Shown here piece by piece: positions 1-64,000 of a DNA stretch of 64,000 nt. The DNA comes from a candidate division WOR-3 bacterium (GTDB lineage Bacteria; Hydrothermota; 32-111): NCBI GenBank assembly GCA_037481815.1, contig JBBFKX010000001.1, positions 32,001 through 96,000 of the forward strand, written 5' to 3'. Under the pieces are notes generated by a model, which was not told the DNA's origin, made no database searches, and saw only the letters and a list, made by a program, of their open reading frames with translations. Every line of letters begins with the position of its first letter. Position 1 is the stretch's first letter. Made by a program: the position numbers and the translations under genes.

Positions 1-282
1 CTCTTTGGTCAAAAAATCTATATCAGATGATAGATTATTTTTGATCTTATAAAATTTTATTTTCAAATTTTCTTCGAGAAGTGGTCTTAACATCTCTTCA
101 CAAAAGTAGTCAGGGAAAAAAACTTGGTAATCGTTTTCCTTTAAATGGTATGCAACATTTTTTAAAGCACCTCTTCCAGATGAGAAGAAATATTTTTTCT
201 TGAATTCAAAATTTTGAAAAGGTTCTTCAAAATCCTCTTTTAAGTTATCGAAAAGGATTCTTTCACTTCCGACTATTTTCAT
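1..282 (-). CDS. DegT/DnrJ/EryC1/StrS-like PLP-dependent aminotransferase family protein (partial, runs off window start)
   Basis: Not in the ORF track. Manual translation from ATG at 282 gives MKIVGSERILFDNLKEDFEEPFQNFEFKKKYFFSSGRGALKNVAYHL...FFPDYFCEEML; SSGRxAL and PxYxC motifs fit this family. Overlaps the end of the upstream gene. Confidence 0.55.
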   Translation of the reverse strand, partial: MKIVGSERILFDNLKEDFEEPFQNFEFKKKYFFSSGRGALKNVAYHLKENDYQVFFPDYFCEEMLRPLLEENLKIKFYKIKNNLSSDIDFLTKE

Positions 283-1372
283 CTTTAAATTTTACCTTTA
301 TATTCAATTCTTTAAGATATGAAATTATTGTTTTAAATTTTTTCTGATCGAATCCGATGACTTCTGGTGGAACGACCCCTGTTTCAATTTTATTTGTTAG
401 AAGGATGAATGAGAATATTCCGAGAGAAAAGCCGGTTGTTCTTTCCATCGCTGAATGTTTTTCATCTCCTCGATCAACGAGTTCGTAGGTGATTATTTTT
501 TTCCTTTTATTTATTTTCCCTTCACCTATTACCCTTAAAAGCAAGACATCTTTTATCTGAGGATATTTTATACTTTTCAAAATTTCTATCGTTACCTCTT
601 TTGGTTTTTTTCCGTTCAATTCCTCTTTAAAATAACCCAGATCTTTTAAAAATTTTATTTTTTCTATATGTCCTTTATACCTTAAAGTTTTTTCTTCAAG
701 ATTTTTAACATCTTTTAAAGTTTTCAAAAGTGTTCTTAGTCCATCCGTGTAAAAACCTTCAAGTTGTTCAAAACCTTTAAATTTAACATTTTCAAGACCT
801 GTTAAAGGTTCAACGATTTTAATTTTTCGATTTTTTAGAATTTTTACTTCTCTTTCATACTCAGATATAAGATCTTCAGGTGACCATGTTATCGTGTATC
901 CAAGAGGGGGAATATTTTTTTCAGGCATTCCCCCGACATAAATTTTTATACTTTCACATTTTTCAAAACTTTTATATATTCTACCTGCAAAAAGGTTACT
1001 CAAACCAGGTGCTACTCCACCATCTGGAATTATTGTGATACCTGCTTTTTTCGCCTCTTCATCAAGTTCAAAAGGATCATTTTCAGAATATGAAACATCA
1101 ACGATATTCTTTTGTGCAAGGATCGCTCCCTTTTGTGCGATTCTTCCAAGTTTTGCAGGTAATGCTGATATTATCAGATCGAATCCCTCTGAAAGTTTTT
1201 GGATTTTTTCAGGTGAATCGATATTTTCTTTGATCGTTTTAAAACCAAGTTGAGAAAGATAGTTCAGATTTTCATTGTTGATATCTACAAAAGTTACATC
1301 AACATTTTTTTTAAAAAGGAATTCACCACATGCGATTCCCTGCCTTCCTCCACCGAATACTATACATTTCAT
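263..1372 (-). CDS. Saccharopine dehydrogenase / lysine 6-dehydrogenase family oxidoreductase
   Basis: Rossmann start MKCIVFGGGRQG, DGGVAPGLSN, YVGGMP..PLGYTITWS, EKTLRY.GH, AMERTTG. Start moved to ATG 1372, which follows an AAGGAG RBS. Confidence 0.85.
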   Translation of the reverse strand: MKCIVFGGGRQGIACGEFLFKKNVDVTFVDINNENLNYLSQLGFKTIKENIDSPEKIQKLSEGFDLIISALPAKLGRIAQKGAILAQKNIVDVSYSENDPFELDEEAKKAGITIIPDGGVAPGLSNLFAGRIYKSFEKCESIKIYVGGMPEKNIPPLGYTITWSPEDLISEYEREVKILKNRKIKIVEPLTGLENVKFKGFEQLEGFYTDGLRTLLKTLKDVKNLEEKTLRYKGHIEKIKFLKDLGYFKEELNGKKPKEVTIEILKSIKYPQIKDVLLLRVIGEGKINKRKKIITYELVDRGDEKHSAMERTTGFSLGIFSFILLTNKIETGVVPPEVIGFDQKKFKTIISYLKELNIKVKFKDENSRK

Positions 1373-1389
1373 AAAAACTCCTTTTTTTA

Positions 1390-1462
1390 ATTCTATTTCT
1401 TTAACACTATTTGTCAACAACACTTTTATTTTTGTTGACATTTCTCATGATACTGATAACAT
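1390..1462. promoter_or_regulatory. Back-to-back divergent sigma70-like promoters
   Basis: Minus: TTGACA (1412-1417)-16 bp-TAGAAT (1390-1395). Plus: TTGACA (1435-1440)-16 bp-TAACAT (1457-1462), preceded by TGn. Confidence 0.6.
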
Positions 1463-1480
1463 TAAAAAAAAGGAGAAGAT

Positions 1481-1972
1481 ATGAAGGATGAGAGAGATCT
1501 TGTTAAACTGATTTTTGGAATACTTATGGTTTTAATCGGCGGGATGATATTTCTTTCAACATTTTTTAACATTTCGATTCCAATATTTAAAACCGTGGTT
1601 TCCTTTCTTTTAATTTATTTTGGAATCACAATGCTTCTTGGTAAAAGGTCTTTATTCTTTGTAACCGATAAAGTGGATCAGAAAAGAAAAGATTATCTTG
1701 TGCTTTTTTCTTCAAGCCATATAGATGCATCGGAAGTTGAGGGAAAGAAAATTCTGAATGTGGATGTAATTTTAGGTCAGGGTGTTATCTATATAAAAAG
1801 AGGTATGAACTGCAAGATATATGCAACATCAGTTTTTGGACAACTCACTACTCCACATGGAGATAACATAGTTTTTGGAAATAAGGATATGAAAATGGGA
1901 GAAAATCCCGAGGAAGGATTGATCATAATTGCAACTGTTGTTCTGGGAGCACTGGAAATAGTTGAAAAATAG
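1481..1972 (+). CDS. LiaF-like membrane protein (cell-envelope stress response, DUF2154-like)
   Basis: Two N-terminal TM helices followed by a beta-rich domain ending in ..ATVVLGALEI; AAGGAG RBS. Confidence 0.55.
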   Translation: MKDERDLVKLIFGILMVLIGGMIFLSTFFNISIPIFKTVVSFLLIYFGITMLLGKRSLFFVTDKVDQKRKDYLVLFSSSHIDASEVEGKKILNVDVILGQGVIYIKRGMNCKIYATSVFGQLTTPHGDNIVFGNKDMKMGENPEEGLIIIATVVLGALEIVEK

Positions 1973-1977
1973 GAGGG

Positions 1978-2490
1978 GTGTATATGGGACTTCTTCTTGT
2001 AACATTATTTTCAATTGTAATCTTTATCGGTGGAATAAAAATAATTTTTGGCAAGAACAGGGCGCTTGAAAATTTTTTTGATAGTTTTATTCTTATCATT
2101 CTTGGAACATTTCTTCTTTTTTACAACTACACAAAAAATTCTGAAAACTTTTTCTCTTTTAGAGAGGATGAAATAATTTTGAAAAATCAAAACAAAAAAT
2201 ATATTATAATCTTTTCAAAACCTGATCTTGATCTATCATCACTTGAATCTCTAAAAGATTCCCAGGAGTATGAGATAAAAATTTTCTTTTCAAATGTTAA
2301 AATAAAGCAGAATACAACCTCTCCCTTTGATTTTAATATAAAGGGTTTCTTATATTCTTCAAAACTTCATTCCGGGAAAGGATTTTTAACAGGTCAGGTT
2401 GATGAAAACCTATCAGGTGATTCTCTGGATCTTTCTGTTAAGGTAAAATTTAAACTCTATTTCAGTAGTCTGGAATTTTCAAGAGAATAG
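1978..2490 (+). CDS. Hypothetical membrane protein, possibly LiaF-related
   Basis: Two N-terminal TM segments, architecture similar to the preceding gene; AGGAGG RBS; operon context. Confidence 0.5.
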   Translation: MYMGLLLVTLFSIVIFIGGIKIIFGKNRALENFFDSFILIILGTFLLFYNYTKNSENFFSFREDEIILKNQNKKYIIIFSKPDLDLSSLESLKDSQEYEIKIFFSNVKIKQNTTSPFDFNIKGFLYSSKLHSGKGFLTGQVDENLSGDSLDLSVKVKFKLYFSSLEFSRE

Positions 2491-3065
2491 TGTTGAGAAA
2501 ATATTTTGTAGTTTTATTTTCTCTTTTTTATATGTTGATCTTAAATGCGCAGATAAAGGAGGGTAAATTTGCCTTTATCGAAAAAGATAATAAAAAAATT
2601 TTTCAATTAATAGTTGAACAAAAGGTTGATTCTCTGGTGCTTTTTCTGAAGGGTGATAAACTTATCTATTCTGAAAAATATATAGCATCCAACGATTCTT
2701 TTTTTCTTCTCAAAAGAGTTTTTAAAGTTGGACTTTTAACATACGATTTAAACTACTCTCCAATAAGGTTAAGGTTTATCCTTCCTTTTGAAAGAGATCA
2801 GAAATGGGAATATGAGGGAATTGAGAAATCTACAATCCATAAAGCGAAAATAAAATCTTATGGTTTTGTATCTGAGGATGAAACAGGATTCAGAGTTTTC
2901 AATATAACTTTCAGAAATGATTCTCCTGATACTTCGATAATAGAGTTTAACAGGGACTACAAGATAAAAAAAATTTTTATTGAACTGCCAGAAATTTTTC
3001 TGCTCAGACAGTTGTTGGGTTTTAAAACGAATAGATTGGTTTTTGAAAATTATGGAAAAGAATAA
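2490..3065 (+). CDS. Hypothetical exported protein
   Basis: Signal-peptide-like N-terminus ending LNA; overlaps both neighbours. Confidence 0.55.
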   Translation: MLRKYFVVLFSLFYMLILNAQIKEGKFAFIEKDNKKIFQLIVEQKVDSLVLFLKGDKLIYSEKYIASNDSFFLLKRVFKVGLLTYDLNYSPIRLRFILPFERDQKWEYEGIEKSTIHKAKIKSYGFVSEDETGFRVFNITFRNDSPDTSIIEFNRDYKIKKIFIELPEIFLLRQLLGFKTNRLVFENYGKE

Positions 3066-5109
3066 TCTATTTGATAACATCAAATATTTAAAAGGTGTTG
3101 GTCCTAAGATGGCTGAGATTTTGAATCAGATGGGAATATATACAAAATACGATCTTTTAACATATCCTCCTTTCCGATATATTGACAGAAATATTATAGA
3201 AGAGGATAAAATCGAAGATGGAAATTATATAACAATCTTTGCACAGGTTATCGATTGTGGTGAAATTTTTACCAGAAAAAGAAAATATATTTTTCAGGCA
3301 CTCGCAAAAACAAAAAAAGAAAATTATTTTTTTTTAACATGGTTCAACAACAGGTTTATAAAAAACAGTATAAAGAAAGGTGATATAGCACTTTTCAGTG
3401 GAAAAGTTCGTATCAAAAGGGGAGGTTTTGAGATTTTACATCCAGATTTTGAGATTTTTCAGGATGATTTTTTTGAACTCATAAACACAGGGAAAATTGT
3501 TCCCGTCTACCATACAAAATCAAACTTAACTCAAAAATATTTAAGAAAACTTGTTTTCAATCTTCTGAAAAATATCGATCAGATCGAAGAAGATTTGCCT
3601 CCCAATCTTTTAGCACAAAAAAATCTTATCGATTTAACACAGGCAATAAAAAATTTACATTTCCCTGAGAATGAGAAAAAGAAGGATGAAAGTTTGAGAA
3701 GGTTGAAATATGGTGAACTTTTTTATGCCGGATTACTTGTCGCAAAAAGAAAGATTGAAAATAGAGAAAGGAGAGTAGAAAAGAATTATCTTTCAAGCAG
3801 TGTTCTTGTTGATAGATTTCTTTCATCACTTGATTTTGAATTAACAGAAGATCAGAAAAAAGTTGTTGGGGAAATTTTGAATGACCTGAAGAGTGATAGA
3901 CCTATGAACCGACTTTTGATGGGTGATGTTGGTGTTGGTAAAACTGTTGTTGCAACAATTGCGATGCTTTATGCTGTTGATAGTGGTTACCAGACGGCAC
4001 TTATGGCACCAACCGAGATACTCGCTCAACAGCATTACCTTAAAATCAAAAATTGGGTTGAAAATCTTGGAGTTGATGTTGAACTTTTAACATCATCGAT
4101 TACAGAAAATAAGAGAAGATATGAACAGATCAGGAATGGTGATATAAAAATAGTAATTGGAACGCACGCTTTGATCGGTGAAGATGTTGTTTTCAAAAAT
4201 CTGAAATTTGTAATCGTAGATGAACAGCACAGGTTTGGTGTTATCCACAGATCCTCATTAAAGGAGAAAGGTGTTGATGTTGACTATCTTGTTATGACCG
4301 CAACACCTATTCCGAGATCTTTATCTCTTGCGATCTACGGGGATATGGATCTATCGGAGATACGACAGAGACCTTCAATGCAAAAAGAGATAAAAACAAA
4401 ATGGGTTTCTCCAGAAGGGATCGTGAAGATGTATGAATTCATCAGAAAAAGGATTGATAACAGAGAAAGAGTTTTCATCGTTTGTCCTGCTATCGAAGGT
4501 GGCGAAGAGGCTGATTATGAATCAGTCAAGAAGGTTTATGAAAATCTTTCAAAGACATATCTTAAAGGGTATAAACTTGGAATAATCCATTCAAAGTTGA
4601 GTCCAAAAGAAAGGGAAAAAATCATGTATGAACTTAAAGAGGGTGTTATAGATGTTCTCGTTGGGACCACGATAATTGAGGTTGGAATAGATATTAAGGA
4701 AGCAACGGTGATGGTGATCCTTTCTGCTGAAAGGTTCGGATTGTCTCAATTACACCAGTTGAGAGGAAGAGTTGGAAGGGGAGATAAACAATCGTTCTGT
4801 TTTGTTGTCTCATCTGAAGATATAACAGATGATGCTAAAAAACGTCTTCAGGTTTTTTCCAGATACCACGATGGTTTTAAAATCTCTGAATACGATCTGA
4901 AACTGAGAGGTCCAGGTGAAATCTGGGGAAAGAAACAGAGTGGTATACCAGTGTTCAAATTTGCAAACTTTTTTGATGATTTTGATCTGATGAAGGAAGC
5001 GTTTAAAGACGCTGAGGATTTTTTGTATACAGATATGAATCTATTGAAAAAAGAAAATAGGGTTGTTAAAATAAATATTGAGAGGAGATTGAATGAAAAA
5101 GTTGATTAA
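3052..5109 (+). CDS. recG: ATP-dependent DNA helicase RecG
   Basis: LKGVGPK N-terminus, MNRLLMGDVGVGKT, DEQHRFG, MTATPIPR, QLHQLRGRVGRG, DLKLRGPGE. Start at ATG 3052. Confidence 0.97.
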   Translation: MEKNNLFDNIKYLKGVGPKMAEILNQMGIYTKYDLLTYPPFRYIDRNIIEEDKIEDGNYITIFAQVIDCGEIFTRKRKYIFQALAKTKKENYFFLTWFNNRFIKNSIKKGDIALFSGKVRIKRGGFEILHPDFEIFQDDFFELINTGKIVPVYHTKSNLTQKYLRKLVFNLLKNIDQIEEDLPPNLLAQKNLIDLTQAIKNLHFPENEKKKDESLRRLKYGELFYAGLLVAKRKIENRERRVEKNYLSSSVLVDRFLSSLDFELTEDQKKVVGEILNDLKSDRPMNRLLMGDVGVGKTVVATIAMLYAVDSGYQTALMAPTEILAQQHYLKIKNWVENLGVDVELLTSSITENKRRYEQIRNGDIKIVIGTHALIGEDVVFKNLKFVIVDEQHRFGVIHRSSLKEKGVDVDYLVMTATPIPRSLSLAIYGDMDLSEIRQRPSMQKEIKTKWVSPEGIVKMYEFIRKRIDNRERVFIVCPAIEGGEEADYESVKKVYENLSKTYLKGYKLGIIHSKLSPKEREKIMYELKEGVIDVLVGTTIIEVGIDIKEATVMVILSAERFGLSQLHQLRGRVGRGDKQSFCFVVSSEDITDDAKKRLQVFSRYHDGFKISEYDLKLRGPGEIWGKKQSGIPVFKFANFFDDFDLMKEAFKDAEDFLYTDMNLLKKENRVVKINIERRLNEKVD

Positions 5110-6112
5110 ATTTTCGTTTCTATTTTTTTTAGTGATTCTGACCATTTTTTCTATCTCATGTGAGAAAAAGAAAAGGATCAAAGATTTTGCTATAGGAAAA
5201 GTTGAAGAGATTGTTGTAGCAGCGAGTGAACCGGTTTATGCAAATGTTGAAAAAGAGTTGCTCGATGCTTTATACATTCAGATAGATCTTCCGGTAAAAG
5301 AATCGATATTTTATACCGTGTATTCACCTCTTGAAAAACTTCACATACATAAGAAGAACAAAAACATTGTTTTTATCACAAACATCAACAGAACTGATGA
5401 ATATTCAAAAATAATAAATGAATTTTTAAACAAAGATGATATTGAACTTGTAAAGAAAGAAAAGGTCTCCTATTTTAGAGTTTTTGATGGTTTTGCTGAA
5501 GGACAGAATATCCTTATCATAGCGGGAACAGATGAAAATCTGATAAAAGAGTCGATAAAACAGAATAAAGAAAAAATTCAAAAATTCTTTCTTGAAAATT
5601 CATATAGATCTGTTGAGATGATGGTTTATTTCACAGGGGAAAATAAAAGGGTATCCTCTATGATTTATGAAAAACTTGGAATAAAAATAAAAGTTCCATC
5701 GGATTTTCAAACATCTTTCTATGATAAGAATCTTAACTCTTATGCGATAGTTGGCAGATATCCTGATAGGTTTATTACGATTCTGAAAACAAAAGATTTA
5801 AAAAATTTCAACTTTGATTTCATGATAAAAACAAGAAATATGATCGGAAAAGAAAAATATTATGGTGATTTTATTGATACATCTTTTATCCCATTGAAAA
5901 GAGAGGAAGTTGATTTTAAAGGTTTCAAAGCACTCTATATGATGGGAGTTTATTCGAATGATAAAGAAAATTTAGGCGGCCCATTCTTCACATATCTCAT
6001 AAATACGGGAAAAGAACTTGTATATGTTGATGGTCATATCTTCTATCCTGGTGAAAGGAAATATTTCAAACTTATGGAGTTAAAAGCGATAGTCAACACC
6101 TTGGAGTTTTGA
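5093..6112 (+). CDS. Lipoprotein, DUF4837-like
   Basis: Lipobox SISC; C-terminal GGPFFTY...DG..FYPG.RK...ELKAIVNTL pattern. Confidence 0.65.
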   Translation: MKKLIKFSFLFFLVILTIFSISCEKKKRIKDFAIGKVEEIVVAASEPVYANVEKELLDALYIQIDLPVKESIFYTVYSPLEKLHIHKKNKNIVFITNINRTDEYSKIINEFLNKDDIELVKKEKVSYFRVFDGFAEGQNILIIAGTDENLIKESIKQNKEKIQKFFLENSYRSVEMMVYFTGENKRVSSMIYEKLGIKIKVPSDFQTSFYDKNLNSYAIVGRYPDRFITILKTKDLKNFNFDFMIKTRNMIGKEKYYGDFIDTSFIPLKREEVDFKGFKALYMMGVYSNDKENLGGPFFTYLINTGKELVYVDGHIFYPGERKYFKLMELKAIVNTLEF

Positions 6113-6363
6113 TGAAAAAAGTTACCCTTCTTGTCGGGAACTGGTCTAAAGAATCTCAGGAAGTCAAAGAGATCTGGTTGCGGTTAAAAAAAAGTAAAAA
6201 ATTTGAACTTAAAATACTTGATGTTTCAACAAAAGAGGGTGCAGAAGTTATGGATAGATATGAGATCTCTGTAATCCCTATAACTATAATCGATGATGAA
6301 ATCAAATTTATCGGAATACCTGATCTAAAAAAAATAGAGGAGATTTTTGATGAAGAGGATTAG
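6112..6363 (+). CDS. Small thioredoxin/glutaredoxin-fold protein lacking CxxC
   Basis: WSKES at the WCxxC position, then YEISVIP..IID...FIGIP (cis-Pro region). Confidence 0.6.
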   Translation: MKKVTLLVGNWSKESQEVKEIWLRLKKSKKFELKILDVSTKEGAEVMDRYEISVIPITIIDDEIKFIGIPDLKKIEEIFDEED

Positions 6364-7930
6364 TTTTTTTCTTTTTCTGCTGTTGATTTTTCTGTTGTTG
6401 TTCCCTAACGAAAAATCGATGATAGAATCATTGTCTTACCTTTCTTTGAAGACAGAGAACCTTTCAATACCAATCGAAAATCTGAAAAGAGATAGTTATG
6501 CTTTCTTTGTTAACGATCTTTTGTTGAAATATCCTCAAAAAGGGGAAGAGTGTTCTGAAAATTTAAAGTTTTTGATCGAAAACAGAATGTTTTTCAATCT
6601 TTTCGACTATGTTGACAAAGGTAAATTTTCCAGAAAAAATAAAAAATTTGAAAAAGATTTTTCATATTCAACTCCTTTTCTAGATTATGAATATCCTTCA
6701 TTCATTTATGATACTATGATAAACGATTCTGTATATTTTCTTGAAGCAGAAAAGTTTCTGAAAGGTTGTGATTCATATTTTTCAAAAAACGATATAGAAA
6801 TTTTGCTGAGAGAGGTTGACAGGTTGTTTTCGTTCACTCCTGATATCCTTTTAGATTATCTTAAAAAGAATATAGAAAATTATAAAAGAAATGGAGTAGA
6901 GATAATCATCGATAGTTTAAAAGAGGATAATGTTTATTACATCGATAAACCGAATATTTTAATTTTTGATATTGGAGGTAGCGATACATATATAGCAAAA
7001 AAACAAGGATGTCTTGCAACCGGGTTAAAAGGTCTTGGAGGAATAATCGATGTTGATGGAGATGACAGATATTATGGAAAAAGTTTTGACATTGGAACTG
7101 GAGTTTTTGGAGTTGGGTTTGTATGGGATATGAAGGGTAACGATATCTACAAATCAGATTTTGCTAATATCGGTGCTGGTTTTGCAGGTATTGGTTTTGT
7201 TTTCGATGAGGAAGGTAACGATAATTTTATATCTGAAGGTTTTTCCCAGGGATTCGGTTTTACAAAAGGAATCGGATTTATATATGATAAAACTGGAAAC
7301 GATGTGTATCTTGTTCAAAACGGTTGTATTGATCATCGAGAGATGAATTACCATTCACATCTTTCTCAGGGATTCGGGTTTGGTATAAGAGATATCGCAT
7401 CAGGCGGAGTTGGTGTGATTCTGGATCTTCAGGGAAACGATTTTTACAAGGGAGAGTATTTCGTTCAGGGTTCTTCCTACTGGTTTGCTTTAGGGCTCTT
7501 GTACGACAGCACCGGAAACGATGTTTATTCAAGTAGAAGATACAGCCAGGGTGCAGGAACCCATTATACAACAGGTGTTTTGATCGATAGGGAAGGTGAT
7601 GATGCACACTATTCATGGGGAGTTTCACTTGGATGTGGACACGATTTTTCATCCGGGTTTCTGTTCGATTATAAGGGAAACGATGTTTACTATTCTGACT
7701 GGTTGAGTATTGGTGCCGGGAACGCTAACGGTAATGGAATTTTGATAGATTTTGAAGGAGATGATTCTTATTTTTCAAAAAAGCAGGATTGTATGGGTTA
7801 TGGGAATCCAGATAGAAACACTTTTTCGATCGGTGTTCTGTTCGATAAAAAAGGAAACGATCTTTACAATGGCAAAAATCAGAAAACAGGTGTGAAATCT
7901 GAAATGGGAGTATTGATAGATGAAGAGTAA
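6350..7930 (+). CDS. Exported protein with 11 GxGxxxDxxGxDxY repeats (putative Ca-binding beta-solenoid)
   Basis: Signal-peptide-like start; repeats such as IDVDGDDRY, WDMKGNDIY, YDKTGNDVY, LDLQGNDFY, FDKKGNDLY. Confidence 0.7.
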   Translation: MKRISFFLFLLLIFLLLFPNEKSMIESLSYLSLKTENLSIPIENLKRDSYAFFVNDLLLKYPQKGEECSENLKFLIENRMFFNLFDYVDKGKFSRKNKKFEKDFSYSTPFLDYEYPSFIYDTMINDSVYFLEAEKFLKGCDSYFSKNDIEILLREVDRLFSFTPDILLDYLKKNIENYKRNGVEIIIDSLKEDNVYYIDKPNILIFDIGGSDTYIAKKQGCLATGLKGLGGIIDVDGDDRYYGKSFDIGTGVFGVGFVWDMKGNDIYKSDFANIGAGFAGIGFVFDEEGNDNFISEGFSQGFGFTKGIGFIYDKTGNDVYLVQNGCIDHREMNYHSHLSQGFGFGIRDIASGGVGVILDLQGNDFYKGEYFVQGSSYWFALGLLYDSTGNDVYSSRRYSQGAGTHYTTGVLIDREGDDAHYSWGVSLGCGHDFSSGFLFDYKGNDVYYSDWLSIGAGNANGNGILIDFEGDDSYFSKKQDCMGYGNPDRNTFSIGVLFDKKGNDLYNGKNQKTGVKSEMGVLIDEE

Positions 7931-8813
7931 AATTTTGTTTTTGATTTTTTTATTTTCTTCGATAAAAATTTTTCCATCTTTTGAAGAGTTGGTAAAAAAA
8001 CTTGACTATTTCGAGGATTCATTGCAGGTTCAAATCGATTCTACACTTTTATCGGATTACAACGAAAGAACTATCGATTATATGATAGAAAAGTTAAACT
8101 CTCCCGACTGGTTTTTTAAAAATATCTCGATAAGGATTCTTAAAAAAGTTAAAGATAAAGAATCGCTTTTAACAAGACTTCAGGAGAGAAATGTTGATAG
8201 AATTTTTATTATGAAAATTTTTGAAAATGATTCTGGTTTTACACTTTATGATAATTTGAAAATTGAAGATCTGAAAATTTATGAGATAAACACCTATATC
8301 TCTTTTCTTGAAAAAAAGAAAAGATTGAAAACAATTTATGAAATTATAGATAAAAATTATAATGACTATATTGTAGTAAAAGCGTTGCAATCTCTGAACG
8401 ATGCTGGTCTTAAAGATCCGTTTTGCAGAGATGAGATTTTAAAAAACAAAAGAACTATTGAAAACCTGATCGCAAAAAAGAATTTAAGGGTAAACAAAAG
8501 TTTATCTATTTTAATTTCAAATTTTTTTGCTGATTCTATTGAAAAATTTTTTAACTTAAAACAAATAAACGATATTCCAACATTTTCTCTCTATATCGAA
8601 AGTGTAACTTTATCAGGTAAAAAAATTGAACCTGAAACGATCGAAAAATTTTATAATAACTTCAGAACAAAAGATTTTTACTATCTTGATTCTGTTGTTA
8701 AAGAATATTTTCAAACATTTTCAAAAGAAGAACTTGAAAAAATACAAAATAAGGTTGAAAACAAATTTTTAAAAGTTATAATTAAAGAAGTGATAGGGGA
8801 AGATAATGGATAA
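7920..8813 (+). CDS. Hypothetical exported alpha-helical (HEAT-like) protein
   Basis: Signal-peptide-like start, [16 protein letters not shown] pattern; overlaps both neighbours. Confidence 0.5.
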
Positions 8814-9273
8814 GAGACCTTCCTGGGATGAATATTTTATGGAGATAACAAAACTTGTTGCTTCAAGAGCAACATGTCTCAGAAGAAAAGTTGGTGCGAT
8901 AATCGTTAAAGATAGACACATCCTTTCTACAGGGTACAATGGACCACCAAAAGGTGTGAAACATTGTGATGAACTTGGTGGTTGTTTGAGAGAAAAATTG
9001 AATGTTCCTTCTGGAGAAAGAATGGAACTTTCAAGAGCGGTTCATGCTGAGCAGAACGCTATAATACAGGCAGCAAAACTTGGGATCAACATCGAGGGTG
9101 CTGATATGTATGTTACAAACCAGCCATGTTTTATCTGTGCAAAGATGATAATAAACGCAGGTATTAAAAGGGTTATAATAAATGAGGGTTATCCTGATAA
9201 GTACGCTGAAGAGATATTGAAAGAAGCGAATGTTGAACTTATAGTTCTGAATACAAAAAAGGAGGAAAAATGA
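8806..9273 (+). CDS. dCMP deaminase / ComEB family zinc-dependent deaminase
   Basis: [36 protein letters not shown] motifs. Confidence 0.92.
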
Positions 9274-10316
9274 AGAGAATTTTATCTTTTGTTCTGGTGA
9301 TCTTTTTGTTGTTTCTGCTCGGTTGTTCACTTGTGGCTATAAAACCTGTAAAGAGTGTTTCTGTTGTTGGAACACCTTATGTTTTATCAACATTTTACAC
9401 TGATGGAAAATTTGTGTTGAACATTCTTGCTCTCGATGGTGACTCAAACCCTGTTGAGTTGAACTCTTCAAATGTTAAGATAATAATCGATTCTGTAGTA
9501 GATTATTATGGAACGAAAACCAAAGGGTTCGATGTAAAAGTTGTAGATTTTCAAAAGATAGTTTTTGAGGACGGAGATATGGGACTCGCGATGCTTTTTG
9601 ATGGTTCAGGTAGTATGTCATCTTCTGATCCATATTGGCTCAGAAAGGATGCTGCGACGAAAATGATAGATTATCTTGCCTCTGACAGGCCTAATTCTAT
9701 GGTTGGAATTTTTGATTTTGCAGTTGGTTATGATACTCTATACTATTTCAGAACTTTGCAGGATTTTGTTGAAGTTGGAACGAACAAAAATCTTTTGATC
9801 GCTGCATTGGATTCACTTGCCAACTCAGGTGCAACACCTCTTTACGATGCGATGGTTTTGGGATGTAGGAAACTTGAAAGGGATATAAACAGTGCTGAAT
9901 ACAACAGAGTTTTGATGACTTTAACAGATGGTGGAGATAACGACAGTTATCTTTTGAACTCAACAGCACAGAGTGTTCTTGCTGAAGCGAAGGCAAAAGA
10001 AGTTACACTGATAAACATCGCTTTCGGTGATTATGCTTATACCCCAGATCTTATGATGCTTGCTGATTCAACAGGTGGAATTTTTGTGAAAGCACAGGTT
10101 GCCGAGGACCTTGAGGATCTGTTCTATCAATTAGGTGTTGGAACGAAGGGAGCAATCCAGAAAGTTACAGCACAGTTTACAGATACGATACCTCCATACT
10201 ATTCAACTGTTTATGGAAGGGTTGAAATCTATAAAGGTGTTTTGCCAGTTCTGAATGTGGTTTCTGCAACATTTAAGATGAATGTAATTTCAACCAAAGG
10301 TAAACTTGAAGATTAA
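9270..10316 (+). CDS. von Willebrand factor A domain lipoprotein
   Basis: Lipobox LLGC; MIDAS motif [17 protein letters not shown]. Confidence 0.85.
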
Positions 10317-10318
10317 AA

Positions 10319-10756
10319 ATGGCTAACATAAAAAAAGTTTGTGTTGAAAGTTTTTTAAAAGAAAATTTTACAGTCGAGTCAGATATAAGAGGCCATAAAA
10401 TTTTTGTTGACCAGCCAGAAAATATGGGTGGAGTTGACAAAGGTCCAACTCCACTCGAATACCTTTTTGTTTCATTGGGTGGTTGTATCGCATCGATAGC
10501 AAGAATAGTCGCAAATCAAAAAAGGTTGAACATAAAAAATTTGAAAGTGGTTGTGAGTGGTGATATCGATACTGATATTCTTCTTGGGAAATCGAATGAT
10601 AAAAGGCCGGGATTTTTAAAGATCACTGTAAAAGTTTCTTTTGATAGTGATATGACGAAAGAGGAAAAGGAGAAATTTTTAAAGGAAGTTGATTCAAGAT
10701 GTCCGATATCTGACAACATTTTAAATTCAACTCCAGTCGAGATAATCTTAGAGTGA
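10319..10756 (+). CDS. OsmC/Ohr family protein
   Basis: DQPENMGG.DKGPTPLE, LGGC and RCPIS two-cysteine motifs. Confidence 0.9.
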   Translation: MANIKKVCVESFLKENFTVESDIRGHKIFVDQPENMGGVDKGPTPLEYLFVSLGGCIASIARIVANQKRLNIKNLKVVVSGDIDTDILLGKSNDKRPGFLKITVKVSFDSDMTKEEKEKFLKEVDSRCPISDNILNSTPVEIILE

Positions 10757-11676
10757 ATCTAAAAAATTTTCTTCTTATCGTTTTAACTTTTTTTCTTCTT
10801 TGTTCATGTACAAAAGAGAATATGACAAAAGAGAATAATTTTCGAAAATTAACACCTGAAGAGGAGTTTGTAATAGTTCATAAGGGAACCGAAAAACCTT
10901 TTTCAGGTGAATATAATGATTTTTTTGAAAAGGGGACATATCACTGTAAAAGGTGTAATGCTCCCCTTTTTAGATCAGAGTCAAAATTCAGGTCAACATG
11001 TGGATGGCCAAGTTTTGATGATCAGATAGAAGGTGCTGTAAAAAGAGTCCCTGATAAAGATGGAGTCAGGATTGAGATTCAATGTGCAAACTGTGGAGCA
11101 CATCTTGGGCATGTTTTTGAAGGGGAAGGGTTTACAGAAAAGAATGTAAGATACTGTGTCAACTCAATATCACTTGTTTTTGTACCCGATAAAAATTTGA
11201 AAAAAGCGTATTTTGCAGGAGGATGTTTCTGGGGTGTTGAGTTTCTTTTTGAAAAAAAAGAAGGTGTTGTTGATGTTGTTTCAGGTTATATGGGAGGAAA
11301 TGTTGAAAATCCTTCCTACGAGCAGGTTTGTACAGGTAAAACAGGTCATTATGAAACTGTTGAAGTTACCTATGATGCAACGAAAACAAATTTTGAAGAA
11401 CTTGTGAAATATTTTTTTGAGATACATGATTTCTCACAGGAGAATGGACAGGGCCCAGATATCGGAGAGCAATACAAATCTGTAATATTTTACAATGATG
11501 AAAATGAAAAAAATCTTGCTTTAAAAACCATCGAAACTTTAAAATCGAAAGGTTATAAGGTTGCAACAAAGTTAAAACCTGTCAGCAAATTTTTTATTGC
11601 TGAAGAATATCATCAAAACTATTATGAAAAAAATAAAAAGAAACCTTATTGTCATTTTCATAGAAAAATTTTTTGA
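10753..11676 (+). CDS. msrAB: Bifunctional methionine sulfoxide reductase, MsrB-MsrA fusion, with lipoprotein signal
   Basis: MsrB: GTEKPF, CKRC, GWPSF, CANC, HLGHVF, RYCVNS. MsrA: AGGCFWG, TGHYE, AEEYHQ.Y. N-terminal FFLLCSC lipobox. Confidence 0.93.
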   Translation: MNLKNFLLIVLTFFLLCSCTKENMTKENNFRKLTPEEEFVIVHKGTEKPFSGEYNDFFEKGTYHCKRCNAPLFRSESKFRSTCGWPSFDDQIEGAVKRVPDKDGVRIEIQCANCGAHLGHVFEGEGFTEKNVRYCVNSISLVFVPDKNLKKAYFAGGCFWGVEFLFEKKEGVVDVVSGYMGGNVENPSYEQVCTGKTGHYETVEVTYDATKTNFEELVKYFFEIHDFSQENGQGPDIGEQYKSVIFYNDENEKNLALKTIETLKSKGYKVATKLKPVSKFFIAEEYHQNYYEKNKKKPYCHFHRKIF

Positions 11677-11773
11677 ATTAAAAGATTCTAAATTTATTTT
11701 TAATTTACTGCATTTAAAAAAGTAGAAATTTTTTTAATAAGTAGGGATTCAAAAAGAATTTGAAATGAAAAAA

Positions 11774-11797
11774 GTCAAAAAGTCAAGCACCGTCCCC
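11774..11797 (-). repeat. 24-bp repeat copy 1 (GGGGACGGTGCTTGACTTTTTGAC on the minus strand)
   Basis: Plus strand GTCAAAAAGTCAAGCACCGTCCCC is the exact reverse complement of 45828-45851 and a 22/24 match to 18250-18273. Confidence 0.9.
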
Positions 11798-11946
11798 GAA
11801 ATATACTTATAATTTTTTTTATCCAGAATTTTTACATAGAAATATTGTTGAAAAGTAAAAATATTTTTAATATAATAAAACTAAAAATGAAAAGTAAAAA
11901 AACATTTTAAACTATTGATTAGAATGAATTTTTTGGATGAAATCAA

Positions 11947-14643
11947 ATGAAATTAACTTTTGAGTCAAATTTAGATTTTCAATTAAAGGCAGTCAATTCT
12001 ACAGTGAATCTTTTTGAGGGACAACAAAGGGGTGCCGGTACTGTTAAGTTTACCTTTAATAAAAATGATCCTGAAGAATTATTTTCGGGAATAAATAGTA
12101 TTGGTAATCGTCTTGCAATCTCAAATGAACAAATTTATAAAAATCTTTCCGAAATACAGAAAAATAATGAAATAAGTGTTGTCACAGAAGAAGAATTTAA
12201 AGATAATGGATTGAATTTTACCGTAGAAATGGAAACCGGTACGGGTAAAACTTATGTGTACCTTCGAACTATTTACGAACTTAATAAAAAATATGGCTTT
12301 AAAAAATTCGTCATCGTCGTACCTTCTATTGCTATCCGGGAAGGAGTTTTGAAAAACCTTGAAATTACCTTTGAACATTTTCAAAATCTTTACGATAATG
12401 TGCCCGTAAATTATTATGTTTATGATAGCAGTAAAGTTTCTTCTTTGCGTTCTTTTGCAACCAATAACAGCATTGAGATTCTGGTAATCAATATTGATTC
12501 CTTTGCTAAAGATGAAAATATCATCAATCGTCCGAATGATAGATTAAGCGGTCTGGAACCTATAAAATTTATTCAAGCCACAAATCCCATTGTGATAGTG
12601 GATGAGCCGCAAAATATGGAGACTGAAAAAAGAAAAAATGCGATTAACAGTTTAAATCCACTATGCACGCTTCGTTATTCAGCAACTCATAAGAATTTGT
12701 ACAACCTTGTCTATAGCCTAAATCCAGTAAAAGCATATGATCTTGGTCTTGTAAAACAAATTGAAGTGGACTCCGTAGTGGAAGAAAATGCGCATAATGA
12801 TGCTTACATTGCCGTTGAAGAAATCAAATCTCAGAAAACAAAAATAACAGCACGGCTATCTATCTATTCAAGCGTACCCAATGGAATTATAAAAAAAAGC
12901 ATTACCGTAAAAGTGGGTGATGACCTTTTTCAATTGTCCGGGAATTATCAACCATACAAAGATAGATTCATAGTTGAAGAAATAGATGTAGCCAATCAAA
13001 CCATTACCTTTTCCAATGGTATCACTTTGAATAGCGGCTCATCACGCGGCGGAATGGCCGATGAAATTATGCATTTTCAGATACAACGAACCATAGAAGA
13101 ACATCTCAAAAAAGAACTAAAATTATACAAACAAGGCATCAAAATACTTTCACTATTTTTTATTGATCGTGTTGCCAGTTATCGCTACTACGATGAACAG
13201 GGAAATCCACAAAAAGGAAAAATTGCACAATGGTTTGAGGAGGAATATAGAAATAGTATAAATAGAAATGAATTTTTAGAACTAAAAAAACTTTTTCATC
13301 CTGATGATAAAATAGACATAGAAAAAATCCATAACGGCTATTTTTCGCAAGACAAAAAAGGAAGACTCAAGGATACTCGCGGAGAAAGTGAAGACGACCT
13401 TAATACCTATGATTTAATAATGAAAGATAAAGAAAAATTGCTAGATATACAAACACCATTACGTTTTATTTTTTCTCATTCTGCTTTGCGTGAGGGCTGG
13501 GACAACCCGAATGTATTTCAGATCTGTACACTAAACGAAACAAAATCAGAACTCAAAAAACGGCAGGAAATTGGTAGAGGACTCAGACTTGCAGTCAATC
13601 AAAACGGACAAAGGATTTATGATAAAAACATCAATCGATTGACAGTAATTGCCAATGAATCGTATGAATCTTTTGCCAAACAATTACAAACCGAGATTGA
13701 AGAAGAGTGTGGTGTAAGCTTTAAAGGTAGAATCAAAAACAAACGCGAACGAATTGCCATCAAATACCGCAAAGGTTTTGAAGTCGATCCAAAATTCCTT
13801 GAAATATGGGAAAAAATTAAATATAAAACTCGATACAGAGTGGAATATCAAACCACAGAATTAATAAATAATGCTGCTGAAGAGATTCAATTTTTGCCAC
13901 CGACTCCGTCTCCATCGATCAAAGCCACAAAAGTAAAAATGGATATTACCGACGAAGGTATCGATACATCGTTAGTGGGCGAAAGACGGGAAAAATATGG
14001 AAATAAACATTTATGGCTATTACCTGATATGATTGAATATATTCAGCAAAAAACAGAACTGACAAGAAATACTATCAAAGAAATTCTTGATAAAGCCAAT
14101 CGCTGGAACAATTTTTTTGTCAATCCACAATATTTTTCTGATCAATGTGTGTCTGTTATCAAAAGAACACTTGCAGAATTTTTAGTAGATGGCATCAAGT
14201 ACGAAAAAATTAGCGGACAATACTATGAAATGCGTCTTTTTGAAATGCAAGAACTGGAAACCTATCTGGATACTTTTACCTTCCAAGTGAACAACAAAGA
14301 AAAAACCATTTATGAAGAATATATTCCTCTGGACTCAAGCGTAGAAAGTCAATTTGCAAAAGATTGCGAAACAAGTGAAAATGTGGAGTTCTATTTCAAA
14401 CTTCCCGGTTGGTTCAAAATTCCAACACCGATTGGTTATTACAACCCCGACTGGGCAGTAGTTTTGAAAAACGAAAAGAAAATCTACTTTGTAGCCGAAA
14501 CCAAAGACACAGGTGGCGATAAAATCGATATCTCAAAACTTCATCCCGATGAACAGATGAAAATCAAATGTGGCGAAAAACATTATAAAGTGTTTAATGG
14601 TGTGGAATATAAAGTAGTGAAAAGGGTGAGTGATTTGATATGA
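11947..14643 (+). CDS. res: Type III restriction-modification system endonuclease subunit (Res)
   Basis: VEMETGTGKT Walker A, DEPQ, YSAT, ALREGWDNPNVFQIC, QEIGRGLR, and C-terminal YNPDW...AETK PD-(D/E)xK nuclease. Confidence 0.95.
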   Translation: MKLTFESNLDFQLKAVNSTVNLFEGQQRGAGTVKFTFNKNDPEELFSGINSIGNRLAISNEQIYKNLSEIQKNNEISVVTEEEFKDNGLNFTVEMETGTGKTYVYLRTIYELNKKYGFKKFVIVVPSIAIREGVLKNLEITFEHFQNLYDNVPVNYYVYDSSKVSSLRSFATNNSIEILVINIDSFAKDENIINRPNDRLSGLEPIKFIQATNPIVIVDEPQNMETEKRKNAINSLNPLCTLRYSATHKNLYNLVYSLNPVKAYDLGLVKQIEVDSVVEENAHNDAYIAVEEIKSQKTKITARLSIYSSVPNGIIKKSITVKVGDDLFQLSGNYQPYKDRFIVEEIDVANQTITFSNGITLNSGSSRGGMADEIMHFQIQRTIEEHLKKELKLYKQGIKILSLFFIDRVASYRYYDEQGNPQKGKIAQWFEEEYRNSINRNEFLELKKLFHPDDKIDIEKIHNGYFSQDKKGRLKDTRGESEDDLNTYDLIMKDKEKLLDIQTPLRFIFSHSALREGWDNPNVFQICTLNETKSELKKRQEIGRGLRLAVNQNGQRIYDKNINRLTVIANESYESFAKQLQTEIEEECGVSFKGRIKNKRERIAIKYRKGFEVDPKFLEIWEKIKYKTRYRVEYQTTELINNAAEEIQFLPPTPSPSIKATKVKMDITDEGIDTSLVGERREKYGNKHLWLLPDMIEYIQQKTELTRNTIKEILDKANRWNNFFVNPQYFSDQCVSVIKRTLAEFLVDGIKYEKISGQYYEMRLFEMQELETYLDTFTFQVNNKEKTIYEEYIPLDSSVESQFAKDCETSENVEFYFKLPGWFKIPTPIGYYNPDWAVVLKNEKKIYFVAETKDTGGDKIDISKLHPDEQMKIKCGEKHYKVFNGVEYKVVKRVSDLI

Positions 14644-15290
14644 ATAGCCAATTAGAAGATATAAAATTATACAGAATGACTCACATAGAAAACATACCAC
14701 ATATTTTACAACATGGTATTGCGCATAAAAATTCAAAGTTTGCTAATGCAGAATATAAAAATATTGGGGACTTTTCATTGATATCAGCGCGTGAAAGAAA
14801 AACAATAAATATTACAAATGGTAATAATAATATCATAAAGACAATAATCTTAGGAGATTTCATCCCTTTTTATTTCAATGTAAAAATGCCCATGCTTTAT
14901 GTTATCCAGCATGGAGGCAACTTTACCACAAAAACTTCATCATCGGACATAGTTTACCTGGTATGTTCCCTTTATAAAATAGTTCAATTAGATAATATTG
15001 AATGCTACTTTTGTGATGGGCATGCCACTGATAACTTAACAACTTTTTATGATAGTAGTTTTATTAAGCAAATAGGAAATATTATTGATTGGACGGCAGT
15101 CACATCTCAATACTGGGGCGGTGAAAATAATTTAGAGGTAAAAAGAAAAAAACAGGCTGAATTTTTAGTAAAGGGAGATTTACCTGTTGAAGTAATTGAA
15201 TATTTTATTTGCTATGATGAGATAGCAGAGGAAAAACTAAAAAAATTTGGTGTTAAATCAATCAGGATAGATAAAAATGCCTATTATTGA
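14640..15290 (+). CDS. darT: DarT ssDNA thymidine ADP-ribosyltransferase toxin (DUF4433)
   Basis: YRMTHIENIPHIL..G, DFIPFYF...PMLY.I, F.DGHA, and KKQAEFLV carrying the catalytic Glu. Confidence 0.92.
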   Translation: MNSQLEDIKLYRMTHIENIPHILQHGIAHKNSKFANAEYKNIGDFSLISARERKTINITNGNNNIIKTIILGDFIPFYFNVKMPMLYVIQHGGNFTTKTSSSDIVYLVCSLYKIVQLDNIECYFCDGHATDNLTTFYDSSFIKQIGNIIDWTAVTSQYWGGENNLEVKRKKQAEFLVKGDLPVEVIEYFICYDEIAEEKLKKFGVKSIRIDKNAYY

Positions 15291-15301
15291 GGAGGTTGAT
15301 T

Positions 15302-16354
15302 ATGATAAAATTCACAACAGGAAATATTCTTGAAAGCGAGGCACAGGCTCTGGTTAATACTGTTAACACCGTTGGAGTTATGGGAAAAGGCATTGCTTTG
15401 CAATTCAAAAAATCCTTCCCGGATAATTTTAATGCCTATGCAAAAGCCTGCAAAAGTAAGGAAATTGAAATTGGTAAAATGTTTGTATTCAAAGAAAATA
15501 CCCTTTCGGGCGAAAAAATCATTATCAACTTCCCCACCAAAAAAGATTGGCGAAAACCCTCTGAATACGAATATATTGAAAAAGGACTGGACGACCTGAT
15601 TCGTGTTATCAAAGAATATAATATCAAAAGTATTGCTATCCCCCCTTTAGGCGCTGGAAGTGGCGGACTCTTGTGGGAAAAGGTAAAAACTATTATTCAA
15701 AATAAATTAGGCAGTTTAGATATAGATATTTTCGTTTATGAACCCTCAAGAGAAATACAGGAAAAACTAAAAAAAGAAAGAGTAAAACTAACAGATGCAA
15801 GGGCTTTGATGCTGTATGTGCTTTATGAACTGGTACGACAGGGCGAATATGTATCCGAATTCTCTGCTGAAAAAGTTTGTTATTTCCTTCAAAAATTTGG
15901 TGCGGAGGAATATTTCAAACTAACATATAAACCCAACTTTTATGGTCCTTATTCCGGGAAGGTTAGATATGTGCTTAACTATTTAAATGGTAGTTACATC
16001 ATGGGATATAGCGATATAACTAAAAAACCTTTTGAACCCCTTTTACTTATAGCCGATCGATACGATGAAGTGAACCGATACATACAATCCAATAAAAAAT
16101 TACAAAATATTGCTCAAAAAACCATACAATTTCTTGATGGTTTTTTTTCCGATTTTGCACTTGAACTATTGTCCACAGTTGACTGGATAATGAAAGAAAA
16201 ACAAACAGATAATTTTGATGTAATTAAACAAGAAATCACAAACTGGAACTACAAAAAACGAAGTAAATTCTCTAATGACAAATACATTCAAATAGCCATT
16301 GAACATATAAAAAATTTTCATAAAAGGATAACCCTATGGACGGACAAAACTTAG
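15302..16354 (+). CDS. darG: DarG macrodomain DNA ADP-ribosyl glycohydrolase antitoxin
   Basis: GNILES.AQALVNTVNTVGVMGKGIALQFK, INFPTKKDWR, SIAIPPLGAG.GGL; C-terminal domain with YGPYS and LELLSTVDW. AGGAGG RBS precedes ATG 15302. Confidence 0.93.
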   Translation: MIKFTTGNILESEAQALVNTVNTVGVMGKGIALQFKKSFPDNFNAYAKACKSKEIEIGKMFVFKENTLSGEKIIINFPTKKDWRKPSEYEYIEKGLDDLIRVIKEYNIKSIAIPPLGAGSGGLLWEKVKTIIQNKLGSLDIDIFVYEPSREIQEKLKKERVKLTDARALMLYVLYELVRQGEYVSEFSAEKVCYFLQKFGAEEYFKLTYKPNFYGPYSGKVRYVLNYLNGSYIMGYSDITKKPFEPLLLIADRYDEVNRYIQSNKKLQNIAQKTIQFLDGFFSDFALELLSTVDWIMKEKQTDNFDVIKQEITNWNYKKRSKFSNDKYIQIAIEHIKNFHKRITLWTDKT

Positions 16355-18201
16355 ACATAAAAAAAGACATTCTCAACAAACTCAAAGAACTTATTCCCAA
16401 TTGTTTTACCGAAGGTAAAATCGATTGGGAAAAACTCAAAGTATTTTTGGAAGATAACATTGAATTTCAAAACGAACGCTATCACCTTAATTGGGCTGGC
16501 AAAACCGATGCCTTTCGTTTGTTGCAGTCGCCTACATACAAAACATTAAAACCCTGCCGTGAAGAAAGCGTTAACTTTGACGAAACCGAAAATCTCTTTA
16601 TAGAAGGCGATAATCTGGAAGTGCTGAAAATTTTGCAAAAATCCTACTTTGGTAAAATCAAAATGATATACATAGACCCGCCTTACAATACGGGAAATGA
16701 TTTTATCTACAAAGATGATTATACAGAAACCCTTGCCGGATACAAAAGAAAAGTTGGCGATGTGGACGAAAACGGCAATGTTACCCGTGCAGAACTTTTC
16801 CGTAATACAAAAGAAAACGGGCAATACCATTCTAATTGGCTTACTATGATGTACCCCCGACTTTTTCTTGCCCGCAACCTATTGCGTGATGATGGCGTAA
16901 TCTTTGTAAGCATCGACGACAACGAAGTCCACAACCTGCGACTTATGATGGATGAAATTTTTGGAGAGGAGAATTTTATTGTTAATGCTATTTGGGAAAA
17001 AGTTAAAATTAGAAAAAATTCTGCGGTCTGGTTTTCTGATTCTCATGATCATATCCTCATTTATGTTAAAAATAAAGAATTATCAAAAAGAAATTTATTA
17101 CCAAGAATAGATACTAGAATGTATAAAAATCCAGACAATGATCCAAGAGGACCATGGATACCAATACCTATACATGCTAACCATAAATATGATGCAAATT
17201 ATAAAATTGTAAAGCCTAATGGTATAGTTTTAGAAAGACCCAAAAATAACTATTGGAGGTTAAGTGAAAAAAAATTTAATGAATATGTAAAAGATAATAG
17301 AATATGGTGGGGCGAAGGATCTAGTTATCCTATGATTAAAAAGTTTTTATCAGAGGTTCAACAAGGGTTAGTTCCCAAAAGTATATTTTATTATGATGAA
17401 GTTGGAGGTAATCCTCATGGTGATGCGGAATTAAAAAAACTATTTGAAGGTAAAAAAATTTTTGAAAATCCAAAATGTATTAAATTAATAAAAACATTTT
17501 TACAAATTTCCACTTCTCCCTCCGACCTTATCCTTGACTTCTTCGCCGGCTCCGGCACCACTGCCCATGCGGTGATGGAACTCAACAAAGAAGATGGGGG
17601 AAATCGTAAGTTTATCCTTGTCCAACTACCCGAACCCACAGCCCCCGATAGTGAAGCATTCAAAGCAGGCTACAAAACCATTGCCGATATTGCCAAAGAA
17701 CGCATCCGCCGTGCCGCAAAGAAAATTCAGGGTGAACTCGATGAAGAAAAAAAGAAAAAAGGAGAAGAACTGCCATTAGAACCAACCCAACAAAAAAAAT
17801 TAGACCTTGGTTTCAAAGTATTTAAACTGGATGAAAGCAACTTCAAACAATGGCGCCCCTTTGTGCCTGAGAGTGAAGAAGAGATAAAACAAGCTGTACT
17901 GGATTTTACCGAAAATATCAAGTTTGAAGCTACTGTGGAAAACATTCTTTATGAACTGATACTCAAAAACGGCAAAAAACTTACAGACGAAATTGAAAAG
18001 AAAAATGGATATTATGTTGTAAACAACAATGAACTTGTTTTGCTACTGGAAAGTGTGGAAAAATCGGTAATAGACGAAGTATTATTGCTTAAACCTCAAA
18101 AGGTAGTGGCACTGGATAAGTTATTTAATGGCAATGACCAATTAAAAACAAATACTGTGTTGCAATTTAGAGATGAAGGAATAGAGTTTAAGAGTGTATG
18201 A
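16336..18201 (+). CDS. mod: Type III R-M adenine methyltransferase subunit (Mod)
   Basis: ERYHLNWAGK, NLFIEGDNLEVLK, YIDPPYNTG, HSNWLTMMYPRL, ILDFFAGSGTTAHAV, DLGFKVFKL. Confidence 0.95.
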   Translation: MDGQNLDIKKDILNKLKELIPNCFTEGKIDWEKLKVFLEDNIEFQNERYHLNWAGKTDAFRLLQSPTYKTLKPCREESVNFDETENLFIEGDNLEVLKILQKSYFGKIKMIYIDPPYNTGNDFIYKDDYTETLAGYKRKVGDVDENGNVTRAELFRNTKENGQYHSNWLTMMYPRLFLARNLLRDDGVIFVSIDDNEVHNLRLMMDEIFGEENFIVNAIWEKVKIRKNSAVWFSDSHDHILIYVKNKELSKRNLLPRIDTRMYKNPDNDPRGPWIPIPIHANHKYDANYKIVKPNGIVLERPKNNYWRLSEKKFNEYVKDNRIWWGEGSSYPMIKKFLSEVQQGLVPKSIFYYDEVGGNPHGDAELKKLFEGKKIFENPKCIKLIKTFLQISTSPSDLILDFFAGSGTTAHAVMELNKEDGGNRKFILVQLPEPTAPDSEAFKAGYKTIADIAKERIRRAAKKIQGELDEEKKKKGEELPLEPTQQKKLDLGFKVFKLDESNFKQWRPFVPESEEEIKQAVLDFTENIKFEATVENILYELILKNGKKLTDEIEKKNGYYVVNNNELVLLLESVEKSVIDEVLLLKPQKVVALDKLFNGNDQLKTNTVLQFRDEGIEFKSV

Positions 18202-18249
18202 CGATGAGAAAAAAAATAAATAAAAAGACCATTACATTTATAGAATTTT

Positions 18250-18273
18250 GGGGACGGTGCTTGACAATTTGAC
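18250..18273 (+). repeat. 24-bp repeat copy 2 (GGGGACGGTGCTTGACAATTTGAC)
   Basis: 22/24 identical to the other two copies; inverted relative to copy 1. Confidence 0.9.
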
Positions 18274-18457
18274 ATTTTTTTACAAGTTATATTAAAATTT
18301 AAACTTACATTTAAAATAAAAAATTTTTTCTTTTCATTTTATTAAGCAAAAATGTAAAGTATTTTTGAATTAATGAAAAATCAAAATTAACAAAATTTTT
18401 AATATTGATAAAACTTTATTTTTTGTTAAAATAAAAAGTTAAAATTAAGGAGGTTTG

Positions 18458-20272
18458 ATGTATATACTTGGATTAAATATAGGGCATGATGCTACAGCGA
18501 CACTTTTAAAAGATGGAAGGATTATTGCTGCAGTAGCAGAGGAAAGGATTTCAAGGGTAAAATTTCATTTCGGGTTTCCATATGGTTCTATAAAGGAATG
18601 TATTAGAATAGCAAAAATAGATGGAAAAGATATAAAAAATGTTGTTCTATCTTTTGAAAATGATATTTTGAGAAGTCCCTTTCATTATACTGATCTTATA
18701 GTGAAAAGAAGTGGAACAATTGACCCATCAAATGAGATAGATAATAGAAAAAAGTTTGATACTATAAAAGAAATATTGTACAGAAAAATTATTGGAGAAA
18801 AAAAGTACTGGAAACTTGCATCAGAATATGCTAAAAAATCTATAACTGATGCTTTGAAAAAGTGTGGTTTGGTTGAATTTACACTTGAATCAGTTAATCA
18901 TCATCTTTGTCATGCTGCTTCATGTTATTATGAAGGTGGGAAAAATAAAGCACTGATTATAACTATGGATGGAGCAGGTGATGGACTTTCTGCAACAGTT
19001 TCAATTGGAGAAGATGGTAAGATAAAAAGGATTCTTGAAGTAGAGGATATATATTCTGTTGGAAGGTTTTATTCAGCAATAACAAAATTTCTTGGATTTA
19101 AAAGAAATAGACATGAAGGGAAGATAACAGGCCTTGCAGCATACGGTAATCCTAATAAACTTTACGATAAGTTCAAACAAATGATAGATATAACCCCAGA
19201 TGGGAAAAGTTTTTATTCACCACTTGCTGGTAATCTAAAAGGAGATTCTTTGAGGTTAAAGCAGTTTAAAGATTTTTTGAAAGGAAAATATTATGGACAT
19301 AATTATACAAACCTTTATCTTGAATTTTTGAAGAAAAATTGTTCAAATGAATCAAAAGAGGATATTGCAGCAGCAGCACAGAAATTAACAGAAGATTTAG
19401 TTGTAAAATTTATAGAACCACATATAAAAAATACAGGCATAAAAGATATAGTTCTTGCAGGTGGTCTTTTCTCAAACGTAAAAGTGAATCAGAGGGTTCT
19501 TGAAATTGAAGGTGTTGAATCAGTTTTTATCCATCCAAATATGGGTGATGGTGGAACATCGACAGGAGCATGTTATATTAAATGGGCAGAAGAGGTTGAA
19601 AAGAAAGGAGAAAAATTTTTACCATTTACCATTGATAATGTTTACTATGGGCCTGAATATAATGATGATGAAATTTTGAAAGTTTTAAAAGATTTTGAAA
19701 GTAAAGTTGAATTTAGAAAAAGTGATAATATCGTTGAAGAGACAGCGCAAATGATAAAAGATAAAGTTGTTGTTGGCTGGTTTCAAGGGAGAATGGAATA
19801 TGGTCCGAGGGCTCTTGGAAACCGTTCAATTCTATTTGATCCTACTGACAAAAAGATAAACGATTGGTTAAACAAAAGATTAAAAAGAACAGAGTTTATG
19901 CCTTTTGCTCCATCCTGTATTTATGAGGAAGCAAAAAATGTTTTTGAGAATTTCGAAAAGGGAAGTTATCCTTCTTATTTTATGACTATAACTTTTAATG
20001 TAAAAGAGGAATGGAGAAAGAAAATTGAAGCTGTTAACCATGTAGATAATACCGCAAGGCCTCAGACTGTCAAAGAAAATCAAAATCCTTTATACTATAA
20101 ACTTTTGAAAAGGTATAAAGAATTGACAGGACTTCCGCTTTTTGTTAATACAAGTTTTAATATGCATGAAGAACCTATACTTTGTTCACCTGTTGATGCT
20201 GTGAGATCGCTCCTTAATAACTGTGTTGATATTCTCGTTATAGGTAATTACATAGTCAAGCAGAAAAAATAA
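18458..20272 (+). CDS. Carbamoyltransferase, NodU/CmcH family
   Basis: ILGLN.GHDA, AEER.SR.K, HH.CHAAS, DGAGD, HEGKITGLA.YG, GRMEYGPRALGNRS, RTEFMPFAP, HVDNTARPQ, NTSFN.HEEP. Confidence 0.92.
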   Translation: MYILGLNIGHDATATLLKDGRIIAAVAEERISRVKFHFGFPYGSIKECIRIAKIDGKDIKNVVLSFENDILRSPFHYTDLIVKRSGTIDPSNEIDNRKKFDTIKEILYRKIIGEKKYWKLASEYAKKSITDALKKCGLVEFTLESVNHHLCHAASCYYEGGKNKALIITMDGAGDGLSATVSIGEDGKIKRILEVEDIYSVGRFYSAITKFLGFKRNRHEGKITGLAAYGNPNKLYDKFKQMIDITPDGKSFYSPLAGNLKGDSLRLKQFKDFLKGKYYGHNYTNLYLEFLKKNCSNESKEDIAAAAQKLTEDLVVKFIEPHIKNTGIKDIVLAGGLFSNVKVNQRVLEIEGVESVFIHPNMGDGGTSTGACYIKWAEEVEKKGEKFLPFTIDNVYYGPEYNDDEILKVLKDFESKVEFRKSDNIVEETAQMIKDKVVVGWFQGRMEYGPRALGNRSILFDPTDKKINDWLNKRLKRTEFMPFAPSCIYEEAKNVFENFEKGSYPSYFMTITFNVKEEWRKKIEAVNHVDNTARPQTVKENQNPLYYKLLKRYKELTGLPLFVNTSFNMHEEPILCSPVDAVRSLLNNCVDILVIGNYIVKQKK

Positions 20273-21420
20273 TGAAATTTTCATCTGTAATTTGTTTTGC
20301 TGGCGGTGATTGGTGGTATCACCATCCTCATTCATACAACCATTTGATGAAAGAGTTTTCTAAAGAAAAAAAAGTTTTGTATGTTAATTCATTACCTGTT
20401 GGTATAGGTTTTAGTGCAGGGAAGAAAGGTTTTTTAAGAAAAATAAATAATAAGTTGTTAAGCATAATAAGGTTTTTAAAGAAAGAGAATAAAAATCTTT
20501 ATATTTTCACTCCATTTTTTATACCTTTTAAAGATAATCATTTAATTTTAAATCTAAATACTTTACTTTTACTTTTTCAGATTAAACTTATTGAAAAAAT
20601 TTTTAAGTTTAAAGATCCAATATACTGGATAACAAATCCAAACGGATATATTTTCGTAAGAGGTATAAAATCAAAAAAAATCGTGTATCAGATTGTCGAT
20701 AAAGTTCAGGAGTATAAATACGCTGGAAAATCTGTTGAAGATTTTGATAAAAGGTTATGCGAAAAATCTTTGATCATTTTAACACCAGGGAAAATGATAT
20801 ATGAAGAGAAAAGAAAAGATTTTGGAGAAAAAGTTTACAGGTTGAAACATGGTGTTGATATCAAACATTTCAGTAAAATCGTGAAAGAAAAACCGGAAGA
20901 TTTTCCGAAAACTGACAAACCGGTTTTTACCTATTGGGGATCGATAGATTATAAAAAGGTTGATTACAAACTTTTAAAATTTTTGGAAGAGAAAACAACA
21001 GAATTTTGTTTTCTGTTTATAGGAAAAATTTTCGATTTTAAGTATGAGGATTTTAAAGATAGTAAGAAGATATTTTTTGTCGGTGAAAAAACATATCTGG
21101 AACTACCTTCTTATGCAACATTTTCAACAGGTTTTATAATCCCCTGGGATAGCGAGGATCAGATGAATAGACACGCTTCTCCAATAAAATTGAGAGAGTA
21201 TCTCACAACAGGTAAACCTGTTGTAACAACATACATCCCTGAGTTTGATGAATTCAAGGATCTTATCTATATTTCAAAAACTTATGAGGAGTTTTACAAT
21301 AATTTGAACAGAGCGCTGAAAGAAGACGACAGTATAAAAAAGAGAAGAAAAAATCAAGTTTCAAACGAAGGATGGGAGAATGTTTTTAAAGAGGTTAACA
21401 CTATTATCGATAGTGTTTAA
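20272..21420 (+). CDS. Glycosyltransferase (GT-B fold, TuaH-like)
   Basis: HGVD..HF, SPIKLREYL..GKPVV motifs. Confidence 0.8.
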   Translation: MKFSSVICFAGGDWWYHHPHSYNHLMKEFSKEKKVLYVNSLPVGIGFSAGKKGFLRKINNKLLSIIRFLKKENKNLYIFTPFFIPFKDNHLILNLNTLLLLFQIKLIEKIFKFKDPIYWITNPNGYIFVRGIKSKKIVYQIVDKVQEYKYAGKSVEDFDKRLCEKSLIILTPGKMIYEEKRKDFGEKVYRLKHGVDIKHFSKIVKEKPEDFPKTDKPVFTYWGSIDYKKVDYKLLKFLEEKTTEFCFLFIGKIFDFKYEDFKDSKKIFFVGEKTYLELPSYATFSTGFIIPWDSEDQMNRHASPIKLREYLTTGKPVVTTYIPEFDEFKDLIYISKTYEEFYNNLNRALKEDDSIKKRRKNQVSNEGWENVFKEVNTIIDSV

Positions 21421-22705
21421 TGTTTATTTGATTATTTTCTCGCAGGAAACAACACTCATAATACCACCTTTTCAACATTCGATGGGTTATTATAAAGCGA
21501 ATTCAACGATAGCAAAAATGGTGTTGAAGAAGAATGTAAAGTTTGAAAGGGTTGGAGGTATCTGTGCTTTGAAATTGAAACAACTCGATGATAGAACAAC
21601 AGACAAGGATGATGCTATATTAACTTTGTTTGGTTTAAACAATCATCAGATAGTTTACAACGTTGGTTTAAGTAAAATAAAAACTTATGGTCAAAAAGGT
21701 AGAGGGGAGTCACCAGAATCTTTGTACTATCCTACTGATATAGTCGCTACAGCTGATGGTGAGATCTACATTTCCGATACTTACAATTTTAGAGTATTAA
21801 AATTTATTTACGATGAAGATTCTCTATTGTTTGAAAGGTCTTTTGGATCGTTTGGTATGGATTCTTTTTCTCTGAATATTCCAGAAGGTATAGATTATGA
21901 CGGGAACGACAATCTTTTTATATGTGATAGCAGGAATGATCGAATTCTTGTGATAGATAAAAATTTTAACCCTTTTATGATCCTTGATAATATTCAGAAT
22001 CCCCATTCAATCTGTGTTGTTGATCCTAAAAAAGGTTATCTGAATCTAAAAGAAAAAATTTTCCTTGTTGTCTCTTCGGATCGAAGAAGATTGCTCAAAC
22101 TCGATTTTTATGGAAACATGATCAAAGAGTTTTTTTCTTTTGATATAACAAAATACAAAGATGTGGATTTCAATTTTATCGATTACGATCAGAATGGTAA
22201 CATTTATGTTACAGATACTATAAACAGTTGTATACACAAGTTTGATAGCGATTTAAAATACATAACGAGTTTTGGCAGAGAGGGAGCAGGGAAAAACCAG
22301 TTCTTAAAGCCAGAAGGTATATCGATCTATAGAAAGTATGGGCAGGTGTTTATATCTGAAAAAACTGGATTTCAATATTACTGGATAGGTGTTGATGGAT
22401 ATATTAAAGAGTTTACTCCTCCGGTTTTGACTGATACAACAGAAGGTTTGACGATTTCTCTTTTCACAACAGAACAATGCAGAGTCACAATAGAGATCAC
22501 AAAAGATGGGAAGTTTGTTAGAGAGTTGACATCAGATCTTAGAAGGAATATCGGATTGAACTATATCGTATGGGATCTTAAAGATGACAAGGGCAACAGA
22601 ATAGTTGAGAATGGGAAATATAAATTTAAAGTTATTCTTGAACCTTTATATTCTTCGAGGGGTTATTTTAAAAGGGAATTATATGGGGAGATTGAAAAGT
22701 TTTAG
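21380..22705 (+). CDS. NHL-repeat beta-propeller protein with C-terminal FlgD-like Ig domain
   Basis: YPTDI...IYISDTYNFRV, PEGI...DSRNDRI, IYVTDTINSCI repeats; WDLKDDKGNRIV.NG.Y at the C-terminus. Confidence 0.8.
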   Translation: MFLKRLTLLSIVFNVYLIIFSQETTLIIPPFQHSMGYYKANSTIAKMVLKKNVKFERVGGICALKLKQLDDRTTDKDDAILTLFGLNNHQIVYNVGLSKIKTYGQKGRGESPESLYYPTDIVATADGEIYISDTYNFRVLKFIYDEDSLLFERSFGSFGMDSFSLNIPEGIDYDGNDNLFICDSRNDRILVIDKNFNPFMILDNIQNPHSICVVDPKKGYLNLKEKIFLVVSSDRRRLLKLDFYGNMIKEFFSFDITKYKDVDFNFIDYDQNGNIYVTDTINSCIHKFDSDLKYITSFGREGAGKNQFLKPEGISIYRKYGQVFISEKTGFQYYWIGVDGYIKEFTPPVLTDTTEGLTISLFTTEQCRVTIEITKDGKFVRELTSDLRRNIGLNYIVWDLKDDKGNRIVENGKYKFKVILEPLYSSRGYFKRELYGEIEKF

Positions 22706-23468
22706 TTTTTTTGTTTTTCTTTTCTTTTTTTCTCTTTTGAACGCACAGAGGATCGTTTCATTTGCTCCAAATATTACAGAGACACTTTTCTTTCTATCTT
22801 ACGATAGATATCTTGTTGGTCGAACATCTTTCTGTGATTATCCTGAAGAAGCAAAAAAGATCGAAATCGCAGGTTCTTTTATAGATGTTGATTTTGAAAA
22901 GTTGTTATATTTAAAGCCAGACATAGTTTTCTTTTCAGGTAATCTAACGGAGAAAACTGAAATCTTTTTGAAAGAAAAGAACATTAGATATTACAATATC
23001 AAAATGGAAAAAATAGACGATATCATAGAAGGTATAAAAAATATAACAGAGATCGTTGGGAAAGATTATGATACTGTGAAGGTGAACGATTTAAGAAATA
23101 GAATCTCAAATATTAAAAAGATTGATGATGGGAAGAAGGTTATCGTTGAAGTGAGTGAGAAACCTTTTATGGTTGCAACATCTTCAAGTTATATTGGCTC
23201 TCTTTTAAAACTTTCAGGTTATAAAATTGTAGAAAGTGAAAAACCTTACATAAACCTTTCATATGAAAAGATTCTCTCTTTTAAACCAGACATTGTTGTA
23301 TTTATGCATACATTTCATGATGCGAAGAACAAATATTCATTGTTGAAAAATTTTAAAAAGATGAAGTTTCTTTTTCTTGATGATGAAAAAATAGATATTT
23401 TTTCAAGACCGGGCCCAAGAGTTGTGGATGCCATAGATATAATCGAAAAGGATTTTTGTGAAAGATAA
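22683..23468 (+). CDS. ABC transporter substrate-binding protein, BtuF-like (cobalamin/iron chelate)
   Basis: RIVSFAPNITE.L, VGRTSFCDYP, FSRPGPRV motifs. Confidence 0.85.
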   Translation: MGRLKSFSFFVFLFFFSLLNAQRIVSFAPNITETLFFLSYDRYLVGRTSFCDYPEEAKKIEIAGSFIDVDFEKLLYLKPDIVFFSGNLTEKTEIFLKEKNIRYYNIKMEKIDDIIEGIKNITEIVGKDYDTVKVNDLRNRISNIKKIDDGKKVIVEVSEKPFMVATSSSYIGSLLKLSGYKIVESEKPYINLSYEKILSFKPDIVVFMHTFHDAKNKYSLLKNFKKMKFLFLDDEKIDIFSRPGPRVVDAIDIIEKDFCER

Positions 23469-24399
23469 AAAATTTTTGATTTTCATTCTTCTGTTTGTTC
23501 TGATTTCCATATTTTATATAAACTTTAAAATATCAACTTTTGAAAATGATGTAAAAGATGAAATTTTGAAGTTAAGGGTTTTCAGATACATACTTGCTCT
23601 TTTTACGGGAATGGTTTTAACATCATCTGGTGCTACTATGCAGATACTTTTCAAAAACCCTTTGCTTGATCCTTATGTCCTGGGGATTTCAGGTGGAGGA
23701 CTTTTTGGTTTTCTTCTCTCGTCGATCTATTTTAAGGGAGACCTTCTGGTTTCAATCCTTTTCTCCTTTCTTTTTTCAACAATTTCTTCATTGATTTCAC
23801 TTTCATTTTCACTCAAAATAAAAGGTGATAAAAAAGTTTCGATTTTGATCTCTGGTCTGCTTGTGAACATACTCTTTTCATCTCTTGTTATCATATTTTC
23901 AATTTTTTCAAAAAATGATATAACTTTTCTCTTCTATGCTCTGATGGGATCTTTGAATCATATTTTTATATCTTCAAATTTATACATTTACATCTTCTTG
24001 TCTTTAACTTTGATCTTAACCTTTTTGTTTGTTCTTTTCAAAACGAAAGAACTTGATATCATATCGATAGATGAGGATATTGCCAAAACGAGTGGAGTTA
24101 ATGTGAAAAGGGATTTTCTTTTGATTTTATTGGTGTTAATTTACCAGACATCTTTGATCGTTTCTTTTGTTGGAATGATAGGTTTTGTTGGAATTATAAT
24201 CCCAAACATCCTCAGAATTTCTGGAGTTTTGAAAAGTCGTGACCTGATTCTCTATTCCTTTGTGGTTGGTGGATTCTTGATCCTCTTCGCTGATTTTATA
24301 AGTAAATATTCTTTTTCATTTGAACTTCCAATTGGTGTTGTTTTATCCCTTTTTTCTTTACCTTTTCTTTTTATGATCGTTAAAAAAAATTTTGAGTGA
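23458..24399 (+). CDS. FecCD/BtuC family ABC permease
   Basis: FKNPLLDPYVLGISGG, GMIGFVGIIIP, ELPIGV; multiple TM helices. Confidence 0.88.
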   Translation: MKDKKFLIFILLFVLISIFYINFKISTFENDVKDEILKLRVFRYILALFTGMVLTSSGATMQILFKNPLLDPYVLGISGGGLFGFLLSSIYFKGDLLVSILFSFLFSTISSLISLSFSLKIKGDKKVSILISGLLVNILFSSLVIIFSIFSKNDITFLFYALMGSLNHIFISSNLYIYIFLSLTLILTFLFVLFKTKELDIISIDEDIAKTSGVNVKRDFLLILLVLIYQTSLIVSFVGMIGFVGIIIPNILRISGVLKSRDLILYSFVVGGFLILFADFISKYSFSFELPIGVVLSLFSLPFLFMIVKKNFE

Positions 24400-25157
24400 A
24401 TATGATAAAGATAAAAGATTTAAAATTTTCATATACAAAGGATAAGGAGTTTATTAAAATAGATCAACTGGTTATTAACGAAAAAGGAATATATTCTTTG
24501 ATAGGAGAGAATGGATCGGGTAAAACAACATTTCTAAAACTTTTATGTAAAATTTTGACTGACTATGAGGGAGAAATAGATCTTTTTGGTAGAGAAATTA
24601 AAACTTTATCTGAAAATGATATCTCTCAAATTATCTCCTACATACCACAAAAGATTTACCTTTATTATGATTTTCCGGTTTTTGAATTTATAAAATATGG
24701 AAGATATTTAAAAATGGATATTTTTGGTAATCTTTCTTTGAAAGATTATCAAGAGATAAATCTTTTGATGGAAAAACTTGAAATTGGGCATTTAAAAAAC
24801 AGGAACTGTTTTTCTTTGAGTGGGGGAGAGATGCAACTCGTTCAACTCGCAAGGGCTATTTTTCAAGGTGGAAAGATAATTGTTATGGATGAACCGTTCT
24901 CTAACATAGATTTCAGACACAGAAAAAAAATCATTAAAATAATCGATGAAATAAAACCTGAAAAGATTATTTTGATTTCTTCACATGATCTTGGAATATG
25001 TTTCAACATTTCTGATAAAATCATCGGGCTTAAGAATGGAAAAATCGCCGGGTTCGGAGAGAAGGAGCATATGAAAAGTAAACTTGCAACCATTTTTGAA
25101 ACAGAAATAGAATTTGTCGAGGATAAAGGAAAAATTTATTTTTATGAAGGAGTTTAA
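24396..25157 (+). CDS. ABC transporter ATP-binding protein (FecE/BtuD-like)
   Basis: GENGSGKTT, LSGGEMQ, MDEP, SSHD. Confidence 0.92.
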   Translation: MNMIKIKDLKFSYTKDKEFIKIDQLVINEKGIYSLIGENGSGKTTFLKLLCKILTDYEGEIDLFGREIKTLSENDISQIISYIPQKIYLYYDFPVFEFIKYGRYLKMDIFGNLSLKDYQEINLLMEKLEIGHLKNRNCFSLSGGEMQLVQLARAIFQGGKIIVMDEPFSNIDFRHRKKIIKIIDEIKPEKIILISSHDLGICFNISDKIIGLKNGKIAGFGEKEHMKSKLATIFETEIEFVEDKGKIYFYEGV

Positions 25158-25158
25158 A

Positions 25159-26475
25159 ATGTTAAAAAAACTTTTTATAGTATTATCATTGGTTTTAGTT
25201 GTTTTTCTTGAAGCGGAGCATGTCAGAAATATTTCTCTTGAGAACAAAACATTTACAAAAGAAGATTTTATTAAAAAACAAATGACATTCTATTCTTCTG
25301 AAACTGTTGATAGTGCTGATATTGAGAAGAGTAAACTTAACCTTTTGAAAACTGAACTTTTTGGTGAGGTTGTGATAGATGTTTTTAAAGTTGATAGTGG
25401 TTTTGAAGAGAAAATTGATCCTGAATTGTTAAGAAAGGATAATATTGATGACACAGTTGATGTTAGAATAACAGCAAAAGAGATGCTTGTCTTTCTACCA
25501 TCACTTGGATTTTCAACAACAAAACCATACTCGATAACTCTTGGTGCTTCTTATGGAAACCTTTTTGCCCAGAGGCATAAGATAGAACTCGCATTTACTT
25601 TTCTTGATGTGAAAGGTGTTTACCTTCTGTACTCTATTCCAACAGTTTATTCAAGAAAATACTCTGGTGAATATAAGATTTTTTATACTCAGAACAACAG
25701 GGATATCCTTGATATAGTTGAATACCATAAAGGTGTATATCTTGGAACAGGTTATTCTTTCATTCAGGATCTATCAACGCAACTGATCCTTGGTTTTGAT
25801 CGTGTGAGTTTTAAAGATGATACTTTCTCTTTGTCTTACAAGAGTGGTGACCTTAAAGGTTATGATGAGTTTCTGCAATCAGGTGTAAAGTTGACTCTGA
25901 ATAAAAAGAATGATCCATTCTTCCCAACTTCTGGAAATTATGATGAATTAATATTTTTGTATGAAAAGAATTTCTGGGGGACAGATATTGAAAGAATAAA
26001 ATTCAGTTTCAACAATGTGAACTTTTTTAAATTCTTCAAGGGAACCATTGCTTTTCGTAACAAATTTTTGTTACAGAATGGAACTTTGACCTATTATAAT
26101 CTCTCTGAGCCAGATGCTTTTGAGAATAGGGCAGTTTCTGAAAATGATATAACCGATTTCAACAGGTATTCCGGGACTCTGGAGTTAAGATATCCTCTTT
26201 TTAAAATACCTTTTGAGTATCCTATAATTGGCAGAATTTCGTTCAACTATATTGTTACTCTTTTTGCTGACTGGACAACAACCGCAAACGATTTTAAAGA
26301 TTTAAAACTGTTTCAAAAGGATAGATATTTTTACGGGTATGGAGTCGGTTTTATGTTTTTCACGGAGATCTTTGACCCTAAAGGTATACAGATTGGTTTT
26401 TCACCTGTTGATGGTTATAGTGATATTTTCAAAAAGTTGAAATACAATATATTTTTACTCTGCTGGAACTTTTGA
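25159..26475 (+). CDS. Omp85/BamA-TamA family outer-membrane beta-barrel with POTRA-like N-terminus
   Basis: Signal peptide, POTRA-like region (LLKTELFGEV), NLFAQRH, D.FFPTSG, ELRYP, YGYGVG; C-terminal Phe (WNF). Confidence 0.7.
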   Translation: MLKKLFIVLSLVLVVFLEAEHVRNISLENKTFTKEDFIKKQMTFYSSETVDSADIEKSKLNLLKTELFGEVVIDVFKVDSGFEEKIDPELLRKDNIDDTVDVRITAKEMLVFLPSLGFSTTKPYSITLGASYGNLFAQRHKIELAFTFLDVKGVYLLYSIPTVYSRKYSGEYKIFYTQNNRDILDIVEYHKGVYLGTGYSFIQDLSTQLILGFDRVSFKDDTFSLSYKSGDLKGYDEFLQSGVKLTLNKKNDPFFPTSGNYDELIFLYEKNFWGTDIERIKFSFNNVNFFKFFKGTIAFRNKFLLQNGTLTYYNLSEPDAFENRAVSENDITDFNRYSGTLELRYPLFKIPFEYPIIGRISFNYIVTLFADWTTTANDFKDLKLFQKDRYFYGYGVGFMFFTEIFDPKGIQIGFSPVDGYSDIFKKLKYNIFLLCWNF

Positions 26476-28842
26476 TCAACTTCTGAGAGTGTAACCTTTA
26501 TCTTTGATAAACTGGATGAACTGATTCTGAAATTCTGAAATCTCTTCACCTGTTAAGGTTTTCTGATCGCTTCCTATCGTGAATCTTACGGTGACTGATT
26601 CAAAGCCTTCAAGTATATTTTCTCCAGAGTATATATCGTAGATCTTAAAATCTTTCACAAGTTCATTTTTAAATTCTTTGATTTTTTGTTCAAAATCTAT
26701 GAACAACTCTTTTTTATTTTTCAGTATTGAAAAATCAAGAATCGTTTGTGGGAATGTTGAAAATTGTTTGAAGAGGATACTTTTTTCAAATCCGTATATT
26801 TTTTCAATTTCGATTTCTGTAAAAGCGATAACGACTTTTTTATCAAGTAATGAGTTGATCTTTGGATGTATTATTCCAAGGTATCCAACAGGTTCATAAT
26901 TTTTGTCATCTAAGGAAAAGTATATATCAGCAGAAATTGATGGATTTATCAGTTGATGTTCTGTTGGATTTCTATACACAGGTTCTTTTCCTGTCAGCCT
27001 TTCAAATATATCGTTTAGAATCGATTTCAATTTGAAGAAAGATTTTTCTTCCTGGTTCTTTATCTTTTTATCAACAGAGATTATTCCCAATCTTTTGATT
27101 TCAGTGTTTTGATGGAATGTCTTTCCGATTTCGTATAAAGCGAACTGATCAAAATATTTCAGGTTTTCAAATGAAAATTTCAAAAGTGTTGGAAGGAGTG
27201 TTGTTCTTAAGAGTTTGTTATCAATCGTTATCGGATTTTTTATCTCGATTTCACCACCTGTTTTGAAACCAATTTTTTTGTTGAATTTATCATCATACCA
27301 GGGATGGGAATCTACTTCATTCAAATTATACTTGTAGGTTAAAAGGTCTTTTACAAGATTGTCCTTTTCGTTCTCAACATTCTTTATAGTTGCGCTGATC
27401 TGAAGTTTCGGAAGTACAGGTTTCACATTGTCGAAGCCATAGATCCTTACAACCTCTTCCACTATATCCTCTTTTATAGAAATGTCCTTTGTGCTTCTAT
27501 ATGTTGGTGCTGTTATTTTTATTCTATCCTTATCCTCTTCAACTTCAAACTCCAAAGATTTTAAAATACTTTTGATTCTCTCATTTTCAATTTCTATTCC
27601 TATGGTTTTTTTTATGTATGAATAGTCAGTATAGATGACATTTCTTTTGAAAGGATTGTAATTTTTATCAGTTATTGAACTTTCGATTTTTATATCTTTC
27701 TGGTTCTCTTTCAAGAGTTGAACATATCTCAAGCATCCGATAAGTGCATTTTCAGGATCAAGTGATTTTTCAAATCTTGCACTTGAATCAGTTCTGAGAG
27801 AGATCCTTGTGCTCATCTTTCTGATATGTGAAGCATCAAAATTTGCACTTTCAAGGAAGAGTGTTTGTGAATCATCCCTTATGTCAGAGTTCCCACCACC
27901 CATTATTCCTGCAATTGCAACAGGTGTATCCTCGTTTTTTATCAGAAGAATTCCTTTTGGGAGTTTTCTATCGACCTTATCGAGAGTTTTGAAAACGAAA
28001 TCCTCTTTTGCAGAATCGACAACGATTTTCTTGATACTGTTTCCATCAAAAGCGTGAAGTGGTTGCCCGATTTCCGTCATAACATAATTCGTAAGATCAA
28101 CGATTATATTTCTTGGGACATGTCCTGTATTTGACAATCTTATCTGGATATTGAGCGGGGAGTGTTCAACTTTAATATTCCCGATCTTAACTCCCACATA
28201 TCTATAACATTTTTCTCTATCGATTATCTCTATTGGAAATTCAGGCAGATCTTTTACATTGTTTTTATCAAAGATTTTTGGTTCTCTGTTGTCTCTTCCA
28301 AGAATCGCTTTGATCTCTCTTGAGAAACCAAAAATTCCCCAGAGGTCTGGTCTATGTGTTAAAGATTTGTTGTCGATTTCGATCACATAATCGTAATAAT
28401 CTGTGAATTCGCCGATTTCGATTCCTGTTTTTATATCATGTGGTAGTTCAAAAAGACCTGAATGATCATTGTTGATCCCGAGTTCTTTTCCAGAAAGCAG
28501 CATACCTTCGGAAACTTCACCTGAAAAAGATTTTGTTGTTATCGTTTCACCATCAAGTTTTCCACCTGGTTTGATATGGAAGGTTTTTAAACCTTTTCTT
28601 GTGTTTGGAGCACCGCTAATAACCGTATACTCTTTGTCAGAAACAACTCTACATTTGAAATGTTTTTCATCTATTTTTACTGCTTCTAAAATTTCACATG
28701 TGTATATATTTGAATAGTCCTGATTTTTTGAATACACTCCCTCTGTTTCAGCGGTCTTCATCGTTAAAAGTTGAGAGAGTTCAAAAGGATCAATATCATC
28801 AACTTTTACAAAATCGTTTAACCATCTTAAAGATATTTTCAT
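26476..28842 (-). CDS. pheT: Phenylalanine--tRNA ligase beta subunit
   Basis: MKISLRWL, tRNA-binding OB domain, DLTNYVM.E.GQPLHAFD, LESANF, TDSSARFEK, DIVEEV.R.YG, C-terminal FDX-ACB. Confidence 0.96.
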   Translation of the reverse strand: MKISLRWLNDFVKVDDIDPFELSQLLTMKTAETEGVYSKNQDYSNIYTCEILEAVKIDEKHFKCRVVSDKEYTVISGAPNTRKGLKTFHIKPGGKLDGETITTKSFSGEVSEGMLLSGKELGINNDHSGLFELPHDIKTGIEIGEFTDYYDYVIEIDNKSLTHRPDLWGIFGFSREIKAILGRDNREPKIFDKNNVKDLPEFPIEIIDREKCYRYVGVKIGNIKVEHSPLNIQIRLSNTGHVPRNIIVDLTNYVMTEIGQPLHAFDGNSIKKIVVDSAKEDFVFKTLDKVDRKLPKGILLIKNEDTPVAIAGIMGGGNSDIRDDSQTLFLESANFDASHIRKMSTRISLRTDSSARFEKSLDPENALIGCLRYVQLLKENQKDIKIESSITDKNYNPFKRNVIYTDYSYIKKTIGIEIENERIKSILKSLEFEVEEDKDRIKITAPTYRSTKDISIKEDIVEEVVRIYGFDNVKPVLPKLQISATIKNVENEKDNLVKDLLTYKYNLNEVDSHPWYDDKFNKKIGFKTGGEIEIKNPITIDNKLLRTTLLPTLLKFSFENLKYFDQFALYEIGKTFHQNTEIKRLGIISVDKKIKNQEEKSFFKLKSILNDIFERLTGKEPVYRNPTEHQLINPSISADIYFSLDDKNYEPVGYLGIIHPKINSLLDKKVVIAFTEIEIEKIYGFEKSILFKQFSTFPQTILDFSILKNKKELFIDFEQKIKEFKNELVKDFKIYDIYSGENILEGFESVTVRFTIGSDQKTLTGEEISEFQNQFIQFIKDKGYTLRS

Positions 28843-28845
28843 ATT

Positions 28846-29883
28846 TTACCTGAACTGTTTTAAAAATCTTAAATCACCGCTGTTTAAAAATCTAATATCG
28901 TTTATCTTATATCTCATCATAGCCAATCTGGTTAGTCCAAGTCCAAAAGCGAATCCATTGTATCTTTCCGTATCTATTCCTCCATACTTTAAAACATTTG
29001 GATGGACCATTCCGCAGGGCACGAGTTCAAGCCATCCACTATGTTTACATGTAGAACAACCTTTACCATTACATATTATACATTTTATATCGAGTTCAAA
29101 ACCTGGCTCAACGAACGGGAAGTATCCAGGTCTTAATCTAACATCTATATCTTCTTTATGGAAAATTTCTGAAAGAAGTGTCTTCATCGTTGCTATCAGG
29201 TTTGCGATCGTGATATTTTCATCTACAAGAAGTCCTTCAACCTGATAGAATGCGGTTTCATGTGAAGCATCTATGGATTCATACCTGAAACATTTCCCTG
29301 GAGCGAATATTCTCAGTGGTGGTTTGAATTTTTCAAGTGTTCTTGATTGACAACTTGATGTGTGTGTTCTCAGGATCATTCCATTTAGCAGGAAGAATGT
29401 ATCCTGCATATCCCTTGCAGGATGAGTGGAAGGAATGTTCAGTGCTTCGAAGTTGTAGTACTCTGTTTCCATCTCTGGACCTGTGACAAGAGAAAATCCC
29501 ATTCCAGTCAATATCCTTTCAACATCCCTTTTGATGAATGTTATCGGATGCAAAGATCCATCTCTATCTGAAAATACAGGTTTTGTGAAATCGATGCTCT
29601 GCTCTTTTAATTTTTTTTCAATCTCTTTCTTTTCAAAACTATCTTTTAAACTCTTTATTTTTTCTTCGATTTCAACTTTTTTTCTGTTTATTAAAAAACC
29701 CGCCTCTTTTTTCTCTTCGGGTGTTTTAAGTTCTCCTATAAACTTTAGAAATGAATGTAACTGGCTTTTTTTGCCAAGATATTTTATCTCGATCTCTTTG
29801 AGTTTTTCTAAAGAATTTATGGTCTCTATCTCTTTTTCGAATTCTTTAAAAAAAAGGTCAAGATTCTCTTTTAAATTTTTCAT
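28846..29883 (-). CDS. pheS: Phenylalanine--tRNA ligase alpha subunit
   Basis: GSLHPI, HPARDMQDTF, LRTHTS, FYQVEG, YFPFVEP, GFAFGLG..R.AM. Confidence 0.97.
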   Translation of the reverse strand: MKNLKENLDLFFKEFEKEIETINSLEKLKEIEIKYLGKKSQLHSFLKFIGELKTPEEKKEAGFLINRKKVEIEEKIKSLKDSFEKKEIEKKLKEQSIDFTKPVFSDRDGSLHPITFIKRDVERILTGMGFSLVTGPEMETEYYNFEALNIPSTHPARDMQDTFFLLNGMILRTHTSSCQSRTLEKFKPPLRIFAPGKCFRYESIDASHETAFYQVEGLLVDENITIANLIATMKTLLSEIFHKEDIDVRLRPGYFPFVEPGFELDIKCIICNGKGCSTCKHSGWLELVPCGMVHPNVLKYGGIDTERYNGFAFGLGLTRLAMMRYKINDIRFLNSGDLRFLKQFR

Positions 29884-29927
29884 AACTTTACAATTGTATA
29901 TAATTAAGAAATTTTTTCAAGTGGGAA

Positions 29928-29949
29928 GCCCCCTTTGTTTAAAGGGGGC
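29928..29949. terminator. GC-rich hairpin downstream of the Lrp-like gene, possible terminator
   Basis: Perfect 9-bp stem GCCCCCTTT / AAAGGGGGC with a GTTT loop; the U-tract on the minus strand is weak. Confidence 0.5.
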
Positions 29950-29956
29950 AAATTTT

Positions 29957-30196
29957 TTAATCTCCGTTAACAACTATACATGTAACGGTTCTCTGTATCC
30001 CATCAATTTTCTGAATTCTGTTGACTATCTCATCTGCAAGATGTTTTGTGGAATCAGCGTTCACAAGTGCGATTATGTCATGGAGTCCGGTAACAACATG
30101 TGCGCTTTCAACTTCTTTCAATTTTTTTAATTCTTTCAAAACCATCAACGCTTTTCCTGCTTCGGTGTTGATCAAAAGATAGGATAAAATTTTCAT
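29957..30196 (-). CDS. Lrp/AsnC ligand-binding (RAM) domain protein
   Basis: YLLINTEAG...V..AHVVTG.HDII...IQKIDGI.RT.T; AGGAGG RBS. Confidence 0.85.
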   Translation of the reverse strand: MKILSYLLINTEAGKALMVLKELKKLKEVESAHVVTGLHDIIALVNADSTKHLADEIVNRIQKIDGIQRTVTCIVVNGD

Positions 30197-30206
30197 AAAA
30201 CCTCCT

Positions 30207-31760
30207 TTATAAGAGAATTGTTACTTTTGTTCCTTTTGGTTCTCTATCTTTTATTTCTATGTATCCTCCAACAGTATCAAGAATCTCTTTCACTATCGTG
30301 AGTCCAAGGCCTGTTCCAATTTTTGTGTGAACCTTTTCATCGTCCCTTTGAAATGGCTCAAATATTTTCGATTTAATCTCTGTTGGTATTCCTGGTCCTT
30401 CATCTTCAATACTTATGATTTTTTTCCATTTGTTTTCAACAAGTCGTGTTCCTTCGTAGATGATCTCAACTTTTCCACCTTCAGGTGAAAATTTTATCGC
30501 GTTATCGATCAGTTGATGAAAAATATGTTTTATAGCGTTTGAATCCGCTCTGATGAGTATCTCTGAATCGAAGTTTGTTAACTTAAAGTGTATGTCCTTT
30601 TTAAAGATCTTCATCGTAAAGATGTTCCCTATCTCTATCAAAAGTTTTGATATATCGATCTCTTCCTCCTTCAATCCAAGCAGATCAGATGATTCTTTGT
30701 AATCGAGTATTGTTGAGAATATTGTTGAGAATCTTTCAGTTTCATTTTTTAAAATTGTTAAAAATTCTTTTTGTGTTGGGGTGAGTTCTGTTCCTTCAAA
30801 ATCAGCAAGGAGTATCTGAACCGATCCTAAAATCGCGGTCATCGGTGTTCTGAGTTCGTGGGAGAGGTTTGTAACTATTTTTTGTTTTTCTTCGTTGATA
30901 TCCTCTGTGTTTATAAAGTAGAAAAGAATGTTATGGATCATCTTATCTGGATTTATGTATTTTATTGTGAGATTGTAGATTTCATCGAAATTATTGTTGA
31001 TTCTGACATTTTTTAAAATTTTTTCTGTTGCTTTTGTTACTACCTCTTCAAAGATCTCTTTTAGTTCAACCTCTTCACCTGTATTCTTTGTTATTTTGAA
31101 AACTTCAAAGACATCCTTACCTAAAAGGTCGGATCTTTTTAAAACATTTTTTGTTTTTTCTGAAAAGTTTTCAATCTTTCCTGTTGTACTTGTCAAAAAG
31201 AAGGGGAATGGGAAACTTTCGATAATAGTTTTGTTGATAAGAAAAAGTTTCTTTTCAAAAAACTGGAATCTGTTTCTGTTCTGATCTAAAAATTCTCCAA
31301 TTTTTAAAGACAAAGATTTTAAAACTTTTAAATCATCCTGTGTGAAAAGAGTGTTCTTTTCTCTGTTGAAAGATATCAATCCACCTATCGTTTTGTTGCC
31401 TGAAAGAATGGCTGTTCCAACTATAGTTATCGGCATCACCGAAATCGCTGAGGATGAGTTTGGTTTAAAATGTTCAAATTCAAGAGATTTCGGAATCAAA
31501 ACATCGTTGTTTTTGAATATATAACCTTCAACCGATTCATCCTCAAGTAAAGATTGGTAAAGAAGAACATTATCGTTTTTACCGTATGTTGCAATATAAA
31601 CCAATCTGTTTTCTATGTTTAAAAATATTCCAGAGGTCTGTGCTTTTATTATTCTGTTTATAGCAGCAAGAATATATGTTAAATCGAAAGGACTGACGAG
31701 AGAAAGGTTTTCGATCTTTGAAAGAAGTGCTTTTGGATCATTTTCCTGTTCAAAAATCAT
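30207..31760 (-). CDS. Cytoplasmic sensor histidine kinase (GAF-PAS-HisKA-HATPase)
   Basis: SHELRTPMT H-box, LIDNAIKF N-box, DEGPGI, F.PF, GTGLGL; GAF-like N-terminus. Confidence 0.92.
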   Translation of the reverse strand: MIFEQENDPKALLSKIENLSLVSPFDLTYILAAINRIIKAQTSGIFLNIENRLVYIATYGKNDNVLLYQSLLEDESVEGYIFKNNDVLIPKSLEFEHFKPNSSSAISVMPITIVGTAILSGNKTIGGLISFNREKNTLFTQDDLKVLKSLSLKIGEFLDQNRNRFQFFEKKLFLINKTIIESFPFPFFLTSTTGKIENFSEKTKNVLKRSDLLGKDVFEVFKITKNTGEEVELKEIFEEVVTKATEKILKNVRINNNFDEIYNLTIKYINPDKMIHNILFYFINTEDINEEKQKIVTNLSHELRTPMTAILGSVQILLADFEGTELTPTQKEFLTILKNETERFSTIFSTILDYKESSDLLGLKEEEIDISKLLIEIGNIFTMKIFKKDIHFKLTNFDSEILIRADSNAIKHIFHQLIDNAIKFSPEGGKVEIIYEGTRLVENKWKKIISIEDEGPGIPTEIKSKIFEPFQRDDEKVHTKIGTGLGLTIVKEILDTVGGYIEIKDREPKGTKVTILL

Positions 31761-32143
31761 TTTTGCTCAGGATTCAATGCTTTGTTTATCCTTGAAACAA
31801 GGTCTTTTAAGTTGAAAGGTTTAACAACATAATCGTTGATTCCTATGTTGAAACCTTTATTTTTATCTTCAACATTGGATTTTGCTGTGAGAAAGATTAT
31901 AGGAATATTTTTTGTGTTTTCGTTCTGTCTTAGATTCGCTGCGAGTTCAAACCCATCCATTACAGGCATCATTATATCTGTTAAAACAAGATCAACATGT
32001 TCCTTGTTTATAATATCGATCGCTTCCTGCCCGTTGTGTGCTTTGATGATATCGAAACCGTTTTGTTTCAAAGTGAATGCCATTATATCGACGAGAAATA
32101 GATCATCATCAACTATCAACAGGGTTTTCTTTCTTTCTTCCAT
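31757..32143 (-). CDS. Single-domain response regulator (receiver)
   Basis: LIVDDD, LTDIMMPVMDG, IIFLTA, YVVKPF. Confidence 0.95.
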   Translation of the reverse strand: MEERKKTLLIVDDDLFLVDIMAFTLKQNGFDIIKAHNGQEAIDIINKEHVDLVLTDIMMPVMDGFELAANLRQNENTKNIPIIFLTAKSNVEDKNKGFNIGINDYVVKPFNLKDLVSRINKALNPEQK

Positions 32144-32282
32144 TTAAACTCCCACTTTTTACATTATTATAAATTCAGTTTCCCTTTTGTCAACAAGTTA
32201 ATTATAAATTTATTGATAAAAAAAATCAATAGGTAATTTTATCTCTTTACAACACAGAAAAAAATGATAATATATAAAACCT

Positions 32283-34073
32283 ATGAAAATAATCAGGAAT
32301 TTTTCGATCATAGCACATATAGATCATGGGAAAAGCACCCTCTCCGATAGGTTTTTGGAGTTATCTGAAAATTTTGATATGAGAGAGTTTCGAGAACAGG
32401 CACTTGATTCGATGAGTGTTGAAAGGGAGCATGGAATAACCGTTAAAGCCCATCATGTCAGGATAAACTTTAAATGGAAGGGGAATGATATTCAGTTCAA
32501 TCTGATAGATACACCCGGCCATGTTGATTTTTCCTATGAGGTTTCGAGATCTCTTGCTGCATGTGAGGGTGCTGTTTTACTCGTTGATGCAACACAGGGG
32601 GTTGAAGCACAATCGATAAGCCATCTTCATGAGGCACTTGCAAACAATTTACCGATAATTCCGGTTTTGAACAAAATAGATCTACCCGCTGCTGATATTG
32701 AACTTTCAGGTAAAGAGATAATGGAACTTTTAGGGTGTGAAGAAAATGATATCATTCTAATTTCAGCGAAAGATGGAACCGGTGTTGATCAGTTGATAGA
32801 TGCGATAATCGAAAAATTTCCACCTCCCAAAATAGATCTTGAAAGTCCTTTGAAGGCACTGATTTTTGATTCAACTTACGACAATTACAGGGGAGCGATT
32901 CCCTATGTCAGGATATTTGATGGTGAGGTAAAAAAGGGAGATATGATAACATTCATTTCAACAAAGAGTATTTATGAGGTTGGAGAGGTTGGAGTTTTTT
33001 TACCAAAGATGAAGCCAGTTGAGAAACTCGTTTCAGGTGATGTTGGCTATATCATTTGTAATATAAAAAATATCGATGAGATTCATATAGGAGATACGAT
33101 TACTTTAAAAGGAGTGGATGTTCAGCCACTAAAAGGTTATAGGGAAGTTAAGCCGATGGTCTTTTCCGGCTTCTATCCTTCAAACGGTGAGGACTATGAA
33201 AAGTTGAAAGATGCTTTAAAAAAGTTAAAGTTGAACGATGCGGCGTTCACTTTTATACAGGAAAACTCCGAAGCGTTGGGATTTGGCTTCAGATGCGGTT
33301 TTCTTGGAATGTTGCACATGAAGATAGTCCAGGAACGTCTTGAGAGTGAGTTTGGACTCGATATAATTGCGACGATTCCCAATGTTGTTTACAAACTGAT
33401 AGATGTGAAAGGTGAAGAAAAGTTAATAGACAATCCAGCAAAAATGCCTGATATTACAAGAAACGAAAAAATTCTTGAACCATTCCTCGTTGTTGATATT
33501 TTTACACCACCTGACTATATTGGACCGATAATGCAACTCGTTATGGAAAGAAGGGGAGTTCAGAAGAGTATGGAGTATATAACAGATAAAAGAGTTCTTT
33601 TGAAATATGAGATGCCGATGGCTGAGGTGATTTTTGACTTTTTTGATAAGTTAAAAACGATAACAAGAGGTTATGGTTCAATGGATTACCAGTTTCTTGA
33701 TTACAGAGAATCTGATCTTGTGCGACTTGATATACTCATAAATGGAGATAAAGTAGATGCTCTATCAAGTATAGTTCCAAGAGAAAAAGCATATAATGTT
33801 GGAAACAGGTTGACACATAAACTCAAAGAGGTTATTCATAGACAGCAGTTTGAAGTTGCGATTCAGGCCGCTATCGGAAGTAAAGTTATCGCAAAATCAA
33901 TTGTAAAAGCGGTAAGAAAAGATGTTCTCGCAAAATGTTATGGTGGAGATATCACAAGAAAAAGAAAACTTCTTGAAAAACAGAAAGAGGGAAAAAAGAG
34001 AATGAAGATGCTTGGTAAAGTCGAGATACCACAGGAAGCTTTCCTTGCCGCATTAAAGATAGATGAAGAGTAA
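32283..34073 (+). CDS. lepA: Elongation factor 4
   Basis: IRNFSIIAHIDHGKSTL, DTPGHVDF, GFRCGFLGMLH, KDVLAKCYGGDITRKRKLLEKQKEGKKRMK. Confidence 0.98.
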   Translation: MKIIRNFSIIAHIDHGKSTLSDRFLELSENFDMREFREQALDSMSVEREHGITVKAHHVRINFKWKGNDIQFNLIDTPGHVDFSYEVSRSLAACEGAVLLVDATQGVEAQSISHLHEALANNLPIIPVLNKIDLPAADIELSGKEIMELLGCEENDIILISAKDGTGVDQLIDAIIEKFPPPKIDLESPLKALIFDSTYDNYRGAIPYVRIFDGEVKKGDMITFISTKSIYEVGEVGVFLPKMKPVEKLVSGDVGYIICNIKNIDEIHIGDTITLKGVDVQPLKGYREVKPMVFSGFYPSNGEDYEKLKDALKKLKLNDAAFTFIQENSEALGFGFRCGFLGMLHMKIVQERLESEFGLDIIATIPNVVYKLIDVKGEEKLIDNPAKMPDITRNEKILEPFLVVDIFTPPDYIGPIMQLVMERRGVQKSMEYITDKRVLLKYEMPMAEVIFDFFDKLKTITRGYGSMDYQFLDYRESDLVRLDILINGDKVDALSSIVPREKAYNVGNRLTHKLKEVIHRQQFEVAIQAAIGSKVIAKSIVKAVRKDVLAKCYGGDITRKRKLLEKQKEGKKRMKMLGKVEIPQEAFLAALKIDEE

Positions 34074-34506
34074 AGATATTCTTTTTTCGATTCTCATCTC
34101 TATTTTTTTAATTTTTTTTATTAAAATCTTTTTGCTTTCACCTGTTATCATAAAAGGAAATTCGATGTCTTCGACCTTTAATGATGGAGACATCTCATTC
34201 TTTATTCCAGCAAAAACATATTCGATTTTTAAGAACATATTTAACTCAAAGGACTATACTTTTTTAAAAGATAAAAATGTTATCGTCGAACATGGGAATA
34301 AAAAGATCATAAAAAGGTGTGTTGGTGTTCCATTTGATACTCTGATATTTTTTGATGATTACGGAAAAGAAAAAAAAGTTATAGTCCCCCAGGACTCATT
34401 CTTTGTTATCGGTGATAATTTTAGAGATTCTTATGATTCAAGAAATTTTGGTTTTGTTGGTTTAAACGAGATAAAGGGAATTATAGTTTTTGAAAAAAAA
34501 TTATGA
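34063..34506 (+). CDS. lepB: Signal peptidase I
   Basis: GNSM catalytic Ser, IKRCVG Lys, GDN...SYDSR.FG; follows lepA. Confidence 0.88.
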   Translation: MKSKDILFSILISIFLIFFIKIFLLSPVIIKGNSMSSTFNDGDISFFIPAKTYSIFKNIFNSKDYTFLKDKNVIVEHGNKKIIKRCVGVPFDTLIFFDDYGKEKKVIVPQDSFFVIGDNFRDSYDSRNFGFVGLNEIKGIIVFEKKL

Positions 34507-35039
34507 AACTGATTTTAAATTGCGAAAATGTTGATCTCAAAAGAAGAATAGAGCAGTTTAGAAAACATAAAAGGAGTGGAGAAATCTCGCTTGAAGATGA
34601 TAAAAATTCGTTTATAATTTTTGATTCAGGAAACATAGTTGATATCTCATTTAAAGGAAAAAAAGATTTAGATTTCTGTTTGAACTCATTCTATAAACTC
34701 AAAAAAGGGAATGTTGTTTTTATTATAGAAGATGAAAAAAAACAGGATCTTATTTTTTCGTTAAAGAAACTTGAAGGACTTCAGGATTACATTATAATCG
34801 AAAAAGATGACAAAATCACAACTTCTTTTGATGACAAAAAAGTAAAAATTTTTTCAAATTACATAAATCAGATCAAAAAATCAAACATACTCAAAACCGA
34901 TTTTGTTTTTTTTCATTTCAAAAAGGTAACGGTCGTATTGATTTTTAAAGGTGAAAAAACTTTGATGCTTATTTTTAAAAGCACAGTTTACAACAAGATG
35001 TTTTTAAACAGAATAAAAAAGATTTTATTCGATGAATAA
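34503..35039 (+). CDS. Hypothetical protein (N-terminus weakly DUF4388/PATAN-like)
   Basis: Overlaps both neighbours; KRSGEI....IIFDSGNIVD pattern. Confidence 0.5.
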   Translation: MKLILNCENVDLKRRIEQFRKHKRSGEISLEDDKNSFIIFDSGNIVDISFKGKKDLDFCLNSFYKLKKGNVVFIIEDEKKQDLIFSLKKLEGLQDYIIIEKDDKITTSFDDKKVKIFSNYINQIKKSNILKTDFVFFHFKKVTVVLIFKGEKTLMLIFKSTVYNKMFLNRIKKILFDE

Positions 35040-36090
35040 AGGTATATACATACACATCCCATTCTGTGAGAGTAAATGTTTTTACTGCAATTTCGTTTCA
35101 GGTCAATATGATGAGGATCTGATAAGAAAATATTTTAAAAGTTTAACTTTTGAAATAGTTGATAGAAAAAAATTTTTTGATATGCTTGACACTATATATT
35201 TTGGTGGGGGGACACCTTCATCGGTTGATGTCGAACACATAAAAAAGATTTTTGATGTTTTAAAAGATAACTATGACTTTCAAAATTTAAAAGAGATCAC
35301 AATCGAAATGAATCCTGAATCAACAACAGAAGAGAAGATTCAATTTTATAAAGAACTTGGATTCAACAGGTTCTCTCTTGGTATTCAGTCGTTCGACGAT
35401 AAAGTTTTAAAACTACTTGGGCGATTGGCAGGTGTTGAAAAAATATTTAAAGTTCTTTCGTTGTTCAACGAAAATGATAATCTGTCTGTTGATTTTATCT
35501 ATGGAATAAAAGGTCATAAATTAGACATTTCACCAATAAAAAATTTCCCGGTTAAACATATCTCAGCATACATACTAACTCTTGAAAAGGGCTCAAAACT
35601 TTTTGGTTCTGAACTCGAAAACGATGATATTGAAGAAGAATATTATTTTTTATTGAACCAATTAAAAAATTTTGGTTTTAAAAGGTATGAGGTTTCAAAT
35701 TTTTCAAAAGAAGGGTTCAGATCTTTGCACAATCTTTCCTATTGGGATCTTTCATCAGTTTATATAGGATATGGAGTTTCAGCAGCATCGTACAACGGAG
35801 TTGAAAGAATAAAAAATTCTGACGATATAAAAATTTACATCAAAGATTATAAAAACGATATTCAAAAAGAGATAATAGATGAGAATAAAAGAAATGTTGA
35901 ATACCTGATGCTTGGGCTCAGAAAAAGTGATGGACTCGATTATGATGAAAAATTTTTAAATCTTGTGAACAGAAAAGAACTTGATCATTTCTTAAACGAA
36001 GGTTATTTGAAAATTGAAAATAAAAAAATTTCCTGTACTGATAAAGGTTTTCTTATTTTGAATTTAATTCTTGAAAAAATTCTTGTTTAA
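35032..36090 (+). CDS. hemW: Radical SAM heme chaperone HemW (HemN-like)
   Basis: YIHIPFC...C.YC, TIYFGGGTPS, R.SLGIQSF, YEVSNF, HN..YW. Confidence 0.88.
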   Translation: MNKGIYIHIPFCESKCFYCNFVSGQYDEDLIRKYFKSLTFEIVDRKKFFDMLDTIYFGGGTPSSVDVEHIKKIFDVLKDNYDFQNLKEITIEMNPESTTEEKIQFYKELGFNRFSLGIQSFDDKVLKLLGRLAGVEKIFKVLSLFNENDNLSVDFIYGIKGHKLDISPIKNFPVKHISAYILTLEKGSKLFGSELENDDIEEEYYFLLNQLKNFGFKRYEVSNFSKEGFRSLHNLSYWDLSSVYIGYGVSAASYNGVERIKNSDDIKIYIKDYKNDIQKEIIDENKRNVEYLMLGLRKSDGLDYDEKFLNLVNRKELDHFLNEGYLKIENKKISCTDKGFLILNLILEKILV

Positions 36091-36836
36091 ACTTTTACAA
36101 TCAGGGATCTGATTATTTCAATTATCTCTTTTTCTTTATTTTTGTTATAAAGAAGAGGAATGTTGTTAAAGAAAACTCCAGAGAAATTCATTTTATCAGT
36201 TGAATGAACTTCTTCGATTTCGATCTCCTGAAATTCTTTTTTTACAATCTCTTTTAAATTTTCATATTTAGCGTTTTCGAGTGGACATAGAGGATTGTAT
36301 ATGATCAGAAGTTGATTCGTTTTTGTCTGTATTCTATTCCTTTCATCTGAAACAATTCTAAAACTTACCTCTTTATCAAACGATTTGTATAATATCTTTA
36401 CAAGGTCATCATCTGAAGGTGCTTCAACGAATCCATTGTTTATAAAGAAATTTTTACTCATCCATTCATTTTCACCGATCGAGTGTGTGAAAATTATTTT
36501 TTTACCGCTTTCTTTGATCTCTTTTTCAATATGTTTTAGTATCATCGATCCAAGCATCTGGTTTCTGTAATCGTTTAAAATGTAAATACAGTTTAAGAAA
36601 ACTCCATCTTTACTTTCAATAAAAGATAATGGCTGTTTTGTATCGAAAAGAATAACATGTCCTGCGGGAGTACCGTCAAGAGTGATCCCGTAAGCATATA
36701 TTTTATAATCAAGATTTTTCAAAAGGAAATCAACACTCTTCTGGTGATGGGAAGAACCCCACAGGTTTATCTCTTTTGTGCATGAGTATGCAAGTCCGAG
36801 ATTTTCTTTACTTAATCTTGTAATCTTTACTTCCAT
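36087..36836 (-). CDS. GNAT family N-acetyltransferase (YoaP-like)
   Basis: LNCIYI..YRNQMLGS acetyl-CoA motif, FF..NGF, C-terminal CP. Confidence 0.65.
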   Translation of the reverse strand: MEVKITRLSKENLGLAYSCTKEINLWGSSHHQKSVDFLLKNLDYKIYAYGITLDGTPAGHVILFDTKQPLSFIESKDGVFLNCIYILNDYRNQMLGSMILKHIEKEIKESGKKIIFTHSIGENEWMSKNFFINNGFVEAPSDDDLVKILYKSFDKEVSFRIVSDERNRIQTKTNQLLIIYNPLCPLENAKYENLKEIVKKEFQEIEIEEVHSTDKMNFSGVFFNNIPLLYNKNKEKEIIEIIRSLIVKV

Positions 36837-36872
36837 AAGAATAATTTAACTTTTTATTTTCAATTGTCAATA

Positions 36873-37673
36873 TTATAAATACTGTAAAAGTTCTTCTCCC
36901 AGAACACCTGCAAAAAGTTCAATGTAAGGTTTAACTGGACTTGAACTTATTTTTGGGAAGAGAATCTCCTCGATCTGGAAGAATCCAACAGATTCTCTCA
37001 TAAGAACAGTTATCTTTATTGGTTTTGTTATACCTTTTTCTATATTGACTTTCTGTATCGCTGAAGCGGAATATTTGTGTATATCTCCAACTCGCGGTTT
37101 CCTCTGGATCATAGATGTTATTCTTGCTCTTCCTTTTTCCATATCACATCCATCACCGATCAAGACAAGTCCCGCTTCAAGTGAATTGATACTTTTCGTT
37201 GCCATATGTCCGATTATACCTTCAACAACCATTGATCTTAAAATTATCTGTTTTTCAAACTCGTTTGTGTATACCTTTTCGAGTATTCTTTCGATAATTT
37301 TTATTCCAAAAAGTGAAGAAAAGATCTCATGGTTTTCTCTTGTGACACTCATTCCAATATCATGTAAAAGGGATGCTATTATTACTGCAACTTTGCTATC
37401 CTCAACGGTTCCGACACCTTCGTTTTCAAGATTGAATTTTACACCTGCTTGATGTAAAAGTTCAAACATGATAAGTGAGTTAAGGCATGCTCTTTTCATA
37501 TGTACGGGCCCATGATCGTTGAATCCCAGCCTTTTTATAGATACATTGTTTGAATAGTTCATCAAAAACTCGACCTCTTTATCTTGAAAAATCATCCTTG
37601 CGGTTTCGAGAGATTTTCCATCAAGTTTTGAAAGTATCGTCTTTTCAAGTTCGATCTCTTTTTTTGATTTCAT
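36873..37673 (-). CDS. HD-domain metal-dependent phosphohydrolase
   Basis: RLGFNDHGPVH, LLHDIG, H..D.CDM.KGRAR, IHKYSA. Confidence 0.85.
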   Translation of the reverse strand: MKSKKEIELEKTILSKLDGKSLETARMIFQDKEVEFLMNYSNNVSIKRLGFNDHGPVHMKRACLNSLIMFELLHQAGVKFNLENEGVGTVEDSKVAVIIASLLHDIGMSVTRENHEIFSSLFGIKIIERILEKVYTNEFEKQIILRSMVVEGIIGHMATKSINSLEAGLVLIGDGCDMEKGRARITSMIQRKPRVGDIHKYSASAIQKVNIEKGITKPIKITVLMRESVGFFQIEEILFPKISSSPVKPYIELFAGVLGEELLQYL

Positions 37674-37681
37674 CTTTCACC

Positions 37682-38326
37682 TCATTGTAAATTTTTTATG
37701 TAAAAAAATATTGAAAAGAAATGTGTTATAGACCCAGCCAGCACAAAAAGGTGCCATACGATATGGAAGAAAAATAATCTGTCAAGAATGTAAAATATCG
37801 TTCCAAGTGTATATGATATTCCGCCTATTACAAGGAAAACGAAAGATATTTTTGGAATCGATATATACACCTGTTTTATCGCAAATATTATTATCCATCC
37901 CATCAGGATGTATATTATCGTTGATAGTATGTCCGTCTTGTTTATAAAAAAAGTTTTAAAAAGTATACCAAGAAGTGCGAGCCCCCAGATGATTCCAAAT
38001 ATCGTCCAACCAAGAGGACCTCTTAAAGGTAAAAGTGCAAAGGGAGTGTATGTGCCTGCTATCAGTATATAGATTGATGTATGATCAAAAAATTTAAAAA
38101 CCCTTTTGACCTTTCCTTCAGGAAAGGAATGGTATAAAGTTGAACTGATATATAAAAGTATTAAAGATGCACCATAGATTGAAGATGAAACTATAGCATA
38201 AACATTTTTTACTTTAACTGAAAAGACAACACAGAGCACAAGCCCGACAACACTCAGAAGAAAGCCAGCACCATGTGTTGTTGAGTTAAAAATCTCTTCG
38301 ATCAAACTCATTTTTCTTTTTTTCAT
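37682..38326 (-). CDS. Hemolysin III / PAQR (TrhA) family membrane protein
   Basis: EEIFNSTTHG, STLYHS, DH.SIY.LIAGTYTP, H.VWHLFVLAGS..HF. Confidence 0.92.
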   Translation of the reverse strand: MKKRKMSLIEEIFNSTTHGAGFLLSVVGLVLCVVFSVKVKNVYAIVSSSIYGASLILLYISSTLYHSFPEGKVKRVFKFFDHTSIYILIAGTYTPFALLPLRGPLGWTIFGIIWGLALLGILFKTFFINKTDILSTIIYILMGWIIIFAIKQVYISIPKISFVFLVIGGISYTLGTIFYILDRLFFFHIVWHLFVLAGSITHFFSIFFYIKNLQ

Positions 38327-39686
38327 CTTTCAACATCCCGTATATATGTAATGTTGATGCGACCAAAAGCCCTGCAAACATCGGTTCAATAAGGTAAAGG
38401 GCAGAGTTTTGATCTATTCTTTTTCTTATGAAAATCCAGAGTAATGGAACTACAAATCCCAGAATTATTTCTATAAAAGTTAAATTTTTGTTTATCTTTA
38501 TTTTTTTATAATAAGCACCAAGTAAAGGCAGTATAAGCCCGGGTATACATATTGAGCCGATAAGATACCAGAGGTTGACGACTGAAGGAACAAGGAAAGC
38601 AAGTAAAAAACCAAATAGAGAGGATAAAATTATTCCAACAACAGTCATCTTCTTTTCATCAGCATTATCTTTTATTTTTTTTACTATATCGATTGAGAAG
38701 GTTGTTCCGCTTATCACAAAGAGTGAGTTGAGTGTCGAGATCACTGTTGCAAAAATTGCTGCGTAAAAAAGTCCTTTGAATCCAGAAGGCATTATTCGAT
38801 CAGCGAGAAAAAAATATGACCACTGAGGGTAATCAAGTGATGGGAACAATATTTTCGAATAGAGCGCGGTTGTTGTTGTTAAAAAATCAAAAATCATCCA
38901 GAAGATTATCGATAGTAAAATCCCGTTCCTTGCAACATTGCCATCTTTTGCACTATAACATCTCTGATGGAATCCTGGATCGACGAAAGTCCAGGATGCG
39001 ATAAAAAACCAGACAATAACATAAAACGGAGAGAGCCCACCAGTTAAGGAAAGATGTTCTTTGGGAAGGTTTTCTTTTAAAATATTAAAGTCCCCAATGT
39101 TTTTGTAAGAGAATAAGAAAAGAAAAATAAACCCAAGAAACATAACGAAAAATTGAAAGAGATCCGTTTTTACATCTGTGACAAAACCACCTTTGAGTAT
39201 GAACGGAAGGATGATCAAAAGTGATATCAGCATCGAAACAAACAGGTTTAAAGAAAAGATTTTTGAAAAGATTATTCCTATCATCAAAATGTAAGGTGCT
39301 GGTGAAGAGAGAATCAAAACGATTATCGCTGACAGAATTGAAATCTTTTTGTCATACTCTTGTTCGATCTTTTGAGGGATCGTGAGAAGTGATGTCTCTC
39401 TTATCCTTTTAGCGAAAAGTATAGCGAAAAGAAATCCAAAAAAATAGTAAGGGACTCCCTGTGTCACCCAGTTGACGATACCATAATTATAGGTGAACTC
39501 TCCTACACCGAGTATTCCACCATACCATGTTGATACATTTGTTGCTATGAAAAGGAATAGTCCGGTTTTCCTGCTGTTGATCAAAAAAGAATCTTTCCCT
39601 TTCACATTTTTTGATGCAAAATAGGAAATCATTAACAGAAAAAAGAAAAATAAAAAAATCACAAAAATATCTAAACTCTGGATCAT
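38286..39686 (-). CDS. Sodium:solute symporter family protein
   Basis: STWYGG..G, GG...DV.TD..Q, QRCYSAK, A.VISTL.S; many TM helices. Confidence 0.88.
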   Translation of the reverse strand: MIQSLDIFVIFLFFFFLLMISYFASKNVKGKDSFLINSRKTGLFLFIATNVSTWYGGILGVGEFTYNYGIVNWVTQGVPYYFFGFLFAILFAKRIRETSLLTIPQKIEQEYDKKISILSAIIVLILSSPAPYILMIGIIFSKIFSLNLFVSMLISLLIILPFILKGGFVTDVKTDLFQFFVMFLGFIFLFLFSYKNIGDFNILKENLPKEHLSLTGGLSPFYVIVWFFIASWTFVDPGFHQRCYSAKDGNVARNGILLSIIFWMIFDFLTTTTALYSKILFPSLDYPQWSYFFLADRIMPSGFKGLFYAAIFATVISTLNSLFVISGTTFSIDIVKKIKDNADEKKMTVVGIILSSLFGFLLAFLVPSVVNLWYLIGSICIPGLILPLLGAYYKKIKINKNLTFIEIILGFVVPLLWIFIRKRIDQNSALYLIEPMFAGLLVASTLHIYGMLKDEKKKNEFDRRDF

Positions 39687-39790
39687 AATTTTAAATTATA
39701 GTAATTTAGAAGGATTATTCAAGGGAAGAAAAATTTTTTGTTAAACTCACAACAAATTTTAATTTTTCATAAGAACAATACATACAACTA

Positions 39791-39818
39791 TTGACTTTTT
39801 AAAAAGGTCATTTAAAAT
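39791..39818 (+). promoter_or_regulatory. sigma70-like promoter overlapped by an imperfect palindrome
   Basis: TTGACT (39791-39796)-16 bp-TAAAAT (39813-39818). TGACTTTTTAAAAAGGTCA is near-palindromic and could be an operator. Confidence 0.55.
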
Positions 39819-39840
39819 TTAAATCATAAAAGGAGGTATT

Positions 39841-42800
39841 ATGAAGAGTATTTCAAAAATTCTAACTATCGCCCCCCCCGATACTTACAGATAGTTTTTG
39901 TTTTCATTTTAGGTTTTGCATTAATTTTTTGTTTTGGAGATAACTTGAGTATTGAAGACATCAATTGTTGGGATTATAGTGATTTAAGTTTTGAATTAAA
40001 TTTAGATAATATTCAACAAGATGGTAATGATTATGGAGAAATTTCATGGAGTTTTTGCTATGGAATTGAAAAATCAATCTATAAATTAAAACATAAATAT
40101 GATTTTGAAATCGCTAATTCTATAGCGAATAATATAAATTTAATCTTATCTTTAAGGGATGATCGAAGAGGAGTCCATAGTTATATAGATAGCAGTGGAA
40201 CAGAAAGAACATTAAAAACATGGAGAGGGTTAAAATATTCATTGATTGAAAGAAATGATTCATTGTTTACCTATAATATCCATATATGTGGTTATGACTC
40301 TTCCTTGGATCGTTTTATTTATTATGGACCTTCTCATGGAATTCCTGCAAAATATTTTGCTTACCCAGATCTGGTTTTAACAGGAAGAATTTTACAAACA
40401 ATTTTAAGATTTGTAATTGCAATGGACACTATTGGCAAATGGGATGAAATTGGAGGTTGGTCTTACAGGTCAAAATTGATATATGATTGTAAAGAGAGTT
40501 ATAATGAATATATTCAATGGTTTCAGGATACAACAATAAATAACGATTCATATTGTGGGGCGTGGAAACACATATTTGATGTAATTGATATTAACTTTAT
40601 AAATGATGAAGTTAAAATTGACACTTTTTACCCACAATATCCTTTTAGAGCAAAGATGAGGCACCCTTTTAATAAAAATTCAACTATGGCAGATGCGGGA
40701 CTATTTCTTTATGAGCTCACAAAAGAAAATATATATTTAGAACAGACGAAAAAATTTGCTCATTATTTCAGAAATAACATTGATGACTCTACTTTTGTTT
40801 TTGGAAATGGCACTGATTCCACCTTTCTCTGGGCATATTCTGTCAATTATGTTAAAGGAAAAGCGGATGATATCTCTCATGGTGGACTTTCATTTATTTT
40901 TATGAACGATTATCACAAAAAATTCCCTGATGATGTTTTTGGAAAAGATGATATGATTAAAATGTTCAATACAATAAAATATTTAATGGTTATTCCTGGT
41001 TCAGAAACTACAGGAAATTATAGTTATTATCCATATCTTGACGGTTCTTATCATGATAGTTTAAAATATTTTCCTTTTTCCTCAGATCTTAAATATCAAA
41101 TGTTTAAATTTTATGGGTTGACTGAATATAAACCCCAAACATTTGAGTTTATTACAGGTATTATTGATAGTTTCAATCCTGAAGACGGTTATTTTCAATA
41201 TTATAAGAGATTTTATACTCCTTTTTCTGTAAAAATAGGAATTTTACCGGTGTCTGTTTTGCCTGTAGATAGTCAACAAATTGAAACTTTTGTAAATGGT
41301 GACAGGGTGTATGTTGAACTTAATTCGTTGTATAATTATACAGGATATAGAGATACCATTGTTATTGAATTATATGATCCAGATAAAAATGCTGAATATC
41401 ATCTAAAGGATACTCTTTACAATGTTTTGAAAGGAATAACATATAAAATTCCCTTTGGTAATTTAGTATTTGATGGAGAAACACTTAAAACAGACACTTT
41501 AGTTGTAAAGGCTTATGCATTAAGAGGTGGAGCGTTAAAATGTCCATTTTTTTCAGATACTTTACCTCTGGTAGCAAGAGATACAGTATATTTGTTTTCT
41601 CCAACTGAAATTTCTGTTCTTAAAAATAATACTTTTAATGTTTATGCTTGTTATCGAAACAAGAATATCGATCTTTTTGGAATAGATAGTGTGAAAATAA
41701 CAATCACTTATGATACGGTAAATGATGATGGGTCAATTGAAAAAGCAACACTAATCAAATACACAGATAGCAATGGAAAAGCATACTTCAATTTAAGAAC
41801 AAATACAACCTATCCAGTAATAATAAGAGCAGATAAATTAGGATATTTTACAGCGGTTGATACCTTGAAACCATTTATGTGGTCAACAACAAATGTTGCC
41901 CTGGGCCCTAGCAGTAGCACCCATCTGGTTAAACAAAATGGGTTACTTCATCTGGCTTATTCTGATGGTGATAGTATTGTATATGGTAGGAGCAAGGATT
42001 TTGGAAACAATTGGGAACTTAAAAAAATTGGTAGTGGTAGAGATGTTAGTATAACGACAATTTCAGGTGGAATAGCTGCTGTCTGGAAAGATGGAGAAAC
42101 ATGGCAATATGCATATTCAACATCCCCATGGACAGTTCCTTTAATACCGACTGTTATGGGATATCGAAGCCCTTCAATATTAGCGAATCCTGCTAATTTG
42201 TCACAATTATGGTTTGCAGGTATAACAACGGATCATCTGACAATTGATAATCAATGGACATTGCAATATACTTCATTTATGTATAATAATTTAACAATCC
42301 CTGAATTTATTCAACTGATAGGTGAAGAAGGTGAACTGGATAAAAACAATTATCTTGTGAAACCTTATGATTTTTCGTGTATAGGTGTTACCACAACAAA
42401 TAATAAATTAGGACCTGAAATTGTCTTTCAAGATGCAAATGGAGAGATTATTAGAAAAAAGTTTGATGCTACAAAAAATATTTGGCTTATTTCAGAAAAG
42501 GTTTCAAATTCAACTTTTTATTCCTTTAATCCAGATGTTAACCTGAAATCATTTAATGATACCAACAAAATAATTTGGCAGGAATATAATGATTTACATT
42601 TTAGAAATGAAATATATCTTGATAATTCATTTAAAAAAATTGTTGATAATGTTGTTAATGATATGAAATATCCACGTATTTACAATTCAATTATTACATA
42701 TGTTGGAGATGACAAATTGGTCAGAATAAATACTCAAGAATTTTCAAATGAAGTTGAGAATGTAACTTTAAATAAAGGATTGGATAGTTGTTTCTATCCT

Positions 42801-43673
42801 GTGTTAGTTGATTCTATATCCCTTTCAATAGGACTTAACCCATCAACTGGGCAGGATGTATATATAAAAAATACTAAAATAAGAGCTTTATGGGTCGAAG
42901 GGCATAATAACCACTATAAAATAGAATGTGGTGGAACAAATTTTAGGATTTATACTGATTCGATCTATCCAATACTGGAAAATCCAAGGAGTATTACTTT
43001 AACTGATACATTAACCAGTATTTCTGAAAGTGTACTGAGAAATTTTTTACCTTCGCCACAGAGTAGACAACCTATTGAAAGATTGAGTGCTCAAATAGAA
43101 TGTCTGAATCCTGCGATGGATTATCTACTTGAAATTATTACGACAAATAATAACAAAAATCAACCTTATGCATTAAGTATAGAAGAAGAATTTGTGAAGC
43201 TTATAGAAGGTAAAGAAAACAGAACATTCTTTGTTCTTGATAAATCAGATTATCAGGATGGAGATATAAAATTAAACATCGATAGGATAAGAGGTAATCC
43301 AAATAGAACCATAAATATTCATCTTTACGAATATGATAAAATAATTAAAGATTTCAGTGCTACTAAAAATAGTTATTTGCAATTTGGAAAAATTAATGAA
43401 AGTGTTGGCGAATTTAAATATAAATGGAGAGGAGCAGGATTTTCAGACAAAAAGATAGAATTTAATTTTTTGCTTCCTGAAAGTGGGTTGATTGAGTTAA
43501 AAATTTTTAATATAATGGGTAGAGAGATTTACTCAAAAAAAATGAATGGTCAGAAAGGAGAAAATATCATAAGAGTTGATGGAAAAACAACTGGTTTGTC
43601 AAGCGGGATTTATTTTTATATATTTGAAAGCAAATATGGAAAAGAGAGGGGTAAGATTGGTTTTATTAAATAG
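39841..43673 (+). pseudogene. Large secreted protein with T9SS-like C-terminal tail, frameshifted at a C8 tract in its signal-peptide coding region (likely phase-variable, OFF)
   Basis: AGGAGG RBS + ATG 39841 reads MKSISKILTIAPPDTYR*. One extra C in 39872-39879 fuses it to the 39945-43673 ORF, giving MKSISKILTIAPPRYLQIVFVFILGFALIFCFGDNLSIED... The body has an Asp-box (SKDFGNNW) and the tail IFNIMGREI..GLSSGIYF. Confidence 0.8.
39872..39879 (+). repeat. Poly-C (C8) homopolymer tract
   Basis: GCCCCCCCCG in an AT-rich genome; the longest G/C run I noticed in the window. Confidence 0.9.
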
Positions 43674-45816
43674 AATTAAGTTAAAAAAATTTTCGGAGGG
43701 AATAAAATTCCCTCCAATAAAATGGATGATACTATTGATATTAATTATTGAAACAATAGCATTATCTGCCGTAATAGAGATAAAACAGGAAATACCATTT
43801 GGAAGTTTTGAACCTAATATTTATTCTCCCATTATTATAAATAGAGAAACGGATACTTTACTGTCAATACTCTGTTATACAGGTGACTATAATAATGCTA
43901 TTTATAAATGGAGTAAATACCAATTTGAATTTTTGGATTTTATTAAAGGTGGTTGGATAAGAGGAACTGGTGATTTTGATAGTGATGGATTGTTGGATTT
44001 AATGGGAATAAATCCTTCAGATAGTAATATGATATTTATAATTGAACAGCTATATAAAGATAGTATAAGTAAAGAGTGGACTTGGAAATTGAAAATGAAT
44101 GAAAATGGGGAATATCATTGTTTTGGGGTTACCTCATTGTTGAAAGGAGATGGGAAAAACAGGATATTTGGAGCGCCGAACCCTAATACAACTTATAATG
44201 ACCCTTATGGCTGGTTTTATATGGATAGCGATAGTGATGATAGTTATTATTTCGCTTACAAAGATACATTTAAAAGAAAAGTTTATGCGATGGATATCGG
44301 ATATATGGACAATGATTCACTTTTAGATATTGTTACAATGACTCATTTAGGACACAAAGTGTATGAATCAAAGAATATGAATCAGGATTCATTTGTTTCG
44401 GTTTTTGACACAACTCTTGCTGGTACTTATTATGTTAAATTAATAGGGGATATTGACAAAGATGGCTATAATGATTATGTATTTGGTGGAAAAGCGTATG
44501 ATCAATCTCCTGCCGAATGGTTACATGACTTGTTTGAATGTGATGGTGACAATCACTATTTTAAAAAATGGAGTCGCTGGCAAAGAAAAGATTATGGACC
44601 ATCAGGTTCAGTGGGAAGTGGTTGTGGGGGAACAGCAGGTGATATGGATGGCGATGGATACGATGAACTGGTTCTTTGTGCTGGATCTATTTTAGAGATA
44701 TTCAAGGTAATGGGAAATGATAGTTTTGAATTGATATGGAGTATGGATAATGATACATTTTCCGGAAGCAGTGTGATAATGGCTGATATGAATGGAAATT
44801 GCAGAAAAGAGATAATATGGAGTGGGGAATCAGACCCTCTTCTCCCATATACATATGGAATAGATATGATGAAGACATATATAATTGAGTGGAGAATGTT
44901 AAATTCTCCGGATACAATAATCTATGGTAATACTATGGTTCCAGATTCTTTAACAAGTGATAGTTTTTTTATTTTCAACGAAGGGAGAGATACAATTTTA
45001 GTTGATTCAATAAGGTTTAAAAATCAGGAGTTTTTTGTCGATACTGAACTAACTTATCCATTAAAAATATATCCTGATGATAGTATGAAAATCAAAACAG
45101 GTTTTTATGCAGAAAGTACGGGATACTATCAGAGCGAAATGTATGTATATGGAGATAAAAACAAATATATAACAACATTGAAGGGAGGATTAGGAGTTGA
45201 ATGCAGGATAGACAGCATTAAAGCATCAGATGGTTTTGTAGCACAAAGTGGAGTTGATGGTGATGATTATGTAATAATATATTTCCATGGTCTAACCAAT
45301 CAACCAAAAATAGATAGCAGTAATATAGATAAAATATTACAATTAAACAATGAACATTCATGGTTAAATATAGATAGTGCCTACTGGCTTCCTCGAATAA
45401 TTCAGAAGGATAGGTTAAGGATAGAATTCAGAGATACATCTTCCACAGTATTGGTTGGAGATACAGTCTATCCAGATAGTTTAACAATACAGGAAACTTT
45501 ATTGAAGGTTCCATGCTTTAACCCAACAGTTGTAAGTGGTAGTTTTAGTCCGGCGGGAAATAATGAAAAAAAACTGTTAATTGAAGTTGAAAATAATGAT
45601 TTAAAAATCGAAATGTCTGAACAATACATAATATGGAATACCCTTACAGAAGGAATGTTAATGATATACGATATAACAGGAAGAGAAGTAGTAAGAGAAG
45701 AATCTAAAGGGGGTAAACATAAAACGAATATAAAAAATTTAAAAAAAGGAATTTATTTTATAAAGTTGAAAACACCTTCACATACAATTGTAAGAAAGTT
45801 CTCGAAATTTGAATAA
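43657..45816 (+). CDS. FG-GAP (integrin-alpha-like) repeat secreted protein with Ig-like domains and T9SS-like C-terminal tail
   Basis: GDFDSDGLLDL, GDIDKDGYNDY, GDMDGDGYDEL, ADMNGNCRKEI; tail IYDITGREV..NLKKGIYFIKL. Start uncertain (TTG 43657 after GAGGGG, or ATG 43726). Confidence 0.8.
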   Translation: MVLLNRIKLKKFSEGIKFPPIKWMILLILIIETIALSAVIEIKQEIPFGSFEPNIYSPIIINRETDTLLSILCYTGDYNNAIYKWSKYQFEFLDFIKGGWIRGTGDFDSDGLLDLMGINPSDSNMIFIIEQLYKDSISKEWTWKLKMNENGEYHCFGVTSLLKGDGKNRIFGAPNPNTTYNDPYGWFYMDSDSDDSYYFAYKDTFKRKVYAMDIGYMDNDSLLDIVTMTHLGHKVYESKNMNQDSFVSVFDTTLAGTYYVKLIGDIDKDGYNDYVFGGKAYDQSPAEWLHDLFECDGDNHYFKKWSRWQRKDYGPSGSVGSGCGGTAGDMDGDGYDELVLCAGSILEIFKVMGNDSFELIWSMDNDTFSGSSVIMADMNGNCRKEIIWSGESDPLLPYTYGIDMMKTYIIEWRMLNSPDTIIYGNTMVPDSLTSDSFFIFNEGRDTILVDSIRFKNQEFFVDTELTYPLKIYPDDSMKIKTGFYAESTGYYQSEMYVYGDKNKYITTLKGGLGVECRIDSIKASDGFVAQSGVDGDDYVIIYFHGLTNQPKIDSSNIDKILQLNNEHSWLNIDSAYWLPRIIQKDRLRIEFRDTSSTVLVGDTVYPDSLTIQETLLKVPCFNPTVVSGSFSPAGNNEKKLLIEVENNDLKIEMSEQYIIWNTLTEGMLMIYDITGREVVREESKGGKHKTNIKNLKKGIYFIKLKTPSHTIVRKFSKFE

Positions 45817-45827
45817 ATAAAAAACCT

Positions 45828-45851
45828 GGGGACGGTGCTTGACTTTTTGAC
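45828..45851 (+). repeat. 24-bp repeat copy 3 (GGGGACGGTGCTTGACTTTTTGAC)
   Basis: Identical to the reverse complement of 11774-11797; lies 11 bp after the stop of the FG-GAP gene. Confidence 0.9.
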
Positions 45852-45929
45852 ATTTTTGTTTTTTGTTTAAGGATAGTTTAAAGACATTTTGAAAAAATAG
45901 AATACTCTTTCAACAGAATGGGAGGATAA

Positions 45930-48146
45930 ATGAAAAAGATTTTCTTAATTTCCTCACTAATTTTTTTGAGTTTATTTATTTTTGCATCGAAGAGTTCATA
46001 TAGTTGGGATGAGATAAAAACATCAGAATTTAAAAATTTATTTGATCAAAAAAATTTAGAATGGGCAACAGATAGTTTAAATGTTGCAGGAATCGGCAGA
46101 GTGCCATATTTTGGAAGTGCTTACGATGTTTTCAGAGTTGATAGTTTTGCTTATGTTTCTATGGGATACAGTTTTGTAATTTTAAATGTGAAAGATCCCC
46201 AGAATCCAGTTCTTGTAGGATTTCTTGATATGAGTGTTATTCTGGATAAAATTTTTGTTTTGGGAAATTATGCTTATGTGGTCGATTCCAGTTCTAAAAT
46301 ATGGGTTATAGATGTTTCAAACCCTTCGAATCCAGTTGAAGTGACTTCTTTTGATACACCTGGTGATGCTGAAGGAATTTTTGTATATAAAGTATATCTT
46401 TTTGTTGCTGATGGTGATTCCGGATTACGGATCCTTGATGTATCAAATCCAGCAAATCCCGTAAAAACAGGGTATTATATCACTCCCGGTTATGCTTACG
46501 ATGTTTATGTTTTTGCTGATTATGCTTATATTGCTGATGGTGGTGGAGGTTTAAGAGTAGTCGATGTATCAGATCCTTCGACTCCAAAAGAAACAGGATA
46601 TTGTATAACAACTGGTTCTGTTGAAAAGGTTTTCATCTCATTAACCTGCGCTTATGTGATCACAAATAATGGTTTATTTGACTTCAAAATGAATATAATA
46701 GATGTGACCGATCCATCAACTCCAGAAGAAAAAGGTTCTTATTCAACTTTTAATTTTATAGAGGATCTGCATATTTCGGGTGCCTATGCTTATCTTACAG
46801 AATGGGAGTATGACTCAGAAACTTATGAGTTGAATATTTTAAATATTGCTGACCCTGCAAATATCGTTCAGATTGGTAGCACTGGACTTTATCCGTTTCC
46901 TGAAAATATTTATGTTAAAAGTGGTTACGCTTATGTTGCGAATGAAGGTTATGGATTGATAATAGTTGATGTGACAACCCCGACCTCACCAGTAAAGATA
47001 AGTAGTTATGATACTCCGACTTCAGCAGAAGGAGTTGTCGTTTCAGATAATTACGCTTATGTTGCAAATGATGATTTTGGATTGAAAATATATGATGTTT
47101 CTACTCCTGTAAATCCAAACCCATCAGGAAGTTATCTTTCTGCTTCTCCAGCCTTAGGAGTATACAAATCTGGTAATTATGCGTATGTTGTTAGTGGATA
47201 TTATATTTATGATATAGACCTTATGAAGTTCAACATACTTGATGTGAGTGATCCTTCGAACCCTGTAAAAGTTGGTTCCTTTGGAGATTGGGGGTTTGCA
47301 TACGATGTTTATGTATCAGGTAATTACGCTTACATTGCTGACTACGATTATGGATTAAGGATAATCGATATCTCTGATTTAACAAAACCAAAACAGGTTG
47401 TTTCTTATTCAACCGCAGGACATCTTTATGATGTTTATATTTCCTCTAATTACGCTTTTGTTGCTGCTAGTAGTGCAGGGTTAAGAGTGATCGATATATC
47501 AAATCCATTAAGCCCAATAGAGGTGGGATACTGCGATACACCAGGAAACGCTTTGAATGTTTATATTTCAAATGGATATGCTTATATCGCTGATAGCAAC
47601 TGTGGATTGAGAATCATAAATATCAACAATCCAGCAAATCCTGTTGAGGTTGGTTTTTATGATACTCCAGGAAATGCAAATGGTATTTATGTTTCCAAGG
47701 GATATGCTTATGTTGCTGATGGTAGCAGTGGACTGCGTATAATTGATGTAAAAAATCCAGCAAATCCTGTTGAAGTGGGTTATTATGATACACCTGGTTA
47801 TTCCAATGATGTTTTTGTATATGGTGATAATGTTTATGTTACAGATTTTAGAGGAATTTACATATTAGATTTTCTATTGACCGGGATCGACAAAAACATT
47901 GATCCGGATAATAAAAATCAAACGAGTTTAAATCTTGTGGTTTCAAACGATCAGTTAAGTTATAATGCACAGAATAAGAATGAACTCGTGATTTACGATA
48001 TTACAGGGAAAGTTGTAAAACAACAGATAAACAATTCACCGGGACGATACTCTTTGAGTTTAAAAGGATTAAATTCGGGAGTATATTTTTTAAATTTAAC
48101 AGATGGAAAGATAAAGTTAAATAAAAAATTTGTAATTGTTCGATAG
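45930..48146 (+). CDS. LVIVD-repeat beta-propeller secreted protein with T9SS-like C-terminal tail
   Basis: Many ~42-aa repeats YAYVAD..GLRIIDVSNP.NPVEVG.YDTPG; signal peptide; tail IYDITGKVV..GLNSGVYFL; GGAGG RBS. Confidence 0.9.
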   Translation: MKKIFLISSLIFLSLFIFASKSSYSWDEIKTSEFKNLFDQKNLEWATDSLNVAGIGRVPYFGSAYDVFRVDSFAYVSMGYSFVILNVKDPQNPVLVGFLDMSVILDKIFVLGNYAYVVDSSSKIWVIDVSNPSNPVEVTSFDTPGDAEGIFVYKVYLFVADGDSGLRILDVSNPANPVKTGYYITPGYAYDVYVFADYAYIADGGGGLRVVDVSDPSTPKETGYCITTGSVEKVFISLTCAYVITNNGLFDFKMNIIDVTDPSTPEEKGSYSTFNFIEDLHISGAYAYLTEWEYDSETYELNILNIADPANIVQIGSTGLYPFPENIYVKSGYAYVANEGYGLIIVDVTTPTSPVKISSYDTPTSAEGVVVSDNYAYVANDDFGLKIYDVSTPVNPNPSGSYLSASPALGVYKSGNYAYVVSGYYIYDIDLMKFNILDVSDPSNPVKVGSFGDWGFAYDVYVSGNYAYIADYDYGLRIIDISDLTKPKQVVSYSTAGHLYDVYISSNYAFVAASSAGLRVIDISNPLSPIEVGYCDTPGNALNVYISNGYAYIADSNCGLRIININNPANPVEVGFYDTPGNANGIYVSKGYAYVADGSSGLRIIDVKNPANPVEVGYYDTPGYSNDVFVYGDNVYVTDFRGIYILDFLLTGIDKNIDPDNKNQTSLNLVVSNDQLSYNAQNKNELVIYDITGKVVKQQINNSPGRYSLSLKGLNSGVYFLNLTDGKIKLNKKFVIVR

Positions 48147-48212
48147 ATTTCGTTTAAATGAAATGACAACGAGTTTTTTTAAAACTTACATATAAAAGAG
48201 AATTATTTTATA

Positions 48213-48240
48213 TTGACAAGAAAGAAAAAAATCATATAAT
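48213..48240 (+). promoter_or_regulatory. Consensus sigma70 promoter of the tRNA gene
   Basis: TTGACA (48213-48218)-16 bp-TATAAT (48235-48240). Confidence 0.75.
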
Positions 48241-48252
48241 ACAAAAACATTT

Positions 48253-48326
48253 GGGCCCATAGCTCAGCTGGTTAGAGCGGATGACTCATAATCATCAGGT
48301 CCTAGGTTCGATCCCTAGTGGGCCCA
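48253..48326 (+). tRNA. tRNA with CAT anticodon, most likely tRNA-Ile2 (lysidine-modified); CCA not encoded
   Basis: GGGCCCA/TGGGCCC acceptor stem, D-arm AGCTCAGCTGGTTAGAGC, anticodon arm GATGA-CTCATAA-TCATC, T-arm GGTTCGATCC. Lacks the initiator-tRNA GGG/CCC anticodon stem. Confidence 0.9.
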
Positions 48327-48417
48327 TTCTAAAAAGTCCCTTTATCCACTCTAAAATATTGACTTAACTTTATAATGATTTAAAATATTTATTTTAATTA
48401 ATTTAAAAGGAGAAAAG

Positions 48418-49593
48418 ATGAAAATATCAAAAAGGTTTGCGAATGTTGGCGATTCTTCAACATTAAAAATTACATCTCTTGCGAAAAGTATGAAAAGCAA
48501 AAATATTGATGTTGCGATACTTGCTGCAGGAGAGCCAGATTTTGATACACCTGATAAAATCAAAGAGGAAGCGATAAAAGCGATAAAGGAAGGTTTCACA
48601 GGTTATACAGCGGTCAGAGGTATAAATGAACTTCTTGAACTTATATGTGAAAAGTTCAAAAAAGAAAACAACCTTGAATACAAACCTGAAAATATCATTG
48701 TTTCAACAGGTGCGAAACAATCGATATACAATGTTTTACAGGCGCTTTGTGATGAGGACTCGGAAGTTATCCTTCTTGCACCATATTGGGTCTCATACAT
48801 TGAGATGGTCAAAATGACAGGTGCTGTTCCAATTATAGTTGATACATCACTTGATAATTTCAGAATAAATGTTGATAGAGTAAAAGAGAAGATAACGAAA
48901 AAGACAAGGATGATAATAATCAATTCTCCGAACAACCCGACAGGTGTTGTGTACACTGAAAAAGAGTTGAAAGAACTTGCTGATCTTATAGTTGAACATA
49001 ATATCTATTGTATTTCTGATGAGATTTATGAAAAAATTATCTATAGCCCCAACAAACATTATTCGATCGCATCTTTCAACGATAAAATAAAGGATTTAAC
49101 TTTTACTGTTAATGGACTTTCAAAGACATACGCGATGACTGGGTGGAGAATCGGTTATCTTGGAGGTGAAAAGAAACTTGTTGAAAAGGCGTTGATGGTT
49201 CAAACACATTCAACCTCATGCACTTCATCGATATCACAGAAAGCAGCAGTTGCCGCACTAAAACTTGATGAAAAAATAGTGAACAAGATGATCGATGAGT
49301 TTGCGAAAAGAAGAGAGTTTTTGATGAAAAAGGTTGAAAAGATCGAAGGTTTAAAATATGTTGAGCCACAGGGAGCATTTTATCTTTTCGTTGATTTCAG
49401 AAATTTTATTGGGAAAAAGTTTAAGGACTCAGAAGAGATATGCACAAAACTACTTGAAGATTATAAAGTTGCAGTTATTCCTGGTGGTGCATTCGGTGCG
49501 GAAGGATTTATAAGGATCTCGTATGCTGCTTCGATGAGTGAGATTGAAAAGGGAATCGAAAGAATAGAAAAGTTTTTGAAAGAGAATGTATGA
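48418..49593 (+). CDS. PLP-dependent aminotransferase class I/II (aspartate aminotransferase-like)
   Basis: GEPDFDTP, GAKQ, PYWVSY, NSPNNPTG, SDEIY, SKTYAMTGWRIGY, PQGAFY. Confidence 0.93.
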   Translation: MKISKRFANVGDSSTLKITSLAKSMKSKNIDVAILAAGEPDFDTPDKIKEEAIKAIKEGFTGYTAVRGINELLELICEKFKKENNLEYKPENIIVSTGAKQSIYNVLQALCDEDSEVILLAPYWVSYIEMVKMTGAVPIIVDTSLDNFRINVDRVKEKITKKTRMIIINSPNNPTGVVYTEKELKELADLIVEHNIYCISDEIYEKIIYSPNKHYSIASFNDKIKDLTFTVNGLSKTYAMTGWRIGYLGGEKKLVEKALMVQTHSTSCTSSISQKAAVAALKLDEKIVNKMIDEFAKRREFLMKKVEKIEGLKYVEPQGAFYLFVDFRNFIGKKFKDSEEICTKLLEDYKVAVIPGGAFGAEGFIRISYAASMSEIEKGIERIEKFLKENV

Positions 49594-50561
49594 AAAGTAA
49601 ATATATCGATAGAGTTACACTATTTTTGCAATCAGGAAAAGGAGGGGATGGGAGTTGCTCTTTCAGAAGAGAGATCTATGTTCCCAAAGGTGGACCAGAT
49701 GGTGGTGATGGTGGTAAAGGTGGAGATGTGATCTTCAGAGTCAACAAACGATTGTTCACTTTAAACCATCTCAGATATAAACACCATTTCAGAGCAGAGG
49801 ATGGAGAGAATGGAAAAGGTCAACAGAAACATGGAAGGGATGGAAAGGATGTTGTTATAGAGGTTCCGCCTGGAACTGTAATACTCGATAAGATGGGGAA
49901 TGAACTCAACGAGTTACTTGAAGGGGAAATAGTTTTTCTAAGAGGTGGAAGAGGTGGAAGAGGGAATGTCCATTTTAAAAGTTCAGTCAATCAGGCACCT
50001 CGAAGGTTTGAAAAAGGGAAAAATGGTGAAAGTGAAGAGGTGATCTTGGAACTGCGACTGATCGCAGATGTTGGGCTTGTCGGGCTTCCAAATGCTGGGA
50101 AATCAACATTTTTAAAGGTTGTGACGAAAGCGAATCCGAAAATCGCCGATTATCCTTTTACGACACTTGAACCAAATCTTGGGATTTTAACCGATGGTAT
50201 TAAAATAGTCAGGATCGCTGATATCCCTGGGATCATAGAGGGAGCGAGCGAAGGAAAAGGTCTTGGAAACAGGTTTTTAAAACATATCAGTAGAGTGAAC
50301 ATTCTCGTTTTCGTTATCGATATTACAGGTGATATTGAAAAAACATATAAGATCCTTTTGAGTGAACTTGAAAATTATGATAGAAGGTTGTTGAAAAAGA
50401 AAAGGATAGTGCTTTTCAATAAAACCGATTTACTTGAGAATAAAAATATCAAGGTCGGAGAGATTTTTAAAGATGTAAAATATACATTTGCATCTTTGAT
50501 CAACAATGATACTGGAAACATTGAGGATATAATTTTGAAAGAGATCGAGAATTATGTTTGA
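49590..50561 (+). CDS. obgE: GTPase Obg/CgtA
   Basis: FRRE.YVPKGGPDGGDGG.GG, ADVGLVGLPNAGKST, ADYPFTTLEPNLG, DIPG, NKTD. Confidence 0.97.
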   Translation: MKSKYIDRVTLFLQSGKGGDGSCSFRREIYVPKGGPDGGDGGKGGDVIFRVNKRLFTLNHLRYKHHFRAEDGENGKGQQKHGRDGKDVVIEVPPGTVILDKMGNELNELLEGEIVFLRGGRGGRGNVHFKSSVNQAPRRFEKGKNGESEEVILELRLIADVGLVGLPNAGKSTFLKVVTKANPKIADYPFTTLEPNLGILTDGIKIVRIADIPGIIEGASEGKGLGNRFLKHISRVNILVFVIDITGDIEKTYKILLSELENYDRRLLKKKRIVLFNKTDLLENKNIKVGEIFKDVKYTFASLINNDTGNIEDIILKEIENYV

Positions 50562-51513
50562 TGAAAAGTTTTTGAGACATCTGAAAGAACAGATAACACT
50601 TTACAACCTTCCAGATTCAACTTATGAGAAGAGTTTGAAGTTTCTCGAAAAAGAGGATGTCGAGATTTTAGAGAGTGAAAAATTTTTTCGAAAAAGAGTA
50701 GAGAATTTCCCAGAATATCTTTTTGTTCTTGGAAACAAGGAAAATTTAAAAAAATTTAAAATCGGAATAGTTGGAACGAGAAAACCAGATAGTTATGGTA
50801 TCAAAGGAGTAAAGGATATCGTTGAAGGTTATAAAAACAAAGATGTTGTTACTGTTAGTGGCTTTGCGCAGGGAATAGATTCTCTCGTTCATAGAGAATC
50901 GATCCAGAAAGGTATAGGAACAGTTGCAGTTTTACCTTGTGGTTTTGGAATCAACTATCCTGTTTCAAACACAAAATTGAAAGATGAGATAAAAAAAAAT
51001 GGTCTTTTGATTTCCGAATATTCTCCTTTTATTAAGCCATACAAACACAACTTTATAAAAAGAAATTTTATCATTTCTGTGATCTCTGATATTCTGATAA
51101 TCATCCAGGGTGCTGTAAAAAGTGGAACACTTTCAACATTTCTCTTCTCTTTAAAGTTGAAAAAACAGATTTTTGCTTTACCTGGTGAAATCACAAACAA
51201 ATTATCATACGCTCCAAACTATGCAATCTTCAAAGGTGCCATTCCTTTATATTCTCTTGAGATTTTACCTGGTGTTTCAAAACAGAAAAAAATAGAAATT
51301 GAAACGATTCTTTCAGATGATGAAAAAAAGGTTGTTGAACTTATCAAAAAATATGGTAATCTTGAAAATATATTGAAAACAGAAGGATTTGAAAAATCGA
51401 GAATTTTATCTCTTCTGACTACACTTGAGATGAAAGGTATAATCAATAAAACTTTTAACAACAGGATCACTGTAACGGAGGATTTTGATGGAACGGATAA
51501 TACCACAGGTTGA
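50554..51513 (+). CDS. dprA: DNA-processing protein DprA (Smf)
   Basis: IVGTRK...YG, VSGFAQGIDS, ISEY, F.KRN.IIS, KSGTL.T, FALPG; C-terminal winged helix. Confidence 0.9.
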   Translation: MFDEKFLRHLKEQITLYNLPDSTYEKSLKFLEKEDVEILESEKFFRKRVENFPEYLFVLGNKENLKKFKIGIVGTRKPDSYGIKGVKDIVEGYKNKDVVTVSGFAQGIDSLVHRESIQKGIGTVAVLPCGFGINYPVSNTKLKDEIKKNGLLISEYSPFIKPYKHNFIKRNFIISVISDILIIIQGAVKSGTLSTFLFSLKLKKQIFALPGEITNKLSYAPNYAIFKGAIPLYSLEILPGVSKQKKIEIETILSDDEKKVVELIKKYGNLENILKTEGFEKSRILSLLTTLEMKGIINKTFNNRITVTEDFDGTDNTTG

Positions 51514-52042
51514 AGCGATACTTTTTTCGTCATCCGAACCTATAGATAGGGATGAACTTGCAAAAGTACTTGGAATCGAAAAAACATTGTTGTTGCAGGT
51601 TATAGAGTATCTTAAAGAAAAATACTCTTCAGAAGATTCAGGAATAATGATAATCGAAGTCGCCTCAGGTTATCAACTTGTTACAAAACCACAATATGCT
51701 GATATTCTTGAGAATTTTTTTGGAAACAAAAAAGCCCCGCGACTTTCAACACCAGCACTTGAAACACTTGCGATAATAGCATACAAACAACCGATAACGA
51801 AGCAGGAGGTTGAGGAGATTAGAGGGGTGAACTGTGATGGTGTTTTCAAAACACTTCTTGATAGAGAACTGATAGTCAAAAGGGGAAATGCTGATCTGCC
51901 GGGTAAACCATCCCTTTACCATACAACAAAAAAATTTCTTTCATATTTCAAAATTTCAAGTTTGAAAGAACTGCCATCCCTTGAAGAGATCACAACTGAA
52001 CAGCCAAAACAGGAGGAACTCTTTGAAGATAAGGATCAATAA
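51488..52042 (+). CDS. scpB: SMC-Scp complex subunit ScpB
   Basis: EAILF.S.EP, VASGYQL.TK, LS.PALETLAIIAYKQPIT..E...IRGV, PG.P.LY.TT..FL..F. Confidence 0.95.
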   Translation: MERIIPQVEAILFSSSEPIDRDELAKVLGIEKTLLLQVIEYLKEKYSSEDSGIMIIEVASGYQLVTKPQYADILENFFGNKKAPRLSTPALETLAIIAYKQPITKQEVEEIRGVNCDGVFKTLLDRELIVKRGNADLPGKPSLYHTTKKFLSYFKISSLKELPSLEEITTEQPKQEELFEDKDQ

Positions 52043-52730
52043 ATTTATTTCCTCGATAACAGGTATTTCAAGACGAGAGGTTGATCAGTTGATCAAGGAA
52101 GCAAGAGTTGCGGTTAATGGAAAACTTGCAAAACTTGGAGAGATGGTCGATGAAAACGATGAAATCGAAATAGATGGGATGCGGTTGAAGCAAAAGAAAA
52201 AAGATTTTACCTATATTCTTCTCTATAAACCAAAATACTACATAACTTCAAGGAGTGATGAAAAGGGAAGGCCAACTGTAATGGATATTTTACCTGAGAA
52301 ATTTCAAAGGTTAAGACCAGCAGGCCGACTCGATTTTGATACTGAGGGAGCGCTCATTTTGACGGATGATGGTGATTTTATAAATTATTTAACACATCCA
52401 AAGAATCAGGTTGTTAAAGTTTATCGTGCACTTATTTTTGGAAATTTGAGTGAAAATGAGATCAACAGGTTGAAAAAAGGATTGAGTGTGGATGATAGAT
52501 TTTTAAAACTTGATAATGTAAAAACTGTTTACTATGACCAATCAAAGGATAAATCGGAAATCGAGATAATTTTAACACATGGTAAAAATCATGAGATTAA
52601 AGATATACTCAAAGCACTTGGTCATCCTGTTATAGTTTTGAAAAGATTATCAGTTGGAAACCTGTCAATAAAAGGTTTGAAACCAGGAGAATATAAATTT
52701 TTTGATAAAAACAATTTTAAAAATGTTTAA
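52023..52730 (+). CDS. rluB: rRNA pseudouridine synthase, RsuA/RluB family
   Basis: S4 domain (SRRE.D.LI), KPKYYITS, GRLDFDTEG.LILTDDG; TTG start after AGGAGG; follows scpB. Confidence 0.85.
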   Translation: MKIRINKFISSITGISRREVDQLIKEARVAVNGKLAKLGEMVDENDEIEIDGMRLKQKKKDFTYILLYKPKYYITSRSDEKGRPTVMDILPEKFQRLRPAGRLDFDTEGALILTDDGDFINYLTHPKNQVVKVYRALIFGNLSENEINRLKKGLSVDDRFLKLDNVKTVYYDQSKDKSEIEIILTHGKNHEIKDILKALGHPVIVLKRLSVGNLSIKGLKPGEYKFFDKNNFKNV

Positions 52731-54672
52731 AAATTTTTTTATCGCTTTTTTAATCATATTTTCTTTCTTTTTGATTTTTTCTTCACCACAGATAGATTTT
52801 TTAAAGGATCCAGAAGGAAAAGATCTGTCAAACAATGGACAGGTGATAAAAAACAACCTAAAACATTTTCAGTTCAAGTTCGTTTCACAGGAAGACACGG
52901 CATACTATGTTCTCTGGGGAAAAGGTGAAGATACAGTTCTTGTTTTACCTGATTCTTTGAAAATTTTTAGAATAGATATAAACCCTTCAAGTTTAGAAAC
53001 AGGCAATTACCATCTTGAAATTTTAAACAAAAACAAAGAAAAAAAACTTGATTTCTATTTTAAAGTTGAGCAATCGTTTTCAATCTTTGAAACGGTTTTA
53101 AAACTCCTCTTCGGTCTTGTCCTGTTCATGCTCGGTTTGAAATTCTCATCAAAAGGCATTTCAAGGATTTCAGGATATAGATTGAAAGAGATACTCTGGA
53201 ACCTTTCTGGCTCTAATGTAAAAGGTTTTCTTTCAGGACTCATCCTTACTCTGATGATGCAATCATCAACACTCTTTTCGATAATGGTTTTATCTTTTGT
53301 TTCCGATGGGCTTCTGTCGATAGCAGGTTCAGTTTATATGTTTGCGGGATCAGCGATAGGGACTTCAATAATCGTTCAGATAATTTCTTTCAACATTTCT
53401 TTCTTCTCTTTTCTGATGATAATTTTTGGATTCTATCTTAACGATAAATACAAAAAGTTTAAATATGTTGGTCTTGTGATAATGGGTTTCGGGTTTATAT
53501 TCTTTTCGATCCAGTATATGGCAAATGTTATCACACCGATAAAGAATACTCAGATGTTTATAAACTTTTTAATTTTAATCGAGAACAATCTCTGGCTTCT
53601 CTTCATAGTTTTTGCGATTTTAACCTTTCTTGTCCATTCGTCAGCGGTCACAGTTGCTTTTGCGATTAGTTTGTTCACAACAGGTGTTATAACTTTTAAA
53701 TCAGCGGTTGTGATGGTCAGTGCAGCAAATCTTGGAACATCTTTTACAGCTTTTTTTGCTGCTTTAAAAGGTGGAAGTAAAGCGAAATATTTAAACTATA
53801 TCAATATAAGTTCAAGGGTTGTCACATCAATTCTTTTTATTCTGATAATGTTCAAATTTGAAAATATTTCCGGATATGTTTTAAAAAGTGGTCGAGATAT
53901 AGCAAACTTCCATCTCTATTACAACATCCTGTTCTCTTTGATAATTATAGTGATGCTCCCTCTTATTAACTATTTCTCAAAATTTTTGAAGCTCGAACGA
54001 CTTTCAAAAGATGGTGAAAAGATGCTGAAAGAGAGTATTGTCCAGAATCCAACTGTTGCACTCGGAAAAGCGCAGAGGGAAATTATCAAGATGTTTGAAA
54101 CTGTTGGAAGGATGCTTGAAAACAGTTTTTACATTTTGAAAACCAACGACTCAAACAGGTTGGCTGAAACCATAGAACTTGATAATATCGTTGATGACTA
54201 TGAAAAAGAGATCTCACTCTTTTTGGTTTCAATATATGAAGAAGAGGTCTCAGAAGTTGTTACAAGGAAAACAAAAGATTTACTGTTCATAGTAGATGAA
54301 CTTGAACATATAGGTGATGTTATAAGTAAAAACCTTATGATATCGTTGAAAAAGAAGATAAATGAAAACTATTATTTTTCAGATGAAGGTATTGATGAGA
54401 TAAAGAATTTTTATAATGAAATTTTGAAAACATACTCTCTAACTCTTGAGGCGTTCACTCTATATGATAAGAATTTAGCATCACAGGTATTACAGAGAAG
54501 AGAGTCAGTTTTGAATAAACTTTCTGAACTCCAGAATAAACATCTAAACAGATTAAAGGAAGGGCATAAAGAGTCGATCGAAACATCAACGCTTCACCTC
54601 GATATATTAAACGATTATGAAAGGATCAATTTTCATCTTTACAAAATCGCTTACAACATTTCAAAAGAATGA
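52723..54672 (+). CDS. Na+/Pi cotransporter family protein with PhoU domains and an N-terminal exported extension
   Basis: MQSS and VHSSA repeats, ANLGTS, IANFH..YN; PhoU-like ELEHIGD and DYERI. Confidence 0.88.
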   Translation: MFKNFFIAFLIIFSFFLIFSSPQIDFLKDPEGKDLSNNGQVIKNNLKHFQFKFVSQEDTAYYVLWGKGEDTVLVLPDSLKIFRIDINPSSLETGNYHLEILNKNKEKKLDFYFKVEQSFSIFETVLKLLFGLVLFMLGLKFSSKGISRISGYRLKEILWNLSGSNVKGFLSGLILTLMMQSSTLFSIMVLSFVSDGLLSIAGSVYMFAGSAIGTSIIVQIISFNISFFSFLMIIFGFYLNDKYKKFKYVGLVIMGFGFIFFSIQYMANVITPIKNTQMFINFLILIENNLWLLFIVFAILTFLVHSSAVTVAFAISLFTTGVITFKSAVVMVSAANLGTSFTAFFAALKGGSKAKYLNYINISSRVVTSILFILIMFKFENISGYVLKSGRDIANFHLYYNILFSLIIIVMLPLINYFSKFLKLERLSKDGEKMLKESIVQNPTVALGKAQREIIKMFETVGRMLENSFYILKTNDSNRLAETIELDNIVDDYEKEISLFLVSIYEEEVSEVVTRKTKDLLFIVDELEHIGDVISKNLMISLKKKINENYYFSDEGIDEIKNFYNEILKTYSLTLEAFTLYDKNLASQVLQRRESVLNKLSELQNKHLNRLKEGHKESIETSTLHLDILNDYERINFHLYKIAYNISKE

Positions 54673-54683
54673 TAGGAGGATTT

Positions 54684-55139
54684 ATGATAGATGGTGTTTT
54701 CATAAAAGATTTAAAATACAACTGTGATGAGAGGGGACGGGTTATGGAGATTTTAAGGATAGATGATCCTTTCTTCACAAAATTTGGACAGGTCTATATG
54801 ACCACAAACTATCCTGGTGTTGTGAAAGCATGGCACTGCCATCAGAAGCAGATCGACTTTGTGTGCTGTGTTAAAGGGATGATCAAACTCGTGCTTTACG
54901 ATATGAGAGAAAATTCAAAAACATACAAAGAGTTGATGGAAATTTTTATCGGAGATTTTTCTCCAAAACTTGTTGTGATACCTCAGGGTGTTTACCATGG
55001 CTGGAAAAATATCGGAGAGTTTGAAAGCATCGTTGTTTCAACCATCAGTGAGCCATACAACAGAGAGAATCCTGATGAGTTGAGGTTACCTTATAATACT
55101 GACAAAATCCCGTACAACTGGGAAATAGTTTTCAAATAA
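54684..55139 (+). CDS. dTDP-4-dehydrorhamnose 3,5-epimerase family (RmlC-like cupin)
   Basis: DERG, GVVKAWH.H..Q.D, LYD.RENS.TY, IP.GVYHG; ATG 54684 after AGGAGG. Confidence 0.85.
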   Translation: MIDGVFIKDLKYNCDERGRVMEILRIDDPFFTKFGQVYMTTNYPGVVKAWHCHQKQIDFVCCVKGMIKLVLYDMRENSKTYKELMEIFIGDFSPKLVVIPQGVYHGWKNIGEFESIVVSTISEPYNRENPDELRLPYNTDKIPYNWEIVFK

Positions 55140-55147
55140 GGAGTATT

Positions 55148-56437
55148 ATGAAAATATCAGTTATTGGAACAGGTTATGTCGGACTTGTAACAGGAGTTGT
55201 CTTTGCACATCTTGGGCATAATGTTATATGTATGGATAAAAATGAGGAGAAGATTGAAAAGTTGAAAAAGGGAGTTATGCCTATCTATGAACCCGGGCTC
55301 GAAGAGATCGCAAACAAAAGTTATAAAGAGGGGAGATTGCATTATACCACTTCGATAAAAGAGGCAGTTGAAAAATCTGATATCATTTTTATAGCAGTTG
55401 ATACGATGCCTAAAAAGAACTGGCAGACAGATCTATCGAGTGTGAAAAAGGTTGCTGAGGATATCGGGAAGTATATGAACGGATACAAGATTATTGTTAA
55501 CAAATCAACTGTTCCTGTTGGAACAGGTGATCTTGTTGGAAAGATCATAAGAAAAAATTTAAAAAAAGATTACAAATTTGATATTGTTTCAAATCCCGAA
55601 TTTTTAAGAGAGGGACAGGCGATATACGATACTTTGCATCCTGATAGAATAATAATTGGAAGTGAATCGGTTGAGGCAGCGATGAAGGTTGTTGAACTCT
55701 ATCAGGAGATGAACAGTGTGATCAAAATAACGAAATTGAAAAGTGCAGAACTGATAAAGTATGCTTCAAACTCCTTTTTAGGAATGAAAATATCTTTCAT
55801 CAACTCGATCGCAGATTTAGCAGAAATAACGGGATCAGATGTGACCGAAATTGCTGAAGGCATGGGACTTGATAAAAGGATCGGAAGAGAGTTTTTAAAT
55901 GCAGGTATCGGTTATGGTGGATCATGTTTCCCAAAAGATATTGGTTCTTTGATATACACAGCAAAAAGTTTGGGTTATGATTTTGGTATTTTAAAAGAGG
56001 TCAAAAAGGTTAATGACAACAGAGTCAAAAGGTTTGTTGAGAAGATCAAAAAACATACAAATCTTTCGAACAAAAAAGTTGCGATTCTTGGACTTTCGTT
56101 CAAACCGAACACAGATGACATCAGGGAAGCACCATCTTTGAAACTTATAAACCTTCTGTTGAAGCAGAAAGCCAAAATCAAGGTCTTTGATCCTGTTGCT
56201 ATGGAAAATGTTAAAAAGGTTTTGAAAAATAGAGTTGAATATTCAACCAGTTTGTATAAGTGTGTTGAGGGAGTTGATCTGGTTGTTCTTGTAACAGAAT
56301 GGGATATTTTTAAAAATGCTGATATGAAAAAGATCAAAGATCTTATGAATGGAGATCTTTTCTTCGATGGAAGGAATGTTTACGACCCTGAGATAATGAA
56401 GTCGTTAGGGTTTAGATACTTCTCCGTTGGAAGGTAG
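55148..56437 (+). CDS. ugd: UDP-glucose/GDP-mannose 6-dehydrogenase
   Basis: IGTGYVGL, PIYEPGL, KSTVPVGT, SNPEFLREG, AELIKYASN, GYGGSCFPKD, FKPNTDD.RE, DGRN. Confidence 0.93.
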   Translation: MKISVIGTGYVGLVTGVVFAHLGHNVICMDKNEEKIEKLKKGVMPIYEPGLEEIANKSYKEGRLHYTTSIKEAVEKSDIIFIAVDTMPKKNWQTDLSSVKKVAEDIGKYMNGYKIIVNKSTVPVGTGDLVGKIIRKNLKKDYKFDIVSNPEFLREGQAIYDTLHPDRIIIGSESVEAAMKVVELYQEMNSVIKITKLKSAELIKYASNSFLGMKISFINSIADLAEITGSDVTEIAEGMGLDKRIGREFLNAGIGYGGSCFPKDIGSLIYTAKSLGYDFGILKEVKKVNDNRVKRFVEKIKKHTNLSNKKVAILGLSFKPNTDDIREAPSLKLINLLLKQKAKIKVFDPVAMENVKKVLKNRVEYSTSLYKCVEGVDLVVLVTEWDIFKNADMKKIKDLMNGDLFFDGRNVYDPEIMKSLGFRYFSVGR

Positions 56438-57112
56438 ATTAGTATTTTTGAACAGGAAGGGATTAAAGTTGGTTTTACGATCAAACCAATCGATACCTTC
56501 AATCTTTTTCAGATGATTTACTATTATATAAGTTAGAGGTGTAAAAAATATTTCAACAAGTGTTTTGAAGATATAGTTAGATATTGCTATCGCAAGAAGA
56601 ACCCTTCCCCTGTACAGCCCATAGAATGCTATTAAAACAAAGAAAACTGTATCTAAAAACTCACCAACAACTGTTGAAGAGATAGTCCTTAAAAATAAAA
56701 ATCTTCCATTTGTAAAAACTTTCATCTTCGCAAGAATGAAAGAGTTTGAAAAGTTTCCAATAAGGTATCCTATCAAACTCGCAAGCACTATCCTTGGTGT
56801 GATTCCAAGAATGATATCATAATAATCCTGAAACTGCCATTCAGGTGATGGTGGAACTTTCCCAACGATGTAAATGTTTATACTCATAAGGAGTGCTGAA
56901 ATAAATCCGATCCAGATCACCCTTCGTGCCGACGAATATCCATAAACTTCTGTTAAAATATCTCCAAAGATGTATGATAGTGGAAACAGAAATGTTCCAC
57001 CATCAAAAGTGAATTTATAGAATGAAACGAGTTTTGTCGAAACGATGTTTGAAACGAGTAAAACGGAAATGAAAAGACCAGATACAATATCAATTGTTTT
57101 CCAGTTTTTCAT
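56405..57112 (-). CDS. Queuosine precursor transporter (YhhQ/VUT family)
   Basis: SNI...K, FP.SYI.GDILTEVYG...ARR, PRI..ASL..Y, RTI.ST.VG...DT; overlaps the ugd 3' end convergently by 33 bp. Confidence 0.9.
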   Translation of the reverse strand: MKNWKTIDIVSGLFISVLLVSNIVSTKLVSFYKFTFDGGTFLFPLSYIFGDILTEVYGYSSARRVIWIGFISALLMSINIYIVGKVPPSPEWQFQDYYDIILGITPRIVLASLIGYLIGNFSNSFILAKMKVFTNGRFLFLRTISSTVVGEFLDTVFFVLIAFYGLYRGRVLLAIAISNYIFKTLVEIFFTPLTYIIVNHLKKIEGIDWFDRKTNFNPFLFKNTNLPSNGEVSKP

Positions 57113-57571
57113 TCTCAACCATCTCCTTTATTTTTTTTGCAAATTCAGTAGCATCATGAAAATCATCAATATTTGGTCTTCCTCTGTTCAATCCACCAAA
57201 AAGTTTAAATATACCTCTATCATATTCTCCATAGGTCTGAAATTTACCTAAATATTTGACACCTTTACTTTTAAGTTTGAATTCGAGTTCATCAAGATAA
57301 CAGTCCTGATTTTTTCTACTCGTGCAGAATATAAAAAAGTATTTATCTTTACACAACTCTCATCAAGTTTATCAACAAGTTCTAAAACTGACCTGTGCGG
57401 TTTTCCGTTATAGATACCAGATCCAAGACCGATAAGATCATAATTTTTCAAATTCTTTACATTAAAATCTTTAGATCTTGCAATATCGCTGTGCAACTCT
57501 CTACCTATAACATGAGCTATTTTACTTGTATTCCCACGATGGTATGAAAAATATATAATTATACTGTTCAT
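57090..57571 (-). pseudogene. Flavodoxin family protein split by a frameshift near 57340-57356
   Basis: The 5' half has YFSYHRGNT.KIA and YDLIGLGSGIY. The 3' half, in another frame, has FIFCTS and FKLFGGLNRGRPN..D...A..FA. Together they form one flavodoxin. Confidence 0.8.
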
Positions 57572-57653
57572 AATCTTTTTATAACATATAATCAAAAAAT
57601 GTCAAATGTTTTCTATTGACATTTTTGTAAAAGAATATATTTTTGTATAACTT

Positions 57654-59030
57654 ATGGAAAAGTATTTTAAAGATCCTGTCATAAAGAAAACCGTAAAGAT
57701 TTCCTACCTTGATGGAAGTTTTGCCCAGATTTTTTCAACTCTCGCTTCACCTGGAAGTGTGTTCGTTACAAAATTCTTAGTGTTTTTGAACGCTACACCT
57801 TTACATTTCGGTTTATACTCTTCGATAGGACAGATTTCTCAGATATTCCAGATCGTTGGAGTTATCTTAACAAAAGAGTTGAAAACTCGTAAAAAACTTG
57901 TTGTTGATTTTGCTTTCTGGGGAAGATTCCTCACGATTCTTTTTGGTTTTATTCCCTTTATTTTTTTGAAACAGGAAGCGATATACATCTTTTTAACTAT
58001 ATTTTTGATAAGTAACATTTTACAGACGATAAGTGCGAATATGTGGATCGCCTGGATTTCAGATATGATTCCTATAGATATCAGGGGAAGATTTTTTTCA
58101 AGAAGATCGCAGATTTTGATGGTTGTTGGACTTCTCACAGGTTATATTTTCTCAATTCTTTTTGATTTTCTGACGAAAAATGATGCAAAAATTTTAAAAA
58201 GTTTTTCTATATTCAAAGAACATAATGTTTCTTATGTTTTTCTTTTTATTTTTCTTGTTGCAACTGTTATGGGAATCATCGGAGTAAAAATTTTAAACAA
58301 CCAGCCCGAAAAGGAAAAAGAGATAGAAAAAGAGAGTATCAAAGAGTTTTTGACTTCACCTTTTAAGGATAAAAATTTTATCAGATTTCTTATTTACAAT
58401 GTTTGGTGGATGCTTGCTGTTGGAGTTGGTGCTCCTTTCTGGCAACCGTTTATGTTGAAAAATTTGAAGATGACACTTTTTGAGGTTCAGATATATGGAA
58501 CGATCAGCACGATTTCCGCTTTATATTTTTTAAGACCCTGGGGAGTTTTTATAGATAAATTTGGAAATAGAACTGCAATGAGGTTTGCTCTGATCCTTGG
58601 TGCTTTAAACCCATTGATCTGGGTTTTTGCAACAGAACAGACGAAATGGATAATCTATTTTGAAGCGTTCACCTCAGGTATGATGTGGTCAGGTGCAAAC
58701 ATCGTTGCAACAAATTTTGTTTTATCAATAGCACCTGACAATAAACGACAGATTTACACAGCGATACAGGGCACTATCTCAGGGCTTGCGATGATGTTTT
58801 CGATGATGATTTCAAGTATTCTTATTCCAAAACCATTAGCAATTTTTCATTTAAATTTATCTGGTGAACAGGTGCTATTTGCTTTAACAGGTATTTTGAG
58901 ATTAACAGCAGAGATTCCATTAACACTTGTCAGAGAAAAAAGAGGAAAACCCGCAAAATATGTTTTGCAATACATACATCAAACGATAAAAGGACGGATT
59001 GAGAGTTTGATTTCACCTGACAAAAAATAA
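57654..59030 (+). CDS. MFS transporter
   Basis: About 12 TM helices; WISDMIP...RGRFF..R and WG...DKFGNR motifs. Confidence 0.85.
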   Translation: MEKYFKDPVIKKTVKISYLDGSFAQIFSTLASPGSVFVTKFLVFLNATPLHFGLYSSIGQISQIFQIVGVILTKELKTRKKLVVDFAFWGRFLTILFGFIPFIFLKQEAIYIFLTIFLISNILQTISANMWIAWISDMIPIDIRGRFFSRRSQILMVVGLLTGYIFSILFDFLTKNDAKILKSFSIFKEHNVSYVFLFIFLVATVMGIIGVKILNNQPEKEKEIEKESIKEFLTSPFKDKNFIRFLIYNVWWMLAVGVGAPFWQPFMLKNLKMTLFEVQIYGTISTISALYFLRPWGVFIDKFGNRTAMRFALILGALNPLIWVFATEQTKWIIYFEAFTSGMMWSGANIVATNFVLSIAPDNKRQIYTAIQGTISGLAMMFSMMISSILIPKPLAIFHLNLSGEQVLFALTGILRLTAEIPLTLVREKRGKPAKYVLQYIHQTIKGRIESLISPDKK

Positions 59031-59082
59031 TTGAATTAAAATTTTTCTTATATATAATATAAGGTCTACAAAAGGAGGATTG

Positions 59083-60480
59083 ATGAAAAAAGTTGATATA
59101 AAGGATAAAGAATTTAAATGGATCGATTTAAAATTTACAGATCTTATCGGTAATTTCCACCATTTAACACTTCCAGCAAAAAATTATAATGAAATAAAGG
59201 AAAATGGTGTTGGTTTTGATTCATCGAGTTGCCCCGGATTTAAAAGTGTTGAAGGTGGAGATATGGTTTTGATGATCGATGAGGAAACAGGTTTTGAAGA
59301 CCCATTTTTTGAAGAACCAACGATTTCCTATTTTTGTTTTATAAAAGAGGCAGATACAAGAAAGGATTACTCAAGGGATCCAAGAACTGTTGCTTTGAAA
59401 GCACAGGAGTATCTTAAAAAGCAAAAGATTGCAACAGATGTTCTTTTTGGGCCTGAGTTTGAGTTTTATATTTTTGATAGAGTTGTTGTGAACAACAAAG
59501 AGAATCTTGCTGAATATAAAATTGAATCTTATGAAGGCAAGTTTGGATTTGATGAGTCGAATGTGAACGAGAGTGGTGAATTTTTGATGAAAAAATCAGG
59601 GTATCATTCGATCCCGCCAAAAGATAAGTTCACAGATATCAGAAGTAAAATCTCAAAAGTGATAATCGATTATGGAATCGACCTTATATACCATCACCAC
59701 GAGGTTGGTTCAGGTCAGAATGAAATTGAGATAAAAAGGTATCCACTTTTAAAAACAGGTGATAATGTTCAGATCATAAAATATTTCATAAAAAATCTTT
59801 GCTATCAGAACAACCTTTCGGCAACATTTATGCCGAAACCACTTTATGGAATGCCAGGCAACGGAATGCACTTCCATCAGCATCTTTTCAATGGAAACAA
59901 AAATCTTTTCTTCGGTAACGGTTATGGTGGACTCTCTGAAATCGGAGAGTACTATGTAGCAGGTCTTTTGAAACATGGTAAATCACTTCTTGCTTTCACA
60001 AACCCATCAACGAACTCATACAAACGACTTGTGAAAGGATTTGAAGCACCTGTAAAACTATTTTATTCACTTGCAAACAGATCAGCGGCGATAAGGATTC
60101 CAAAGTATGCGACGAGTGAAACTGAAAAGAGGATCGAGTTCAGACCACCAGATGGAACATGTAACTCATACCTTGCAACAGCAGCGATGCTCATGGCTGG
60201 TATAGATGGAATCAAAAATAAGATTTCACTCAAAGATAACAATTTTGGTCCCTATGAAGAGGATCTTGAAAAGATGGACAAAAAGGTTGTTGAAAAGATT
60301 GACTCATGCCCGACAAATCTTCTTGAAGCACTCGAAGAACTCAAAAAGGATCACGACTATCTACTTGCTGGTGGTGTTTTCACAGAGGATCTAATAAACG
60401 GCTATATTGAATACAAAGAGAAAGAAGCACTTGAAATGGAAAAAAGACCACATCCTTTTGAGTTTGAACTATATTTTTGA
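59083..60480 (+). CDS. glnA: Glutamine synthetase type I
   Basis: DLKFTDL.G, GFD.SS, GPEFEFY, HHHEV, ATFMPKP..G..GNGMH.H, NSYKRLV.GFEAP, NRSAAIRIP, RIEFR.PD, HPFEF.LY. Confidence 0.97.
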   Translation: MKKVDIKDKEFKWIDLKFTDLIGNFHHLTLPAKNYNEIKENGVGFDSSSCPGFKSVEGGDMVLMIDEETGFEDPFFEEPTISYFCFIKEADTRKDYSRDPRTVALKAQEYLKKQKIATDVLFGPEFEFYIFDRVVVNNKENLAEYKIESYEGKFGFDESNVNESGEFLMKKSGYHSIPPKDKFTDIRSKISKVIIDYGIDLIYHHHEVGSGQNEIEIKRYPLLKTGDNVQIIKYFIKNLCYQNNLSATFMPKPLYGMPGNGMHFHQHLFNGNKNLFFGNGYGGLSEIGEYYVAGLLKHGKSLLAFTNPSTNSYKRLVKGFEAPVKLFYSLANRSAAIRIPKYATSETEKRIEFRPPDGTCNSYLATAAMLMAGIDGIKNKISLKDNNFGPYEEDLEKMDKKVVEKIDSCPTNLLEALEELKKDHDYLLAGGVFTEDLINGYIEYKEKEALEMEKRPHPFEFELYF

Positions 60481-60508
60481 TTGACAAAAGTTTTATTCTT
60501 TATATACT
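60481..60508 (+). promoter_or_regulatory. sigma70 promoter of tRNA-Ser
   Basis: TTGACA (60481-60486)-16 bp-TATACT (60503-60508). Confidence 0.7.
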
Positions 60509-60520
60509 AAATTTTTTCAC

Positions 60521-60610
60521 GGAGAGGTGGCCGAGTGGTCGAAGGCGGCGGATTGCTAATCCGTTGTAGTGGGAATACCGCTACCCCGGGTTCAAATCCC
60601 GGCCTCTCCG
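60521..60610 (+). tRNA. tRNA-Ser(GCT); CCA not encoded
   Basis: GGAGAGG/CCTCTCC acceptor stem with G discriminator, anticodon arm GCGGA-TTGCTAA-TCCGT, long variable arm, T-arm GGTTCAAATCC. Confidence 0.93.
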
Positions 60611-60713
60611 TTTAATTTTTATCCCCCAATCTTTCTCTATCATAAAATTCATTTTTTTGTTGAAATTTAAAAATTTTTTAGGTAATATATTAAAAATAAA
60701 ATTAGGAGGGTTA

Positions 60714-61664
60714 ATGTACAATGAAAGTTTTGATAAATTAAATTATTCAGATATTTTTAAAAAATATCCATGGATTTTTGAGAATAACATGAAAGTTATA
60801 ATAAGCCCTGATGTTGATGGGATTTTATCTGGATTATTTATGTCAAATTACTTTAATTGGTTAATTGTAGGGTATTATGATGGAAAACAATTGGCCTTAA
60901 AAAAAGAAATAAATTTTAACGATTGTATTTTTCTTGATATGGAAATCTTTAGAAAAAATGTGAAAAGTTGTGGACATCATCTTGTATTATATAATAAAAA
61001 CAAAATTCCAAAAAACTGGGATAATTTTTCAAATTGTATTAATCCTAATATGCTTAGGAATTATGATGCAAATCAAAATTTTAAATATAAATATCCTTTT
61101 GCAATGATACATTTCCTTTTATCTGTGATTAGTTATAAAAAAAATATTTCTATTTCTGATTCAGCTATTTCACCATTATTATATGTTGATGGTACTTTTA
61201 AAAATTTATTAAATTATCCGGAAAATTGTATTAGTTGGTTAGAATTTTTAAATGCTAAAAATGCTAGTAGCCCTATTAATTCAATATACTGTATTTTCGC
61301 AAGAAGACGAATAAGTAATATTATACATGATTTAGAAAGAATATTTGAGAATTTTAAAATTATTGGAGGGAATAAAAGGAAATCTGATAAAATTGATATT
61401 TCTTTAATAAAAACATCAACAAAAGAATTCCCCTCCGAATATATCCAACAAATCAATAAGTTAATAACTTTTTTAAGTGAAAATACTCGATGGGAATTTG
61501 ATAAAGAAAAATGGACTTTTAAGGAACTAGAAATTATAAAGTTTGAGAAACAGATAAATCAAAAATTAAATAATAAGATTTACAATAATATAATTGATCA
61601 ACAACCACTTTCATTAGCAATTACTGCAACAAAAAGAATTGAATATACAATTATAAAGAGTTAA
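60714..61664 (+). CDS. Uncharacterised protein with DHH-phosphoesterase-like motifs
   Basis: ISPDVDG (DxDG), CIFLD, GHH, INPN, YVDG in DHH-superfamily order; ATG 60714 after AGGAGG; very AT-rich. Confidence 0.55.
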   Translation: MYNESFDKLNYSDIFKKYPWIFENNMKVIISPDVDGILSGLFMSNYFNWLIVGYYDGKQLALKKEINFNDCIFLDMEIFRKNVKSCGHHLVLYNKNKIPKNWDNFSNCINPNMLRNYDANQNFKYKYPFAMIHFLLSVISYKKNISISDSAISPLLYVDGTFKNLLNYPENCISWLEFLNAKNASSPINSIYCIFARRRISNIIHDLERIFENFKIIGGNKRKSDKIDISLIKTSTKEFPSEYIQQINKLITFLSENTRWEFDKEKWTFKELEIIKFEKQINQKLNNKIYNNIIDQQPLSLAITATKRIEYTIIKS

Positions 61665-61678
61665 AAATTAAATTCAGT

Positions 61679-62485
61679 TCATTTAATGAAAAATAGTCCC
61701 ATTTCTTTTTCTATTCTTTTATATGCAAGATCACAATATTCTTTAGAAATTTCAAACCCTATAAATTTTCTACTTAATTTTAGTGCAGCAATTGCAGTTG
61801 TTCCACTTCCTATAAATGGATCCAGAACTATTCCCCCTTCAGGGCAAAAACACTGAATTAAATCAAAAGGCAACTTATCTGGAAATGTGGCCGGATGTAA
61901 ATGTTTTAATTTATCTCCATCACCACAAGTTAAATATTCCCATACAGTTCCTCTACATTTCATTTGATTAATTTTTATTTTTCTTGATTTTAATGTCTTT
62001 CCATTAGTGCATCTCGTTGCTCCTCCTGTCATTGTCACTCCAGCCCACTTTGATGGAATTTTTAGTGGTTCCTTATTGAAATACTGAGGTCTTTCTCCTT
62101 TTAAAAATATTGGCATATATTCATGATCAACTCTAAATCTTTGTTTCCACCAAGCCCCTTCTGCTCCATGTTTCCTATAAATTAGGCATTCAAACAACTT
62201 GAAGCCAGCATTATCACACCAATCAATAATTGTTCTAAATGATGTCAATGTTTTACCAAAATTTTTTGTTTGGTCCTGAATAACCATTGCAGCTATTCCG
62301 CCCTTTTTAAGAATTCTAAAAATTTCTTTTCCTACAAGAGAAAGATTTACATTAAAGCCATGATATTCTCTTATATTGTCATAAGGGGGTGAAGTTACCA
62401 CCATATCAATTGACTCTGAAGGTAATTGTTTCATTCCTTCAATACAATCTATATTGACAATTTTGTTTAAAAATTTTTCTACCAT
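61679..62485 (-). CDS. Site-specific DNA methyltransferase, beta class (N4-cytosine/N6-adenine)
   Basis: DCIEGMKQL...IDMVVTSPPY near the N-terminus; HPATFP and VLDPFIGSGTT near the C-terminus. Confidence 0.92.
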   Translation of the reverse strand: MVEKFLNKIVNIDCIEGMKQLPSESIDMVVTSPPYDNIREYHGFNVNLSLVGKEIFRILKKGGIAAMVIQDQTKNFGKTLTSFRTIIDWCDNAGFKLFECLIYRKHGAEGAWWKQRFRVDHEYMPIFLKGERPQYFNKEPLKIPSKWAGVTMTGGATRCTNGKTLKSRKIKINQMKCRGTVWEYLTCGDGDKLKHLHPATFPDKLPFDLIQCFCPEGGIVLDPFIGSGTTAIAALKLSRKFIGFEISKEYCDLAYKRIEKEMGLFFIK

Positions 62486-62821
62486 AAAAACTTTATAGTT
62501 TTAATAGTTAATTATATAATTTTTAACAAAAAAATCAATTTACATTATCTTTGGAGTATAAAACTAAAATTTGTTGAATTTTAATTATTGATTTAAATCA
62601 AAAAAATTTTTATATTATATTTTCACCAGGAATGGTGTTTAACTTCTTGGCATTTTTGATTAAGAAGTAATTTAATAGATCAGTTTTTAAATAAGTATCA
62701 AAATAGGAAAAACACCAACACTCTTTCTATTAAAGCAAAAAATTAAAGATAATTTGGTATTGACAAAAAATTCTATTTTGATAAATTTTTTACATTAATT
62801 TATATAATTGGAGGGTTAAGT

Positions 62822-64000
62822 ATGAAAACAGAAACACATTCTGTACATGATGTTTTAGCAAAAAATGCAACTTCGTTTTTCATTCCCCCATTCCAAAGAG
62901 CATATGCATGGGGAAAACCTGAAATTGAGAGGTTCTTTCTTGATATATCCAAAATAATTGAATCAGAAATTAATACAAATGTACACGATAAATTAGAGCA
63001 TTTCTTTGGAACAATTGTAATAAAAGAAGAAATATCAGGATTTGCCAATAAATCTATAATAATTGATGGTCAACAAAGAATTACAACGACTCTAATTTTT
63101 TTAATTGCATTAAGAGATTTAGAATCAGATGAAGAGAAGAAAAAGTATATCACTAATACTTTTTTAATAAACAATTCTTCTTCTTTTCAAGATAAAATTA
63201 AACTCAAACAGGTAACAAAAGACTGGGATTCATATAAAGCTTTAATAAATGGAGAACAATCTCAACCTGGTGCCATAAAAAATGCTTATGATTTGTTAAA
63301 AAAACTGATAAAAGACAAAAAAAATATTAATCCTTCAGTAAATATTTATCATTATATAGTTGCTATTCAGAGATTAAATGTAGCAGTTATTTTTTTAGAT
63401 GAAAGGCCTTTTAAAGGTGAAGATCCACAAATCATTTTTGAAACTTTAAATTCATTAGGTAAACCACTCACGCTAGCAGATCTTATAAGAAACTATGTTT
63501 TGTTAAATATGAAAAGTGATCAACAAACTTCTGTCTATGAAAAAAAATGGTATCCACTTATAGAAAATATCCTTTTAGAACATACATCTGATTTTTTTAG
63601 AGATTATTTACAGTATAAAACAATAAGTTCTCTAAAAGTGGTAAACGAAAATAATACCAAGGAACTCTATCAGGAATTTAAAACTTTTGTTGAAGAAAAT
63701 TTTGAAAATAAAGATGAATTTATAGAGGATATCCTTAAATATGTGAAGTGCTATAAATGGATAATTAGTGAAATAAACGATGACTTTATAGCATCAAGCG
63801 GTTCAATCCAATATGATAAAGAAATAAAAGAGCTATTAAGAAATATTTTTCATGATATAAAAAGTGTAGCATTTAAACCATTCGTTTTAGGATTATTATA
63901 CTATCATCAGTATAGTGTGGATAACGTAAGACTAACTAATGAAACATTAATAAAAACTCTTAAAACGATAAGGACTTATTTAATAAGACGAAGAATCTTG
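62822..64000 (+). CDS. DUF262 (GmrSD-like, Type IV restriction) protein, partial, runs off window end
   Basis: Not in the ORF track because it has no stop in the window. Translation from ATG 62822 (GGAGG RBS): FFIPPFQRAYAW, HFFGTIV, IIDGQQRITT, IFETLNSLGKPL..DL.RN, the DUF262 signature motifs. Confidence 0.88.
   Translation, partial: MKTETHSVHDVLAKNATSFFIPPFQRAYAWGKPEIERFFLDISKIIESEINTNVHDKLEHFFGTIVIKEEISGFANKSIIIDGQQRITTTLIFLIALRDLESDEEKKKYITNTFLINNSSSFQDKIKLKQVTKDWDSYKALINGEQSQPGAIKNAYDLLKKLIKDKKNINPSVNIYHYIVAIQRLNVAVIFLDERPFKGEDPQIIFETLNSLGKPLTLADLIRNYVLLNMKSDQQTSVYEKKWYPLIENILLEHTSDFFRDYLQYKTISSLKVVNENNTKELYQEFKTFVEENFENKDEFIEDILKYVKCYKWIISEINDDFIASSGSIQYDKEIKELLRNIFHDIKSVAFKPFVLGLLYYHQYSVDNVRLTNETLIKTLKTIRTYLIRRRIL

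Follow-up and report, generated by a model that had tools for sequence, protein, structure and literature searches.

Restriction-modification (R-M) systems of Type III cleave DNA in an ATP-dependent reaction that needs Res bound to Mod together with two unmethylated sites in inverse orientation; R-M systems are addictive in their own right. In the DarTG systems, the toxin DarT ADP-ribosylates thymidine in single-stranded DNA and the antitoxin DarG reverses this modification, with growth arrest and phage defence as the outcomes.

The two kinds of system have been described together in Type I hosts. DarTG2 is embedded in Type I R-M operons, as documented for the RRDM island of EPEC (PMC12255303) and as remarked in general terms by Jankevicius et al. 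2016 (PMC5179494). The RRDM insertion site is presented as a likely recombination hotspot, and the introduction of the same paper states that DarTG moved into E. coli defends alone (PMC12255303). The nesting of one defence system in another was treated by Payne, Hughes, Fineran and Jackson 2024 (bioRxiv 10.1101/2024.01.29.577857), whose available text gives Hma, BREX, DISARM and Type I R-M as the embedding hosts. In our literature search, no publication with Type III R-M as such a host turned up. The preliminary description of the present DNA had presented the res-darT-darG-mod arrangement as not known to be characterised, and no paper describing it came to light.

Results

The window (the whole stretch of 64,000 nucleotides analysed here) contains at positions 11947-18201 four intact, co-oriented genes of the + strand, tightly joined in the order res-darT-darG-mod. 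Open reading frames and profile matches bear out the earlier reading of a four-gene operon with a reversed res...mod order, and PADLOC matched every member (REase_III, DarT, DarG and MTase_III). The res gene (11947-14643, + strand, 898 aa) encodes a Type III restriction subunit with an SF2 helicase-like ATPase and a C-terminal PD-(D/E)xK nuclease (PADLOC REase_III, E=0; Pfam ResIII, 8.6e-18; RE_endonuc, 5.8e-34), and it aligns with EcoP15I Res (4zcf_C, 2.1e-61). Its motifs GTGKT, DEPQ and PD(835)...E851-T-K853, the last aligned to the nuclease motif of EcoP15I Res, are invariant in five relatives, as befits a Type III Res. The mod gene (16336-18201, + strand, 621 aa) encodes a Type III N6-adenine methyltransferase (PADLOC MTase_III, 2.4e-207; PF01555, 4.7e-35), matched by 6k0w_B (3.3e-82) and EcoP15I Mod (4zcf_A, 4.9e-70). 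Motif IV, DPPY (residues 114-117), precedes motif I, FAGSGTT (near residue 403), which is the beta-class order. Homology of mod to the same-genus genome G001 and to the metagenome loci L028 and L186 ends at 16977 and restarts at 17451-17512; the break delimits the variable target-recognition segment (16978-17450, + strand).

The predicted ssDNA ADP-ribosyltransferase toxin is encoded by darT (14640-15290, + strand, 216 aa). It matches PF14487 (DUF4433; 1e-42) and the PADLOC DarT profile (1.4e-51), and aligns with the DarT proteins of Thermus (7omv, 2.1e-14) and M. tuberculosis (7yk3_A, 2.7e-11). R51 and E174, the latter within QAEF, are invariant among 61 homologues, and E174 falls on the mutated E160 position of Thermus 7omv, as is proper to a catalytic DarT. 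The darG gene (15302-16354, + strand) encodes the predicted macrodomain ADP-ribosyl-DNA glycohydrolase antitoxin, with the Macro domain present (PADLOC DarG, 6.5e-123; Thermus DarG macrodomain 5m31, 3.8e-53). Catalytic K80, together with N22, K29, W83 and G119, is present as reported for Thermus DarG (PMC5179494), and residues 184-336, a putative C-terminal DarT-binding domain, match the C-terminal DarG chain of the M. tuberculosis DarT-DarG complex (7yk3_B, 2.5e-11). Neither protein departs from the usual length and domain content or has an added module. Judged by these matches, the pair is a complete module of the thymidine-type, macrodomain class; the preliminary description was right that the catalytic motifs of Res, DarT, DarG and Mod are all intact.

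The close couplings that it reported are likewise visible in the sequence itself. The darT ATG shares an ATGA at 14640-14643 with the res stop. The darT stop TGA (15288-15290) is directly followed by GGAGG, with the darG ATG at 15302; the alternative darG start from the ORF listing, a TTG at 15287, is therefore unlikely. The mod ATG at 16336 is placed 19 nt inside darG, and homology of mod to its relatives begins at 16335, which supports this start. The best-scoring candidate promoter, TTGAAA-17-TATAAT (11848..11876, + strand; 11/12), stands 70 nt upstream of res and is weak evidence: the scan was uninformative in this AT-rich DNA, since it gave 31 promoter-like sites where shuffled sequence leads one to expect 30.9. 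Scanning for terminator-like sites within the four-gene block gave none (4.0 expected), no regulator ORF was found in the flanks of the block, and Rfam matched two tRNAs only in the whole window, with no hit at the operon or at the repeat described below.

A dispersed, genus-wide repeat of about 31 nt (16-mer core GTCAAGCACCGTCCCC) flanks the block, with an upstream copy at 11768..11802 (+ strand) and a downstream inverted copy at 18245..18279 (- strand), 44 nt after the mod stop. The two form an inverted pair with 35-nt arms that are 89% complementary. The genome has 36 copies, against 0 in reversed-pattern controls; every copy on the three large contigs lies between genes, and four of five same-genus genomes have 26-40 copies. 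We considered the repeat as the mark of an IS or TnpB element and rejected this, the genes between copies being heterogeneous and none a transposase. Contig joints such as 11797>18319 and 11805/18280 (four runs) were taken as matches driven by the repeat and rejected as signs of excision or inversion; their sides measure 22-31 nt and lie within the dispersed repeat.

DarT was not found in the 40 relatives searched, and the GC skew is about 0.0-0.05 across res and mod compared with 0.19-0.35 in the flanks. Because of these two observations, the Type III cassette with its darTG is judged to be horizontally acquired and foreign to the genus. Contigs from a run of another study bridge res/darT/darG (14453-16224) and darG/mod (16203-16858), each with 0 differences.

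The distribution of the arrangement was examined by a DarT-centred scan, with a six-sequence DarT alignment as the query. The same res-darT-darG-mod order recurs in a Cyclobacteriaceae MAG (L028), which is collinear with the block of the window at 80.7% DNA identity across 11937-16977; the synteny is thus not confined to the window. Three further loci (L080, L089 and L103) have the order mod-darT-darG-res, and a fourth (L086) has darT-darG-res on a contig whose first 78 nt belong to the 3' end of mod. In all, darTG is embedded in Type III operons at five loci and stands outside them at 75 among the best 80 of 362 relatives. Neighbours at the DarT loci were typed in part, from same-strand ORFs of at least 130 aa (120 by Pfam, 78 by PADLOC); of 166 ORFs, 88 lie on the minus strand and fall outside this typing. 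Trees of DarG and DarT (74 rows) place the Type III-embedded pairs at three separate positions, beside stand-alone pairs; on this phylogeny, DarTG has entered the Type III slot at least three times. Within one Type III lineage, whose Res proteins are 61-80% identical, the slot holds DarTG whichever the gene order, a recurrence that could reflect selection for the pairing and not chance capture. A search of plasmids with DarG gave 113 records, and neither of the two contexts inspected is a Type III operon: DarG adjoins BREX in a Haliscomenobacter plasmid, and Dam and DGQHR genes in a Zymomonas plasmid.

A Res-centred metagenome scan (best 80 of 581 relatives, on contigs that were often short and with crude ORF calls) gives the wider picture. 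Both mod and res are present at 58 of the 80 loci, adjacent in 27 and with ORFs between them in 31. After L186 was reclassified and L134 set aside, 29 of the 58 clearly carry other genes exactly between mod and res, all co-oriented with both. This cargo comprises Schlafen/ATPase pairs, Type IIG enzymes, SIR2-HerA, CBASS, OLD, GmrSD-like and PIN genes, as well as unannotated ones; Pfam names 36 of the 52 cargo ORFs, nearly all as defence-type. The gap between cargo and res is at most 12 nt in 22 of the 29 loci, and 13 have a 4-nt overlap. On a Res tree of 59 rows the cargo state changes 31 times, a count biased by six cargo-bearing rows that came via DarT or kinship. Tree distances of 0.04 between L103 (DarTG) and L127 (Type IIG), and of 0.03 between L146 and L147, indicate that the cargo can differ beside near-identical Res genes. 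In five of seven pairs compared, homology is lost exactly at the end of mod and the beginning of res (L103/L127, L146/L147, L144/L145, L111/L129 and L086/L179), each of the remaining two having one locus without cargo. The break also follows gene boundaries between the window and G001, where a 249-aa gene replaces darTG; this cargo has no Pfam or PADLOC family, and the Atlas shows unnamed clusters only. Being nested, on the same strand and variable among related hosts, this cargo is embedded in the sense of Payne et al. 2024. These comparisons suggest that the mod/res junction is a general slot with fast turnover, which takes unrelated cargo of over a dozen kinds.

Discussion

The most probable account of the locus is a horizontally acquired Type III operon whose junction serves as a cargo slot, with DarTG as an independent, co-inherited passenger. 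The four genes would be expressed as a single transcript from one promoter upstream of res. Translation of darT would be coupled to that of res, and darG, with its own strong ribosome-binding site, would therefore be made in excess. A Mod2-Res enzyme would cut incoming unmethylated DNA, and DarTG would form a separate abortive-infection layer, in which thymidines in single-stranded DNA become ADP-ribosylated once control by DarG fails. The link between the two would be co-inheritance and co-expression, with no physical or signalling connection, and a layered defence on this basis is plausible. The conserved res and mod genes would probably act as homology arms, in which homologous recombination exchanges the cargo. 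It is the comparative patterns that point to the independence of DarTG from the Type III system. The very tight coupling, with the toxin start overlapping the res stop and the mod start inside darG, would also fit functional wiring.

An addiction role of DarTG for the cassette is plausible. It is unlikely that the main effect of DarTG is to keep the acquired R-M cassette from being lost, with little contribution to phage defence. Jankevicius et al. 2016 (PMC5179494) put forward such a role for DarTG within Type I operons, and it would suit a cassette foreign to the genus, but DarTG systems are demonstrated anti-phage defences (work cited in PMC12255303). An R-M system is, moreover, already addictive in itself, and the other cargo of the slot (SIR2-HerA, CBASS, Type IIG, Schlafen/ATPase pairs) is mostly not of the toxin-antitoxin kind.

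The Type III operon could also act as a trigger line for whatever cargo occupies the slot, given the translational coupling of cargo with res or mod (4-nt overlaps at 13 of 29 cargo-to-res junctions, and here the toxin start on the res stop); we regard this as doubtful. A phage that blocks the enzyme or host expression would tip the balance of DarT and DarG, and the second layer would fire. If true, the Type III systems of this cross-phylum clade would form a modular platform of restriction plus an interchangeable suicide or backup module, with res and mod as the homology arms for cassette exchange.

The preliminary description had cast DarT as a backup of the PrrC type, wired to the Type III enzyme. 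DarT would then be held in check by the enzyme, or sense it, and come into action if a phage blocked or escaped restriction. The toxin gene does have an R-M operon around it, like prrC in EcoprrI according to the portion of a review available to us; the four genes are tightly coupled in translation, and one Type III lineage has DarTG repeatedly between its mod and res, in both orders. Against this stand DarT and DarG themselves, which carry no module beyond their ordinary domains, the quick swapping of many unrelated cargos in the slot, and the repeated capture of DarTG. PrrC is almost exclusively embedded, in the account of Payne et al., and the pattern here differs, with 75 of 80 darTG pairs (best 80 of 362) lying outside Type III operons. 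The proposal is thus poorly supported, and we consider it improbable.

Biochemical crosstalk, with Mod methylation and DarT ADP-ribosylation falling on related DNA sites and one modulating the other, was raised as a possibility for Type I by Jankevicius et al. 2016 (PMC5179494). Here the window, G001 and L028 each have a different target-recognition segment in mod although L028 keeps the same darTG block, which argues against a fixed pairing of specificities, as does the diversity of cargo; crosstalk is very improbable. A chance juxtaposition or assembly chimera, conceivable in a metagenome-type assembly with 17 tiny contigs, is exceedingly improbable, since independent-study contigs bridge all three junctions and a collinear, 81%-identical block occurs in another lineage.

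These findings extend the known residence of DarTG in Type I operons, and the nesting of defence genes in BREX, DISARM, Hma and Type I hosts as given in the sources available to us, to a Type III host. The new host would be a widespread Type III R-M clade, in which defence cargo is traded across phyla at the mod/res junction, with boundaries precise to the gene. Through guilt by embedding, the unannotated cargo of the slot becomes a source of candidate new defence genes, among them the sister species' 249-aa gene as well as ORFs of 111, 169, 237, 253, 315 and 449+259 aa. They also advise caution: not every such nesting is a bespoke guard system.

Comparison with described systems places the locus as follows. 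Mod and Res share domain architecture and motifs with the classical Type III enzymes EcoP15I and EcoP1I, as the 4zcf matches attest; the classical genes abut in the order mod-res, whereas here res comes first and 1.7 kb of cargo lies between. The RRDM island of EPEC, as far as its published description was available, likewise has a macrodomain, thymidine-type darT-darG co-oriented between R-M subunit genes. Its host is Type I (HsdMSR), in contrast to the res-first Type III host (Mod/Res) found here, and its RptR-type repressor and M48 peptidase are absent from our locus. PrrC in the EcoprrI Type IC locus is similarly a toxic effector encoded within an R-M locus, but it is described in the sources at hand as almost always embedded and controlled by the R-M enzyme, whereas pairs of this darTG subfamily mostly stand alone, and unrelated cargo uses the slot as well. 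The embedded systems of Payne et al. 2024 resemble ours as independent defence systems nested co-oriented in the operon of another, and the cargo classes in common include ABC/AAA ATPase pairs, GmrSD-like genes and PD-(D/E)xK nucleases; the available text of that study does not name Type III R-M as a host, and DarTG is absent from its main text.

Architecture of the four-gene block and its surroundings

Four genes on the same strand form the block: res (11947-14643; PADLOC REase_III, E=0; Pfam ResIII and RE_endonuc), darT (14640-15290; PF14487, 1e-42), darG (15287/15302-16354; PADLOC DarG, 6.5e-123, with a Macro domain) and mod (16336-18201; PADLOC MTase_III, 2.4e-207). Reading of the sequence bore out the tightly coupled junctions of the preliminary description. 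The res/darT junction is an ATGA at 14640-14643, GGAGG lies directly 3' of the darT stop with the darG ATG at 15302, and the mod ATG (16336) sits 19 nt within darG; similarity of mod to its relatives starts at 16335. In support of the block being real, contigs from another study's run span both res/darT/darG and darG/mod with 0 differences.

Res aligns with EcoP15I Res (4zcf_C, 2.1e-61) through its PD...E-x-K nuclease motif (D835, E851, K853), and Mod matches 6k0w_B and EcoP15I Mod, with DPPY preceding FAGSGTT. DarT matches the enzymes of Thermus (7omv) and M. tuberculosis (7yk3_A), and its R51 and E174 (QAEF) show no variation among 61 representatives. In DarG, the macrodomain aligns with that of Thermus (5m31, 3.8e-53), and the C-terminal half has a sequence match to the M. 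tuberculosis DarG chain from the DarT-DarG complex. K80, N22, K29, W83 and G119, the residues mutated in DarG by Jankevicius et al., are all present.

The block lies between msrAB/osmC on its upstream side and a carbamoyltransferase gene on its downstream side; a search of both flanking intergenic regions for a small regulator ORF found none. In line with a foreign origin of the block, DarT was not found in the 40 relatives searched, 5 same-genus genomes among them, and the GC skew is ~0.0-0.05 across res and mod versus 0.19-0.35 in the flanks. In two same-genus genomes, G001 (L024 929-8062) and G002 (L025), the msrAB-carbamoyltransferase interval is instead occupied by three genes whose large products have T9SS C-terminal sorting domains and LVIVD and FG-GAP repeats. 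This site varies within the genus.

The cassette is bracketed by an inverted pair of a ~31-nt repeat, located by inverted-repeat search at 11768-11802 (+) and 18245-18279 (-), and a further copy lies in the window at 45828-45843 (-). This dispersed repeat is perfectly conserved, and its 16-mer core has 36 copies in the 1.58-Mb genome. On the three large contigs all copies are intergenic with unique flanks, and one array (G000:C3:273478-279129) has nine to ten copies with small accessory genes between them; 13 of the 17 tiny contigs (C4-C20) bear one copy each, mid-contig. The repeat occurs in four of five same-genus genomes at 26-40 copies, and in G001 one copy lies 173 nt upstream of res. Rfam gives no match to the repeat, which lacks a hairpin of its own and has no transposase close by; it could be a site of recombination or regulation that marks variable regions.

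DarTG in other Type III operons

The DarT-centered scan of species-representative genomes examined the best 80 of 362 relatives. Among these a single locus, L028 from a Cyclobacteriaceae MAG, has the gene order of the window (identities: Res 79%, DarT 74%, DarG 89%, Mod 66%), and its DNA aligns collinearly with the window at 80.7% identity, starting 10 nt upstream of res and running into mod. The order mod-darT-darG-res is found in three further loci of this set (L080, L089 and L103), and L086 reads darT-darG-res, its contig opening with the final 78 nt of mod. Elsewhere, darTG of L036 lies within a Type I operon (hsdM, PDC-S02 and hsdS upstream, the HsdR N-terminus downstream) and that of L064 directly 3' of a Type IIG gene. 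With same-strand neighbors typed, the remaining pairs are mostly stand-alone, amid unrelated or other defense genes. In the DarG and DarT trees (74 rows), Type III-embedded pairs fall in three places, beside stand-alone pairs.

A general cargo slot between mod and res

The orthologous Type III system of G001 is also res-first (Res 77%, Mod 65% identical) and has a 249-aa gene in the place of darTG (L023 6729-7478, minus strand). Similarity to the window spans res to its stop codon and restarts at the mod start. Pfam and PADLOC have no family for this gene, and all clusters that the Atlas lists for it (244-257 aa, several phyla) are unnamed; we regard it as a candidate for a new defense gene.

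A Res-centered metagenome scan, in which the best 80 of 581 relatives were examined, gave 58 loci with both mod and res, 27 of them adjacent and 31 with intervening ORFs; 20 others have Res only and 2 no callable Res ORF. L186 was reclassified as a decayed, adjacent, res-first locus and L134, whose slot has two short opposite-strand ORFs and nothing else, was set aside, which leaves 29 clear cargo loci. The cargo is co-oriented in 29/29, its gap to res is at most 12 nt in 22/29, and a 4-nt overlap occurs in 13/29. Of the 52 cargo ORFs, 36 have a Pfam family: Schlafen AlbA_2 proteins, alone or paired with an ATPase of 870-880 aa; Type IIG Eco57I/MmeI-like enzymes; C5 methylase with GHKL ATPase and Vsr; DUF6978 with DUF1828/1829; YhcG nuclease; SIR2 with HerA; GmrSD-N with AAA_15; DUF3800; OLD and other AAA_15/21 ATPases; SMODS cyclase (CBASS); and PIN_12. 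Cargo at L147 3087-5355 (449+259 aa), L119 6669-7001 (111 aa), L150 1186-1692 (169 aa), L152 6291-7001 (237 aa), L160 6244-7002 (253 aa) and L162 5972-6916 (315 aa) has no meaningful Pfam family, and these ORFs are candidates for further unknown defense genes.

A C5 cytosine methylase and a ~700-aa double-GHKL ATPase follow mod in two res-first relatives (L028 13603-18883 and L023 1447-4781). In the mod-first L116 the methylase/ATPase pair lies with Vsr inside the slot; the window is without this module.

Turnover of cargo and recombination at mod

The Res tree (59 rows) requires at least 31 changes of cargo state. Res path lengths of 0.04 separate L103 (DarTG) from L127 (Type IIG), and 0.03 L146 from L147, each pair with different cargo. 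Cargo is present in 27 of 32 rows of the window's Res clade (21/26 once six rows added via DarT or kinship are subtracted) and in 7/27 outside it. Pairwise blastn of five both-cargo pairs shows similarity stopping at the mod stop and restarting at the res start. A 31-residue DarG remnant (L120 2464-2664, 61% identical) lies just 5' of a 245-aa cargo gene and res, and looks like the scar of a former darTG cargo, since replaced.

The second homology break in the both-cargo pairs falls, by blastn, in the mod recognition domain. The window, G001, L028 and L186 share no homology in the center of mod (window 16978-17450), while the two ends of the gene are 72-82% identical; this divergence is the target-recognition-domain swapping usual for Type III mod. 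Downstream of its intact system, L028 has a mod C-terminal fragment and then an N-terminal one (18932-20223), 84% and 81% identical to the window Mod and both without the recognition domain. These fragments could be remnants, or else silent segments that serve recognition-domain exchange.

Role of darTG and comparison with known systems

The genomic comparisons are best read as darTG being one passenger among many in this slot, inherited together with the Type III genes and probably transcribed with them, where it would add an abortive-infection layer on top of restriction. A PrrC-like guard role, in which DarT would act as a second line behind the Type III enzyme, is less supported, as is an addiction role stabilizing the cassette; crosstalk between methylation and ADP-ribosylation is likewise the less supported reading.

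Jankevicius et al. remarked in general terms on DarTG within Type I R-M operons. Our literature search pairing DarT/DarG with Type III restriction found no connecting paper. In Payne et al. (2024), Type III R-M seems not to be among the hosts, and DarTG is absent from the main text; embedding is established there for Hma, BREX, DISARM and Type I R-M hosts. Among the nearest described arrangements is that of PMC12255303, which characterizes one island with DarTG embedded in Type I R-M.
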